Source: a virus
DNA length: 39,427 bases
IMG/VR virus record: IMGVR_UViG_3300045988_156365
Reading direction: 5' to 3' (one strand)
Shown here: positions 1 through 39,427 of the stretch, in pieces
How the letters are laid out: each line of letters begins with the position of its first letter
How positions within the stretch are numbered: position 1 is the first letter of the stretch
Notes under the pieces: generated by a model
The model's database searches: none
What the model was told of the DNA's origin: nothing
What the model saw: only the letters and a program-made list of their open reading frames with translations
Position numbers and translations under genes: made by a program

Positions 1-54
1 GCACCCGTAGCCCAGTTTGCACCCGTCGCCCAGGTCGCACCCGTCGCCCAGTTT
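1..54. repeat. 18-nt tandem repeat, 3 units; part of the same array as 39279..39427
   Basis: Units 1-18, 19-36 and 37-54 (GCACCCGT[A/C]GCCCAG[T/G]T[T/C]) read directly. Positions 1-41 are identical to 39387-39427. Confidence 0.95.
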
Positions 55-153
55 GATATTGCGCGCCTCAAATTCGGAGGCTAATTCAGAAAGTTCATTG
101 TACTGAAAGGGTGTCCAGCCTTTGTCTGAAACCCAGAGATAAAGTGTTTTCAT
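1..153 (-). CDS. 5' part (51 codons) of a hexapeptide-repeat protein gene split by the window boundary; continues at 39427
   Basis: ATG at 153..151, absent from the ORF track because it is too short in-window. Hand translation gives [51 protein letters not shown]. The frame is open to nt 1 and in phase with the repeat frame at the other window end. Confidence 0.75.
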   Translation of the reverse strand, partial: MKTLYLWVSDKGWTPFQYNELSELASEFEARNIKLGDGCDLGDGCKLGYGC

Positions 154-195
154 GGTTAGTTATCTTTGTGCTTAAATTTTAAAACAGTTTATGGA

Positions 196-618
196 TTAAA
201 ATACAACCACCATTGACGGGAACGGAGCACTATTTTTTTGGTCCCCGAATTTTAGCCTCCCCTTTATAAATCTAATTTCCCGTGCTTTGTGGTAAATAAA
301 TTCGTGAAAATATCGAGTATCTGTACGCGCCGGAATCAACATTACAACTATTGTGTTGATTTTTTGTGCCTCCATGAAGCATTTACGAACCCATGCGTAT
401 ATATCCCGACCGTATGGCGGATTGCAAAAAACAGTATTCCCGCCCCAATCTTTTCGGAGCCCGTCCTGCTCTTTGGTGTAGAATTTAACACACTTAGCAT
501 TATGCGGGGTGGCGCAAGGATCAAGTGTAAAATGAAATTCACTATTGAGTTTATCATAGAAATCCTGTGGTGTGGCCCACAAATCGGTCTTAGATGAAAA
601 CATCGTTTCTGTATTCAT
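196..618 (-). CDS. dam: DNA N6-adenine methyltransferase (phage Dam family)
   Basis: 140 aa with the catalytic motif FCNPPYG, an N-terminal DLWATPQDFY...F.LDPCA block typical of the small phage Dam family, and a C-terminal GRLKF segment. Confidence 0.85.
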   Translation of the reverse strand: MNTETMFSSKTDLWATPQDFYDKLNSEFHFTLDPCATPHNAKCVKFYTKEQDGLRKDWGGNTVFCNPPYGRDIYAWVRKCFMEAQKINTIVVMLIPARTDTRYFHEFIYHKAREIRFIKGRLKFGDQKNSAPFPSMVVVF

Positions 619-621
619 AAA

Positions 622-1074
622 TTAGTTTTTTTTGTGTTTGACTTTCCAATTCGGTATGCAGGAAATCCAGCCCCAGAACGGTATGCGCCGCTTCAAGTAG
701 TCCGGATCATCCTCATGGTTGTACGCCTCGGTCTCGAAGCAGGTGTAGTAGTACGCGCCCGGATAAGGCGGGATAATCACTTCGATCAGCCACGAAATGC
801 CGTAGCAAATCCATCCGGCGAAGAGAATGCCGACCACCGTAAGCACCCAGCCCCACCACGCGAACGAGTAGCTGATGGCGACGGGCAGGAGGATTGCCGC
901 GGACAGCACGGCCAGTTCGATCTGCTGGGCGCAGTGGATTCCTTCATGGCGGCGCGTAGTCTCGTCCAAATGTCGGTCTTTCGGCTTGCGGGTGAATGCG
1001 AATGCAAGCCATGTTACCCAACTGAATCCCTTGAACGGGATCAATTTGTTGTGAACCTCGATAGGCAGTTTCAT
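622..1074 (-). CDS. multi-pass membrane protein with a zincin-like HExxH motif
   Basis: 150 aa with HEGIHCAQQ immediately before hydrophobic helices (LAVLSAAILLPVAISY, WGWVLTVVGILFAGWICYGISWLIEVI). ATGA start/stop overlap with the upstream gene at 1071-1074. Confidence 0.6.
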   Translation of the reverse strand: MKLPIEVHNKLIPFKGFSWVTWLAFAFTRKPKDRHLDETTRRHEGIHCAQQIELAVLSAAILLPVAISYSFAWWGWVLTVVGILFAGWICYGISWLIEVIIPPYPGAYYYTCFETEAYNHEDDPDYLKRRIPFWGWISCIPNWKVKHKKN

Positions 1075-1496
1075 AGGGTTAATTCATATCCGTTAGTTAC
1101 CACTCCATCAACTGCTTCGACAAGATTATTCAAGAGCGACGCCCCGAAGCAACTCCATAGGATGCCATATACGCCCTTATATTTGATCTCTGAATATTCT
1201 TTGCGGTTGTATTGGATGTTAAGGTAGAACGGAACACCCTCATCATCCTCCATGACTTTCGGCAACACCGCCAGCAGGTCGGCGACAGTAAAGGCGGGGA
1301 TAAAATATTCGGGAAATTCTTGATAGGCCAGAATCTTATACAGCTTACACTCCTGCCAAATTTTGAGCTCATAGTTTTCTTCGTCCACTGTACCACAAAC
1401 CCATCCCCATTCCCATACCATGCTCGCCTTATATGCGGGCACTCCCAACTCGATCAGCCGCTTCGACTGCTGGATGCTCGTTACTTGGTTTTCCAT
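1071..1496 (-). CDS. hypothetical protein
   Basis: 141-aa ORF with an ATG start, tightly packed in the leftward operon. No motif recognised. Confidence 0.65.
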   Translation of the reverse strand: MENQVTSIQQSKRLIELGVPAYKASMVWEWGWVCGTVDEENYELKIWQECKLYKILAYQEFPEYFIPAFTVADLLAVLPKVMEDDEGVPFYLNIQYNRKEYSEIKYKGVYGILWSCFGASLLNNLVEAVDGVVTNGYELTL

Positions 1497-1596
1497 AGTT
1501 GATTGTTTTTTATTCGCATAATCCGTAATAACTCATACAGCTGTCTTTCCCACCCGAAAAGGTGACTATGACTTTCATTTTATCGTTCGTTAAAGG

Positions 1597-1881
1597 TTAA
1601 TTTTTCGCTTTTTTCTCTACCGAAATTAGACGTCCGGAGGCGTCGTAAACTCTCTTTTCCGTGTCGTTCTCTACCACGGTGTAAAGCAGAACGCCGTTTT
1701 TGTCCTTGACAATGTACCCGCTGGCCGTCTTGATTTTGACGTATACCACTTCCCCCTTGGAATCCTTTATCACCGTTTGATTTTGGCCATACGCGGGGGT
1801 CACAGCCATCAATGCGATGCAGATGATAACGAAAATGATTGCTGCCAAATAGGCGATGGTTGCTTTTGTCTCCTGTTTCAT
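1597..1881 (-). CDS. small membrane-anchored or secreted protein
   Basis: MKQETKATIAYLAAIIFVIICIALMAVTPAYGQ (signal-anchor-like) followed by a beta-rich tail. ATG 1881..1879 overlaps the upstream TGA (ATGA). An alternative ATG lies at 1908. The 237-aa track ORF extension is an out-of-frame overlap of the upstream gene. Confidence 0.6.
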   Translation of the reverse strand: MKQETKATIAYLAAIIFVIICIALMAVTPAYGQNQTVIKDSKGEVVYVKIKTASGYIVKDKNGVLLYTVVENDTEKRVYDASGRLISVEKKAKN

Positions 1882-2345
1882 TTTTGTGATTTTTTTTGTT
1901 TGCTCCATAATTCCAGAATCTTCTTTTTTTGCTCCGGCGACATAGCCGCGAGCTGGGAATCCCTCACCTTTGCCTCGGCGTCTGCTGTCCGGCCGCATTC
2001 TGCGCACCGCTCGTCGAAGTATTCCGCGAACCACTGGTAGACTATCTGCCCGTCGAGACGCCCGTATAATGCGCCGTATTGTCCTTTTTTGGCCCGCGTC
2101 ATCACAAGTCGTACGTCTGCCAGGTTTAGCGCGTAGAAATCCTCCAGGATCATGGAACACGTCTCGATGATTTGAAACCTGTTCATCTTGGCGGATATGT
2201 TGAGAAACGATTGCAGATCGTCGATCCATAGCGCCATGCAGGATATAACGAGCTCGTCTCCGTGGATTCGCCGAAGCCCCGACAGGGATTCCATTCCCGA
2301 CTGAGCGCATTTTATCGGCGTGGACATAGCCCTACACGTCCTCAT
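1878..2345 (-). CDS. hypothetical protein (conserved-looking, function unknown)
   Basis: The track ORF 1878..2495 overlaps the upstream gene. The first ATG after the upstream stop (2359) is at 2345, with an alternative at 2327. Sequence includes ...ILEDFYALNLADVRLVMTRAKKGQYGALYGRLDGQIVYQWFAEYFDERC.... Confidence 0.6.
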   Translation of the reverse strand: MRTCRAMSTPIKCAQSGMESLSGLRRIHGDELVISCMALWIDDLQSFLNISAKMNRFQIIETCSMILEDFYALNLADVRLVMTRAKKGQYGALYGRLDGQIVYQWFAEYFDERCAECGRTADAEAKVRDSQLAAMSPEQKKKILELWSKQKKSQK

Positions 2346-2358
2346 TCCATCCACCGGG

Positions 2359-3213
2359 CTATACAGGGCGGCTGGCGCCAAGGATGCGCTCAAACACAGC
2401 CCGCTCTTCGTCCGAGAGACCTCCTGCCCCTGTTGTCTTTCCTTGCTTTTCATTTTTCCACACTCGATTTTGTTTCTGCGATATTGCGAACTCAAAAATG
2501 CGTTTCCAGTCTATCGTCTTTCCCCTTCCCTTTTTCTTGTGCAGCCATCCAGCCTCCGTCGCCCAATACTCCTTGCATGCCTTTTCGAGGGTGAGAGAGA
2601 CGTCGACCCCCGGATTGAAGCGCTCCCTTTCCGCCATCCACTCCTTGTCCTGCGTCCATCTGCACCATGCTTCCCGGCATGATTGCAGGTAAACGTCGAA
2701 GCTATCGCGCCATGTCACCTCTTGGGCTGTCTCGATTTTTTCGCGCGCGCTTTTTTTGTTTTTACCAGCAATAGAAATATTCTCTGTTACTATCTCGGCA
2801 TCTTCGAGTACGTTAGTACGAGAAGATATAATACTACCAGTATCAGTATCAGTATCAGTATCAGTATCAAGGTTCGTCTGGGTTTTGTTGGGTTTTGTTG
2901 GGTTTTGTTGGGTTTTTCTGGGTTCCCAAAATAACCCACTGGGTTTTTCTGGGTTTTTTGTGGATTTAGGACGTCCGCCTTTTTTGCCGTTATTCCTATT
3001 CCTCTCAACCACAGCGTCGTACCTCTTGTTGTTTTCGTCTATGTATGGCTTGGTAAGGTCGAATATCATAGCCACCACTACCGAATCTCCGCTATACTCC
3101 TCTCCGTCGAATCCATATCGCATGATCGCATCCAGCACCTCCCCTTTTTCGGTCATCGAAAGACGGTTGGTCGCTGTAAGCAGACTTCGAGGTATTACCA
3201 TGGATTCTTTCAT
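2359..3213 (-). CDS. putative replication organiser/initiator (DUF6291/DUF4373-like N-terminal domain)
   Basis: N-terminus ...LSMTEKGEVLDAIMRYGFDGEE...NKRYDAVVERNRNNGKKGGRPK resembles the DUF6291 architecture as recalled from memory. A low-complexity linker (DTDTDTDTDT, NPTKPNKTQ) is followed by a W-rich C-terminal domain. Confidence 0.5.
   Translation of the reverse strand: MKESMVIPRSLLTATNRLSMTEKGEVLDAIMRYGFDGEEYSGDSVVVAMIFDLTKPYIDENNKRYDAVVERNRNNGKKGGRPKSTKNPEKPSGLFWEPRKTQQNPTKPNKTQTNLDTDTDTDTDTGSIISSRTNVLEDAEIVTENISIAGKNKKSAREKIETAQEVTWRDSFDVYLQSCREAWCRWTQDKEWMAERERFNPGVDVSLTLEKACKEYWATEAGWLHKKKGRGKTIDWKRIFEFAISQKQNRVWKNEKQGKTTGAGGLSDEERAVFERILGASRPV
2838..2869. repeat. hexanucleotide tandem repeat (CAGTAT)x5
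   Basis: Read directly. It encodes (DT)5 on the minus strand, within the linker of the replication protein gene. Confidence 0.95.
2880..2960. repeat. 10-bp periodic iteron-like array (GGGTTTTGTT x3 plus degenerate GGGTTTTTCT / GGGTTTTTTG copies)
   Basis: Three perfect head-to-tail copies at 2880-2909. Related copies start at 2910, 2941 and 2951. Confidence 0.85.
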
Positions 3214-3224
3214 ATTCGTTTAAA

Positions 3225-3278
3225 TAAAAAAACCGCTCGTTCGATACCGGGGGGCAGCCCGGTATCTACTAAAGCGGT
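3225..3278 (-). terminator. intrinsic terminator downstream of the HNH gene
   Basis: Minus-sense hairpin ACCGCTTTAGTAGATACCGG-GCTGCCC-CCGGTATCGAACGAGCGGT followed by TTTTTTTATTT. Confidence 0.7.
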
Positions 3279-3350
3279 AAGTTGCATTTTGCCCCTGCCC
3301 GAGCATTCACACCGCAAATATAAACAAATTTTTCCATTCTCCAAAAAAAA

Positions 3351-3812
3351 TCAGAACGGAGTGTCCGTCATTGCCTGCCTCATGATCTCCTCCATGTATG
3401 CTTCCCTCTTCGCTGCGCGGCTGCGTCTGTTTGCCGCCGCCCGCTGTCTTTTGGCTACACTCAGCGGGTTGGCCATGTTCTCCTTCATGTCCCGGCACCA
3501 CCTCAGATTCGAGGCATTGTTGTTCTCGACGTTCGTATCAAGGTGATCCACGATTTTGTCCCCCCCCCTTTTTGGGATAAAAGCTTCAGCTACAAGGCGG
3601 TGAACAAAGTAGTTGTACCTCCCTAAACGGTTGAATAACCGCACCCTTACGTACCCGTCGGCATTGTAATCCACCTTCAACACATGGGGGTCTCCGCGCC
3701 GCGTAGACACCACCGTTCCGTCCTCTCCGATCCAATATCCCGGGAACTCGTCGATGGGCTTAAACTTCACCCCCCCCCTGCACTCCGGGAATCGTATGAA
3801 ATATGCATTCAT
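3351..3812 (-). CDS. HNH homing endonuclease (NUMOD4-like N-terminus plus HNH_3-like core)
   Basis: Contains FPGYWIGEDGTVVS and HRLVAEAFIP...VDHLDTNVENNNASNLRW. It also contains two G9 tracts on its coding strand. Confidence 0.85.
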   Translation of the reverse strand: MNAYFIRFPECRGGVKFKPIDEFPGYWIGEDGTVVSTRRGDPHVLKVDYNADGYVRVRLFNRLGRYNYFVHRLVAEAFIPKRGGDKIVDHLDTNVENNNASNLRWCRDMKENMANPLSVAKRQRAAANRRSRAAKREAYMEEIMRQAMTDTPF

Positions 3813-3821
3813 TCATGTTGC

Positions 3822-4142
3822 CTATTTTTGGCGCCTTAGGGCGCATTTTACAATCTCTTCGAGGGTTGCATCCGGATCGGCATTCAAAGCCTCTAAAACG
3901 GCCTGTTTTGCCCTTTCTTTGGGGAAGCCCAAAGTGTTGAGAGCTCGTATCGCGTCCGCCTGCAATTCCTCGTTTATTTCCGGCGCTTCCGCTTCTGTCG
4001 GATCCGAATCCTCAGCCTCGGATTCGCCCCCGGCCTGCGGAGGCAGGCCGAGCGCATATCCTATAAAGTTCGACAACATCAGTAGCGGGAACAGGACAAG
4101 GCCAACGAGCCATTCCATCGCCGTGTTCATATCATCGTTCAT
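3822..4142 (-). CDS. membrane-anchored protein with a RuvA-domain-III/UBA-like C-terminus
   Basis: N-terminal TM helix (WLVGLVLFPLLMLSNFIGYALGL) and an acidic linker. The C-terminus DAIRALNTLGFPKERAKQAVLEALNADPDATLEEIVKCALR closely parallels the RuvA C-terminal three-helix domain pattern (A..AL..LG[FY]...A...V........ee.I..AL). Confidence 0.55.
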   Translation of the reverse strand: MNDDMNTAMEWLVGLVLFPLLMLSNFIGYALGLPPQAGGESEAEDSDPTEAEAPEINEELQADAIRALNTLGFPKERAKQAVLEALNADPDATLEEIVKCALRRQK

Positions 4143-4326
4143 GAGTTTTTACGTCTTGCCGGGGCATAGGAGGATAGACTGTCGTATCTATGAAGTCCAC
4201 GCCCCCGAATTTCACTGTTTTCACTCGCCCGCTGGCAATGCGCATCTGCACACCCCGATAGGTGATTCCGCACCTGCGGGCGTATTCGGCTATTGTAACT
4301 ACTGTCTCTTTCTGCTTCGGCTTCAT
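4132..4326 (-). CDS. small helix-turn-helix DNA-binding protein (excisionase/MerR-like HTH)
   Basis: 64 aa with TIAEYARRCGITYRGVQMRIASGRV, typical of HTH_17-type proteins. Confidence 0.6.
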   Translation of the reverse strand: MKPKQKETVVTIAEYARRCGITYRGVQMRIASGRVKTVKFGGVDFIDTTVYPPMPRQDVKTHER

Positions 4327-4335
4327 CTTTTTCTG

Positions 4336-5223
4336 TTATTTTTCGGGTTCGTCAGTCACATCCACGGCCTCCTGCTCTTCGACGGCCGCAATATTGTCGT
4401 CCACTCCGTCGACATACTCGGGGGTCGCCTGCGACATATCCATCGAGGAGGGGGTTGCCATGTCGTATTTTAGCGCTGTGATAAGCTTCGAGTTGGCCAT
4501 TACATCCATGCTACCCCATTTCATCAAGATGCGTTTGATGACCGTCTTTTCATACATGGCAGGCTTGTTTTTCTGCCACAAACCATTTTTGTTGTAGTAG
4601 CTTTTGCTGTACTTCTTGCCGTGCTCCTCCAGCTCTTCGACCGTCATGTACAGGTAGTGATCGCCGCCGTTTATGTAGCGAAGATAGGCTACATATCCGA
4701 GCAGTTTTGTGCGTTCGTGCGGCTCCTGGTTATACTCCATATCGCCCGTAAAGGGGTCGTGATACTTTATGTCCCCCTCATACACCGGAGCGGCCATCAA
4801 CCGCTGGATCATCCCGGTATTGTTGGCAAGTTGCACCAGCCCGTTTTTCATCGGCATGAACACCGCCTTCTTGGTGACTACCTGCTGCCCGTTCTTGTAC
4901 GTAGTCTCAGTGAAGGGAACGATGGCGGCCTGCCCGAATGCCGGATCGAGGGAAAGCCCCGTTGTTGCACAGGCCATGCACGAGCGCATGATGGATTTGG
5001 GCGTGCACTCCCGCAGCATTTTGTTCTCGGGAGCCACCAGCAGGTTGCGTACGGCCTGCGTGAATATCGGAGCCCTGTCGCCGAGCACCGCATGCAGGCG
5101 CGCCTGCACCTCCCCTTTTTTGTCCTCCAGCAGGGCGATCATCTCCTGCAAATTCGGGGTGGCGGTCTTGGCTACCATCCCCTCGCGCATTGCGCGTTCG
5201 TTCTTGTCTGTTATGGTTGTCAT
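4336..5223 (-). CDS. recT: RecT-family single-strand annealing recombinase
   Basis: 295 aa with CTPKSIMRSCMACATTGLSLDPAFGQAAIVPF... and a conserved RecT-like core. It lies adjacent to a YqaJ-type exonuclease. Confidence 0.85.
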   Translation of the reverse strand: MTTITDKNERAMREGMVAKTATPNLQEMIALLEDKKGEVQARLHAVLGDRAPIFTQAVRNLLVAPENKMLRECTPKSIMRSCMACATTGLSLDPAFGQAAIVPFTETTYKNGQQVVTKKAVFMPMKNGLVQLANNTGMIQRLMAAPVYEGDIKYHDPFTGDMEYNQEPHERTKLLGYVAYLRYINGGDHYLYMTVEELEEHGKKYSKSYYNKNGLWQKNKPAMYEKTVIKRILMKWGSMDVMANSKLITALKYDMATPSSMDMSQATPEYVDGVDDNIAAVEEQEAVDVTDEPEK

Positions 5224-5513
5224 ATTCCTAAAAAAAGCTCTAAGGTTGATGTTTTGAAATCGTTTAGTACCTCGTCACCCTCCGCGTCGAACGTGTGGAA
5301 CTCCCACCATATCCACACCAGTTTTTCCATCCGCGTTTCCTTTTCTCCCGATCCCAGTGTATCGGTGTGCCAATACACCATAACGGAGGGGGTGAAACGC
5401 CAGCCTTCGCCCGAGATGCTGTCGGAGAAGTATGTATTCCCGTTGATGGCGTCCGTGAGGCGGCTTGCTACCTCCTCGTATTCCCGTGCTGTTATTTCTC
5501 GCTTCGTCTTCAT
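5220..5513 (-). CDS. hypothetical protein
   Basis: 97-aa ORF between the exonuclease and RecT genes, with 4-nt overlap coupling. Confidence 0.6.
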   Translation of the reverse strand: MKTKREITAREYEEVASRLTDAINGNTYFSDSISGEGWRFTPSVMVYWHTDTLGSGEKETRMEKLVWIWWEFHTFDAEGDEVLNDFKTSTLELFLGI

Positions 5514-5514
5514 G

Positions 5515-6459
5515 TTATTTGAATAATAATTGCCGCGTCGTACTCTCCTTTACATACTTGGCGTATATGTCCGGATTGTCCGCCTTTAATGCCTTCGAAT
5601 CCAGCCTGCGGCTTGTTACAGTCTTGAATGTAGCCAGCGGTCGCCCGTCGTAGGTTATGGTGTCGTACTGCATGAAATACGCCTTAACCCGCTCTTCTGC
5701 CTTGGTGATCTCCGCCTGCATGGCGGCTACCTTCGACCGCTGCGCCTGCACCCACGCGATAATATCCCGTATCTCCGCATCTGCTTCCCGCGGGGCGGCT
5801 TCCGACACAGGCCATGCCAGTATAACGTCCTGGCCTGTCTCCACCGGGGGTATTTCGTCGCCCAAAATGTACCTTTCGAACCAATCCCGGCAGTACTCCA
5901 CGATATAGGCGAATTTGGATCGGTCGAAATCGAATAGCGCATACACGAGCCGCTTGCCTCCCTCCTCCGCGGCTATGTACGCCGCATCGCGCTCCATGAT
6001 CCCCATTTGGTACATGATCTGCGTGTACCACAGCATCGGCACCGTCTCGGGCGTCAGTTCCGGCAGGTGCATTTTCGTGTCCTTGCACTCCAGGATATAC
6101 CGGGTACTCCTGCCCGCGGCGAAAACCTCCCTGTCGGGCGCTGCCTGCATGTAGGACGGGTATTTGTCATTGCGGTACACCTCGATCTGCTCGGATCGTT
6201 TGACGATCTTTTCCCCGGTCACCTGCTCGAACATGCGGGCAATCGCGTCCTCCTTGAAGCGCCCGCGGATCATACTGTCGTTATCCTCTTCGGCCGCGGT
6301 CTCCAAGGTCTCCATTTTCTTTACGCGCCAGTACTGGTACGGCGTCATATAGGGATTAAGCCCCATAATCGTCCCAACGTCGGAACTCCCGATAACGGGG
6401 GTGTCGTTGCGCGCATGTAACCACTCTTGTCGTGTTTTATAGGTCGTTCGTGTTATCAT
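5515..6459 (-). CDS. YqaJ-like (lambda Exo-type, PD-(D/E)XK) recombination exonuclease
   Basis: IGSSDVGTIMGLNPYMTPYQYW N-terminal signature and ILECKDTK (E-x-K). Paired with RecT. Confidence 0.85.
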   Translation of the reverse strand: MITRTTYKTRQEWLHARNDTPVIGSSDVGTIMGLNPYMTPYQYWRVKKMETLETAAEEDNDSMIRGRFKEDAIARMFEQVTGEKIVKRSEQIEVYRNDKYPSYMQAAPDREVFAAGRSTRYILECKDTKMHLPELTPETVPMLWYTQIMYQMGIMERDAAYIAAEEGGKRLVYALFDFDRSKFAYIVEYCRDWFERYILGDEIPPVETGQDVILAWPVSEAAPREADAEIRDIIAWVQAQRSKVAAMQAEITKAEERVKAYFMQYDTITYDGRPLATFKTVTSRRLDSKALKADNPDIYAKYVKESTTRQLLFK

Positions 6460-6805
6460 CTTGTATGATCATATTTAGCAATTGGTTAATTTTATCCTCC
6501 CATCTTCCCCTTATTATCCCGCGCCTGTTGAACCGAAGGGCATGGAATTTCAGGCCAAGGGGGTACAAGTCCAGTATTTGACGGCGGGCACCCGAATAGA
6601 TCAGCGCGCGTTTGGGTTTCAGTTCTCCCGGCTCCCACACACTCCCCCATGATTTTAAGCGCTGGTAAACCCGAATGCAATAGGGAGTTATGTTTCGCCA
6701 GCATATTACGCTGTTGTGTTGATCGGCATACCGTCTGAGTATTTGTACAAACTCGTCATTCCTTCGTTTTTGCAACTGCTGCTTCGTCTCCCGCTCCGTC
6801 ATCAT
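6437..6805 (-). CDS. hypothetical protein
   Basis: 122-aa ORF with an ATG start. It overlaps its neighbours by 23 and 50 nt. Confidence 0.55.
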   Translation of the reverse strand: MMTERETKQQLQKRRNDEFVQILRRYADQHNSVICWRNITPYCIRVYQRLKSWGSVWEPGELKPKRALIYSGARRQILDLYPLGLKFHALRFNRRGIIRGRWEDKINQLLNMIIQDDNTNDL

Positions 6806-7601
6806 GAGTACCGCATTCTTTTTCGTTTAACGCGAGGTAGTCGTCCAGTTCCTTCCTCCAGTCGCCTACCAGTTGATGCGCTTGCGACATATCCCCCTCC
6901 TCTATCGCCGCGTCGATCTCGTCGAGGAAGTCTATATCCTTTCTTAGGCGTTCGTGCCCCTCCTTGCCGTAGTAGTTTGCGGAAATCAGTTTGAACCCGT
7001 CCGGGGTGGCCTTTGTCCCGTGCTTCATCTCCATGCAGAAGGTAGTCCCTTCATGCTTATAATATCGAGCCGTGAAATGTATGCCGGAACGAATTACCGA
7101 TGAAGTCTGCGTGTAACCCGGCCCCGATCCCTTAAACCCGGGGCACACTTGGGCCATCGCTTCGTTGTATACCCTATAATTGGCTATCGCCAATTGCCGC
7201 GCCTGCTCATATCTTTCGGCGCGTCTTTGGTTGAACGCCCGCCAGGCTTCCACGTCCTCCGCCGTGGAATCCTTGGTAATACATGCGGGTTCATCGTTGC
7301 ATACGTCCGAATAGCCATCGCATTCGGGATACACGGGCAGCATCTTCAGTAGTTTGAATTCCGCTACCTTCCACCATCTCGCGCATGGATGCAACAACAT
7401 ATAGTCCTCCCCGTCCTTGATCCCTATTTCTACCGACGAGACGACGGGTGATCCGTCGGCGATCCCGTAGAGTGTGCACGGCGTGGCGCCCGATTTCTTC
7501 AGCACCTCCGCTGCTTCCGCTTCGATAGTGTCGCGCTTTTCTTTCAGTTCGGCGCTCAGGACATAATCCTGGCCTTCTTTGGCCGCTTCGACCCATTTCA
7601 T
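6756..7601 (-). CDS. hypothetical protein; N-terminal half paralogous to 7598..8074
   Basis: Start reassigned to ATG 7601..7599 (MKWVEAAKEG), which overlaps the upstream TGA as ATGA. Shares GIKDGEDYMLLHP and ITKDSTAEDVEAWRAFNQR blocks with the upstream gene. Confidence 0.65.
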   Translation of the reverse strand: MKWVEAAKEGQDYVLSAELKEKRDTIEAEAAEVLKKSGATPCTLYGIADGSPVVSSVEIGIKDGEDYMLLHPCARWWKVAEFKLLKMLPVYPECDGYSDVCNDEPACITKDSTAEDVEAWRAFNQRRAERYEQARQLAIANYRVYNEAMAQVCPGFKGSGPGYTQTSSVIRSGIHFTARYYKHEGTTFCMEMKHGTKATPDGFKLISANYYGKEGHERLRKDIDFLDEIDAAIEEGDMSQAHQLVGDWRKELDDYLALNEKECGTHDDGAGDEAAVAKTKE

Positions 7602-8074
7602 TGTTTTTTGGTTTTTAAATATTCGACAAATTCGGCGTCGTGCCGTCTCTCTTCGATGCGGTTGTATTCCCTCCACCGCTCCAAATCTTCGGGGCTTGAA
7701 TCCTTTGTGATAGGCTGCGGCATAATCTTTTCCCTCTCTTCGTATGGCATCAAACTAAATCCGGGGAAAGGTCGCAGGGGTTTGTGCAACGAAATTTTAT
7801 CGTTGTCCCCGTCGGTTGGGTATATAAACATATAATCCTTGCCGTCTTTGATGCCAAAACAAAGGCCCGTTATCCTTTTGCATCCTGTTTCATCCGTGAA
7901 AAGCGAATACACGACCGACGGCTTGGCTCCTGTTTTTTGCAATATCTTTGCAAGGTGTGACAATACGGTTTCCTCCATCAATTTGTATTCCGGCGGAATG
8001 CCGTATTTTTTGGCTTGTTTAGGGGTCAGCCATTTGTATTTACCCTCTACTCCTTCTTTGTAAAGCGTTGCCAT
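7598..8074 (-). CDS. hypothetical protein; paralog of the N-terminal half of 6756..7601
   Basis: 158 aa with GIKDGKDYMFIYP and ITKDSSPEDLERWREYNRIEERR. Confidence 0.7.
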   Translation of the reverse strand: MATLYKEGVEGKYKWLTPKQAKKYGIPPEYKLMEETVLSHLAKILQKTGAKPSVVYSLFTDETGCKRITGLCFGIKDGKDYMFIYPTDGDNDKISLHKPLRPFPGFSLMPYEEREKIMPQPITKDSSPEDLERWREYNRIEERRHDAEFVEYLKTKKQ

Positions 8075-8181
8075 ATTATTAGGTTTTTAGTGTAAACTAT
8101 TGTCGGGGTGAAAAGCCTGCGTGTGTCGTCGGGAATATAAATCCCGTTTTCGATGTTGTTTTTCATGGCGTATACTGTGTG

Positions 8182-8292
8182 TTAAAATGCGTTGTTCTGA
8201 AGGTGCAGGAGGACGACCGCCGCAAAGGCGGCCATTCCTGCCAGCACTGCCGCCCATAGGGCGAGTAGCTGCCTTACTCGATTTTTATCCAT
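8182..8292 (-). CDS. possible 36-aa single-pass membrane peptide
   Basis: Internal ATG of track ORF 8182..8364: MDKNRVRQLLALWAAVLAGMAAFAAVVLLHLQNNAF. The longer form would overlap the upstream gene by 90 nt. Confidence 0.4.
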   Translation of the reverse strand: MDKNRVRQLLALWAAVLAGMAAFAAVVLLHLQNNAF

Positions 8293-8531
8293 ATCCGCAA
8301 ATCCTGTTCCTGTATTTGGATGGTTATCACGCCTTCCCTGAGGGCCGTACTTACGCCGAGGCATCGGCGTACTGCGATCTCTTCGATAGCCCTCAAGGCC
8401 TCGTAGCTATACTTCACGTACGCCCCGATCTCCTGCGTCTCGCGGAAAATATGTATCGCGCTTATCGTGTCCTGGGGCATCTCCTGGGTAAAGGCGTACG
8501 CCCTTTCTGCCAGTTCGTTCATTGTTTTCAT
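8274..8531 (-). CDS. hypothetical protein
   Basis: 85-aa ORF with an ATG start. Confidence 0.6.
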   Translation of the reverse strand: MKTMNELAERAYAFTQEMPQDTISAIHIFRETQEIGAYVKYSYEALRAIEEIAVRRCLGVSTALREGVITIQIQEQDLRIWIKIE

Positions 8532-8585
8532 AATTAATTGATTTTTAATTTGATATAATTGTTATGTCCGCTGTCATTCGTGGGC

Positions 8586-9032
8586 TTATGCCTTGTATAC
8601 TGTCAGCGCCGCACCCCGAAGCAGTCGCCATGCCTGATTTAGTGCCCGCCCTTGTACCTGAATCCATGTTTCGATCCGGGTCGGCGGCATAATCATTCCC
8701 GATCGGCTCGTTTTACGCTTCATCTCCGAGGGACTACACAAGCGTTTGGCTATGTCCGCGCTGCACACGAGCGAGCAACCTCCCTCGCTGTATGCCATCC
8801 AGTTCTCAGCACCCAGCAGCAAAGTAGTTTCGATAAATCGCGGCGTATAACCCCCTGTTTCCTTCGCGTAATCCAGCATTTTGGAATAGTCGCCGAGGAT
8901 GTCCAGCGCATACAGTTTTACACCATTGTCCCAAGCGGAACGGAACCGGGTATTCTCGATCTCTTCCCTGATGCGGGCTACTTGGGTGTCGGTAAGGGCA
9001 ACGCCCGAGGTAGTGAAATTAACGTGTGTCAT
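8586..9032 (-). CDS. hypothetical protein, paralog A of an early-gene pair
   Basis: 148 aa. RSAWDNGVKLYALDIL, LLLGAENWMAYSEGGCSLVCSADIAKRLCSPSEMKR and ETWIQVQGRALNQAWRLL match 9654..10070 block for block. Confidence 0.7.
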   Translation of the reverse strand: MTHVNFTTSGVALTDTQVARIREEIENTRFRSAWDNGVKLYALDILGDYSKMLDYAKETGGYTPRFIETTLLLGAENWMAYSEGGCSLVCSADIAKRLCSPSEMKRKTSRSGMIMPPTRIETWIQVQGRALNQAWRLLRGAALTVYKA

Positions 9033-9053
9033 GACTTTCGGGGTTTTTTGTGT

Positions 9054-9230
9054 TTATAAACTGCATTCGTGTATTTCTATCCCGCCGAGTGCTGAAACTT
9101 CGACAATATAGCCCGTGTTCGTTTGGTGCACTGCTTCCACACGTAACGTAAAGCGGAACAGAAGCCAGCAGGAAAAGGCAGTGAGCACCACCAGCGCGGC
9201 GGCCTTTATGGTATTGTTAGTGCTTTTCAT
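9054..9230 (-). CDS. 58-aa single-pass membrane protein (below ORF-track cutoff)
   Basis: Hand translation gives MKSTNNTIKAAALVVLTAFSCWLLFRFTLRVEAVHQTNTGYIVEVSALGGIEIHECSL*. It fills an otherwise empty gap in the operon. Confidence 0.5.
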   Translation of the reverse strand: MKSTNNTIKAAALVVLTAFSCWLLFRFTLRVEAVHQTNTGYIVEVSALGGIEIHECSL

Positions 9231-9474
9231 GGTTCGAGTATATTATATTAAGTATGAATAATGCCCAATCTATCGAGCGGCGCGCCTCTTCTTCACTGAT
9301 ATAGTAGCAATTAAATTCGTCATAAAGGTTACCATTTTTTGCCCTTTCCCGAATTGTATTTCGTTCTTCTTCGCTGTTGCATAGTATTTCAACGGGTCGC
9401 GGCTCGTGGTAGTCTGAGAGCCGCACGCCGTATACCTGAACGGCATACAATGTAAGTTTATAATTCTGATTCAT
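9217..9474 (-). CDS. hypothetical protein
   Basis: 85-aa ORF with an ATG start. Confidence 0.6.
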   Translation of the reverse strand: MNQNYKLTLYAVQVYGVRLSDYHEPRPVEILCNSEEERNTIRERAKNGNLYDEFNCYYISEEEARRSIDWALFILNIIYSNHEKH

Positions 9475-9488
9475 TATTTCCGGGGTTA

Positions 9489-9641
9489 TTATGCTATATA
9501 ATCGTGCGCGTATCCTATCAGCCTCCAGTTAGACCCATCGAACCAAATGCAGCGGTAAATTGTAGCAAGTTTCACGGGGTGCACCTCGTAGGCGCAATAT
9601 ATTGCCCATAATTCACGGGCGGCCTCTTTTCTTGTTTTCAT
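9489..9641 (-). CDS. 50-aa hypothetical protein (below ORF-track cutoff)
   Basis: Hand translation gives MKTRKEAARELWAIYCAYEVHPVKLATIYRCIWFDGSNWRLIGYAHDYIA*. It fills the gap between 9474 and 9654. Confidence 0.45.
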   Translation of the reverse strand: MKTRKEAARELWAIYCAYEVHPVKLATIYRCIWFDGSNWRLIGYAHDYIA

Positions 9642-9653
9642 GGCTTTCGGGGG

Positions 9654-10070
9654 TTAGCAAATACAAGACATTAACATTCTATACGCCTGGAAATACGCGC
9701 GGGCCTGCACGTCCTGCCAGCCCTCCCGATCGTTGGGGGCTTTGTTGCCGTTGTCGGTGCGTTTTAACTCCGAGGGAGTGCAGAGGTTTTTTGCTATATC
9801 CCCGTCGTAGATCAGCGCGCCCCCGCCATAACAATAGGCGTTCCAGTCGTCCGCACCGTTTAATAATGTTTCTTCATTGAGTTCCGGAATTGGTCGGCCG
9901 TTGTTATCGCAATACTCGCAAATGTCTATGTAGCTTCTCAGCAGATTGAGCGCAAAACCTTTCACGCCTCGATCCCAGCACGACCGCGTTTTAACGGCTT
10001 CCAGACGTGCCCGGATTTCATTTACTTCGTTCTTCCAGTTGGTGGAGTTGTTCGTTTGGTTCTTTTTCAT
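9654..10070 (-). CDS. hypothetical protein, paralog B of the early-gene pair; first gene of the leftward arm
   Basis: Start moved to ATG 10070 (MKKNQTNNSTNW...), which lies downstream of the predicted promoter. Contains RSCWDRGVKGFALNLL, LLNGADDWNAYCYGGGALIYDGDIAKNLCTPSELKR and EGWQDVQARAYFQAYRML. Confidence 0.7.
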   Translation of the reverse strand: MKKNQTNNSTNWKNEVNEIRARLEAVKTRSCWDRGVKGFALNLLRSYIDICEYCDNNGRPIPELNEETLLNGADDWNAYCYGGGALIYDGDIAKNLCTPSELKRTDNGNKAPNDREGWQDVQARAYFQAYRMLMSCIC

Positions 10071-10134
10071 GGCTTTAAATGTTTGTCTCATTAACTTCGA
10101 AGGGTGTGATACCTGCTCCTCCCTTTCTCTATTA

Positions 10135-10166
10135 CAAAGATAGTATAAGATTTTATACCACGCAAG
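10135..10166 (-). promoter_or_regulatory. leftward Bacteroides-type promoter (-33 cTTG, 20-bp spacer, -7 TAtcTTTG)
   Basis: Minus-sense CTTG at 10166..10163 and TATCTTTG at 10142..10135, about 65 nt upstream of ATG 10070. Confidence 0.55.
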
Positions 10167-10286
10167 CATTTCACAAACTTTCTTCATCGTTTGTTCTTAT
10201 GCAAAACAAACATACCATAAGTTTTTACCATCCGAAAGCCTGCCAGTCTGAGACCTCCGCAACCCGCTTCACCCAGACCCAACGAT

Positions 10287-10314
10287 CACGCACGCACACG
10301 CACACGCACACACA
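10287..10314. repeat. CACG/CA microsatellite (cacgcacgcacacgcacacgcacacaca)
   Basis: Read directly in the intergenic spacer. Confidence 0.9.
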
Positions 10315-10417
10315 ACGGGTTCCGATTACATTCACAAAAACTCGGGAGTTTGCTATGAGTACACCCCCTTATATATTATTCTTATCATTCATATACATTA
10401 AGAACGTGTATAGTCGC

Positions 10418-10892
10418 AGGGAGGGGCATTTTGGGGGTGTTTTGAGTGTGTGGTGAAAGAGGATAGTTTTGGTCTGTTTGGCCGGGTGGGGAGGAGGAGG
10501 GGCGGATGCTGGAGGAAGGAGGAGAGAGGAGGCGGGCCGGGGGAGGGCGCCGGGGAGCGGGAAGGGGTGGAGGGGAGGCGGAGGAGTGGGAGCAAAGGAG
10601 GAAGCGAGAGGACGGGGCGGGAAGTGGAGGCCGGGCGAAGTGGGAAGGCGCGCAGCCTGAGCGAGCGGAACAACGTGGAGCGAGCGAAGGAAGGAGACAG
10701 CCACCGGGAAGGGGTGCGGGTCTTTGGTCAACAGCCGCCCGGGGTCTGGAGCCTTTCTAACACTCGAGATATTCGCGGGCTGGGTTTCTTGTGGTTTGGG
10801 CAGTGGGGTGGGGTACGGGTCTTTGGATTTTCGGGGGTATGTTTTGTGGGGGTTTTGGTTATTGAGGTGGGGGGGGGCTTGGATTTGGACGG
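10418..10892 (+). other. G-dominated polypurine, G-quadruplex-dense non-coding region between the divergent promoters
   Basis: In 10481-10620 I count 89 G, 16 C and 5 T out of 140 nt. There are dozens of GGG/GGGG runs, for example GGGCCGGGGGAGGGCGCCGGGGAGCGGGAAGGGGTGGAGGGGAGG. All six frames are open only because stop codons are compositionally excluded. Confidence 0.8.
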
Positions 10893-10915
10893 TAAAGATA
10901 TTATTACTATATTTG
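10884..10915 (+). promoter_or_regulatory. rightward Bacteroides-type promoter (-33 TTTG, 20-bp spacer, -7 TAtaTTTG)
   Basis: TTTG at 10884-10887 and TATATTTG at 10908-10915, 33 nt upstream of ATG 10949. Confidence 0.6.
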
Positions 10916-10948
10916 TACAATGATTATAAACTCATAATAGAATTCGGT

Positions 10949-11158
10949 ATGGAGGTAAAGAAAAGTGTTACTACGCATGTAGGGGCTAAAGCCGCTTGTC
11001 ATTTTGAGGCAGAGCTTAAAGGGGATCGCCTGGTCTCCTTTATAGGCATTTGCGTGAAAGGCGAGGGGCACTGTATTTGTGAGATGAGCTTCGAAGATAT
11101 AGTTAAGCTTCGGGATGCTCTGGATACGGCTATCGGTTTCGGTCATGGGCGTAATTAA
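10949..11158 (+). CDS. small hypothetical protein (69 aa)
   Basis: Internal ATG (MEVKKSVTTH...) of track ORF 10724..11158. The upstream part of that ORF lies in the G-rich region and upstream of the promoter. Confidence 0.6.
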   Translation: MEVKKSVTTHVGAKAACHFEAELKGDRLVSFIGICVKGEGHCICEMSFEDIVKLRDALDTAIGFGHGRN

Positions 11159-11372
11159 ATCAATCACTATCGAGGGGGTTATGTTCTCGTTCGAGGTAAA
11201 GGCGAAGGACGGGGTTCTGCACGTTTCTCTATTTTCGGACGCGGGCGAAGCGGCTCATGCCATCATGTCGGCCGAGGAGAGCAAGGAAGTGGTCGATGCG
11301 CTGGATATGGTTCGCGGGTGGGTGAAGCCGTGGGAAAACAGACCCTTTACGGAACAGGAGCTTAAATTCTGA
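11145..11372 (+). CDS. small hypothetical protein (75 aa), weak paralog of 10949..11158
   Basis: MGVIKSITIEG... Colinear similarity to the preceding gene (FE[AV]..K.D..., MS.E....[LV].DALD). Confidence 0.55.
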   Translation: MGVIKSITIEGVMFSFEVKAKDGVLHVSLFSDAGEAAHAIMSAEESKEVVDALDMVRGWVKPWENRPFTEQELKF

Positions 11373-11376
11373 GGTT

Positions 11377-11733
11377 ATGACCGATATATTCGAATTTTAT
11401 CTTCACGTCTATGTGACGTCTAATTTCGGCGAAAAATACTGCGATGGGGTGAAGCTCATGCTGGATGCGGGGCTTCTGAACGATACGGCGGTGCAGTGTG
11501 CCGTGATATGCTGCTACGTGGACAACTGGTGCAGGACGCATTCGGGGCCGCGGCAGGAGGCGTTCGCGGCGGCGGCCGAAACATTCAATGTTGCCGTATA
11601 CACGGTACGGCATTACTATTACGACCTGAAAAAAAGGTACGATATCTTCAACAAAAACAACAAAGATTATGAAAAAACTGCTTCGTCTCGGCCGGAACAA
11701 GAAGGTCGGGACAAAAACGACGGCCGAGATTAA
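11377..11733 (+). CDS. hypothetical protein
   Basis: 118-aa ORF. Its low-complexity C-terminal tail overlaps the next gene by 65 nt. Confidence 0.55.
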   Translation: MTDIFEFYLHVYVTSNFGEKYCDGVKLMLDAGLLNDTAVQCAVICCYVDNWCRTHSGPRQEAFAAAAETFNVAVYTVRHYYYDLKKRYDIFNKNNKDYEKTASSRPEQEGRDKNDGRD

Positions 11734-12160
11734 ATCGTGGCTGGAGACGCACGGCATCGACCGATCTACGGCCGCGCACATTTCGGGATTCATGAAGGCG
11801 CACGACATCGACCTCGGTGCCATCCGCCTCTGCTCCTACGGCCTCACCTACTCCTTCGACGAGTTCCTGGAGTGGTTCAAAAACGACGATTCCTCGCTCG
11901 TCCCCGTCGAAAACAAGTTCGCGATATTCTGGAACTCCTCGCACGCCGAGGCCGTCATCGCCGTATTCACGAAATACACGGACGGCATGTGGCTGTCTTC
12001 CGACGGCATGAGTTACGACAACTGCTGCCGCTTCGTGTCTATGGCGCAGTATCGCATGATCCTCAACGTTCCCGACGACATGAACATCCCCCTGCCGCTC
12101 GGGTTCCTGGACGAGATTCGAACGAAAGAAACCAAAACCCCCGCCGAAGATGAAAAGTAA
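11669..12160 (+). CDS. hypothetical protein
   Basis: 163-aa ORF with an ATG start. An alternative start lies at 11789. Confidence 0.6.
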   Translation: MKKLLRLGRNKKVGTKTTAEIKSWLETHGIDRSTAAHISGFMKAHDIDLGAIRLCSYGLTYSFDEFLEWFKNDDSSLVPVENKFAIFWNSSHAEAVIAVFTKYTDGMWLSSDGMSYDNCCRFVSMAQYRMILNVPDDMNIPLPLGFLDEIRTKETKTPAEDEK

Positions 12161-12446
12161 ATCCTATTCCGTGGCTACGGAATCCGAAACCGTCATAACT
12201 TCTCGGCCGGAAGGCATGACGCAGGAAGAGTACCGCGCCCTGCGGCGCGAGGCCGACCGAAAACTCAAACTCAGACTGCGCTACGGAACGATCATCTACG
12301 TGGCCTCCGAGCTGTTCTCCGAGAACGGCATCGACATGATCCGGCGCTTCAAGCCCTATCGGCGCCCCTCCAAATCGGCCGCCGTGAAGCTCGAATCTAT
12401 GCGCAAGGAAAAAAATATGCGCATCCGCTTGGAATTGAAAAACTAA
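12150..12446 (+). CDS. hypothetical basic protein
   Basis: 98-aa ORF with an ATG start. Confidence 0.6.
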   Translation: MKSKSYSVATESETVITSRPEGMTQEEYRALRREADRKLKLRLRYGTIIYVASELFSENGIDMIRRFKPYRRPSKSAAVKLESMRKEKNMRIRLELKN

Positions 12447-12459
12447 TTCCCTATATTTG
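12428..12459 (+). promoter_or_regulatory. candidate promoter (-33 cTTG, 20 bp, -7 TAtaTTTG) at the end of gene 12150..12446
   Basis: CTTG at 12428-12431 and TATATTTG at 12452-12459. Confidence 0.35.
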
Positions 12460-12465
12460 TTCCCG

Positions 12466-12558
12466 GAATGCTTCTGTGGCATTCCTGAATGTAAATAAAC
12501 ACCTCACTTCCTGGCTTATTTTTTCCTCCGTTCCCGCTCCAGGGGCGGAGGTTTTTTT
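12466..12558 (+). ncRNA. candidate ~90-nt small RNA (promoter, 7-bp hairpin, intrinsic terminator)
   Basis: Hairpin GGAATGC-ttctgtg-GCATTCC at 12465-12485, then a terminator at 12525-12558. No plausible CDS lies between. Confidence 0.25.
12525..12558 (+). terminator. intrinsic terminator
   Basis: CCTCCGttCCCgctccaGGGgCGGAGG followed by TTTTTTT. Confidence 0.7.
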
Positions 12559-12599
12559 ATTAATTTTTTCCATAATTCACGCCCTTCGTGGTAAATTCT

Positions 12600-12607
12600 T
12601 ATATTTG
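12600..12607 (+). promoter_or_regulatory. candidate -7 box TAtaTTTG for the packaging/structural operon
   Basis: Lies 19 nt upstream of ATG 12627. No good -33 TTTG at the expected spacing. Confidence 0.35.
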
Positions 12608-12626
12608 GGCGTAAAAACCGAGCTCC

Positions 12627-12983
12627 ATGGACGACAGGAAATCCGCAATAGACTTTTTAAAGACCGCGACAGCAGTGCCGCAGATGCCTGATGCGACGCC
12701 CGCGGAGTGGGAGTGGCCTATATCGGAGCAGGTGGAGAAGCAACTGAAAATGATGGGCGTCTACGACATAATGCGCGAGCAGATATACATCATTGGCACC
12801 TCCGCATCGAAGGCGAAGATCGAGATCGCCAAGTCGAAGATCGACGGCCTCACCAAGTCCATGAATCTCATAAAGGCCACCATGTCCGTACTGGAATCCT
12901 CCGGATCGGACGTAGACGAAAACCGCATATCGGAAATCGACATACGCATGCACCTCGACGAAGATGATGATAACCAAGAGTAG
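12627..12983 (+). CDS. hypothetical protein; small terminase subunit by position only
   Basis: 118 aa, immediately upstream of and overlapping the large terminase gene. Predicted helical with an acidic tail. No motif recognised. Confidence 0.3.
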   Translation: MDDRKSAIDFLKTATAVPQMPDATPAEWEWPISEQVEKQLKMMGVYDIMREQIYIIGTSASKAKIEIAKSKIDGLTKSMNLIKATMSVLESSGSDVDENRISEIDIRMHLDEDDDNQE

Positions 12984-14409
12984 AAAGGCCGGATGCCTCG
13001 ACATGAACATACACCTCACGCGCAAGCAGAGGATCATGTGGAACCGCCTCAACGACGGCCAGTGGAAGGAAGTGCTCTTTTACGGCGCCTCGCGCTCGGG
13101 AAAGACTTTCGTCATTCTGTACTGGCTCATCGTGCAGTGCGTGGCGCACAAAGCCAACTGCCTCGTGCTCCGCAACCTCTTCACGTCGCTTCAAACCGGA
13201 ATGCTCCAGCAGACCCTCCCCGCGGTGCTCAACGCGATAGCCAAGCACAACGGTTACGCCAAGTGGCAGGATATAACCATGAAGGACGGTACACCGTTCG
13301 CAAAGTATAACGGCAAGGACAACTACCTCATGTTCTACAACGGCGCCTACATAAAATTCGGCTCCATACGCGGGTCGGCCAACGACGAGAGCCAGTTCGA
13401 TAAGATTCTTTCGTCGGAATGGGGTCATATCTTCATCGACGAGGTATCGGAGGTCGAGGAGAGGGCGGTAGACACCCTCCGCTCACGACTGGCGCAGAAA
13501 CTACCTGTGCGCAACAAGCTCCTGTTCGCCCTCAACCCCACGCGAAAAACCGGATGGACATACGTCAGGTTTTTCAAGCACGAGACCCGCGAGGGACTGG
13601 CGATCCCCCCGGAGCAGACGTCGAAGTTCCTGGTCGTGAAGTTCTCACTTAACGACAACATGGAGAATGTCGCCGACGACTACCGCGAGACCCTGGAGGC
13701 CATGTCCACGCTCATGCGCAAGCGCTTCCTGGAGGGCGACTACTTCGACGAGAGCGAAGGGGAGATTTTCAAAAAAATATGCTGGAGCGACGTGAATCCC
13801 GATCTGCGCTTCCCGACGCCCGAGGAGTGGATAGACCTCATTATCTACACCGACCCGTCGGCCAAGGACAGCCGCAAGAGCGACTTCAAGGCGTCGCTGC
13901 TCATGGGCAAAGCCCGCGGCCGAATATGGCTCATCGACGTGCTGGCCGTGCAGGGCACCTCCCTGGAGATGATGAAAAACATTCGGCAGCTGTACCTCGA
14001 AAGCCCCAACCGCCTTATAACGCGCATCGTGATGGAAAAGAAGCAGATACCCCTGGACTTCAAGACCACATTCGACCAGTTCCAGGCAGACACGGGGTGG
14101 ATATGCCCCCTGGAATGGGATACCCGGAATATGGGCGACAAGTTTACAGTCATCGAATCCATCCTCGATCCCCTCTTCACGTCTGACAGGTTCGTATTCA
14201 ACGCCAAGCTCAAAGATACCAACCGCGGCGAGGAAGCCGTGAATCAGTTCCTGTTCTTTTCGCGCAAGGTCGATCCAAACCGCAAGGACGACATACCAGA
14301 TGCGGCGGCCAAGGGCGTATCGCTCATGAACCGCGCGGGCGGAACCGTGGGCTCCGCGTACAAAAGCTCCGGCATCATAGTAAAAAAACCAAAACGTTTC
14401 ATATCATGA
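12964..14409 (+). CDS. terL: terminase large subunit
   Basis: Walker A GASRSGKT and Walker B HIFIDEVSE, with a C-terminal nuclease-like half. 481 aa. An alternative start lies at ATG 13003. Confidence 0.9.
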   Translation: MMITKSRKAGCLDMNIHLTRKQRIMWNRLNDGQWKEVLFYGASRSGKTFVILYWLIVQCVAHKANCLVLRNLFTSLQTGMLQQTLPAVLNAIAKHNGYAKWQDITMKDGTPFAKYNGKDNYLMFYNGAYIKFGSIRGSANDESQFDKILSSEWGHIFIDEVSEVEERAVDTLRSRLAQKLPVRNKLLFALNPTRKTGWTYVRFFKHETREGLAIPPEQTSKFLVVKFSLNDNMENVADDYRETLEAMSTLMRKRFLEGDYFDESEGEIFKKICWSDVNPDLRFPTPEEWIDLIIYTDPSAKDSRKSDFKASLLMGKARGRIWLIDVLAVQGTSLEMMKNIRQLYLESPNRLITRIVMEKKQIPLDFKTTFDQFQADTGWICPLEWDTRNMGDKFTVIESILDPLFTSDRFVFNAKLKDTNRGEEAVNQFLFFSRKVDPNRKDDIPDAAAKGVSLMNRAGGTVGSAYKSSGIIVKKPKRFIS

Positions 14410-15602
14410 CCGAGAATGTGAAAATTTATACGCCCGGGGAGCTTACAGAGATGGGATGGGATTTCAAAACCACGCAATCCTTGAAAATACCCCCCTACGA
14501 TCAAGAGTTCGAAGAGCCGCTTTTAGCGGAAGATACTCCTGCCGACTGGAAGGATAACGTATCTTTATATCAATTCAAGCCCTATTTCCAAGGCCCCAAG
14601 GATGTGCCGTCCCTCCAATACAACAAATTCACAGACATAACCTATTTATGCGACGTGGAGCGAATTCCGGACATACCCGACAAATGGGCGATAAATCTCA
14701 AGGCTGGAATGTTATCCATCACTGGTTTAACCACGTCGGAAATAGTTTCGCTGAACCTGGAGTTCGCCTGCTATACAAATAGCGACACCCCGCTCCCCTT
14801 CACCGTGGGGAGCAAACTGGGATCGGGTGCCCTATATCCCACATACAATGGCTTTGCCACGAAATATACCAGACATGAAAGTCTCGAAATACGCACAGCC
14901 CCCATATACCTGCCATATCCTCCCGGAAAACCGTTCTCTGTATATTTCCAAAAAGATAATGTTTTTACCGATGGCGGATTGCATATCGTATATTTCAGAC
15001 TCGTGCCTGCGAGAATACCATCCATAACCACGTCGGCCGGGAAGTCATTCACAGACCCCAAAACCGGAGCTGTGAGAACGTATTCCAACACTCCCGTGTC
15101 CTGTTCTTCGGCCCAGGCATCACTTCAATCGGCCTCTGAATATGCCTCGTGCATAGAATACGGGGAGCAGGTTATCGTGGCCGCGGAACCCGGTAAAATG
15201 TACTTCCCCGAGGTGGAGCTCTATCAGTGGATTTCACCCCAGCAGCTCGACCAGTTCAAGAAAATGTATCCCGATTGTGTGGAGATTTCTTACAACAGCG
15301 CTCTGGGGTATGTGTACAGTCAGATCGGGGAGCTGTACGACATAGCCTCGATACTGGCCGGAGACACCAACGACGGTACGTCGAAGATCATGCGGTGGAT
15401 ATTGACCGTCCTGACGGCCTACAATATCACGAGCCCCTCGGCACGGCACTCCGAGACCCTGCGCGACAACTACGAGATGGTCGTAAAGAAGGTCACGGAG
15501 ATGAAAAACGGGGCTACGACGCTGCATGATGCCCCGATAAAGGAGACCCCGAATGCGTGGGGTACGGTAGTAAACGGATCGAAAAACAAAATGCGCGGAT
15601 AA
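14406..15602 (+). CDS. hypothetical 398-aa protein between terminase and portal
   Basis: ATGA overlap with terL. No motif recognised. Confidence 0.65.
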   Translation: MTENVKIYTPGELTEMGWDFKTTQSLKIPPYDQEFEEPLLAEDTPADWKDNVSLYQFKPYFQGPKDVPSLQYNKFTDITYLCDVERIPDIPDKWAINLKAGMLSITGLTTSEIVSLNLEFACYTNSDTPLPFTVGSKLGSGALYPTYNGFATKYTRHESLEIRTAPIYLPYPPGKPFSVYFQKDNVFTDGGLHIVYFRLVPARIPSITTSAGKSFTDPKTGAVRTYSNTPVSCSSAQASLQSASEYASCIEYGEQVIVAAEPGKMYFPEVELYQWISPQQLDQFKKMYPDCVEISYNSALGYVYSQIGELYDIASILAGDTNDGTSKIMRWILTVLTAYNITSPSARHSETLRDNYEMVVKKVTEMKNGATTLHDAPIKETPNAWGTVVNGSKNKMRG

Positions 15603-16934
15603 ATGGCACAATTTCATACCCCGAGGCAGCAGCCTTACAACCCCTTCCGCCCTATTGGGGCGCCGAATGTAAAGTCGAGGTACATTCCCAACCAGTACTT
15701 CGTCGAGTTCACTCCGAGCTGGTGGCGAAATGCCATCGACAACGCGGTGAACTACTCCGACCTTACGATGGTGGACACCCTGTATTCGTGGTGCATTCAG
15801 TCATCGCCGTTCCTGGTGAGCCAGATGAACAAGCGCCTGAACCCCATCGAGAATGCCGTATTTGCGTTCTACCGCGACGGCGAGATCGACGATAACCTCA
15901 CGGAGATGATAACCCACACCCGGTGGTTTAACAAGATGAAGCGCGAATTCGTGCTCTCTAAATTCTATGGCGTGCGTATCGTCGGCATCGACGTCGAAAA
16001 AGACACCATCACCAGCTACCCGCTGCGAAACATAGACATGGTGAACAGGGCGATCCGGTCGCAGACCTACGCCATAGAATCCGTGGCCAACGTCGATGAT
16101 TACGACAATATGTTCTACATGCAGCCCGACACCGACCAGGATTTCAAAATGGGAATGATGCAGCAGATTTCCCGCGCCATGATCGGCATTGTGGAGGCAT
16201 ACAACAACTGGTCGGTGATAAGCGCTACGTACTCATATCCCCGCACCACCGTGGGCTTCATCGACGGTAACGCGCAGGCACAAGCGCTGGCCGAGAATAT
16301 CGCCAACAACCTCGACCCGCTCGACACCCCCGTGCTGCCCTTCAAGCAGAACCTCGACAATAAGGAGAACGTCTACCAGGTGGAGGTCAAGCCCCTCCAA
16401 ACCCAAATGTACCCCGATGCCTTCCGCGTGTTCAAGGAGTACATAGACAGCTACCGCGCAGAGATCATGCAGGAGGTGACGGGAGGCACTCTGCTCGGCG
16501 CCACGGAGAAAAACACCAACTCCGAGCAGCTCGCGCAGATACATATGTCCCTCTACGAAGCACTGTGCAACGCCGACAAGCGCGACTTTGCGAACTTTTT
16601 CAACTACGAAGGTGCCATCCAGAAGATCGGCCGCCTGCTCGGCATAGATATGTCGGGCGTAAAGCTCATGGAGGTGCCCGACACCACCATCAGCGTGGAT
16701 AAGTTCGAGCGCATAGGCCGCGTGCTGGCTTCGCAGGGCATGGCATACAGCCCCGAGGTCATGCGTAAGGTCGGCATGGAGCCCTCCGACATAAACACTG
16801 CCGTGCGCAACAACAACTGGACGGAGGTCAAATTGCAGGCCAAATCCATCATGGCGAAAATAAAGTCGGCACTCACTCCCTCCATGAAAACAAACGACAA
16901 TGGCAACGATAGCAGACCTAAGGAGAAAGATTAG
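15603..16934 (+). CDS. portal protein (Mu gp29/DUF935-like)
   Basis: 443 aa. Position in the head module and an N-terminal block (...SPFLVSQMNKRLNPIENAVFAF...) resemble the DUF935 portal pattern as recalled from memory. Confidence 0.6.
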   Translation: MAQFHTPRQQPYNPFRPIGAPNVKSRYIPNQYFVEFTPSWWRNAIDNAVNYSDLTMVDTLYSWCIQSSPFLVSQMNKRLNPIENAVFAFYRDGEIDDNLTEMITHTRWFNKMKREFVLSKFYGVRIVGIDVEKDTITSYPLRNIDMVNRAIRSQTYAIESVANVDDYDNMFYMQPDTDQDFKMGMMQQISRAMIGIVEAYNNWSVISATYSYPRTTVGFIDGNAQAQALAENIANNLDPLDTPVLPFKQNLDNKENVYQVEVKPLQTQMYPDAFRVFKEYIDSYRAEIMQEVTGGTLLGATEKNTNSEQLAQIHMSLYEALCNADKRDFANFFNYEGAIQKIGRLLGIDMSGVKLMEVPDTTISVDKFERIGRVLASQGMAYSPEVMRKVGMEPSDINTAVRNNNWTEVKLQAKSIMAKIKSALTPSMKTNDNGNDSRPKEKD

Positions 16935-17397
16935 CACCGCCATCTACAACATCAAAACCCAAATTCCGGCTAAGGTGGCCGAAAGCATGGCCGGGGAAAC
17001 GCGCCTCAACTTCGAGCGCGAGGAGTATGGCAACGACGGCACGCCCCGGAAATGGGCGGACAGATGGGGAAAGAACCTGAAAACAAAGAGGTTCGAAAAC
17101 CTCGAATCATACCTCCGCTATCCGAAGCTGCGCCACAGAGGCCGTCTCGCCCGGAGCATCACACCCTTCTATGGGAGAGGTTTTGCCGGGCTGCGCGCCG
17201 CGGCGCCCTATGCGGAACTGCAAAACACGGGGAAGGGCGCCCGCACCGGAGGCAACCCTTTCCGCACGCGACCCTCGTCCTCGACGCCCGTGCGGCTCGG
17301 CACCAATCCCGTCGCCCGACCCTTTATGGGTGTTGGCCGAAGAACCGAACTCAATGCGCTCCGGCTATACTCCCGAGAGATCGCAAAACTGGTGTAG
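16900..17397 (+). CDS. virion morphogenesis / head completion protein (Mu G / HK97 gp10-like)
   Basis: 165 aa. ...RGRLARSITPFYGRGFAGLRAAAPYAELQNTG matches the G.L..SI......v....pYA...q.G pattern. The position after the portal matches Mu gene order. Confidence 0.45.
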   Translation: MATIADLRRKISTAIYNIKTQIPAKVAESMAGETRLNFEREEYGNDGTPRKWADRWGKNLKTKRFENLESYLRYPKLRHRGRLARSITPFYGRGFAGLRAAAPYAELQNTGKGARTGGNPFRTRPSSSTPVRLGTNPVARPFMGVGRRTELNALRLYSREIAKLV

Positions 17398-17460
17398 AAA
17401 AAATTTTATTTGCGAAATATTTTCCTTTGCACTACATTCGTAACGTCCTATACTGAAATT

Positions 17461-18057
17461 ATGATCGGTGAAATTTGCAAAACAATAGTTACGGCACTGC
17501 GGGCTTCGGAGCTCGTGGACGAAAATAATGTCAGTATAGTCCTCGCAAATGACAACGGAGAGGGGACGGTGAACACCGACCTCCCGGCCATAGCCGTAAG
17601 CGTGAAGGGAACCGAGCGTGACACCGGGGAGTTCATCGGAGGAATGATCTACAACCAGTACATCGTGCAGTTGTCGGTGATAACGCCGTTCGACAATCAG
17701 GCTGCGTCGCCAGACGATGACCACCAGTACGATCAGATGAACCTTGCATACAAGGTCATGCTCTATATGGCCGCGTGTTCGCGGGGAGTGATAAAGAACT
17801 CGGAGGGCGAATGGGTGCCGCTGGACTTTTTTACCGAGCTGAGGCAGAAATACGGCTTTACGCTCCTTTACAAGGAAACCGAGACCTATCAAACGATAGC
17901 TATGGAGCGCGATATGGCAAATCTCCCCGTGCATAACACGCGGCTCATATACATGGCTAACTTCGTCGACAACAGCACCTACGAACAGGATTCGTTCCTA
18001 TGTGATGCGATAGAGATGAAGTGTCTGTGCGATACAGTAAGGAGCACTAATTCATAA
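17461..18057 (+). CDS. hypothetical structural-module protein
   Basis: Start taken at ATG 17461 (MIGEICKTIV...). 198 aa. Confidence 0.55.
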   Translation: MIGEICKTIVTALRASELVDENNVSIVLANDNGEGTVNTDLPAIAVSVKGTERDTGEFIGGMIYNQYIVQLSVITPFDNQAASPDDDHQYDQMNLAYKVMLYMAACSRGVIKNSEGEWVPLDFFTELRQKYGFTLLYKETETYQTIAMERDMANLPVHNTRLIYMANFVDNSTYEQDSFLCDAIEMKCLCDTVRSTNS

Positions 18058-18064
18058 ATCTGAC

Positions 18065-20389
18065 ATGGCAAAAGCGACATATCAAATACTCTCGAACGAG
18101 GCGCTCAACAGTAAGGGTTTCGTGGTGCTCAACTCCAGCATCGACTGGAGCAGGTACCTCAAAAATCCGATCCTGCTGCGCAACAAAGATACGGGAGAAC
18201 ATTTCGGCCAGCCCATCGGGCGCGTCGAAGATATTCATTTGGAAAACGGCAGGTGGATCGGAAAGCTGGTGTTCGGCTCCTCCGAACTCGCACAGGCCGC
18301 AAAAAGAGATTACGAAGCCGGAATACTCAACGGAGTATCTATATTCGGTAGGGCGCGGATCGTCGAGCGCAATGGCAGGAAATACACTACATTTTTCGAG
18401 GTGTGGGAGATTTCCCTTGTCAACATACCGTCCAATCCCGATGCAGTGGCGATACGGGGAGAGGATAACGTTGGGTTGTCGGCAGTATCATTCGTGCCGG
18501 ACAGCATAGAGATCGAACAGATCGAGAGCCTGTCGGCATACCAAACAGACATCATAAACCAATTTGAGAACAAGATGAAAAACGAGGAAGAGAAAAAAGT
18601 CCCCGAAACCGGGACGGAGCAGGCTTTCGACGACCGCGTGTCGCTGAGCGCCATGTCTAAATTCCTGGAACTTATCGGACTGGCACCCCGAAAGAGGCTT
18701 CTCCGCGCGGATGAAATAGACCGCGACGCCAACCAGGACGACGCGGATGCCGGGCAGGATCAGCGTGATGCCCGCGAGAATCGCCGTGCTGCGCGCTATG
18801 AACGCGAAAAGGGCGATGATGCCGAAGCAAAACAGCTCGAAAAGGACGCCGAGCGCGACGACAAGATGGCCGAAAAGGACAAGAAGGAGGCCGACAAAGA
18901 CCGCCGCGAAGCCCGCGAAGAGAGGGCAAGCGCCCTGGCCGCAGAGGCCGTTACCGAAGCCCTTGCCGCAGCCACAGACGCGGCCCTAGCCGACGCCAAG
19001 GAAACCAAAGCCGAGGCAGCCAAACCCACGGCGCTCTCCGCTGCGGAGGATGCGCGAGTATTCAACGACAAAACAATCACAAAAACCAAAACAATGGTAA
19101 AACCCTTTTTCAAGTACATCAACGACCCTGAAAATCTGCCGAAGATTCAGGCAATCATGGGTCTGTCCGCCTCCTCGGGCACTGCCGACGGCGTTGCCGA
19201 GGTGAGCTTGTCGGCCGCACAGGACGCCGACGTTCGAGAATCAATTCAGGAGTTGTCCGCATCCATGCTCTGTGACCCCTATTTCATGGCCACCGTGCAG
19301 AACATGACCTTCCAGGTCAACGACGGACGCCGTGAGAGTGTCGTCGATACGATCCAGGGTCTCGCCTCGGGCAAAAAGTCGGGTCAGTTCGTGCAGAATG
19401 CCGACCTGGCAAAGATTTCGTGGCTCTCGCTGTTCGTTCGCCAGCTCTTTCCGCCTAACACGTGGGCTGACCGTGTACGCCGCCTGTCGGTGCGCGACAA
19501 GGAAGGCATCATCTGGGTGGAGAGCGCCGTCAACCCGGACATCTATTTCGGAGATCGCGCGCCGCTGAATGCGCCCAACTACCTCTACGACGACCTGCCG
19601 CGGGGACTGGAGCGCAAAGTGTTCTCCATGCAGCCTATTGTATGGCAGCCCGCGAACTCCGACGTCCTGGCCTACAACGACCGCGCAACGGGTCAGCTGG
19701 ATGCCATGGCCAAAATGTCCATGTGCATCCACAACTACTGGCTCCAGACCATCGCCGAGGCAGTTCCCGCAGCTAATCACCTTACAATGTCCGGCGCCGA
19801 ATTCGATTCGGCAAATCGCTTCCCGATCAACTCGGCCGCCACTGGCAAGCTGCTCGGCATGACCCTCAATGACCTGCTCGCCGCACAGGGCCGCTTCATC
19901 GCCCGCAACCTCAACTTCCGCCGCGGGAACGGTGTGGCTGTGTTCGCAGAGCCCTACTACACGTCGCTGGTGCAGACCGACAAGGTTCAGAGCATTCTGA
20001 CGCAGCAGTTGTCGAACGCCCGTCCCGAAGGCTTCACTTACTCGGGATTCGACGTCATGGCTCGCTCGGTCATCGCTGCCTACAACACTGCGTCGTCTAC
20101 GGTCGTGGATGCGGAGACTTATTTCGACAAGCCCGTCACCTTCGAAACCGGAGCTATCGACGCCAGTCATGTGAAACCCGTGCTGGGCGAGACGGTTTAC
20201 GACATCGGCCTCGGCTTTATCCCCGAGGAGGTCGTTGTGGCAATCGGCAACACGAACATCCATATGGTGTCCGATCCGAACAACTACGGTTGGAAAGTGT
20301 CGATGGATATTTCGACGGGTGCCGGAACTCTCCGAAGCAGCGCGGCAGGCATCGTTCTGTATCGCCCGACGGTATCCGCCGGAGCGTAA
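18065..20389 (+). CDS. prohead protease - scaffold-like linker - major capsid protein fusion
   Basis: The N-terminus (~130 aa) has HK97-type S78 protease features (GEHFGQPIGRVEDIHLENG, GVSIFGRARIV, EISLVNIPSNPDA). An aa ~200-320 D/E/K/R/A-rich coiled-coil-like stretch follows. The C-terminal ~430 aa are the only capsid-sized domain in the head module. Confidence 0.6.
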   Translation: MAKATYQILSNEALNSKGFVVLNSSIDWSRYLKNPILLRNKDTGEHFGQPIGRVEDIHLENGRWIGKLVFGSSELAQAAKRDYEAGILNGVSIFGRARIVERNGRKYTTFFEVWEISLVNIPSNPDAVAIRGEDNVGLSAVSFVPDSIEIEQIESLSAYQTDIINQFENKMKNEEEKKVPETGTEQAFDDRVSLSAMSKFLELIGLAPRKRLLRADEIDRDANQDDADAGQDQRDARENRRAARYEREKGDDAEAKQLEKDAERDDKMAEKDKKEADKDRREAREERASALAAEAVTEALAAATDAALADAKETKAEAAKPTALSAAEDARVFNDKTITKTKTMVKPFFKYINDPENLPKIQAIMGLSASSGTADGVAEVSLSAAQDADVRESIQELSASMLCDPYFMATVQNMTFQVNDGRRESVVDTIQGLASGKKSGQFVQNADLAKISWLSLFVRQLFPPNTWADRVRRLSVRDKEGIIWVESAVNPDIYFGDRAPLNAPNYLYDDLPRGLERKVFSMQPIVWQPANSDVLAYNDRATGQLDAMAKMSMCIHNYWLQTIAEAVPAANHLTMSGAEFDSANRFPINSAATGKLLGMTLNDLLAAQGRFIARNLNFRRGNGVAVFAEPYYTSLVQTDKVQSILTQQLSNARPEGFTYSGFDVMARSVIAAYNTASSTVVDAETYFDKPVTFETGAIDASHVKPVLGETVYDIGLGFIPEEVVVAIGNTNIHMVSDPNNYGWKVSMDISTGAGTLRSSAAGIVLYRPTVSAGA

Positions 20390-20409
20390 CGCAACACACA
20401 CAGGAAAAA

Positions 20410-20434
20410 CCAGCCCGACAACATGTCGGGCTGG
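20410..20434 (+). terminator. perfect 10-bp hairpin after the capsid gene
   Basis: CCAGCCCGAC-aacat-GTCGGGCTGG, followed by tattcc and A8 with no U-tract. It could act as an attenuator or RNA-stability element. Confidence 0.5.
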
Positions 20435-20482
20435 TATTCCAAAAAAAACTCAATATCAACAATTTAATTCCCCCTTTAAATT

Positions 20483-21049
20483 ATGATTCAGATCGCAACA
20501 TTCACCCGCAAGTTTTTCATCGAGCTCGTAAAGCAGCTCCAAATCTACGGCACCCTGTACGTCACTGAGGACGGCAACATCTACGTCAACGAATCGCAGG
20601 CGCAGACGCGCTGCCAGTCCCGCGAGAAGCTGGCGCACCTGAACGGAGAACTCGTCCAGGAGCTCCGCTATGCCCGCGTCGACAAATCCAATCCGCCCAA
20701 GGACACCGCGGAGTTCGAGGAGATGCTCGAAAACCAGTTCCGGGCACGCCGTCAGGCAGCCAAGAACTCCCTGGCAGAGGCCGAGAAGGAACGCAACAAG
20801 CCCGTCATATCCGATGCCGAGGCAGAAGCCCTGCTCGAAGGCAAGACCCCCGTTCCTGAGAAACAGAAGGAGGAAGCGGCAACAGAGGCGTTTATCGAAG
20901 GTGTGGAGTATGCCAAGGTTCGGGATGCCATCCGGGAAACCGTGAACCCGAAGCTGCACCACAGCGCCGGGTACTCCAAGACCCTGGAGGCGTACAACGT
21001 CCTGACCGACGAGCAGAAGGCCGCAGTCGGTGCAGAACTCGCAAAATAA
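20483..21049 (+). CDS. hypothetical protein (head-tail module)
   Basis: 188-aa ORF with an ATG start and a central charged helical region. Confidence 0.6.
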   Translation: MIQIATFTRKFFIELVKQLQIYGTLYVTEDGNIYVNESQAQTRCQSREKLAHLNGELVQELRYARVDKSNPPKDTAEFEEMLENQFRARRQAAKNSLAEAEKERNKPVISDAEAEALLEGKTPVPEKQKEEAATEAFIEGVEYAKVRDAIRETVNPKLHHSAGYSKTLEAYNVLTDEQKAAVGAELAK

Positions 21050-21065
21050 CAAAACCTACGCAAAT

Positions 21066-22319
21066 ATGGCAGTAGTAGATATTTATACAACTTTAGGCGA
21101 CACCAGGCTGGGCAACACCACACCCAGCGATGGTATTGGCATGATCGTCGCCCCGGCAATGGCCTCCTCGGGAACCGGAGGTGCGGCCTTCGCGCTCGAT
21201 ACCGCCTACCTCATTACCTCCGTTGCCGACCTTACGGCGATGGGTGTGACCTCGGAAACCGGAAGCATGCTCCTGTTCCAGGTGGAGGAGTATTACGCCA
21301 AGGCCGGGAGCGGCTCTCGCGTGTGGGTCGTGGGGTATGCTCAGGCCGAATACAAGACATTTATTTCGTCCAAGCTGGAATCCATCATCAGCGGTACCAC
21401 GGCGTCGAACTTCGACCTGCGTCCGCGCATGATATCCTTCGCATCGCCGCTTCCCACGTCCCAGGATTTCTCAGGGACGACCGAGGGGAAACTCCCGGCT
21501 ACCCACAAGACCCTCATTGGCAACCTGCAAACCGTACTCAACAACCTGTTCCAGCAGTCGATCCGCATGGTCGGCATCTTCGACGGCGTTGTTTGCGTTC
21601 CGGAAGGCAAGACCATCCTCACCACCGACCTGAGTAAGCTGGAGAATCTCGCAACGCTCAAGGCACCCCGCGTGGCCTATCAGGTTACAACTTCGAAGCC
21701 CGGCATGTCGGCATCCGTAGGCCGAACTCTCGGAATGCTGTCGAGCCTGTCGCTGGCGACGTCTCCCGGTGCCGTGACCACTGCCGGGGCAGCAGGCGAC
21801 ATCGACTATTTTGTGGATGTCACGGCCAGCGTCGACCCGCAAGATATCAACACTCCGGTATCGAAGCTTGTGCCTGAGAAGTGCAACCTCCTGGGTAAGA
21901 ACCAATACCTCTTCACCCGCGTGCGTCCGCAACTGGCAGGCGTATACTACAACGACGGCGCCACATGCAACGATCCGGAGATGGCTCTTTCGGAAATTTC
22001 GTTTGTCCGCGTGGGCAATGCCGTGTGTGACAGCGTGGAGAGATTCTTTGTCAAGTTGCTCCAGGAGAACATCCCGACGGATGCCTCCACCGGAGCGATC
22101 GACGCGGGATTCAAGTCCGGAACGCTGGCTCAGCTCGACGAAACAGAACTGACACCCCGTATCAACCGCGGAGAAGCACAGGCCATCAATGTAGATTTCG
22201 CCGCCAAAGACGGCAACTACAATATGTCCAAGGCTATCCAGGTTACCGTGGAGGTACTTCCCCTTAGCCCGCTCCGCGAGGCATATATCGAAACTTTCTT
22301 TGTAACTACGTTAAACTAA
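21066..22319 (+). CDS. tail sheath protein (positional)
   Basis: Start moved from the GTG at 21030 to ATG 21066 (MAVVDIYTT...). 417 aa, directly upstream of the tube, G/GT and tape-measure genes. A P2/Mu-type baseplate downstream implies a contractile tail. Confidence 0.55.
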   Translation: MAVVDIYTTLGDTRLGNTTPSDGIGMIVAPAMASSGTGGAAFALDTAYLITSVADLTAMGVTSETGSMLLFQVEEYYAKAGSGSRVWVVGYAQAEYKTFISSKLESIISGTTASNFDLRPRMISFASPLPTSQDFSGTTEGKLPATHKTLIGNLQTVLNNLFQQSIRMVGIFDGVVCVPEGKTILTTDLSKLENLATLKAPRVAYQVTTSKPGMSASVGRTLGMLSSLSLATSPGAVTTAGAAGDIDYFVDVTASVDPQDINTPVSKLVPEKCNLLGKNQYLFTRVRPQLAGVYYNDGATCNDPEMALSEISFVRVGNAVCDSVERFFVKLLQENIPTDASTGAIDAGFKSGTLAQLDETELTPRINRGEAQAINVDFAAKDGNYNMSKAIQVTVEVLPLSPLREAYIETFFVTTLN

Positions 22320-22324
22320 ACGCC

Positions 22325-22810
22325 ATGCCTAATCCTTATGTAGTGCCCTCGAAGGACGTCCAAATCTACCTTACTTTCGAGGGGCTTCCAGCAATCAAGA
22401 TCGGCACGGGTATCTCGCTCAACTTGCAGTACTCGCAGACAGTGCAGGACATATTCGCTATCGGGGAAACAGACCCTATCGACCTGGTGCAGCTCAACGC
22501 TCAGTATGCGGCCACTCTGTCGCACCAGACCGGGGAGCAGCACACCATCCTCGATGCGATCAACGGCGCTCTTCCGGCCGGGCAGACGCCCTATGCGTCC
22601 ATGCTCCAACTGCCGCCCTTCACGCTGACGAAAACCATGTCGCTGCGCAACAGCGCGACGCCAAAGACCGTCTCGGAATCCCTGTTAGGGTGCAAGTGCG
22701 AACAGTCGAGCTCGGACACTAACCGAAACGACGCGGAGACGCTTTCGTCCATCAACATCCGTGCCCGTGCCGTACAGCGCTCGGTCGCACCCATCCAAAC
22801 TATTGTGTAA
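22325..22810 (+). CDS. tail tube protein (positional)
   Basis: 161 aa, between the sheath candidate and the chaperone genes. Followed by a strong hairpin. Confidence 0.55.
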   Translation: MPNPYVVPSKDVQIYLTFEGLPAIKIGTGISLNLQYSQTVQDIFAIGETDPIDLVQLNAQYAATLSHQTGEQHTILDAINGALPAGQTPYASMLQLPPFTLTKTMSLRNSATPKTVSESLLGCKCEQSSSDTNRNDAETLSSINIRARAVQRSVAPIQTIV

Positions 22811-22815
22811 ACCAG

Positions 22816-22848
22816 GACGGGCGGGCACCCCAAGACCCGCCCGTCTTT
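22816..22848 (+). terminator. hairpin terminator/attenuator after the tube gene
   Basis: GACGGGCGGG-caccccaaga-CCCGCCCGTC followed by TTT. Confidence 0.55.
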
Positions 22849-22862
22849 AAAACCCAAAAATT

Positions 22863-23264
22863 ATGTCGCAAATACAAGAAACAGAGCGCCTTGACCTCCA
22901 ATACACCGTCACGGCCTCGTATTTCGTCCCCTCCTTCAACAAAGAAGGTCATATGATCGAGGAGGAGAAAAAGAACCAAAATATCGCCTTTTGGCGTTTA
23001 CAGCGCCGCAACATCGAGCACTCGAAGCTATCCATGTCGATCCTGTCGCGCGAGGAATCGGAGCAGAAGGGAGTGATTGGCCTGGCCATGGACTTCATCA
23101 AAGCCTGCTGCGTCGACGACAAGGTGCGCGAAGATTTGCTCGGCGACGCTCTCGCCTGCGTGGAAATCTTTCAGTCGGAACCTGTCAGCGAGGACTTCCG
23201 CCGTTTTTTCGGGACTTGGGAGTTCTTGAAGGCGCTCCCGAAGAATCCATCCGGCAAAAAATAG
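22863..23264 (+). CDS. tail assembly chaperone (gpG analogue)
   Basis: 133 aa, immediately upstream of the tape measure gene. The -1 frame is open across its 3' half. Confidence 0.75.
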   Translation: MSQIQETERLDLQYTVTASYFVPSFNKEGHMIEEEKKNQNIAFWRLQRRNIEHSKLSMSILSREESEQKGVIGLAMDFIKACCVDDKVREDLLGDALACVEIFQSEPVSEDFRRFFGTWEFLKALPKNPSGKK

Positions 23265-23443
23265 AGGAGTATGCGAAGGACGACCCTCTGCTTATCAAGA
23301 AGGCCGTCGTCTCCAGATACTTCCATGAGCCTTACTCTGACATGGAGAAAAGGCTAAGCATCAATGATATAGACAAGTTATATACACTTGCGCTTCACCT
23401 TGTCGACATCATAGACATGGCGCCCTTTAAATCTAAAAAATAA
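22863..23443 (+). CDS. tail assembly chaperone -1 frameshift product (gpGT analogue, ~193 aa)
   Basis: The zero frame runs to 23210, then the -1 frame (track ORF 22991..23443) runs to TAA 23441-23443, which overlaps the tape-measure ATG (TAATG). Confidence 0.7.
23204..23210 (+). promoter_or_regulatory. -1 programmed ribosomal frameshift slippery heptamer T TTT TTC
   Basis: Zero-frame codons are cgT TTT TTC, matching the X XXY YYZ rule. The -1 frame continues CGG GAC TTG (RDL...). Confidence 0.7.
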
Positions 23444-25467
23444 TGGCAACATACACCATACGCCTCAACCTTGGGGGAGACGTCATCGAACGTCTTACTC
23501 GTGCCAACGCACTGAGTGACCAACTGGAGCGCAAGACCAACCGCATGTCCCGGAATGGCCGAGGCGGAGGCGGAGGCGGAGGTGGTGTGGCCAACTATCC
23601 GAACCTGCGGCACGGATGGCACGAGCGCATGTCCTCCATGTATGACGTGTCGCGCCGATTCGGCAACCGACATACGCGCGAGGATTTCATGTCCGATGCC
23701 AACCGGGCGTTCGGTTCCATCCGGCGCTTCCGCAAACAGTTCGTGCGCAATTCCTTCACTCCGAGCGGGTGGATGCGAAACGCCGGGAACTTGGTCGGGG
23801 CGGTGTTCGATTCCGCCGCCGCAGTGATAAAGAGCAACCCCGCACTCCTGATAGGTGCGGGCGTTCTCGGTACTGTAGCCGCGGCGTACGCTCTTCCTAA
23901 GCTCATCGGCGGAGGGCTGTATGCCGTGCTGTCCAAAACCTTGAACAGCTCGTCCATGACGGACGCCATATCCAACCGCATGCAGATGGATATGGCACGC
24001 AGAGGGTTGGGATCGGGCTACACCTCGGCGCTGTCTGACGCCACGCGCATGGCGGCCGAATACGGCTATTCTCGCGCAGGCATGCTCTCCATGATAAACA
24101 CCGTGTCGGGCTTCGAAATCGGAGGCACGCAGATCGGCACGGCCATAGCCACGCAGATCGCGCGGCAGGTGGGTAAAGTCGCCCAGATCGGTGGCCGACC
24201 CTATGACATCGTGGGTCTGAACATGCAGCAGTTGTTGGCTGCCGACAAGCCCAACATGCGAGACGTGCGAGAGTTGATCCACGCCGCCCCTATCCTCAAC
24301 AGATACGCCAACGAGGCCATGCAAAGGCGCGGCGTGACAGGGACGAGCCCCTACAACTACCTCCAGGATCGCGCCAACATGCTGCGCGCCCTGCACAGGC
24401 TCGATACGGAGCTCCAACCCCCGTCGGCCGCCGCGGCGCGCGGACAGATCGCCCTCGCCAAGGAGAATTTTTGGATCAACCTCGCGGAGATGGACAAACT
24501 GTGGGAGATCGTCGGCCGGGCTGGAGAGAATATGTTCGACCGCATATCAGCGCGCCTGGACGTATGGTACAACTCGTTCGATCCCAATATGCTCGACCAT
24601 ATCTTCGATGAATTCGTGGATGGCGTCGAGGATGTCTTAAGCGCACTTACCACCCTGTCGCACTGGATTCTCACCATCTCCGACATCATCGGTCTCTTCA
24701 ATCCGTGGAGCTGGGGCGACAAGAGCCGCCGGGACTTGAGATACGAGAAATCGGCCAAGCAGTCGGAATACACGGAGAGACGCAAAGCCGCGACATATCT
24801 GTCCGAGGAGCTGGGAAAGAGGTATGTCGAGGAATACCTTTCTACTCCGGCTGCCCGCAAGGCGTGGGGTTTGGACGAAGGCACCGAGGAGAACCGCGCC
24901 GCGAATCTGAAAGACGCGCGCGACATCCTGCTTAAAAACTTCACCACTACCTTTACGCCCAAGGTGCGGGAAGGACTGGAAGAGTATCCGGGGCATCTTC
25001 CTGCCGAAAACGGGCAGCCCCAGTATGCTACGGGATTGCTTAAGTATAATTACATCCCGTACGAAGTAAACAATGGATTCAGTCTCTTTAATTTCCTAAA
25101 AACAGGTAATTCGAGAAACGTTACCACTGTAACCAAAGGAGAACTATCCATTCAACCTGTAACCTTCCGTACCAATCCTGCGCTCAACGACCGGGAAGTC
25201 AACGAGAATTTCAACCGGGTGACGAAGATTTACGGCGAAGGCGGCGGCGCCAGCGGGAAGGACACCAAGAAGATAGAAGATTTGACAAAGGGATCGAAGT
25301 CGCTCATTATCAACTTCAATGCACCCATTGTGCAGATGCCGACCCAAATAAACACCAATGCCACGCCTGAAAGCATCATGCAGACCATATCCAAACAGAT
25401 CGAAGAGGTGACAATTCGAGGGCTGCAAATAGCCTTCAACAACTCAACACGCACGCTCAATGGCTAA
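23443..25467 (+). CDS. tail tape measure protein
   Basis: 674 aa directly after G/GT. It has a Gly run, predicted helical/TM-like central segments, and a conserved position. Confidence 0.8.
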   Translation: MATYTIRLNLGGDVIERLTRANALSDQLERKTNRMSRNGRGGGGGGGGVANYPNLRHGWHERMSSMYDVSRRFGNRHTREDFMSDANRAFGSIRRFRKQFVRNSFTPSGWMRNAGNLVGAVFDSAAAVIKSNPALLIGAGVLGTVAAAYALPKLIGGGLYAVLSKTLNSSSMTDAISNRMQMDMARRGLGSGYTSALSDATRMAAEYGYSRAGMLSMINTVSGFEIGGTQIGTAIATQIARQVGKVAQIGGRPYDIVGLNMQQLLAADKPNMRDVRELIHAAPILNRYANEAMQRRGVTGTSPYNYLQDRANMLRALHRLDTELQPPSAAAARGQIALAKENFWINLAEMDKLWEIVGRAGENMFDRISARLDVWYNSFDPNMLDHIFDEFVDGVEDVLSALTTLSHWILTISDIIGLFNPWSWGDKSRRDLRYEKSAKQSEYTERRKAATYLSEELGKRYVEEYLSTPAARKAWGLDEGTEENRAANLKDARDILLKNFTTTFTPKVREGLEEYPGHLPAENGQPQYATGLLKYNYIPYEVNNGFSLFNFLKTGNSRNVTTVTKGELSIQPVTFRTNPALNDREVNENFNRVTKIYGEGGGASGKDTKKIEDLTKGSKSLIINFNAPIVQMPTQINTNATPESIMQTISKQIEEVTIRGLQIAFNNSTRTLNG

Positions 25468-26296
25468 AGATCAATATACCGCAAACACAACCCCCAACGA
25501 CACTCCGAGCGACCTCCCGTCCTTGGGGCAAATCCCGGCGTACAAGGCCGTGACGGATGGCATAAGCGCCGTAGAAAAAGCATACCAGGCGGGGTTGAAA
25601 ATAACCCTGGCGGAGGTAGGATTCTGGCGTCAGATCGTTCAGTTCCGCGGCAAGGCCAAGACTTCAGACCCCCAGTATACCGGGATGGCGGACGCCCTAA
25701 AGCAGTCCGGCGACTACAAAACGGCCATACAATCGGTAGATCGCCAGGACGTACAGCGAGATTACGTATTCCGCTGCGGGGATTATTTTCTCCCTATCAA
25801 CCTCACCTACGAAGTGGAAGGGGAAAAGAACGATTCTACCTCCCAGCTCGTCGACGGGGCAGAAATCCTCCAGGTTCTCAACTACAAACCGATGGTCGTA
25901 ACGGTGCGTCTGCGCATTGAACGCAACTTGTCTCGCGTCGACACGGACGCCTCGGCCTCGAACCTTTCCATGCTCGACGCCTTGTCCTATGAGGCATATG
26001 CCGACCAGGGGCTCGACAACACCGATCCCGCGGCCATGGCTATCGCCGACCTCGGCGTGGCTCTTCGGAGTTTGTGGCAGGGGCAGGATGTTTTCAAGAT
26101 CGAGAACAAAGTCCTCAACAACGACCTCGGACTGGAGTGGGTGTACATGAAGAGGTTCAAATATACCCCCAATCCGGGGTCTACCATCGTGGACGTCAGC
26201 ATGACGCTCCACCAAATAAACATGGATGAAAATGCCATCGTATTTACGCAGGAGACGGTAAATACGACCAATCCCGCGGGGGGGGGCGGTAGGTGA
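25460..26296 (+). CDS. tail/baseplate protein (position of Mu gp43 / P2 gpU-X region)
   Basis: 278 aa. It ends ...NPAGGGGR*, with a G9 tract at 26278-26286. Confidence 0.5.
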   Translation: MAKDQYTANTTPNDTPSDLPSLGQIPAYKAVTDGISAVEKAYQAGLKITLAEVGFWRQIVQFRGKAKTSDPQYTGMADALKQSGDYKTAIQSVDRQDVQRDYVFRCGDYFLPINLTYEVEGEKNDSTSQLVDGAEILQVLNYKPMVVTVRLRIERNLSRVDTDASASNLSMLDALSYEAYADQGLDNTDPAAMAIADLGVALRSLWQGQDVFKIENKVLNNDLGLEWVYMKRFKYTPNPGSTIVDVSMTLHQINMDENAIVFTQETVNTTNPAGGGGR

Positions 26297-26306
26297 TGAA
26301 GGTAAT

Positions 26307-27389
26307 TTGTTCAGAGTAGGAAACGAGGTGTTTATCGAGGGGAAGAGCATCGGCCGATTCGCCTCAGTAGACATTACCGAGGAGCGGGATTCCCTCTCGG
26401 GAAGCTGCACCATGACCCTCCCGGTGTATGCCATCGGGTTCCGGCAGGGATTGCCTCCGGCACAGCGCATAAGGGCGGCCTTGGAGGGCATAAACATCAA
26501 GCCCGGAGCCCGCATAGACATCGACGGCTGGTTCTACAACAATGCTCAGTTGGGGCAGCAGTTCGAGAGACTGCGCATTTTCAGCGGCTTCATCCGGCAG
26601 GTCATCGGGGGATTCCCGTCGAAGATCGTATGCGAGGACTACTCTTTCATCCTGCGGTTCGGTACTATAAATCGGGACTGGGTGTCGCGCACGAAGCTAA
26701 AGGACATGGTAGACTATCTATGCCCCATCTCGAACAAGGCATTCGAGGACTACCGCAAGGCACAGGGGTTCGACAACCCGGCGGACTTCCCGGCTCTGTC
26801 TTTCGATTCATCGGATAGTGCGGATGTGGAGTTCGCGTTGCAGACCTTCAAGCTCATATCGCCGTTCGAGGCCCTGTCGAAGCTCATGAATATGTTTACG
26901 CTGTACGGCACTGTGAACACCCAGGGGAAGGTGTATTTCGGTATTGGCGTAAGGGACAAATTCAAGCGCACGGTGACACTGGCCACGAACACCAATGTCA
27001 TCGGCCGCGACATAGTGCCTACCGACGGGCTGTTCGAGAACTACAAAGTGGTGGTAAACGCCCTCATGGCCGACGGTACAAAGTACACCTACGAATACGG
27101 CGATTCCCAAGGCGAGGCACACCGATATTTTGTCCCGGCCAATACGGTATCGCTGACCGAACAGACGGCCAAGAACATAATGGCCCGGTTGAAGGGAACG
27201 CGCAACAAGGGAACCATAAAAACCGTGCTCTATCCGCAGGTTAATATGTTCGACTTTGTGGAGTACACGGACACCATGCTCCCGGAGCTTACGGGAAACT
27301 ACTACGTGATAAGCAGGAATTTGAGCTGCGACACTTCCGACGGATTCATCCAAACCCTGACAGTAACCAACGAAATGTTTATATTATGA
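26307..27389 (+). CDS. baseplate hub protein (P2 gpD / Mu gp44-like by position); no ATG start
   Basis: 360 aa from the TTG at 26307, with an alternative GTG at 26328. The first in-frame ATG is 35 codons in. The frame is open back to 26262, across the G9 tract. Confidence 0.45.
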   Translation: MFRVGNEVFIEGKSIGRFASVDITEERDSLSGSCTMTLPVYAIGFRQGLPPAQRIRAALEGINIKPGARIDIDGWFYNNAQLGQQFERLRIFSGFIRQVIGGFPSKIVCEDYSFILRFGTINRDWVSRTKLKDMVDYLCPISNKAFEDYRKAQGFDNPADFPALSFDSSDSADVEFALQTFKLISPFEALSKLMNMFTLYGTVNTQGKVYFGIGVRDKFKRTVTLATNTNVIGRDIVPTDGLFENYKVVVNALMADGTKYTYEYGDSQGEAHRYFVPANTVSLTEQTAKNIMARLKGTRNKGTIKTVLYPQVNMFDFVEYTDTMLPELTGNYYVISRNLSCDTSDGFIQTLTVTNEMFIL

Positions 27390-28042
27390 AAACATCCGGC
27401 ACTTTCGACGACGAATGCGCCCGTTTGGGAGCGGAATTCGGAACAAAGATGAATGACGGGAAGAGGGTATCGCTCGTCATAGCCACCGTGTCGGCTATAG
27501 ACGAGGATGCCAAAACCTTAGAGGCTGTTGTGGATAATGATAGGATATTCAGCGACATAAGTCTAAACATTTTTCCAAACGGGGGCAACAGTCTCTATAT
27601 TATACCCTCCGTGAATTCTCTTGTGGTGCTGGGGTTCATAGAGGGTTACTCCGAGGTTCCGGTGCTCATAAAAGCCACGAAGATCGACAAGATGGTCGCA
27701 TCGAACGTCGCGGGTACCGAAGAGGAGGGAGAAAGCACTATTTCTTTCGATAAGGACGCCGTGGAAATAATCCGCGGCACCTCTTCTTGGCGGATTGAAA
27801 AAAATAAAATATCTTTCACTGCCGATAAAATTGAAATGGATGGCGGGGAGAACGGGGGGCTTGTGCTGGTAGATGGCGTCACCACGGCGCTCAACAATTT
27901 AGTGACGCAGGTAGGGGATATGTGCACAGTATTCAATGCGCATACCCACGGCGCCCAAGGTGCGTCGCCTCCGGCCACCCCTATGACCGCCCCCTCCCAG
28001 TTCAATAAAGGAGACTACGAAAATACCAAGATAACGCAATGA
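27386..28042 (+). CDS. baseplate central spike / assembly protein V-like
   Basis: 218 aa with a C-terminal FNAHTHGAQGASPPATPM (H-x-H motif typical of gpV/Mu gp45-type spikes). ATGA overlap with the upstream gene. Confidence 0.55.
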   Translation: MKTSGTFDDECARLGAEFGTKMNDGKRVSLVIATVSAIDEDAKTLEAVVDNDRIFSDISLNIFPNGGNSLYIIPSVNSLVVLGFIEGYSEVPVLIKATKIDKMVASNVAGTEEEGESTISFDKDAVEIIRGTSSWRIEKNKISFTADKIEMDGGENGGLVLVDGVTTALNNLVTQVGDMCTVFNAHTHGAQGASPPATPMTAPSQFNKGDYENTKITQ

Positions 28043-28356
28043 CAGACGCAAAATTCGACTTTCAGGCCAACGACATAGTTATATCCAACGGGGGCGTCGA
28101 GTTGGTATCTTTGTGCAGCCAGCAGAACGCCACGCTGATATTTTCCAAGTCGGCGGCAAGTCTTACGAAGCCCCAGTTCGGGGTCGGATTCGAGGACTTC
28201 TACCCCCTGCTGCCCAAGTGGGCGTGGGGTAAGGTTGAGGCCACGGCTGAAAAGCAAATATACGACGACGGAGCCCTCATTGCCCGCGTGAATATCTTTG
28301 AGGAGACAGCCTCGGGAGTTGTGACCGCGGACATACATGCACGATACAAGGAGTAG
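28039..28356 (+). CDS. small baseplate wedge protein (gpW/gp25 or Mu gp46 position)
   Basis: 105 aa with an ATGA overlap. The call is positional. Confidence 0.4.
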   Translation: MTDAKFDFQANDIVISNGGVELVSLCSQQNATLIFSKSAASLTKPQFGVGFEDFYPLLPKWAWGKVEATAEKQIYDDGALIARVNIFEETASGVVTADIHARYKE

Positions 28357-28358
28357 AC

Positions 28359-30179
28359 ATGGCAAAGACGTACACAGTAAAACAGGGAGACACCATCCAG
28401 GACGTGGCATTCAACGTGTCCGGCTCTCTCGCGGGCATAGACCCGATATTGGAGAAAAACACGCCCACGAATATCCCGCCCGCGGACTGGAAGGCCATGC
28501 AGTACCGCCAGGAGCCTCCCGCCAAGAACTTTATGGAATCCTACACTCCGGCGCTGAGGACAAATCAGATTCTCGACGTCGAGGGGATCGACATATACAA
28601 CCTCCAAACCTTGCAGCGGCCTCCCTTCAACTCCTCGATGGACGTGAAGGAAGAGGTGGAGGCGGAAATCTCGCGTCTCTTCAAAGCTACGGCCGAAGGA
28701 GGACGCGCCCTCATATCGGCGCTTGCGCCCGAGGCTATGGGGGCGATGATGAGGAGGAACGGCACCTTTTTGCGCGACACGTTCTACAACAGCCCATATA
28801 CCGTGCAGTGTTTATTCCGCACGCCTCCCAAGTACAAATACATCCCCAACCCTGAATCTATGTCTCGGACAATACTTGACACGTCGGGGGCATTGAATTT
28901 CCCTCGCATCGATATCAAATCCTCCTCAGAAGGCACCATCTCTCTTCTGTTATACAACAATCGGATGGGTGTATATTCATATCCTGTTTTTTGGGACTAT
29001 TTATACAGCGTCGTATTCATTAGCGACGGAGCCAAGGTCTATGCATATATCAACAACAATCTGATAAACTCCCAAAATAAAAATTGGGTTAGTTATGTTT
29101 CTTCATATCTATTTCTTGGTGGATATGGTGTTAATAATCGTCCGGCGGTTGATTTTATGGGGGAGGTGATATGCGCCCGCTGGTTCGACCGCGCACTCAC
29201 AGAGGAGGAAATGACGGCACTCCAAAACGGAGTGCGCCCGCAGGACTATATTGTGCCCCCGGCCTTGAAGCTGTCCTGTGTAGCTGAGTACATACCTCAG
29301 AACCTCATACCCTCTGAGGAGGACAGCTCGAAGCCCGCCATGTGGCTCGACAGCGCCAAGCAGATGCCCCCCGACATCTCTACTCCGCCGCTCCTTCGCA
29401 AGTCTGCCGGGGGTTATGACCTGGTGGTCAATGATAATCCCAAGATAAGCCGCGAGCCGATCTACAAACCCACTTACTACTTCAAGGGCGCCTATACCGC
29501 CAATGGCGCCTTCATGGGACAGCACATATCCACACAGTCGCTCGCCTACGGGACGCTGGAGTGCTACTTCAAAACCGGAGACGACATCCATAATGAGCAG
29601 TGCGTATTCAGCATGGCGGATAATATGGCACTTCCAAGGCTCACAATTATTACCAGCAGATTGAAGTTCGCAACCAACGATTTCTCAGTGAATTATCCCT
29701 GCAAGCCAAACACGACTTATCACGTGGTACTCCGCTATGCTTTACAGGAAAATTTAGGCTACGTCTTTGTAAACGGGATCAAGATTTCGGGGACGTTCAA
29801 ATTGGGTAGTAATATACGACAAAGATACCTCAACCTTGGCATGTACGCCGAAAATATTCCGATCTTGTTGAAGGGCGAAATCTACCACTTCCGCAACTTC
29901 GATACATTTCTGACAGAAGCACAGGCATTGATGCTGTGGAACGGAGGCGATCCCGCGTCGTTCGTGGTAGATGCGGCTATGAAGGCATCCTGCACACAGG
30001 AGTATCTGCCGCAGAACATCCGGCCTCGGAGTGATGATCCCACCAAGGCGGGCTATTGGTGGTCGTCACACAAACAGATGCCCGTTAACGGAGTGCTGGA
30101 ACCCCTGTTGGCGCCGCCCGCGGAGTGGCCGAATACAAACCTCGACTATTACAACTATCCCTCAATAATTAAACAATAA
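28359..30179 (+). CDS. baseplate-associated protein: LysM/gpX-like N-terminus plus two LamG-like (concanavalin-type) repeats
   Basis: N-terminus MAKTYTVKQGDTIQDVAFNVSGSLAGIDPILEKN (LysM / P2 tail-protein-X pattern). Internal duplication: ...ARWFDRALTEEEMTALQNG...SCVAEYIPQNLIPS...AKQMP versus ...FRNFDTFLTEAQALMLWNGG...SCTQEYLPQNIRPR...HKQMP. Confidence 0.5.
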   Translation: MAKTYTVKQGDTIQDVAFNVSGSLAGIDPILEKNTPTNIPPADWKAMQYRQEPPAKNFMESYTPALRTNQILDVEGIDIYNLQTLQRPPFNSSMDVKEEVEAEISRLFKATAEGGRALISALAPEAMGAMMRRNGTFLRDTFYNSPYTVQCLFRTPPKYKYIPNPESMSRTILDTSGALNFPRIDIKSSSEGTISLLLYNNRMGVYSYPVFWDYLYSVVFISDGAKVYAYINNNLINSQNKNWVSYVSSYLFLGGYGVNNRPAVDFMGEVICARWFDRALTEEEMTALQNGVRPQDYIVPPALKLSCVAEYIPQNLIPSEEDSSKPAMWLDSAKQMPPDISTPPLLRKSAGGYDLVVNDNPKISREPIYKPTYYFKGAYTANGAFMGQHISTQSLAYGTLECYFKTGDDIHNEQCVFSMADNMALPRLTIITSRLKFATNDFSVNYPCKPNTTYHVVLRYALQENLGYVFVNGIKISGTFKLGSNIRQRYLNLGMYAENIPILLKGEIYHFRNFDTFLTEAQALMLWNGGDPASFVVDAAMKASCTQEYLPQNIRPRSDDPTKAGYWWSSHKQMPVNGVLEPLLAPPAEWPNTNLDYYNYPSIIKQ

Positions 30180-30184
30180 CCGAT

Positions 30185-30985
30185 ATGTCACTTATAAATA
30201 CCATATGGGGTAACATCCAACGGACGATCCCGGCGATGAACACCAGCAACGCGGGCATCCTGCGCAAGATCGCGGAGGTGGTAGGCACCGTGCTTGACAT
30301 TGTGCGGCTCGAAATCCTGCGCAGCGAACAGACGATAGCCGCGGCCGCGAAGATCGCGCGCGTGACGAGTGAGGCATGGTATGTCGAGAAGGCATACGCC
30401 TATCAGCAGGGCGATCAGGTAGTCGTGGTGAACGAAGCGACGCAAGAGCTGGGCTATGCGACCATAGATGCCACGAAGCAGATAATAAAGCAGGCTTCGA
30501 TGGGGTCTAATCAGGAGGGTTTGTACTACATCAACGTGGCGACGGCCGATGCCAACAACAACGTGGTCTCACTCACGCAGGATCAACTCGATGCGTTCAG
30601 CGCCTACTACCGCAACTTTTGGGGCGTCGGCGCGCAAATACAGGCCGCATCCAATGCTCCGGCCGTCCTTTCGGCCGACAAGCTGTATGTCCGCTTCGAC
30701 AAGTCGTACAACCTCGATGCCATCAAGAACAGCATCAACACGGGGCTGCATGACTTGCAGATGCAACGACGCACGACAAATACTCTGTATATCAACGACA
30801 TAGAAAGTTATCTCTCGGGGTTGAACGGCATCAAGGATGCCTACTTCTCCGAGGTCAAGGTCTCGCAGGAGGGCAGCATCACAACACCGCAGGATGGCAA
30901 GATAGTATTGAGTCCGGGTTATTTCAACTTCAACCCCAATCTGTACGATTTCACCAATAACATTACAATATTCGAGGCTATATGA
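30185..30985 (+). CDS. baseplate J-like protein (positional)
   Basis: 266 aa, preceding the gpI-like and fibre genes as in P2/Mu. Confidence 0.4.
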   Translation: MSLINTIWGNIQRTIPAMNTSNAGILRKIAEVVGTVLDIVRLEILRSEQTIAAAAKIARVTSEAWYVEKAYAYQQGDQVVVVNEATQELGYATIDATKQIIKQASMGSNQEGLYYINVATADANNNVVSLTQDQLDAFSAYYRNFWGVGAQIQAASNAPAVLSADKLYVRFDKSYNLDAIKNSINTGLHDLQMQRRTTNTLYINDIESYLSGLNGIKDAYFSEVKVSQEGSITTPQDGKIVLSPGYFNFNPNLYDFTNNITIFEAI

Positions 30986-31500
30986 TGCGTTTCCGATATA
31001 TTGACATCCCGAAGCTGGTGTTGCAGTTACTCCGGCCGAATTACTCGGTGCGGCGCGACCACAGCTACACGGAGCAGCCGTTTTGGACAACGATAATATA
31101 CCGCTACTGCCTGTCGTTGCTCATGGTGTTGCACGACTATCTGTACAACTACTACATGGTGCGCTCCAAGTGGTACATGATGGCGGCGTGCACACCTACA
31201 TACGGGCAGATCGAAGGCGTATTGCGATACTGGTACGGGGAGTGGGGGCGAATATCCATCACCCCGAGCGGCGCGAGCATATGGCGATCTATGTGGTATG
31301 ATTCGCCAAATCCTCCCGTATACCTGTATGACACTCCCACCCCGAAGGTATACCTTGGACAGGGAGGCACCATCACGGAGCAGCCCATCATTGCGATCCC
31401 GGCTGCCCTGTACAACAACTCAGAGGCATACAGCCAGTTTATCGCAGACGTCAACACGCTCTTCCCCTTTTACATCAAGTATACTATAAAAACTCAATAA
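30982..31500 (+). CDS. baseplate/tail protein (P2 gpI / Mu gp48 position)
   Basis: 172 aa with an ATGA overlap, immediately upstream of tail fibre 1. Confidence 0.35.
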   Translation: MMRFRYIDIPKLVLQLLRPNYSVRRDHSYTEQPFWTTIIYRYCLSLLMVLHDYLYNYYMVRSKWYMMAACTPTYGQIEGVLRYWYGEWGRISITPSGASIWRSMWYDSPNPPVYLYDTPTPKVYLGQGGTITEQPIIAIPAALYNNSEAYSQFIADVNTLFPFYIKYTIKTQ

Positions 31501-31501
31501 T

Positions 31502-32800
31502 ATGGCAGGAATAAAAAATATCAACGTCGTATCGGGCACTGGCAACCCCGTGCAAATGCAGGATTTGCAAAACCTCTGGAGCGCCATCAACTCGCTCCTC
31601 CGATCCACCAAAACGCCCATCTCCATCGTTGCGGGATTCGCCACGGCGAACAGCAGCACCGGGACGAATATTGGCGAAGGCATCATCTGCTATCAAGGAC
31701 AGGCTTACTACCTGGCCGCCAATAGTGCTAAAATAGGCCAGTATCTTTATGCCAACACCATACAGGACGAACAGCGCGTGTATGAAGATGGCACGACGCG
31801 ATACACATATCAGGATTATGTCGTGAATGCTGCGGACAATGCGTCGGCATCGGGCATTGGCACCCTCATAGGGCAGGCCACGGCGACTAACCTCGCAGCA
31901 TGGAAGGTGGGCGTGATAGCCGACGGTTCCGTAACAGCGGCTATGCTGGCCGATGGCGCAGTGACGACGCCAAAGCTCGCAAACGGCGCTGTCACGACGG
32001 CAAATATCGCAGATGGGGCGGTTGGTTACTTGCAGATCGGCACGGAGGCAATCAAGAACGACAACATCCAGGATGGACAGATCACCGGAGACAAAATGGC
32101 CAATAGGTCTATTCCCGGTTCAAAGCTCGTCTCTAAGACCATCACCGGGGCGCAGATTGCAGACAAAACAATTACTGCCGAGAAGATTGCCGATGCGACC
32201 ATCACCGGGACGCAGATTGCGGCGGAATCAATCACGAACGAGGAAATACTCGACTACACGATTGATGCGTCCATGAAAATGGTGCCCTCGTCGGTTGAAG
32301 AATCCTGTATAGCGACAGCAGCGGTCGGCTCGCGCCAGCTACAAGTAGCTTCGGTTACTACTCCCGCCATCAAGGACGGATCAGTTACGGGCGCCAAGAT
32401 CGCAGAGGGCACCATATCCGGGATAAAAATAGAAGACGGTTCTATTCCGGAGAGTAAAATGACCGCTCCGGGAGTACTTTACCTGGAACCGACTACCGTG
32501 GTTCCCAATGCGATGCTATCTAATTACAAATTAAATATCATCAAAATCGGCAACATTGGCAGCACACATGTAAATGCCGTCATGCCTGTGCAACAATTGC
32601 CCGGCACACCTGTTCGAATATTCATAGAACACACCTTTTCAGAGAATGCTGTCGTGGATATAAGACTGTCAAACGTCGGGGTAGTGGTAGGTAATATCAA
32701 CATTTCCAGAAACATTCACGGTATGTATGCCGAAATATTTGTGTACGACGGCCGCGTATTTTACTGGGTTTCGGGCGACGGTAATTATCAAATAGAATAG
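31502..32800 (+). CDS. tail fibre protein 1 with decapeptide repeats
   Basis: 432 aa with ~18 tandem 10-aa repeats of the type xDGAVTxxKLA / ITGxQIAxxS (about nt 31915-32465), followed by a distinct C-terminal domain. Confidence 0.65.
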   Translation: MAGIKNINVVSGTGNPVQMQDLQNLWSAINSLLRSTKTPISIVAGFATANSSTGTNIGEGIICYQGQAYYLAANSAKIGQYLYANTIQDEQRVYEDGTTRYTYQDYVVNAADNASASGIGTLIGQATATNLAAWKVGVIADGSVTAAMLADGAVTTPKLANGAVTTANIADGAVGYLQIGTEAIKNDNIQDGQITGDKMANRSIPGSKLVSKTITGAQIADKTITAEKIADATITGTQIAAESITNEEILDYTIDASMKMVPSSVEESCIATAAVGSRQLQVASVTTPAIKDGSVTGAKIAEGTISGIKIEDGSIPESKMTAPGVLYLEPTTVVPNAMLSNYKLNIIKIGNIGSTHVNAVMPVQQLPGTPVRIFIEHTFSENAVVDIRLSNVGVVVGNINISRNIHGMYAEIFVYDGRVFYWVSGDGNYQIE

Positions 32801-32804
32801 GATA

Positions 32805-33296
32805 ATGGACACCTTATTGAAATGGATCATGGCTGTGGTGGGAAGCCTGCTGTCGTTGTTCGCGCCCGTGACGCCGCTTGTGCTCTGCGCCTTGACATTC
32901 GTCATGATAGACTTCGTGATGGGTATACTGGCCGGGCGCAAGAGGGCGGCTCGGCAGCATAAGGACTGGTATTTCTCCAGCGACAAGGCGTGGAAAACGG
33001 TCATCAAACTTACGTGCATTGTCGTTGGGATCGGCATGTGCCACCTTATAGACACTCAAATCATCGACTTCATGAACTTGCACCTGGCCAAGCTCTTCAC
33101 GGGCATGGTATGCGGCATCGAAATGTGGTCGTATTTGGAGAATGCCATGGAAATATCCGACGCTCCGGTATTCCGATCCCTTCAAAAATACGTGGGAAAG
33201 AAGATGAAGGATGAAGTAGGTATTGATATTGAAAACGCCCCGCAGGCTCCGGCCGACGGGGGTAATAACGTCAAACATAAAAAAAATGTGATATGA
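32805..33296 (+). CDS. holin (phage_holin_4_1 / LL-H-type family)
   Basis: 163 aa with 3-4 TM helices. MIDFVMGILAG and GIEMWSYLENA match the family pattern (D..tG...a ... E..Si.EN). Confidence 0.7.
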   Translation: MDTLLKWIMAVVGSLLSLFAPVTPLVLCALTFVMIDFVMGILAGRKRAARQHKDWYFSSDKAWKTVIKLTCIVVGIGMCHLIDTQIIDFMNLHLAKLFTGMVCGIEMWSYLENAMEISDAPVFRSLQKYVGKKMKDEVGIDIENAPQAPADGGNNVKHKKNVI

Positions 33297-34210
33297 AAGT
33301 AGTTATCAATGGCTCCGAAGCCGATTATCCCTACATTTTTGTGAACGGAGTACGAATGCACGCGACCTTTATTGCCCGCCCGGCCAACCCGCGGGTAGAC
33401 ATGGGGCGCCGAATCATCATCGAGCCAGCGCTTCCGGAAGGTGGCAACATCCTGCTTACTGCGGACTACCTCGACTTCGAAATCAACGAGGTAGTCATCT
33501 CCGACAACCCGTCGGCCTACACTCCCGCCGACGTTTTGAGATTCCTCAACGAAGGGCATGAATCCCCTACTGACGATGATTTCCCGGGCATCGGATCGGG
33601 TCTCTATTCCGGCGGGGGGGGGTCTCCTGAAATTCCCGACGGGTCGATCACCACAGCCAAGCTGGCCGACAATGCCGTGACTTCGGCTAAGATCAAACCC
33701 TCTGCTGTAGGCACGTCGCAACTGGCCATTGGCGCTGTATCCGGCGACATCATTCAAAAAAATACAATCGTGGCGTCGAAGCTTGCGGATGGATGCGTAG
33801 GCGCCGCAGCCATCGCTGACGGGGCTGTCACCGGTGATAAAATCGCCAATGCGGCCGTTACGGTCGACAAGATCGCCGACGATAGCGTAAATTCGGATAA
33901 AATCGTCGACGGAGCTATCAATGTCAATAAGATAGCCGCAAATAGCGTTGGCAACGGGCAGATATTGGACGGTGCCATTACGGCGTCGAAGATCGGAACA
34001 GCGGAAGTCAGCACGGCTGCGCTGGCTCCCCTTGCAGTAACCACGGATAAAATTGCGGACGGCGCAGTGACGACGGATAAACTCGCAACATCTTCCGTCG
34101 CCACCGAAAAGCTACAAGACCTGTGTGTCACGACGCCCAAAATCGCGGATCAGGCTGTCGACACTACCAAGCTGAATACCGGAGGCGATCCGGGGGGCAG
34201 TGTAGAGTGA
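33293..34210 (+). CDS. tail fibre protein 2 with decapeptide repeats
   Basis: 305 aa. An N-terminal ~105-aa domain is followed by a GGGG linker encoded by a G9 tract, then ~18 repeats of VTxxKIADxA (about nt 33640-34178). Confidence 0.65.
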   Translation: MKVVINGSEADYPYIFVNGVRMHATFIARPANPRVDMGRRIIIEPALPEGGNILLTADYLDFEINEVVISDNPSAYTPADVLRFLNEGHESPTDDDFPGIGSGLYSGGGGSPEIPDGSITTAKLADNAVTSAKIKPSAVGTSQLAIGAVSGDIIQKNTIVASKLADGCVGAAAIADGAVTGDKIANAAVTVDKIADDSVNSDKIVDGAINVNKIAANSVGNGQILDGAITASKIGTAEVSTAALAPLAVTTDKIADGAVTTDKLATSSVATEKLQDLCVTTPKIADQAVDTTKLNTGGDPGGSVE

Positions 34211-34228
34211 TGTAGGTACGGACAAGAA

Positions 34229-34253
34229 AACAGGCGCTTTATCGGCGCCTGTT
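34229..34253. terminator. shared bidirectional hairpin where the two arms converge
   Basis: AACAGGCGC-tttatcg-GCGCCTGTT, with an A-run upstream and cttgttt downstream. Confidence 0.6.
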
Positions 34254-34343
34254 CTTGTTTGGCGGGTCTATCCCTCGCCCAGCGATCCCGAACACCAGCA
34301 TAATAATCCCGGCCACAAAGAAGAGTACGCACGCACTGCTCAT
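34239..34343 (-). CDS. 34-aa single-pass membrane peptide (below ORF-track cutoff)
   Basis: Hand translation gives MSSACVLFFVAGIIMLVFGIAGRGIDPPNKNRRR*. The ATG lies 2 nt after the stop of 34346..34888, and the stop lies in the terminator loop. Confidence 0.4.
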   Translation of the reverse strand: MSSACVLFFVAGIIMLVFGIAGRGIDPPNKNRRR

Positions 34344-34345
34344 GA

Positions 34346-34888
34346 CTATGCTTTTATTTCAAGGTGGAACGCAGGCTCGCTCAGGTCATACGAAAACTTG
34401 GGGTTTTTGCCGGGAATAGATATGGGCGAAATCACTTTGACGACGCGCGGCTCGTCGAGTGCTGCGGCCAAGAACTCCGCGGGTTTCTCCATCGTCATAC
34501 TCACGTCCAGCACATTCACCTTGCGATACTCCTCGGCGCTCACGCAGTGCTTGGACACCCGTTCGCCCTTTTCGCTAAGCCGACTGATAAGTTTGGACAT
34601 CTCGTCGATGGTCTCCTCTTTGTCCATGCCCTGATCCTGGCAGTCGTCGAACAGTGCGGTCACCTTTCTGCCGGGTTCCCGGTAGCGGATGCGCTTTCCG
34701 GCGACCAGGTTGTTGTACATGGCCATCGCCTGCCGATAAGGGTTGCGCCACGTGGAGGTGATGGTCACCTTCGGGTTGTCGCTCTTCTCGGCTATGGATT
34801 CGAGCAGGTCGATGACCGATGAAGCTACCATGTCCTTGCACTCTTTCAAGAGCGACGAGGAGAATACTACTCGTTTTGTTGTTCCCAT
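34346..34888 (-). CDS. possible peptidase M15-like cell-wall hydrolase (endolysin candidate)
   Basis: 180 aa. ITSTWRNPYRQA, SKH...NVLDVS and the C-terminal AFHLEI loosely parallel the R / H..D / H blocks of T5-type L-Ala-D-Glu peptidases. The H-to-D spacing is atypical. Confidence 0.4.
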   Translation of the reverse strand: MGTTKRVVFSSSLLKECKDMVASSVIDLLESIAEKSDNPKVTITSTWRNPYRQAMAMYNNLVAGKRIRYREPGRKVTALFDDCQDQGMDKEETIDEMSKLISRLSEKGERVSKHCVSAEEYRKVNVLDVSMTMEKPAEFLAAALDEPRVVKVISPISIPGKNPKFSYDLSEPAFHLEIKA

Positions 34889-35229
34889 GTTGTGTCTGCT
34901 AATGATTTGATATTGAATGATATAAACTCACATCCCTTGGGTACTATGTACTTGCGTATATGCGCTTTGTAGATTAATTTGTCGTTGAATTGATACCTTT
35001 CTTGCAGCGCATCCTGGAACGGTTTTACCGCGTTGTCGTAGTCGCACTGAGTGTTGGAGAATCCGAACTCATACCACACCTCGAACGGAGGAGACGGCAA
35101 TTCTATGTCCGGGAGTTTTAAGAGGCATTCTGCGCGGAAGGCATCGTGCTCGCTGGTTTTGAATCGGCGCCCTTTGTATGCCCTATTTACCGTCAGCGGC
35201 TTGACCTGTATTGACACTTTGCTGTTCAT
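34867..35229 (-). CDS. rusA: RusA-family Holliday junction resolvase
   Basis: 120 aa. CDYDNAVKPFQDALQERYQFNDKLIYKAHIRKYIV fits the RusA D.DN..K...DAL....DD..I pattern. Confidence 0.75.
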   Translation of the reverse strand: MNSKVSIQVKPLTVNRAYKGRRFKTSEHDAFRAECLLKLPDIELPSPPFEVWYEFGFSNTQCDYDNAVKPFQDALQERYQFNDKLIYKAHIRKYIVPKGCEFISFNIKSLADTTWEQQNE

Positions 35230-35404
35230 GGTATATGCAAATCTTTTCGGTGTTTATATGCGTCACCATGCCCGTCTTGGGGCAAATATGGTGCATATTC
35301 TCTTCGGCCGACAGGTATTTGCAGGACTTGCATGTTACCTTTGGCCGATCTCCGAATCCTTCGATATTCGGTTTTGCTGGCTTTTTCGGCGTCCTCAGCT
35401 TCAT
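35183..35404 (-). CDS. small Cys/His-rich (zinc-ribbon-like) protein
   Basis: Start moved from the TTG at 35413 to ATG 35404, which overlaps the upstream TGA as ATGA. Contains CKSCKY...HHICP...CIYH. Confidence 0.45.
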   Translation of the reverse strand: MKLRTPKKPAKPNIEGFGDRPKVTCKSCKYLSAEENMHHICPKTGMVTHINTEKICIYHEQQSVNTGQAADGK

Positions 35405-35964
35405 TTCCTCCAAATATTAAACCCTCCGCGCACCTCTCCGTACGGGACGTCATCGAAGGGGTTGTACCCTACGGTTCCCTCGATGCTGAACCGCCCCTTG
35501 TTGTATCGCACGCGCGCGCCCATAAACTGATTGTTCCATCCGGGGGCAACCTGCGCGGCCACTACTATCCCCCCTTCCCATGTAGGCGGCATGATCGTCG
35601 TGGTGTGATGGGTCTGCGTTATGATCTTGGTTGGCACGAACAGGTCTATACTTTCGAGCATGGGCTTATACCCGGACACCGTTGCGCGGTAGTTCTCGGT
35701 CTGAAATGTCTTGAGCTCGAACGGAAGCGTTACAGCCACTTTAACCGTGTCGCCGGGCAGATATACCATCACCGTGTCGATCCTCGAAATTTGATGCGTA
35801 TTTGTTATAATGACAGTATCTCTTACATACTCCCTTATGACCACCGTATCGACGCGGCATTCGATCTCCGGTTTCGATAGGGTGGAACAAAGCCATGACC
35901 GCAGGCTATAAAGTGCGATCATGGCTATGATTACCCCGATGATGGCCGACGTTAGCCTGTTCAT
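35401..35964 (-). CDS. N-terminally membrane-anchored beta-rich protein (possible lysis accessory / spanin-like)
   Basis: 187 aa with a TM helix IIGVIIAMIALYSL. It follows a holin-like gene. Confidence 0.5.
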   Translation of the reverse strand: MNRLTSAIIGVIIAMIALYSLRSWLCSTLSKPEIECRVDTVVIREYVRDTVIITNTHQISRIDTVMVYLPGDTVKVAVTLPFELKTFQTENYRATVSGYKPMLESIDLFVPTKIITQTHHTTTIMPPTWEGGIVVAAQVAPGWNNQFMGARVRYNKGRFSIEGTVGYNPFDDVPYGEVRGGFNIWRK

Positions 35965-35967
35965 CTC

Positions 35968-36153
35968 CTATGCGTCGATCTCTTTGTCGACGATGGTGCC
36001 GTACCACGAGCGTAAAAACCATCCCGATACTACCCCCGCGAGGAATCCGATGGTTCCGGCGCTTCGAATGCTGCCCGGCAGGAAGTTGAACACAATGATG
36101 GCTACCACGGCTACCGCAGCAGCTATCAACCCGATTTTCAGTTTGTTGTCCAT
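35968..36153 (-). CDS. 61-aa two-TM membrane protein (holin-like)
   Basis: Helices IGLIAAAVAVVAIIVFNFL and TIGFLAGVVSGWFL, with a charged C-terminus. Confidence 0.5.
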   Translation of the reverse strand: MDNKLKIGLIAAAVAVVAIIVFNFLPGSIRSAGTIGFLAGVVSGWFLRSWYGTIVDKEIDA

Positions 36154-36164
36154 TTTATATAAAG

Positions 36165-36629
36165 TTAAAATTCAGGTATTCTCGGTATAGCGGGCGTCCA
36201 GTTGGATATGATTCCGTCGAAAAACAGAATCCAGTACCGAATCTCGCTCGTGATATTCAGCACGTCGTTCTCGGTGGTAGGGTCGAACACTTTTGCATCA
36301 ACCCCTCCATGAAGCATTGCGACGATTTCGTTTAGGTCGTCCCGCATTTCGCGCGCGATGGTCAGAGCATCGGGGATCGTAAGCGCCTCCTCGATCTGAG
36401 ACGAATCCACGAACTGCGTCATCGTATGCAGCGGAATGCCATCCAGCACGCGGATGGTCTCGGCCATCTTGTCGGCGCCTTTCCGGAGCGTGGCCGCAGT
36501 ATCGTCCAGCAGCAGGTGCAGGGATCGGAAGGGCGTGCCGTATACCATCCAATGACGCCCTTTGGCGTTCGAGTAGGCTACTTCGAGGGTGGCCAACAGC
36601 TCATTCAGAATAGAAGTCTGATTTTTCAT
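36165..36629 (-). CDS. dps: Dps-family ferritin-like protein
   Basis: ILNELLATLEVAYSNAKGRHWMVYGTPFRSLHLLLDDTAATLRKGADKMAETIRVLDGIP aligns with the Dps signature LN..lA......Y.k...fHW.V.G..F..LH..f.e......D..AErI..lGG.P. Ferroxidase H, H, D and E positions are all present. Confidence 0.8.
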   Translation of the reverse strand: MKNQTSILNELLATLEVAYSNAKGRHWMVYGTPFRSLHLLLDDTAATLRKGADKMAETIRVLDGIPLHTMTQFVDSSQIEEALTIPDALTIAREMRDDLNEIVAMLHGGVDAKVFDPTTENDVLNITSEIRYWILFFDGIISNWTPAIPRIPEF

Positions 36630-36819
36630 CTTTCTGTTTGTGTATTATGGGTTTTATGGCGTCCGGATTGTTTGCGATGAAAACGACCTGTTCGTTTAGC
36701 GCATACTCATCCACCTTGTCGTAAAATTTGTATATTTGGTTCTTATGGTCAACACACTGGAAACGGAGGGCGTCGACCTCGGCCACTTTGCCGGAACGCA
36801 GATACACCAAGTGTTTCAT
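36601..36819 (-). CDS. hypothetical protein
   Basis: Start taken at ATG 36819 (MKHLVYLRSG...), just after the upstream stop. Alternatives lie at 36834 and 36864. Confidence 0.5.
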   Translation of the reverse strand: MKHLVYLRSGKVAEVDALRFQCVDHKNQIYKFYDKVDEYALNEQVVFIANNPDAIKPIIHKQKDEKSDFYSE

Positions 36820-36823
36820 GGCT

Positions 36824-37114
36824 TTATGGTTCATTATCGGGTTCGGGGTTTTGCTTGGCATCATCCTGCCATCTGTACGACGGTCGCAGCATTCTCCCAT
36901 TTCCTATAAAGGTAGGTTTGCCTCGCTCCCCTACTTCCGGTTTGGGCTGGTAAAGATATACGGTATGCGTGTGCCCGAATTTGTCTATTTTTTTGAGCGG
37001 CGCGATGCAAAGTTTAACCTTGGCTCCCAACTCTCCGTTATTGCGAACAAACTCTTCTATCACGTCAATAGGTATCTTTTTCAGGTCTATTTCGGCATAT
37101 AAGATTCCCGCCAT
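36824..37114 (-). CDS. hypothetical protein
   Basis: 96-aa ORF with an ATG start. Confidence 0.6.
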   Translation of the reverse strand: MAGILYAEIDLKKIPIDVIEEFVRNNGELGAKVKLCIAPLKKIDKFGHTHTVYLYQPKPEVGERGKPTFIGNGRMLRPSYRWQDDAKQNPEPDNEP

Positions 37115-37407
37115 GATTCAATCTCCAATTTCGCCTCGTGTTCAAACTTCGATATTATTTTGCTGTACGCCTTTATCTCCTTCATATCCTCAAACTTGCG
37201 GATATGGTAGTATGAATTCCGGCTCGTGCAGTTCAGGTAGTTGGACAGCTTCACCCCGTTCATGAGCTTGTGGGAGTACATGATATGGATGAATACCGTT
37301 CGGGCATCCGTAACCCTTTGGCGCCGACAGGGTGCCTGTATCTCCTCCAGCGATACGCCAAAGTGGCGTTCGAGCAGCATCCCTATTTTCGATAAAATAA
37401 TTTCCAT
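37087..37407 (-). CDS. DnaA domain IV-like helix-turn-helix protein
   Basis: ERHFGVSLEEIQAPCRRQRVTDARTVFIHIMYS...SRNSYYHIRKFEDM parallels DnaA_C (f.v...dl.s..R.....aR...my........l..IG..fg.rdHsTV.h...k.e). The start is uncertain (37407 or 37380). Confidence 0.6.
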   Translation of the reverse strand: MEIILSKIGMLLERHFGVSLEEIQAPCRRQRVTDARTVFIHIMYSHKLMNGVKLSNYLNCTSRNSYYHIRKFEDMKEIKAYSKIISKFEHEAKLEIESWRESYMPK

Positions 37408-37452
37408 GCAGTAAATATAGTAAATTATTTTATCATACAATCCCGATCCGCT

Positions 37453-37551
37453 CTATTTTTTCTTGTCCAGATCTTCAAGGACGGCATCAGCGTATGATAC
37501 GGCATCGGCTGCTACGGCTTCGAATACTGTAAGGTTCTCATTTTTCTGCAT
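37453..37551 (-). CDS. possible 32-aa acidic peptide (below ORF-track cutoff)
   Basis: Hand translation gives MQKNENLTVFEAVAADAVSYADAVLEDLDKKK*. It fills the 37441-37577 gap. Confidence 0.3.
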   Translation of the reverse strand: MQKNENLTVFEAVAADAVSYADAVLEDLDKKK

Positions 37552-37577
37552 TTTATCTTGATTTTGCGAGAATCTCG

Positions 37578-38180
37578 CTATTTCAACAATTCAAATTCGT
37601 AAACCACCACCCACGGGTTCCGATCCCACGTTCCACGGCCGGACACCTTGTCGATTAGTGCGGCGAAGGCCTTGCGGGGAGTGTCAAATTCAACGGCTGT
37701 TCCCTTTTTCTCGTCGACAAACCCATACGTGGTGGTATCTGTGGATTCGTACCACGATTCGATAATGCCCTCGCGAAAACAGTCATCGTGCGAAATGCTC
37801 TGCAACTGCTCGCACTTGATTCCGGTGATGCGGATTTGGTGGGGCATCAAATCGGCTCGCACAAACAGTTTGTTTCGCCAGCCAGGTGTTCTATCCGCGC
37901 CATATACAGGAATGTCACATCTTGGCGAAAACGCATGGTAATAACTTTGCGCCACGGCCACGACCTCGCCGACCTTGTAGCGGCATTTATGGCGAAAAAT
38001 TTCAATTCCTTGACAGCACATTACGATACAGCCAGTGGCTTCCTCATAGGTGAAGTCTTCGGCCGAGGTCGCAGCCCGTTGAAATTGTTCACCTCCCTCG
38101 ATGCGGCGCGTATTGTTTTTTATATAGTCAATGACCGCATCCGTCAGTCCATAGCGGTCGTTAAACATTATCTTCTGCAT
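37578..38180 (-). CDS. ASCH/PUA-like domain protein
   Basis: 200 aa. GEVVAVAQ, WRNKLFVRADLMPHQIRITGIKCEQLQSISHDDCFREGI and NPWVVVYEFEL fit the phage ASCH family pattern as recalled from memory. Confidence 0.55.
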   Translation of the reverse strand: MQKIMFNDRYGLTDAVIDYIKNNTRRIEGGEQFQRAATSAEDFTYEEATGCIVMCCQGIEIFRHKCRYKVGEVVAVAQSYYHAFSPRCDIPVYGADRTPGWRNKLFVRADLMPHQIRITGIKCEQLQSISHDDCFREGIIESWYESTDTTTYGFVDEKKGTAVEFDTPRKAFAALIDKVSGRGTWDRNPWVVVYEFELLK

Positions 38181-38182
38181 GG

Positions 38183-38551
38183 TTATTCAGTTTTAAGTAA
38201 TTCTGGGGTGTCGTGGATATTACCTATTTTCGTAAATGAACAACACCAAATTTCCTCAGGTTCATTGTTCGCATCTACAAAACAGAACATCCGATCTCGA
38301 TAGGCAATTACGCTACGCCTATTGATTTTCATGAGATTTTCCCATTCTACTATATCTCCCTCCCAAACATCCGTGCCGTTATTGTCTTTCAGCCCAATAT
38401 ACTCGCCGACGGTAGTGGGATCAACTTCATATAATCCTGTAAAGGTCTTGATAAATATCCGGCCTGCGTCTGCGCCGTAGCAATGAATCAGGTCTCCATA
38501 AACCCACTTGTCGTTATCTATACGCTTGCCTCTGAATTTACTCTCTCGCAT
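38183..38551 (-). CDS. YopX-family protein
   Basis: KFRGK...KWVYGDL, IGLKDNNGTDVWEGDIVEW and KIGNIHDTPELL. Confidence 0.85.
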   Translation of the reverse strand: MRESKFRGKRIDNDKWVYGDLIHCYGADAGRIFIKTFTGLYEVDPTTVGEYIGLKDNNGTDVWEGDIVEWENLMKINRRSVIAYRDRMFCFVDANNEPEEIWCCSFTKIGNIHDTPELLKTE

Positions 38552-38553
38552 AA

Positions 38554-38969
38554 CTATTCTTGTTTGAGGTTGTTAATTCTGTCGATCTCGACTTTCAAAT
38601 TCATCTCTGCGCAGCGCACATCCCGTTGCAATTCCTCCAGCCGAGCTATCTGCTCCTCGTCCATCCGCGGGCATCCCCGCAGCCAGCTGTCGTAGTTCGG
38701 GGTTTGCAGTTAGCCGTTGGCAATAGACCCTACACGCAGGCAGTAGTCGTAATATTTGACATACTCCTCCTCCGGAGCGTCCCGGTCGATGTCCGTCAGT
38801 ATATCCGCCATACTCACGAATAGATCGCCAACTTCTGCAATTCCTCCGGGGTCGTCGCCTACCCACGCATCCGGCTCATAATCGTAGCCGTGCTTTTCGC
38901 AGAAAGCGGCCAGATAGGCGTTGCAAACCGCGTTGTAACTTAGTCTCAGTCCTCGCGTGTAAGTTTCAT
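38554..38969 (-). pseudogene. disrupted conserved phage gene (one frameshift plus one in-frame TAA), or sequence errors
   Basis: ATG 38969: MKLTRED then TGA. The adjacent frame continues LRLSYNAVCNAYLAAFCEKHGYDYEPDAWVGDDPGGIAEVGDLFVSMADILTDIDRDAPEEEYVKYYDYCLRVGSIANG, then TAA (38712..38710), then LQTPNYDSWLRGCPRMDEEQIARLEELQRD...NNLKQE. The stop is 2 nt before the YopX ATG. The long coding-like frame has no start codon of its own. Confidence 0.55.
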
Positions 38970-39098
38970 TAAAATCGTCTCAACGTGGTCAGGCATATCA
39001 CTGTAAGGTTGTTTATGCACCCGTCGATAAATTCCCTTGCTCATGGTTAGGATGTTTTAGTGTAACGCCCACGTCTTGTGCATGGTGGCGATCAGGTT

Positions 39099-39427
39099 TA
39101 TATACCCTTTGTATTCCTCCATCTGCTCGAGACTATAGCCTTCGGCCTCGCCAATTTTTCGGAAATGCTTCTGCCATTCGGAAATGGTGTAGCGTTTGCA
39201 TCCTATTTGAATAACATCCTCACCCCAATAGGATACTGTATGACGAGATGCGCTGATAAATAGCGATTTCGGGACATCGCACCCGTCGCCCAGTTTGCAC
39301 CCGTCGCCCAGTTTGCACCCGTAGCCCAGTTTGCACCCGTCGCCCAGGTCGCACCCGTCGCCCAGTTTGCATCCGTCGCCCAGTTTGCACCCGTAGCCCA
39401 GTTTGCACCCGTCGCCCAGGTCGCACC
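39099..39427 (-). CDS. 3' part of the hexapeptide-repeat protein gene (continues from nt 1)
   Basis: In the KLGDGC frame, 8 repeat units are followed by [59 protein letters not shown]. The track ORF 39220..39426 (RRVQTG) is the wrong frame. The joined gene is ~146 aa with 9 repeats. Confidence 0.7.
39279..39427. repeat. 18-nt tandem repeat, 8.3 units, with a 72-nt higher-order period
   Basis: Units start at 39279, 39297, 39315, 39333, 39351, 39369, 39387 and 39405, with a partial unit at 39423. The variants (C/A at position 9, TTT/GTC at the end, one C>T) recur every fourth unit. Confidence 0.95.

Follow-up and report, generated by a model that had tools for sequence, protein, structure and literature searches.

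What is the function of a strongly strand-asymmetric tract from which both transcription arms of a phage genome diverge? The question arises at positions 10418-10892 of the window, that is, the whole stretch of 39,427 nucleotides analysed here, which represents the circular genome (39,386 bp) of an uncultured Bacteroidota phage from a human-gut group. An initial annotation had described this tract as a polypurine, G-quadruplex-dense spacer, with a bidirectional replication origin, an insulator, or a packaging or host-factor binding site as possible roles. We examined its composition, conservation, coding potential, promoters, and predicted RNA:DNA hybrid stability, and compared it with known systems.

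Layout and conservation of the gene-free module

The tract lies exactly where the two arms diverge, as the initial annotation had it, within a module of ~850 bp without genes (10093-10931) between the early-left and late-right operons. The convergence of the arms on a shared terminator was also confirmed; this is a bidirectional hairpin at ~34226-34260, assigned to no strand. The plus strand of the left spacer half (10167-10364, no strand) is G-poor and C+A-rich (G 0.15, C 0.32, GC skew -0.38), and the same polarity occurs in the relatives L057 to L061. It is followed by an AT-rich centre (10365-10405, no strand; 76% A+T, G 0.02), at which the cumulative G-C count is lowest and the strand asymmetry reverses. 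The layout, in which an AT-rich centre separates a G-poor left part from a C-poor right part, is kept in phages with 53-78% TerL identity, and the flip at the AT-rich centre is seen down to 53%. More distant relatives (TerL 39-44%) keep the gene-free spacer but have lost the asymmetry. The module is present in ~20 close relatives, and its occurrence in ~20 independent assemblies excludes an assembly artefact. This conservation, for which a check in relatives had been proposed at the outset, indicates that the module is very probably functional.

A 28-nt alternating purine-pyrimidine tract (10287-10314, no strand), a length-polymorphic CACGCA-type microsatellite, lies just left of 10418-10892 and midway between the promoters P_left and P_int described below. 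No longer run of this kind exists in the window, and by the sequence criterion applied (GC-containing, at least 12 nt) the tract is predicted to be Z-DNA-prone. Equivalents occur in the spacers of L057, L058, L060, and L183. Among six loci scanned, the longest Z-DNA-prone run of the whole locus fell in the spacer at four (window, L057, L058, and L060) and outside it at L059 and L061; the L183 tracts were seen separately, as this locus did not belong to the longest-run scan.

Strand composition and G-quadruplex potential

The base counts first given for 10481-10620 were exact: this 140-nt stretch holds 89 G, 16 C, and 5 T, together with 30 A, and no other 140-nt stretch of the window comes near it. 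The peak G fraction per 140 nt was 0.64, compared with a window mean of 0.25 (sd 0.05) and a best value elsewhere of 0.42, and runs of at least three G were found at 65 per kb in the tract versus 10 per kb outside. The entire 10418-10892 segment contains 238 G, 63 C, 84 A, and 90 T. The term polypurine is apt for G tract 1 (10478-10650, plus strand), which is 83% purine and forms a C-poor predicted non-template strand (G 0.62, C 0.12, T 0.05), but not for the whole 475 nt (68% purine); the segment at 10781-10883 (plus strand), just upstream of the late promoter, is G+T-rich (G 0.50, T 0.38, C 0.06) and varies among relatives through indels. G tract 1 itself changes fast in sequence and length (76% identity, 93-174 nt among close relatives), and its composition there is stable (G 0.55-0.64, C 0.11-0.18). 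In AT-rich relatives, the C-poor strand is G+U-rich, not purine-rich. In the window, cytosine deamination is unlikely to account for the asymmetry by itself, because G tract 1 is poor in T (5%) and not enriched in it. A CsrA-type GGA sponge or anti-SD decoy was set aside: GGAGG and GGAGGA are just ~2-fold above shuffles and are absent from AT-rich relatives.

Local G-quadruplex (G4) density, claimed initially, was reproduced. G4Hunter windows of at least 1.5 cluster at 10412-10895, canonical motifs (at least four G3+ runs, loops of 1-7 nt) lie at 10534-10575 and 10798-10819, and the spacers of L057 to L060 are likewise enriched for G4 potential. All of this would be expected if DNA or RNA G4s were the functional units, a reading that we nevertheless regard as very improbable. 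Shuffles of the sequence gave as many G3+ runs, G4+ runs, and canonical motifs and equally high G4Hunter scores, so that the density is real but fully explained by composition. Within 10478-10650 the G4 values were even below shuffle expectation (1 motif versus 2.3 expected), and a mononucleotide shuffle equalled or exceeded the observed mean G4Hunter score in 99.8% of trials. Close relatives carry 0-3 motifs each, 5 of 15 carry none, and no individual motif is conserved; L061 (33% GC) retains the asymmetry with zero G4 potential. The G4 as a selected feature is thus largely refuted, and the maintained property is strand composition rather than G4 motifs. Whatever the function of the tract, selection on strand composition (C avoidance) can yield dense G4 predictions as a by-product, and G4 scans of phages should therefore be judged against composition-matched shuffles and relatives.

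The suggested capacity for triplex H-DNA appears weak. H-DNA is defined by an uninterrupted homopurine mirror repeat, usually of at least 20 nt. Here the longest pure purine run, at 22 nt, lacks mirror symmetry, and the sole perfect mirror repeat is the 15-nt GGGGAGGAGGAGGGG; the triplex potential is therefore modest.

Coding and RNA-structure tests

The module is non-coding. In line with the earlier statement that the tract holds no believable gene, its ORFs gave no family match and no PHROG match, its length (413-514 nt among relatives) differs through indels that are not multiples of three, and the ATG at 10506 is absent from a second haplotype. Folding analysis (z = +2.64, covariation term +0.21) detected neither covariation nor Watson-Crick structure, and a search with Rfam covariance models returned zero matches. 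No tRNA or tmRNA was found, and Pfam, PHROGs, and NCBIfam recognised no regulators near the spacer. With respect to a prophage or host location, a conserved 25-mer had no match in genome_contigs.

A predicted internal promoter and the RNA that would be read from it

Both flanking promoters of the initial annotation are genuine Bacteroidetes-consensus matches, with -7 boxes (TAnnTTTG) at 10135-10142 on the minus strand and 10908-10915 on the plus strand. The early-arm promoter P_left (10135-10166, minus strand; -7 box TATCTTTG at 10142-10135, TTG 20 nt upstream) is invariant in close relatives, and P_right (10884-10915, plus strand; TTTG-N20-TATATTTG) serves the packaging, structural, and lysis arm. 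The annotation had taken the tract to be untranscribed, which is doubtful because a third, full-consensus promoter that it had missed points rightward into the tract. This promoter, P_int (10441-10471, plus strand), is predicted from a Bacteroidetes-type match, TTTG-N19-TAGTTTTG, with a predicted start at ~10478, and the G clusters begin ~6 nt past that start. The window contains three full-consensus matches versus 0.33 expected: P_int, one heading the late arm, and one heading the putative initiator gene. The AT-rich centre and P_int together show 95% identity among close relatives; 14 of 15 relatives share the P_int -7 box unchanged, and a deletion in L002 recreates it as TATTTTTG. In the spacers of L057, L058, and L061, no full-consensus internal promoter was found. 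Sigma-70-type matches in the AT-rich centre were set aside because the clear promoters of this phage are of the Bacteroidetes type. Judged from these sequence features, the tract is probably the G-rich, C-depleted non-template strand of a ~400-nt untranslated transcription unit that runs from P_int across 10478-10883, and it probably acts as untranslated RNA or as an RNA-DNA hybrid.

RNA of this composition could act on transcription. C-rich, G-poor, unstructured RNA loads Rho, whereas G-rich, C-poor RNA escapes it (PMC4496710, PMC12691595), and by reading direction the spacer is extreme in both senses. P_int and P_right may be tandem promoters of the 23-kb packaging, structural, and lysis arm, in which a C-poor, G-rich leader or regulatory RNA would prevent Rho termination and the conserved islands (the core and an AACAG-GC-rich motif) would act as control sites, such as those used in antitermination or by an activator. 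Such a leader, without any role in replication, is possible and in our estimation nearly as likely as the best guess presented below. It agrees with the tandem arrangement of the promoters, with sense-strand C avoidance that is conserved even where G4 potential and purine richness are lost, with the unstructured predicted RNA, and with the conserved islands, which lie on the late-arm side of the spacer in all relatives; the L058 spacer abuts a TerS-like gene, and the window spacer is 1.7 kb from its TerS-like gene. The L060 spacer holds three promoter-terminator mini-units, and small non-coding transcripts are therefore expected from it. By contrast, P_right is a perfect consensus already 25 nt from the first late gene, so that a second upstream promoter is not obviously needed. 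Moreover, no antiterminator, sigma, or NusG-like gene was recognised, and the leader leaves the G-poor mirror-image left half, the AT-rich centre, and the Z-DNA-prone tract unexplained.

Read in the opposite direction, the antisense of 10418-10892 is ~50% C and 13% G over 475 nt and has the composition of a rut site (at least 80 nt, C-rich, G-poor, unstructured), although typical rut sites span ~80 nt and are not conserved as 0.5-1 kb modules. The spacer might insulate the arms both topologically and transcriptionally: non-B-prone DNA (the Z-DNA tract, the AT-rich centre, and the G-rich/polypurine part) would absorb negative supercoils from the divergent promoters, and inward transcripts would be ideal for Rho loading and be terminated. 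The composition of the inward RNA, mirrored in the left half, the conserved polarity in relatives, and the Z-DNA-prone tract between divergent promoters in the window and four relatives are all consistent with an insulator. We find this role improbable, however, since it is not apparent what would drive transcription inward, ordinary divergent promoters work without a spacer of 0.8-1.5 kb, the triplex potential appears weak, and a check of intrinsic curvature found no consistent helical phasing or curvature signal in the T tracts.

RNA:DNA hybrid stability and a possible R-loop element

In the whole window, sequences meeting R-loop-forming criteria were found exclusively at 10419-10720 on the plus strand. 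The estimated 200-nt hybrid-minus-duplex energy sum was -1.6 kcal compared with a genome mean of +49.7 (z = -6.2), and windows with negative values start at 10444-10487 and nowhere else in the genome. By this estimate, the tract is the only site of the genome at which the predicted RNA:DNA hybrid is at least as stable as the duplex. Our best guess, offered tentatively and by analogy with the lactococcal phage c2 origin, is that the tract is an element at which transcription drives R-loop formation or DNA opening. The purine-rich, C-poor RNA made from P_int would give Rho no loading site and would tend to remain paired with the C-rich template as an R-loop. Opening would be aided by negative supercoiling between the divergent P_left and P_int and by the AT-rich centre and the Z-DNA-prone tract midway between them. 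Replication of the phage DNA could then be initiated or boosted from the opened or hybrid state, while an iteron origin in the initiator gene would operate in parallel.

In keeping with R-loop origins of the c2, ColE1, or CSB II type, a promoter (by consensus match) stands directly upstream of a non-coding segment, and the non-template strand is G-rich with a predicted hybrid at least as stable as the duplex. Several observations weigh against an R-loop origin. P_int is known as a consensus match only, and L057, L058, and L061 have no full-consensus counterpart. Hybrids would be much less favoured in the AT-rich relatives because their C-poor strand is G+U-rich, and the asymmetry disappears at TerL 39-44%. 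The genome-wide GC skew carries no origin signature, and the window spacer has no DnaA boxes. In addition, the iterons in the putative initiator genes of the window and L057 mean that a second origin is not needed.

A close parallel is found in ceduoviruses (c2-type), in which a non-coding region flanked by tandem promoters separates divergent early and late blocks and the non-coding transcript of the first promoter has been proposed to initiate replication (PMC7150918). Both systems have a gene-free region between early and late arms that diverge, and in both a pair of tandem promoters encloses neither an ORF nor an RBS. As in the present family, the c2 sequence varies among phage subgroups, while function is kept (PMC7150918). 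However, the c2 tandem promoters face the early genes, whereas P_int and P_right face the late arm; c2 origins have not been reported to be G-rich or strand-asymmetric; and c2 phages have no recognised iteron and initiator module, whereas the present phage has a putative one. The hosts also belong to different phyla, the promoters are of another type, there is zero sequence similarity, and the origin role here is predicted only.

In ColE1 RNA II and mitochondrial LSP-CSB II, a promoter is likewise closely followed by G clusters on the non-template strand, and a persistent RNA:DNA hybrid is the primer (PMC3488243, PMC6317783). Unlike CSB II, which is one short G block, and RNA II, which is folded over ~550 nt, the RNA predicted here is unstructured and purine-rich over 170-400 nt; the G4 itself is essential in CSB II, whereas the motifs here are neither conserved nor above composition. 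The lytic origins (oriLyt) of KSHV, EBV, and HCMV also lie between divergent units, depend on transcription, and combine an AT-rich segment with G-rich, G4- and R-loop-forming sequence (PMC10714766, 10.1101/2022.12.26.521964). These are eukaryotic viruses with dedicated origin-binding proteins, and the likeness is an analogy of layout only.

In a bolder form of the R-loop reading, which we consider rather unlikely, a polypurine RNA free of C and transcribed from a promoter would give a lasting R-loop resistant to RNase H, at which replication would have a second start that does not depend on the initiator. Selection on strand composition alone would maintain this start, which would be common to an entire family of gut Bacteroidota phages. 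With similar reserve, it might be regarded as the equivalent, in a prokaryotic virus, of mitochondrial CSB II, herpesvirus oriLyt, and the retroviral polypurine-tract primer. If the R-loop reading were true, the tract would offer a compact, sequence-defined model of transcription-primed DNA opening in abundant uncultured human-gut phages and a candidate host-factor-only origin useful for Bacteroidales vectors.

Classical origin candidates

Origins of the lambda type have iterons within the initiator gene O. The present phage and L057 similarly carry iteron arrays midway along a putative initiator gene, the ordinary place for an origin. In the window, the iteron-like array (2838-2975, minus strand) consists of seven copies of AAAACCCA and five of GATACT in the linker of a DUF6291 gene (2359-3213); the analogous array of L057 (1365-1576) lies beside a weak DnaC-like gene. 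Judged by sequence, these arrays are better candidates for a classical origin than the tract, and the location of the window array at ~2.9 kb, outside the tract, argues against the tract as the primary origin.

A classical bidirectional theta origin at 10.5 kb with a terminus at 34.2 kb, for which the initial annotation had proposed a GC-skew plot, is highly doubtful. Locally, both GC and AT skew flip around the AT-rich centre with origin-like polarity, this centre (10365-10405, 76% A+T) has the composition of an unwinding element, and DnaA-box-like sequences are enriched in the spacers of some relatives. However, both arms have negative GC skew on the plus strand, and no genome-wide switch occurs at 10.5 or 34.2 kb; an extremum at 34.2 kb is likewise absent, and an origin/terminus pair is therefore not indicated. 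The skew plot is featureless apart from a local jump that the tract itself produces. With up to one mismatch allowed, no DnaA box occurs in the window spacer, and the relatives are inconsistent in this respect; the repeats of the window spacer are two-copy only, with no array of at least three iterons, and the iterons sit elsewhere. Furthermore, the spacer architecture persists while the initiator modules swap among DUF6291, Lin1244_N, a non-homologous 302-aa protein, and DNA polymerase A (L184).

Conserved core, repeats, and contig ends

Between G tract 1 and the G+T-rich segment lies a conserved core (10651-10780, plus strand) with 95% identity among close relatives, higher than that of the flanking genes (85-90%). 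On the plus strand it contains two copies of GAGCGAGCG (10659-10670 and 10678-10689, 19 nt apart), GGGTCTTTGGTCAACAGCCGCCCGGGG (10718-10744), and GGAGCCTTTCTAACAC (10749-10764), and the core motifs recur in L057, L058, L059, L060, L061, and L183. A 22-nt direct repeat, GGG(A/G)(A/T)GGGGT(G/A)CGGGTCTTTGG, is present in two plus-strand copies 99 bp apart (10706-10727 and 10805-10826). The AACAG-GC-rich motif is kept down to 44% TerL identity and lies 0.1-2.2 kb upstream of TerS-like and TerL genes. Matches to the degenerate pattern GCGAGCG-N9-GGAGCGAGCGA were confined to this phage family in viral contigs, and GC-rich genomes gave chance matches alone.

The direct repeats, the high identity of the core, and the persistence of the AACAG-GC-rich motif near terminase genes would suit a protein-binding platform, that is, a pac site recognised by terminase or a site for another phage or host DNA-binding protein, in which the islands and repeats were functional and the G tract a mere spacer. 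We give this platform only a small chance. The region in the window is ~2 kb from TerS and TerL, with five genes between, and the conserved strand asymmetry would be unexplained. Contig ends in the tract do not appear to mark a physical terminus either. Eleven public contigs, among those with mapped ends, end within the spacer at 10368-10935; these ends are scattered and four carry Nextera adapter read-through, so that they are technical breaks, which speaks against a physical genome end at the tract. Whatever the function of the tract, short-read assemblies of this phage family systematically break at it, and these phages are therefore fragmented in public viral catalogues.

Organization of the phage genome

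The first and last 41 nt of the window are identical, and from this overlap the genome is a circle of 39,386 bp. The circle is broken inside an 18-bp tandem repeat (GCACCCGTCGCCCAGTTT, about 9 copies; window 39279–39427 and 1–55), which encodes (K/D)LG(D/Y)GC hexapeptides in a 160-aa protein on the minus strand (153 through the numbering origin to 39057). The left arm extends on the minus strand from 10073 leftward, past the numbering origin, as far as ~34.3 kb and contains genes for a RecE/YqaJ exonuclease, RecT, an HNH endonuclease, a DUF6291 protein, a methyltransferase, and a Dps/ferritin-like protein. The last of these (36165–36629, minus strand) matches Pfam Ferritin (5e-12) and a PHROG described as "DNA binding protein", and its gene is found in the related locus L183 too. 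The right arm (10949–34210, plus strand) contains TerS-like, TerL, head, tail, holin, and tail fibre genes, and the arms meet, as the initial annotation had stated, at a shared terminator, a hairpin at about 34226–34260. Each arm is headed by a Bacteroidetes-type promoter (−33 TTTG, −7 TAnnTTTG; consensus from PMC6847099 and PMC3090145), and Shine-Dalgarno sequences are absent from the phage's genes. The nearest named relatives by TerL are Bacteroidota phages and one Alistipes putredinis record; there are no cultured relatives, and two GenBank human-faecal contigs (MT835567 and MT837081) are ~90% identical to the window.

The first early genes (9654–10073 and 8586–9032, minus strand) are paralogues with 44% identity over 123 aa and have no family match. 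Relatives carry ArdA, DUF7249, or DUF8033 genes at the same position, so the paralogues may be early anti-defence genes. On the other side of the spacer, the first right-arm gene (10949–11158, plus strand; 69 aa) is shared by the window and L008 alone, and in the other close relatives the rightward promoter is followed directly by a 75-aa gene (11145 in the window); the 69-aa gene is a small insertion/deletion gene adjoining the spacer.

Composition of the spacer and an internal promoter

A recount in the G-rich tract (10418–10892) returned exactly the base counts first reported for 10481–10620 (89 G, 16 C, and 5 T). The G fraction is 0.64 in its richest 140 nt, against 0.25 on average over the window and 0.42 in the next-best stretch. 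From left to right, the spacer consists of the leftward promoter P_left (10135–10166), a left half with G 0.15 and C 0.32 (10167–10364), an AT-rich centre with G 0.02 (10365–10405), the zone of an internal promoter, P_int (10406–10477), G tract 1 with G 0.62, C 0.12, T 0.05, and 83% purine (10478–10650), a core of mixed composition (10651–10780), a G+T tract with G 0.50, T 0.38, and C 0.06 (10781–10883), and the rightward promoter P_right (10884–10915). The cumulative G-minus-C curve has its minimum at 10396, so the strand asymmetry flips at the AT-rich centre.

The pattern TTTG-N18–22-TAnnTTTG has three full matches in the window (0.33 expected), located upstream of the DUF6291 gene, at P_right, and at P_int (10441–10471, plus strand). 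The last lies inside the tract and was overlooked in the initial annotation, which had considered only the two flanking promoters and judged that neither appeared to transcribe the tract. P_int is a promoter predicted from its match to the consensus; its predicted start is at ~10478, and the first G cluster follows some 6 nt downstream. Its −7 box is unchanged in 14 of 15 relatives, a relative with a 37-nt deletion re-forms the box as TATTTTTG, and the −33 TTTG is retained in 11. The spacer of L060, a more distant relative, contains three tandem mini-units (2200–2550), each with a TTTG-N18–20-TAnnTTTG promoter followed 60–80 nt later by a hairpin and T-run terminator; these putative small RNAs have no Rfam match.

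Stop codons are rare in the tract, and ORFs therefore cross it on both strands, but these have no family match, in agreement with the earlier view that it holds no believable gene. Across 15 distinct versions of the segment, two invariant anchors lie 413–514 nt apart, with length differences mostly not in multiples of three, and the only ATG-initiated ORF lacks its ATG in the second haplotype; these findings rule out a protein-coding tract. A folded RNA is likewise ruled out, because the sense RNA folds worse than 100 of 100 shuffles (z = +2.64), the segment alignment has no covariation, and Rfam returned nothing at gathering or relaxed thresholds for the window and relatives alike.

Conservation of the spacer in related phages

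The initial annotation had suggested looking for the region in relatives, and the module proved to be conserved both in close relatives and in phages further away that share the architecture. It was found in about 20 independent assemblies, which rules out an assembly artefact, and 10093–10931 is inherited as a unit even beside a different left neighbour gene. Among 11 close relatives, identity is ~95% in each of three segments (the AT-rich centre together with P_int, the core, and P_right) and 85–90% in the flanking genes. It is lowest, at 76%, in G tract 1, where 16% of the alignment columns contain indels, two haplotypes occur, and deletions of about 80 nt are tolerated. The composition of that tract is nevertheless stable (G 0.55–0.64, C 0.11–0.18, T 0.03–0.09).

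In L057, L059, L058, L060, and L061 (TerL identity 78%, 71%, 65%, 58%, and 53%, respectively), the spacer is gene-free, 0.8–1.5 kb long, and of the same polarity, with a G-poor left part, an AT-rich centre, and a C-poor right part in each. These loci share the short islands GCGAGCG-N9-GGAGCGAGCGA, (T/A)(C/A)AACAG with a GC-rich block, and a TA..TA..TCC segment. A composite motif, (T/A)(C/A)AACAG + GC-rich block + T-rich + TA..TA..TCC…ATAT, lies upstream of the late/packaging arm (window 10718–10764; L057 8018–8065; L059 2400–2460; L060 2035–2095; L061 6465–6525; L058 9330–9385; L183 8675–8740) and is retained down to a TerL identity of 44%. Its role could lie in control of the late promoter or in recognition by the terminase. 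That the tract as a whole is a packaging or other protein-binding platform seems rather improbable to us. L183 (TerL 44%) and L184 (39%) still have a gene-free spacer of 1.1–1.9 kb between divergent arms (7702–8828 and 7864–9785, respectively), in which the strand asymmetry is absent and no Rfam match was found.

Structural potential of the tract

The tract had been described as dense in G-quadruplexes (G4s). Plus-strand G4Hunter hits of ≥1.5 do cluster at 10412–10895, but G3+ runs, G4+ runs, canonical motifs, and G4Hunter scores in 10478–10883 equal those of mononucleotide and dinucleotide shuffles. The most G-rich part falls below its shuffles (1 motif versus 2.3 expected), 99.8% of which reach the observed mean G4Hunter score. 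Nor are the motifs conserved: close relatives have 0–3 canonical motifs, with none in 5 of 15. The G4 potential of the spacer drops as genome GC content drops, and L061 (33% GC) has zero G4 potential yet a large G-over-C excess, which points to strand composition as the target of selection, chiefly in that C is avoided on the sense strand of rightward transcription. At a genome GC content of 53%, such avoidance makes G runs inevitable. The quadruplexes are a by-product of strand composition, and a G4-specific element is very unlikely. The triplex (H-DNA) potential also claimed for the tract is modest.

The longest alternating purine–pyrimidine run of the window (28 nt, 10287–10314) lies inside the spacer, halfway from the −33 element of P_left (10166) to that of P_int (10441), and is a length-polymorphic microsatellite. 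GC-rich alternating runs in the spacers of L057, L058, and L060 are the longest of each locus, and L183 also has such runs. A topological or Rho insulator, one conceivable role for the spacer, appears improbable. All matches to an R-loop-forming rule (a G-cluster initiation zone, then ≥40% G) lie at 10419–10720 on the plus strand. When hybrid-minus-duplex stability was summed over 200-nt windows on both strands with dinucleotide energies after the R-looper model, the only non-positive sums started at 10444–10487 (z = −6.2).

Possible function of the spacer

The proposed origin at the tract, with a terminus near 34.2 kb, found no counterpart in the GC skew, which is negative on the plus strand in both arms and has nothing at 34.2 kb; the sole feature of the cumulative curve is a local jump from the tract itself. 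AT skew switches at both points, tracking the coding strand, and DnaA boxes are absent from the window spacer and inconsistent in other spacers. A classical bidirectional origin at the tract is accordingly given very little weight. The DUF6291 gene (2359–3213), which has its own full-consensus promoter (3315–3345), contains an iteron-like array in its inter-domain linker (2838–2975, minus strand; AAAACCCA ×7, one inverted copy, then GATACT ×5), which is likely a lambda-O-type origin. L057 has about 11 copies of ACGTCCGAC (1365–1576) within a 302-aa gene that is non-homologous to the DUF6291 gene and adjoins a weak IstB/DnaC-like gene; this array also looks like a lambda-O-type origin. The layout of the spacer outlasts exchanges of these replication modules, and so the spacer does not depend on any one initiator.

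Any explanation has to cover a conserved gene-free module, an outward-facing P_int, a composition that is conserved where the sequence is not, asymmetry mirrored about an AT-rich centre, a Z-DNA-prone run lying between divergent promoters, and sequence-specific islands on the late-arm side. None of the papers retrieved describes this element. Among described systems, the nearest is the origin of lactococcal c2-type phages. That origin is non-coding, separates the divergent early and late blocks, and is flanked by tandem promoters; its untranslated transcript is proposed to start replication, and it sustains plasmid replication in the absence of phage proteins (PMC7150918). G-rich, transcription-dependent hybrids prime replication in ColE1 and mitochondria (PMC3488243, PMC6317783) and occur at herpesvirus oriLyt (PMC10714766, 10.1101/2022.12.26.521964). 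On the strength of these likenesses, we tentatively rank first the possibility that transcription drives R-loop formation or DNA opening at the tract, which would thereby have a role in replication. Nearly as likely, the tract could be a Rho-proof untranslated leader or regulatory RNA of the late operon, which accounts for the avoidance of C equally well. In kind, the spacer is best classed with the non-coding control or origin regions, possibly dependent on transcription, that separate divergent phage operons, and its distinguishing feature is the extreme, family-wide strand asymmetry.

Contig ends within the spacer

Both GenBank relatives lose similarity at or in the tract: MT835567 terminates in it (query 10854), and MT837081 continues past 10401 for only about 264 nt, which do not match. 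Among the IMG/VR contigs with mapped ends, 11 end inside the spacer, scattered over 10368–10935, and four of these run directly into Nextera adapter. The scatter and the adapter read-through point to short-read coverage loss over extreme G content rather than to a genome terminus in the spacer. In contigs L011, L042, L046, and L055, the first 15–65 nt are untrimmed adapter (…GTCTCGTGGGCTCGGAGATGTGTATAAGAGACAG) fused to spacer sequence, and these ends are contaminated as a result of the coverage loss.
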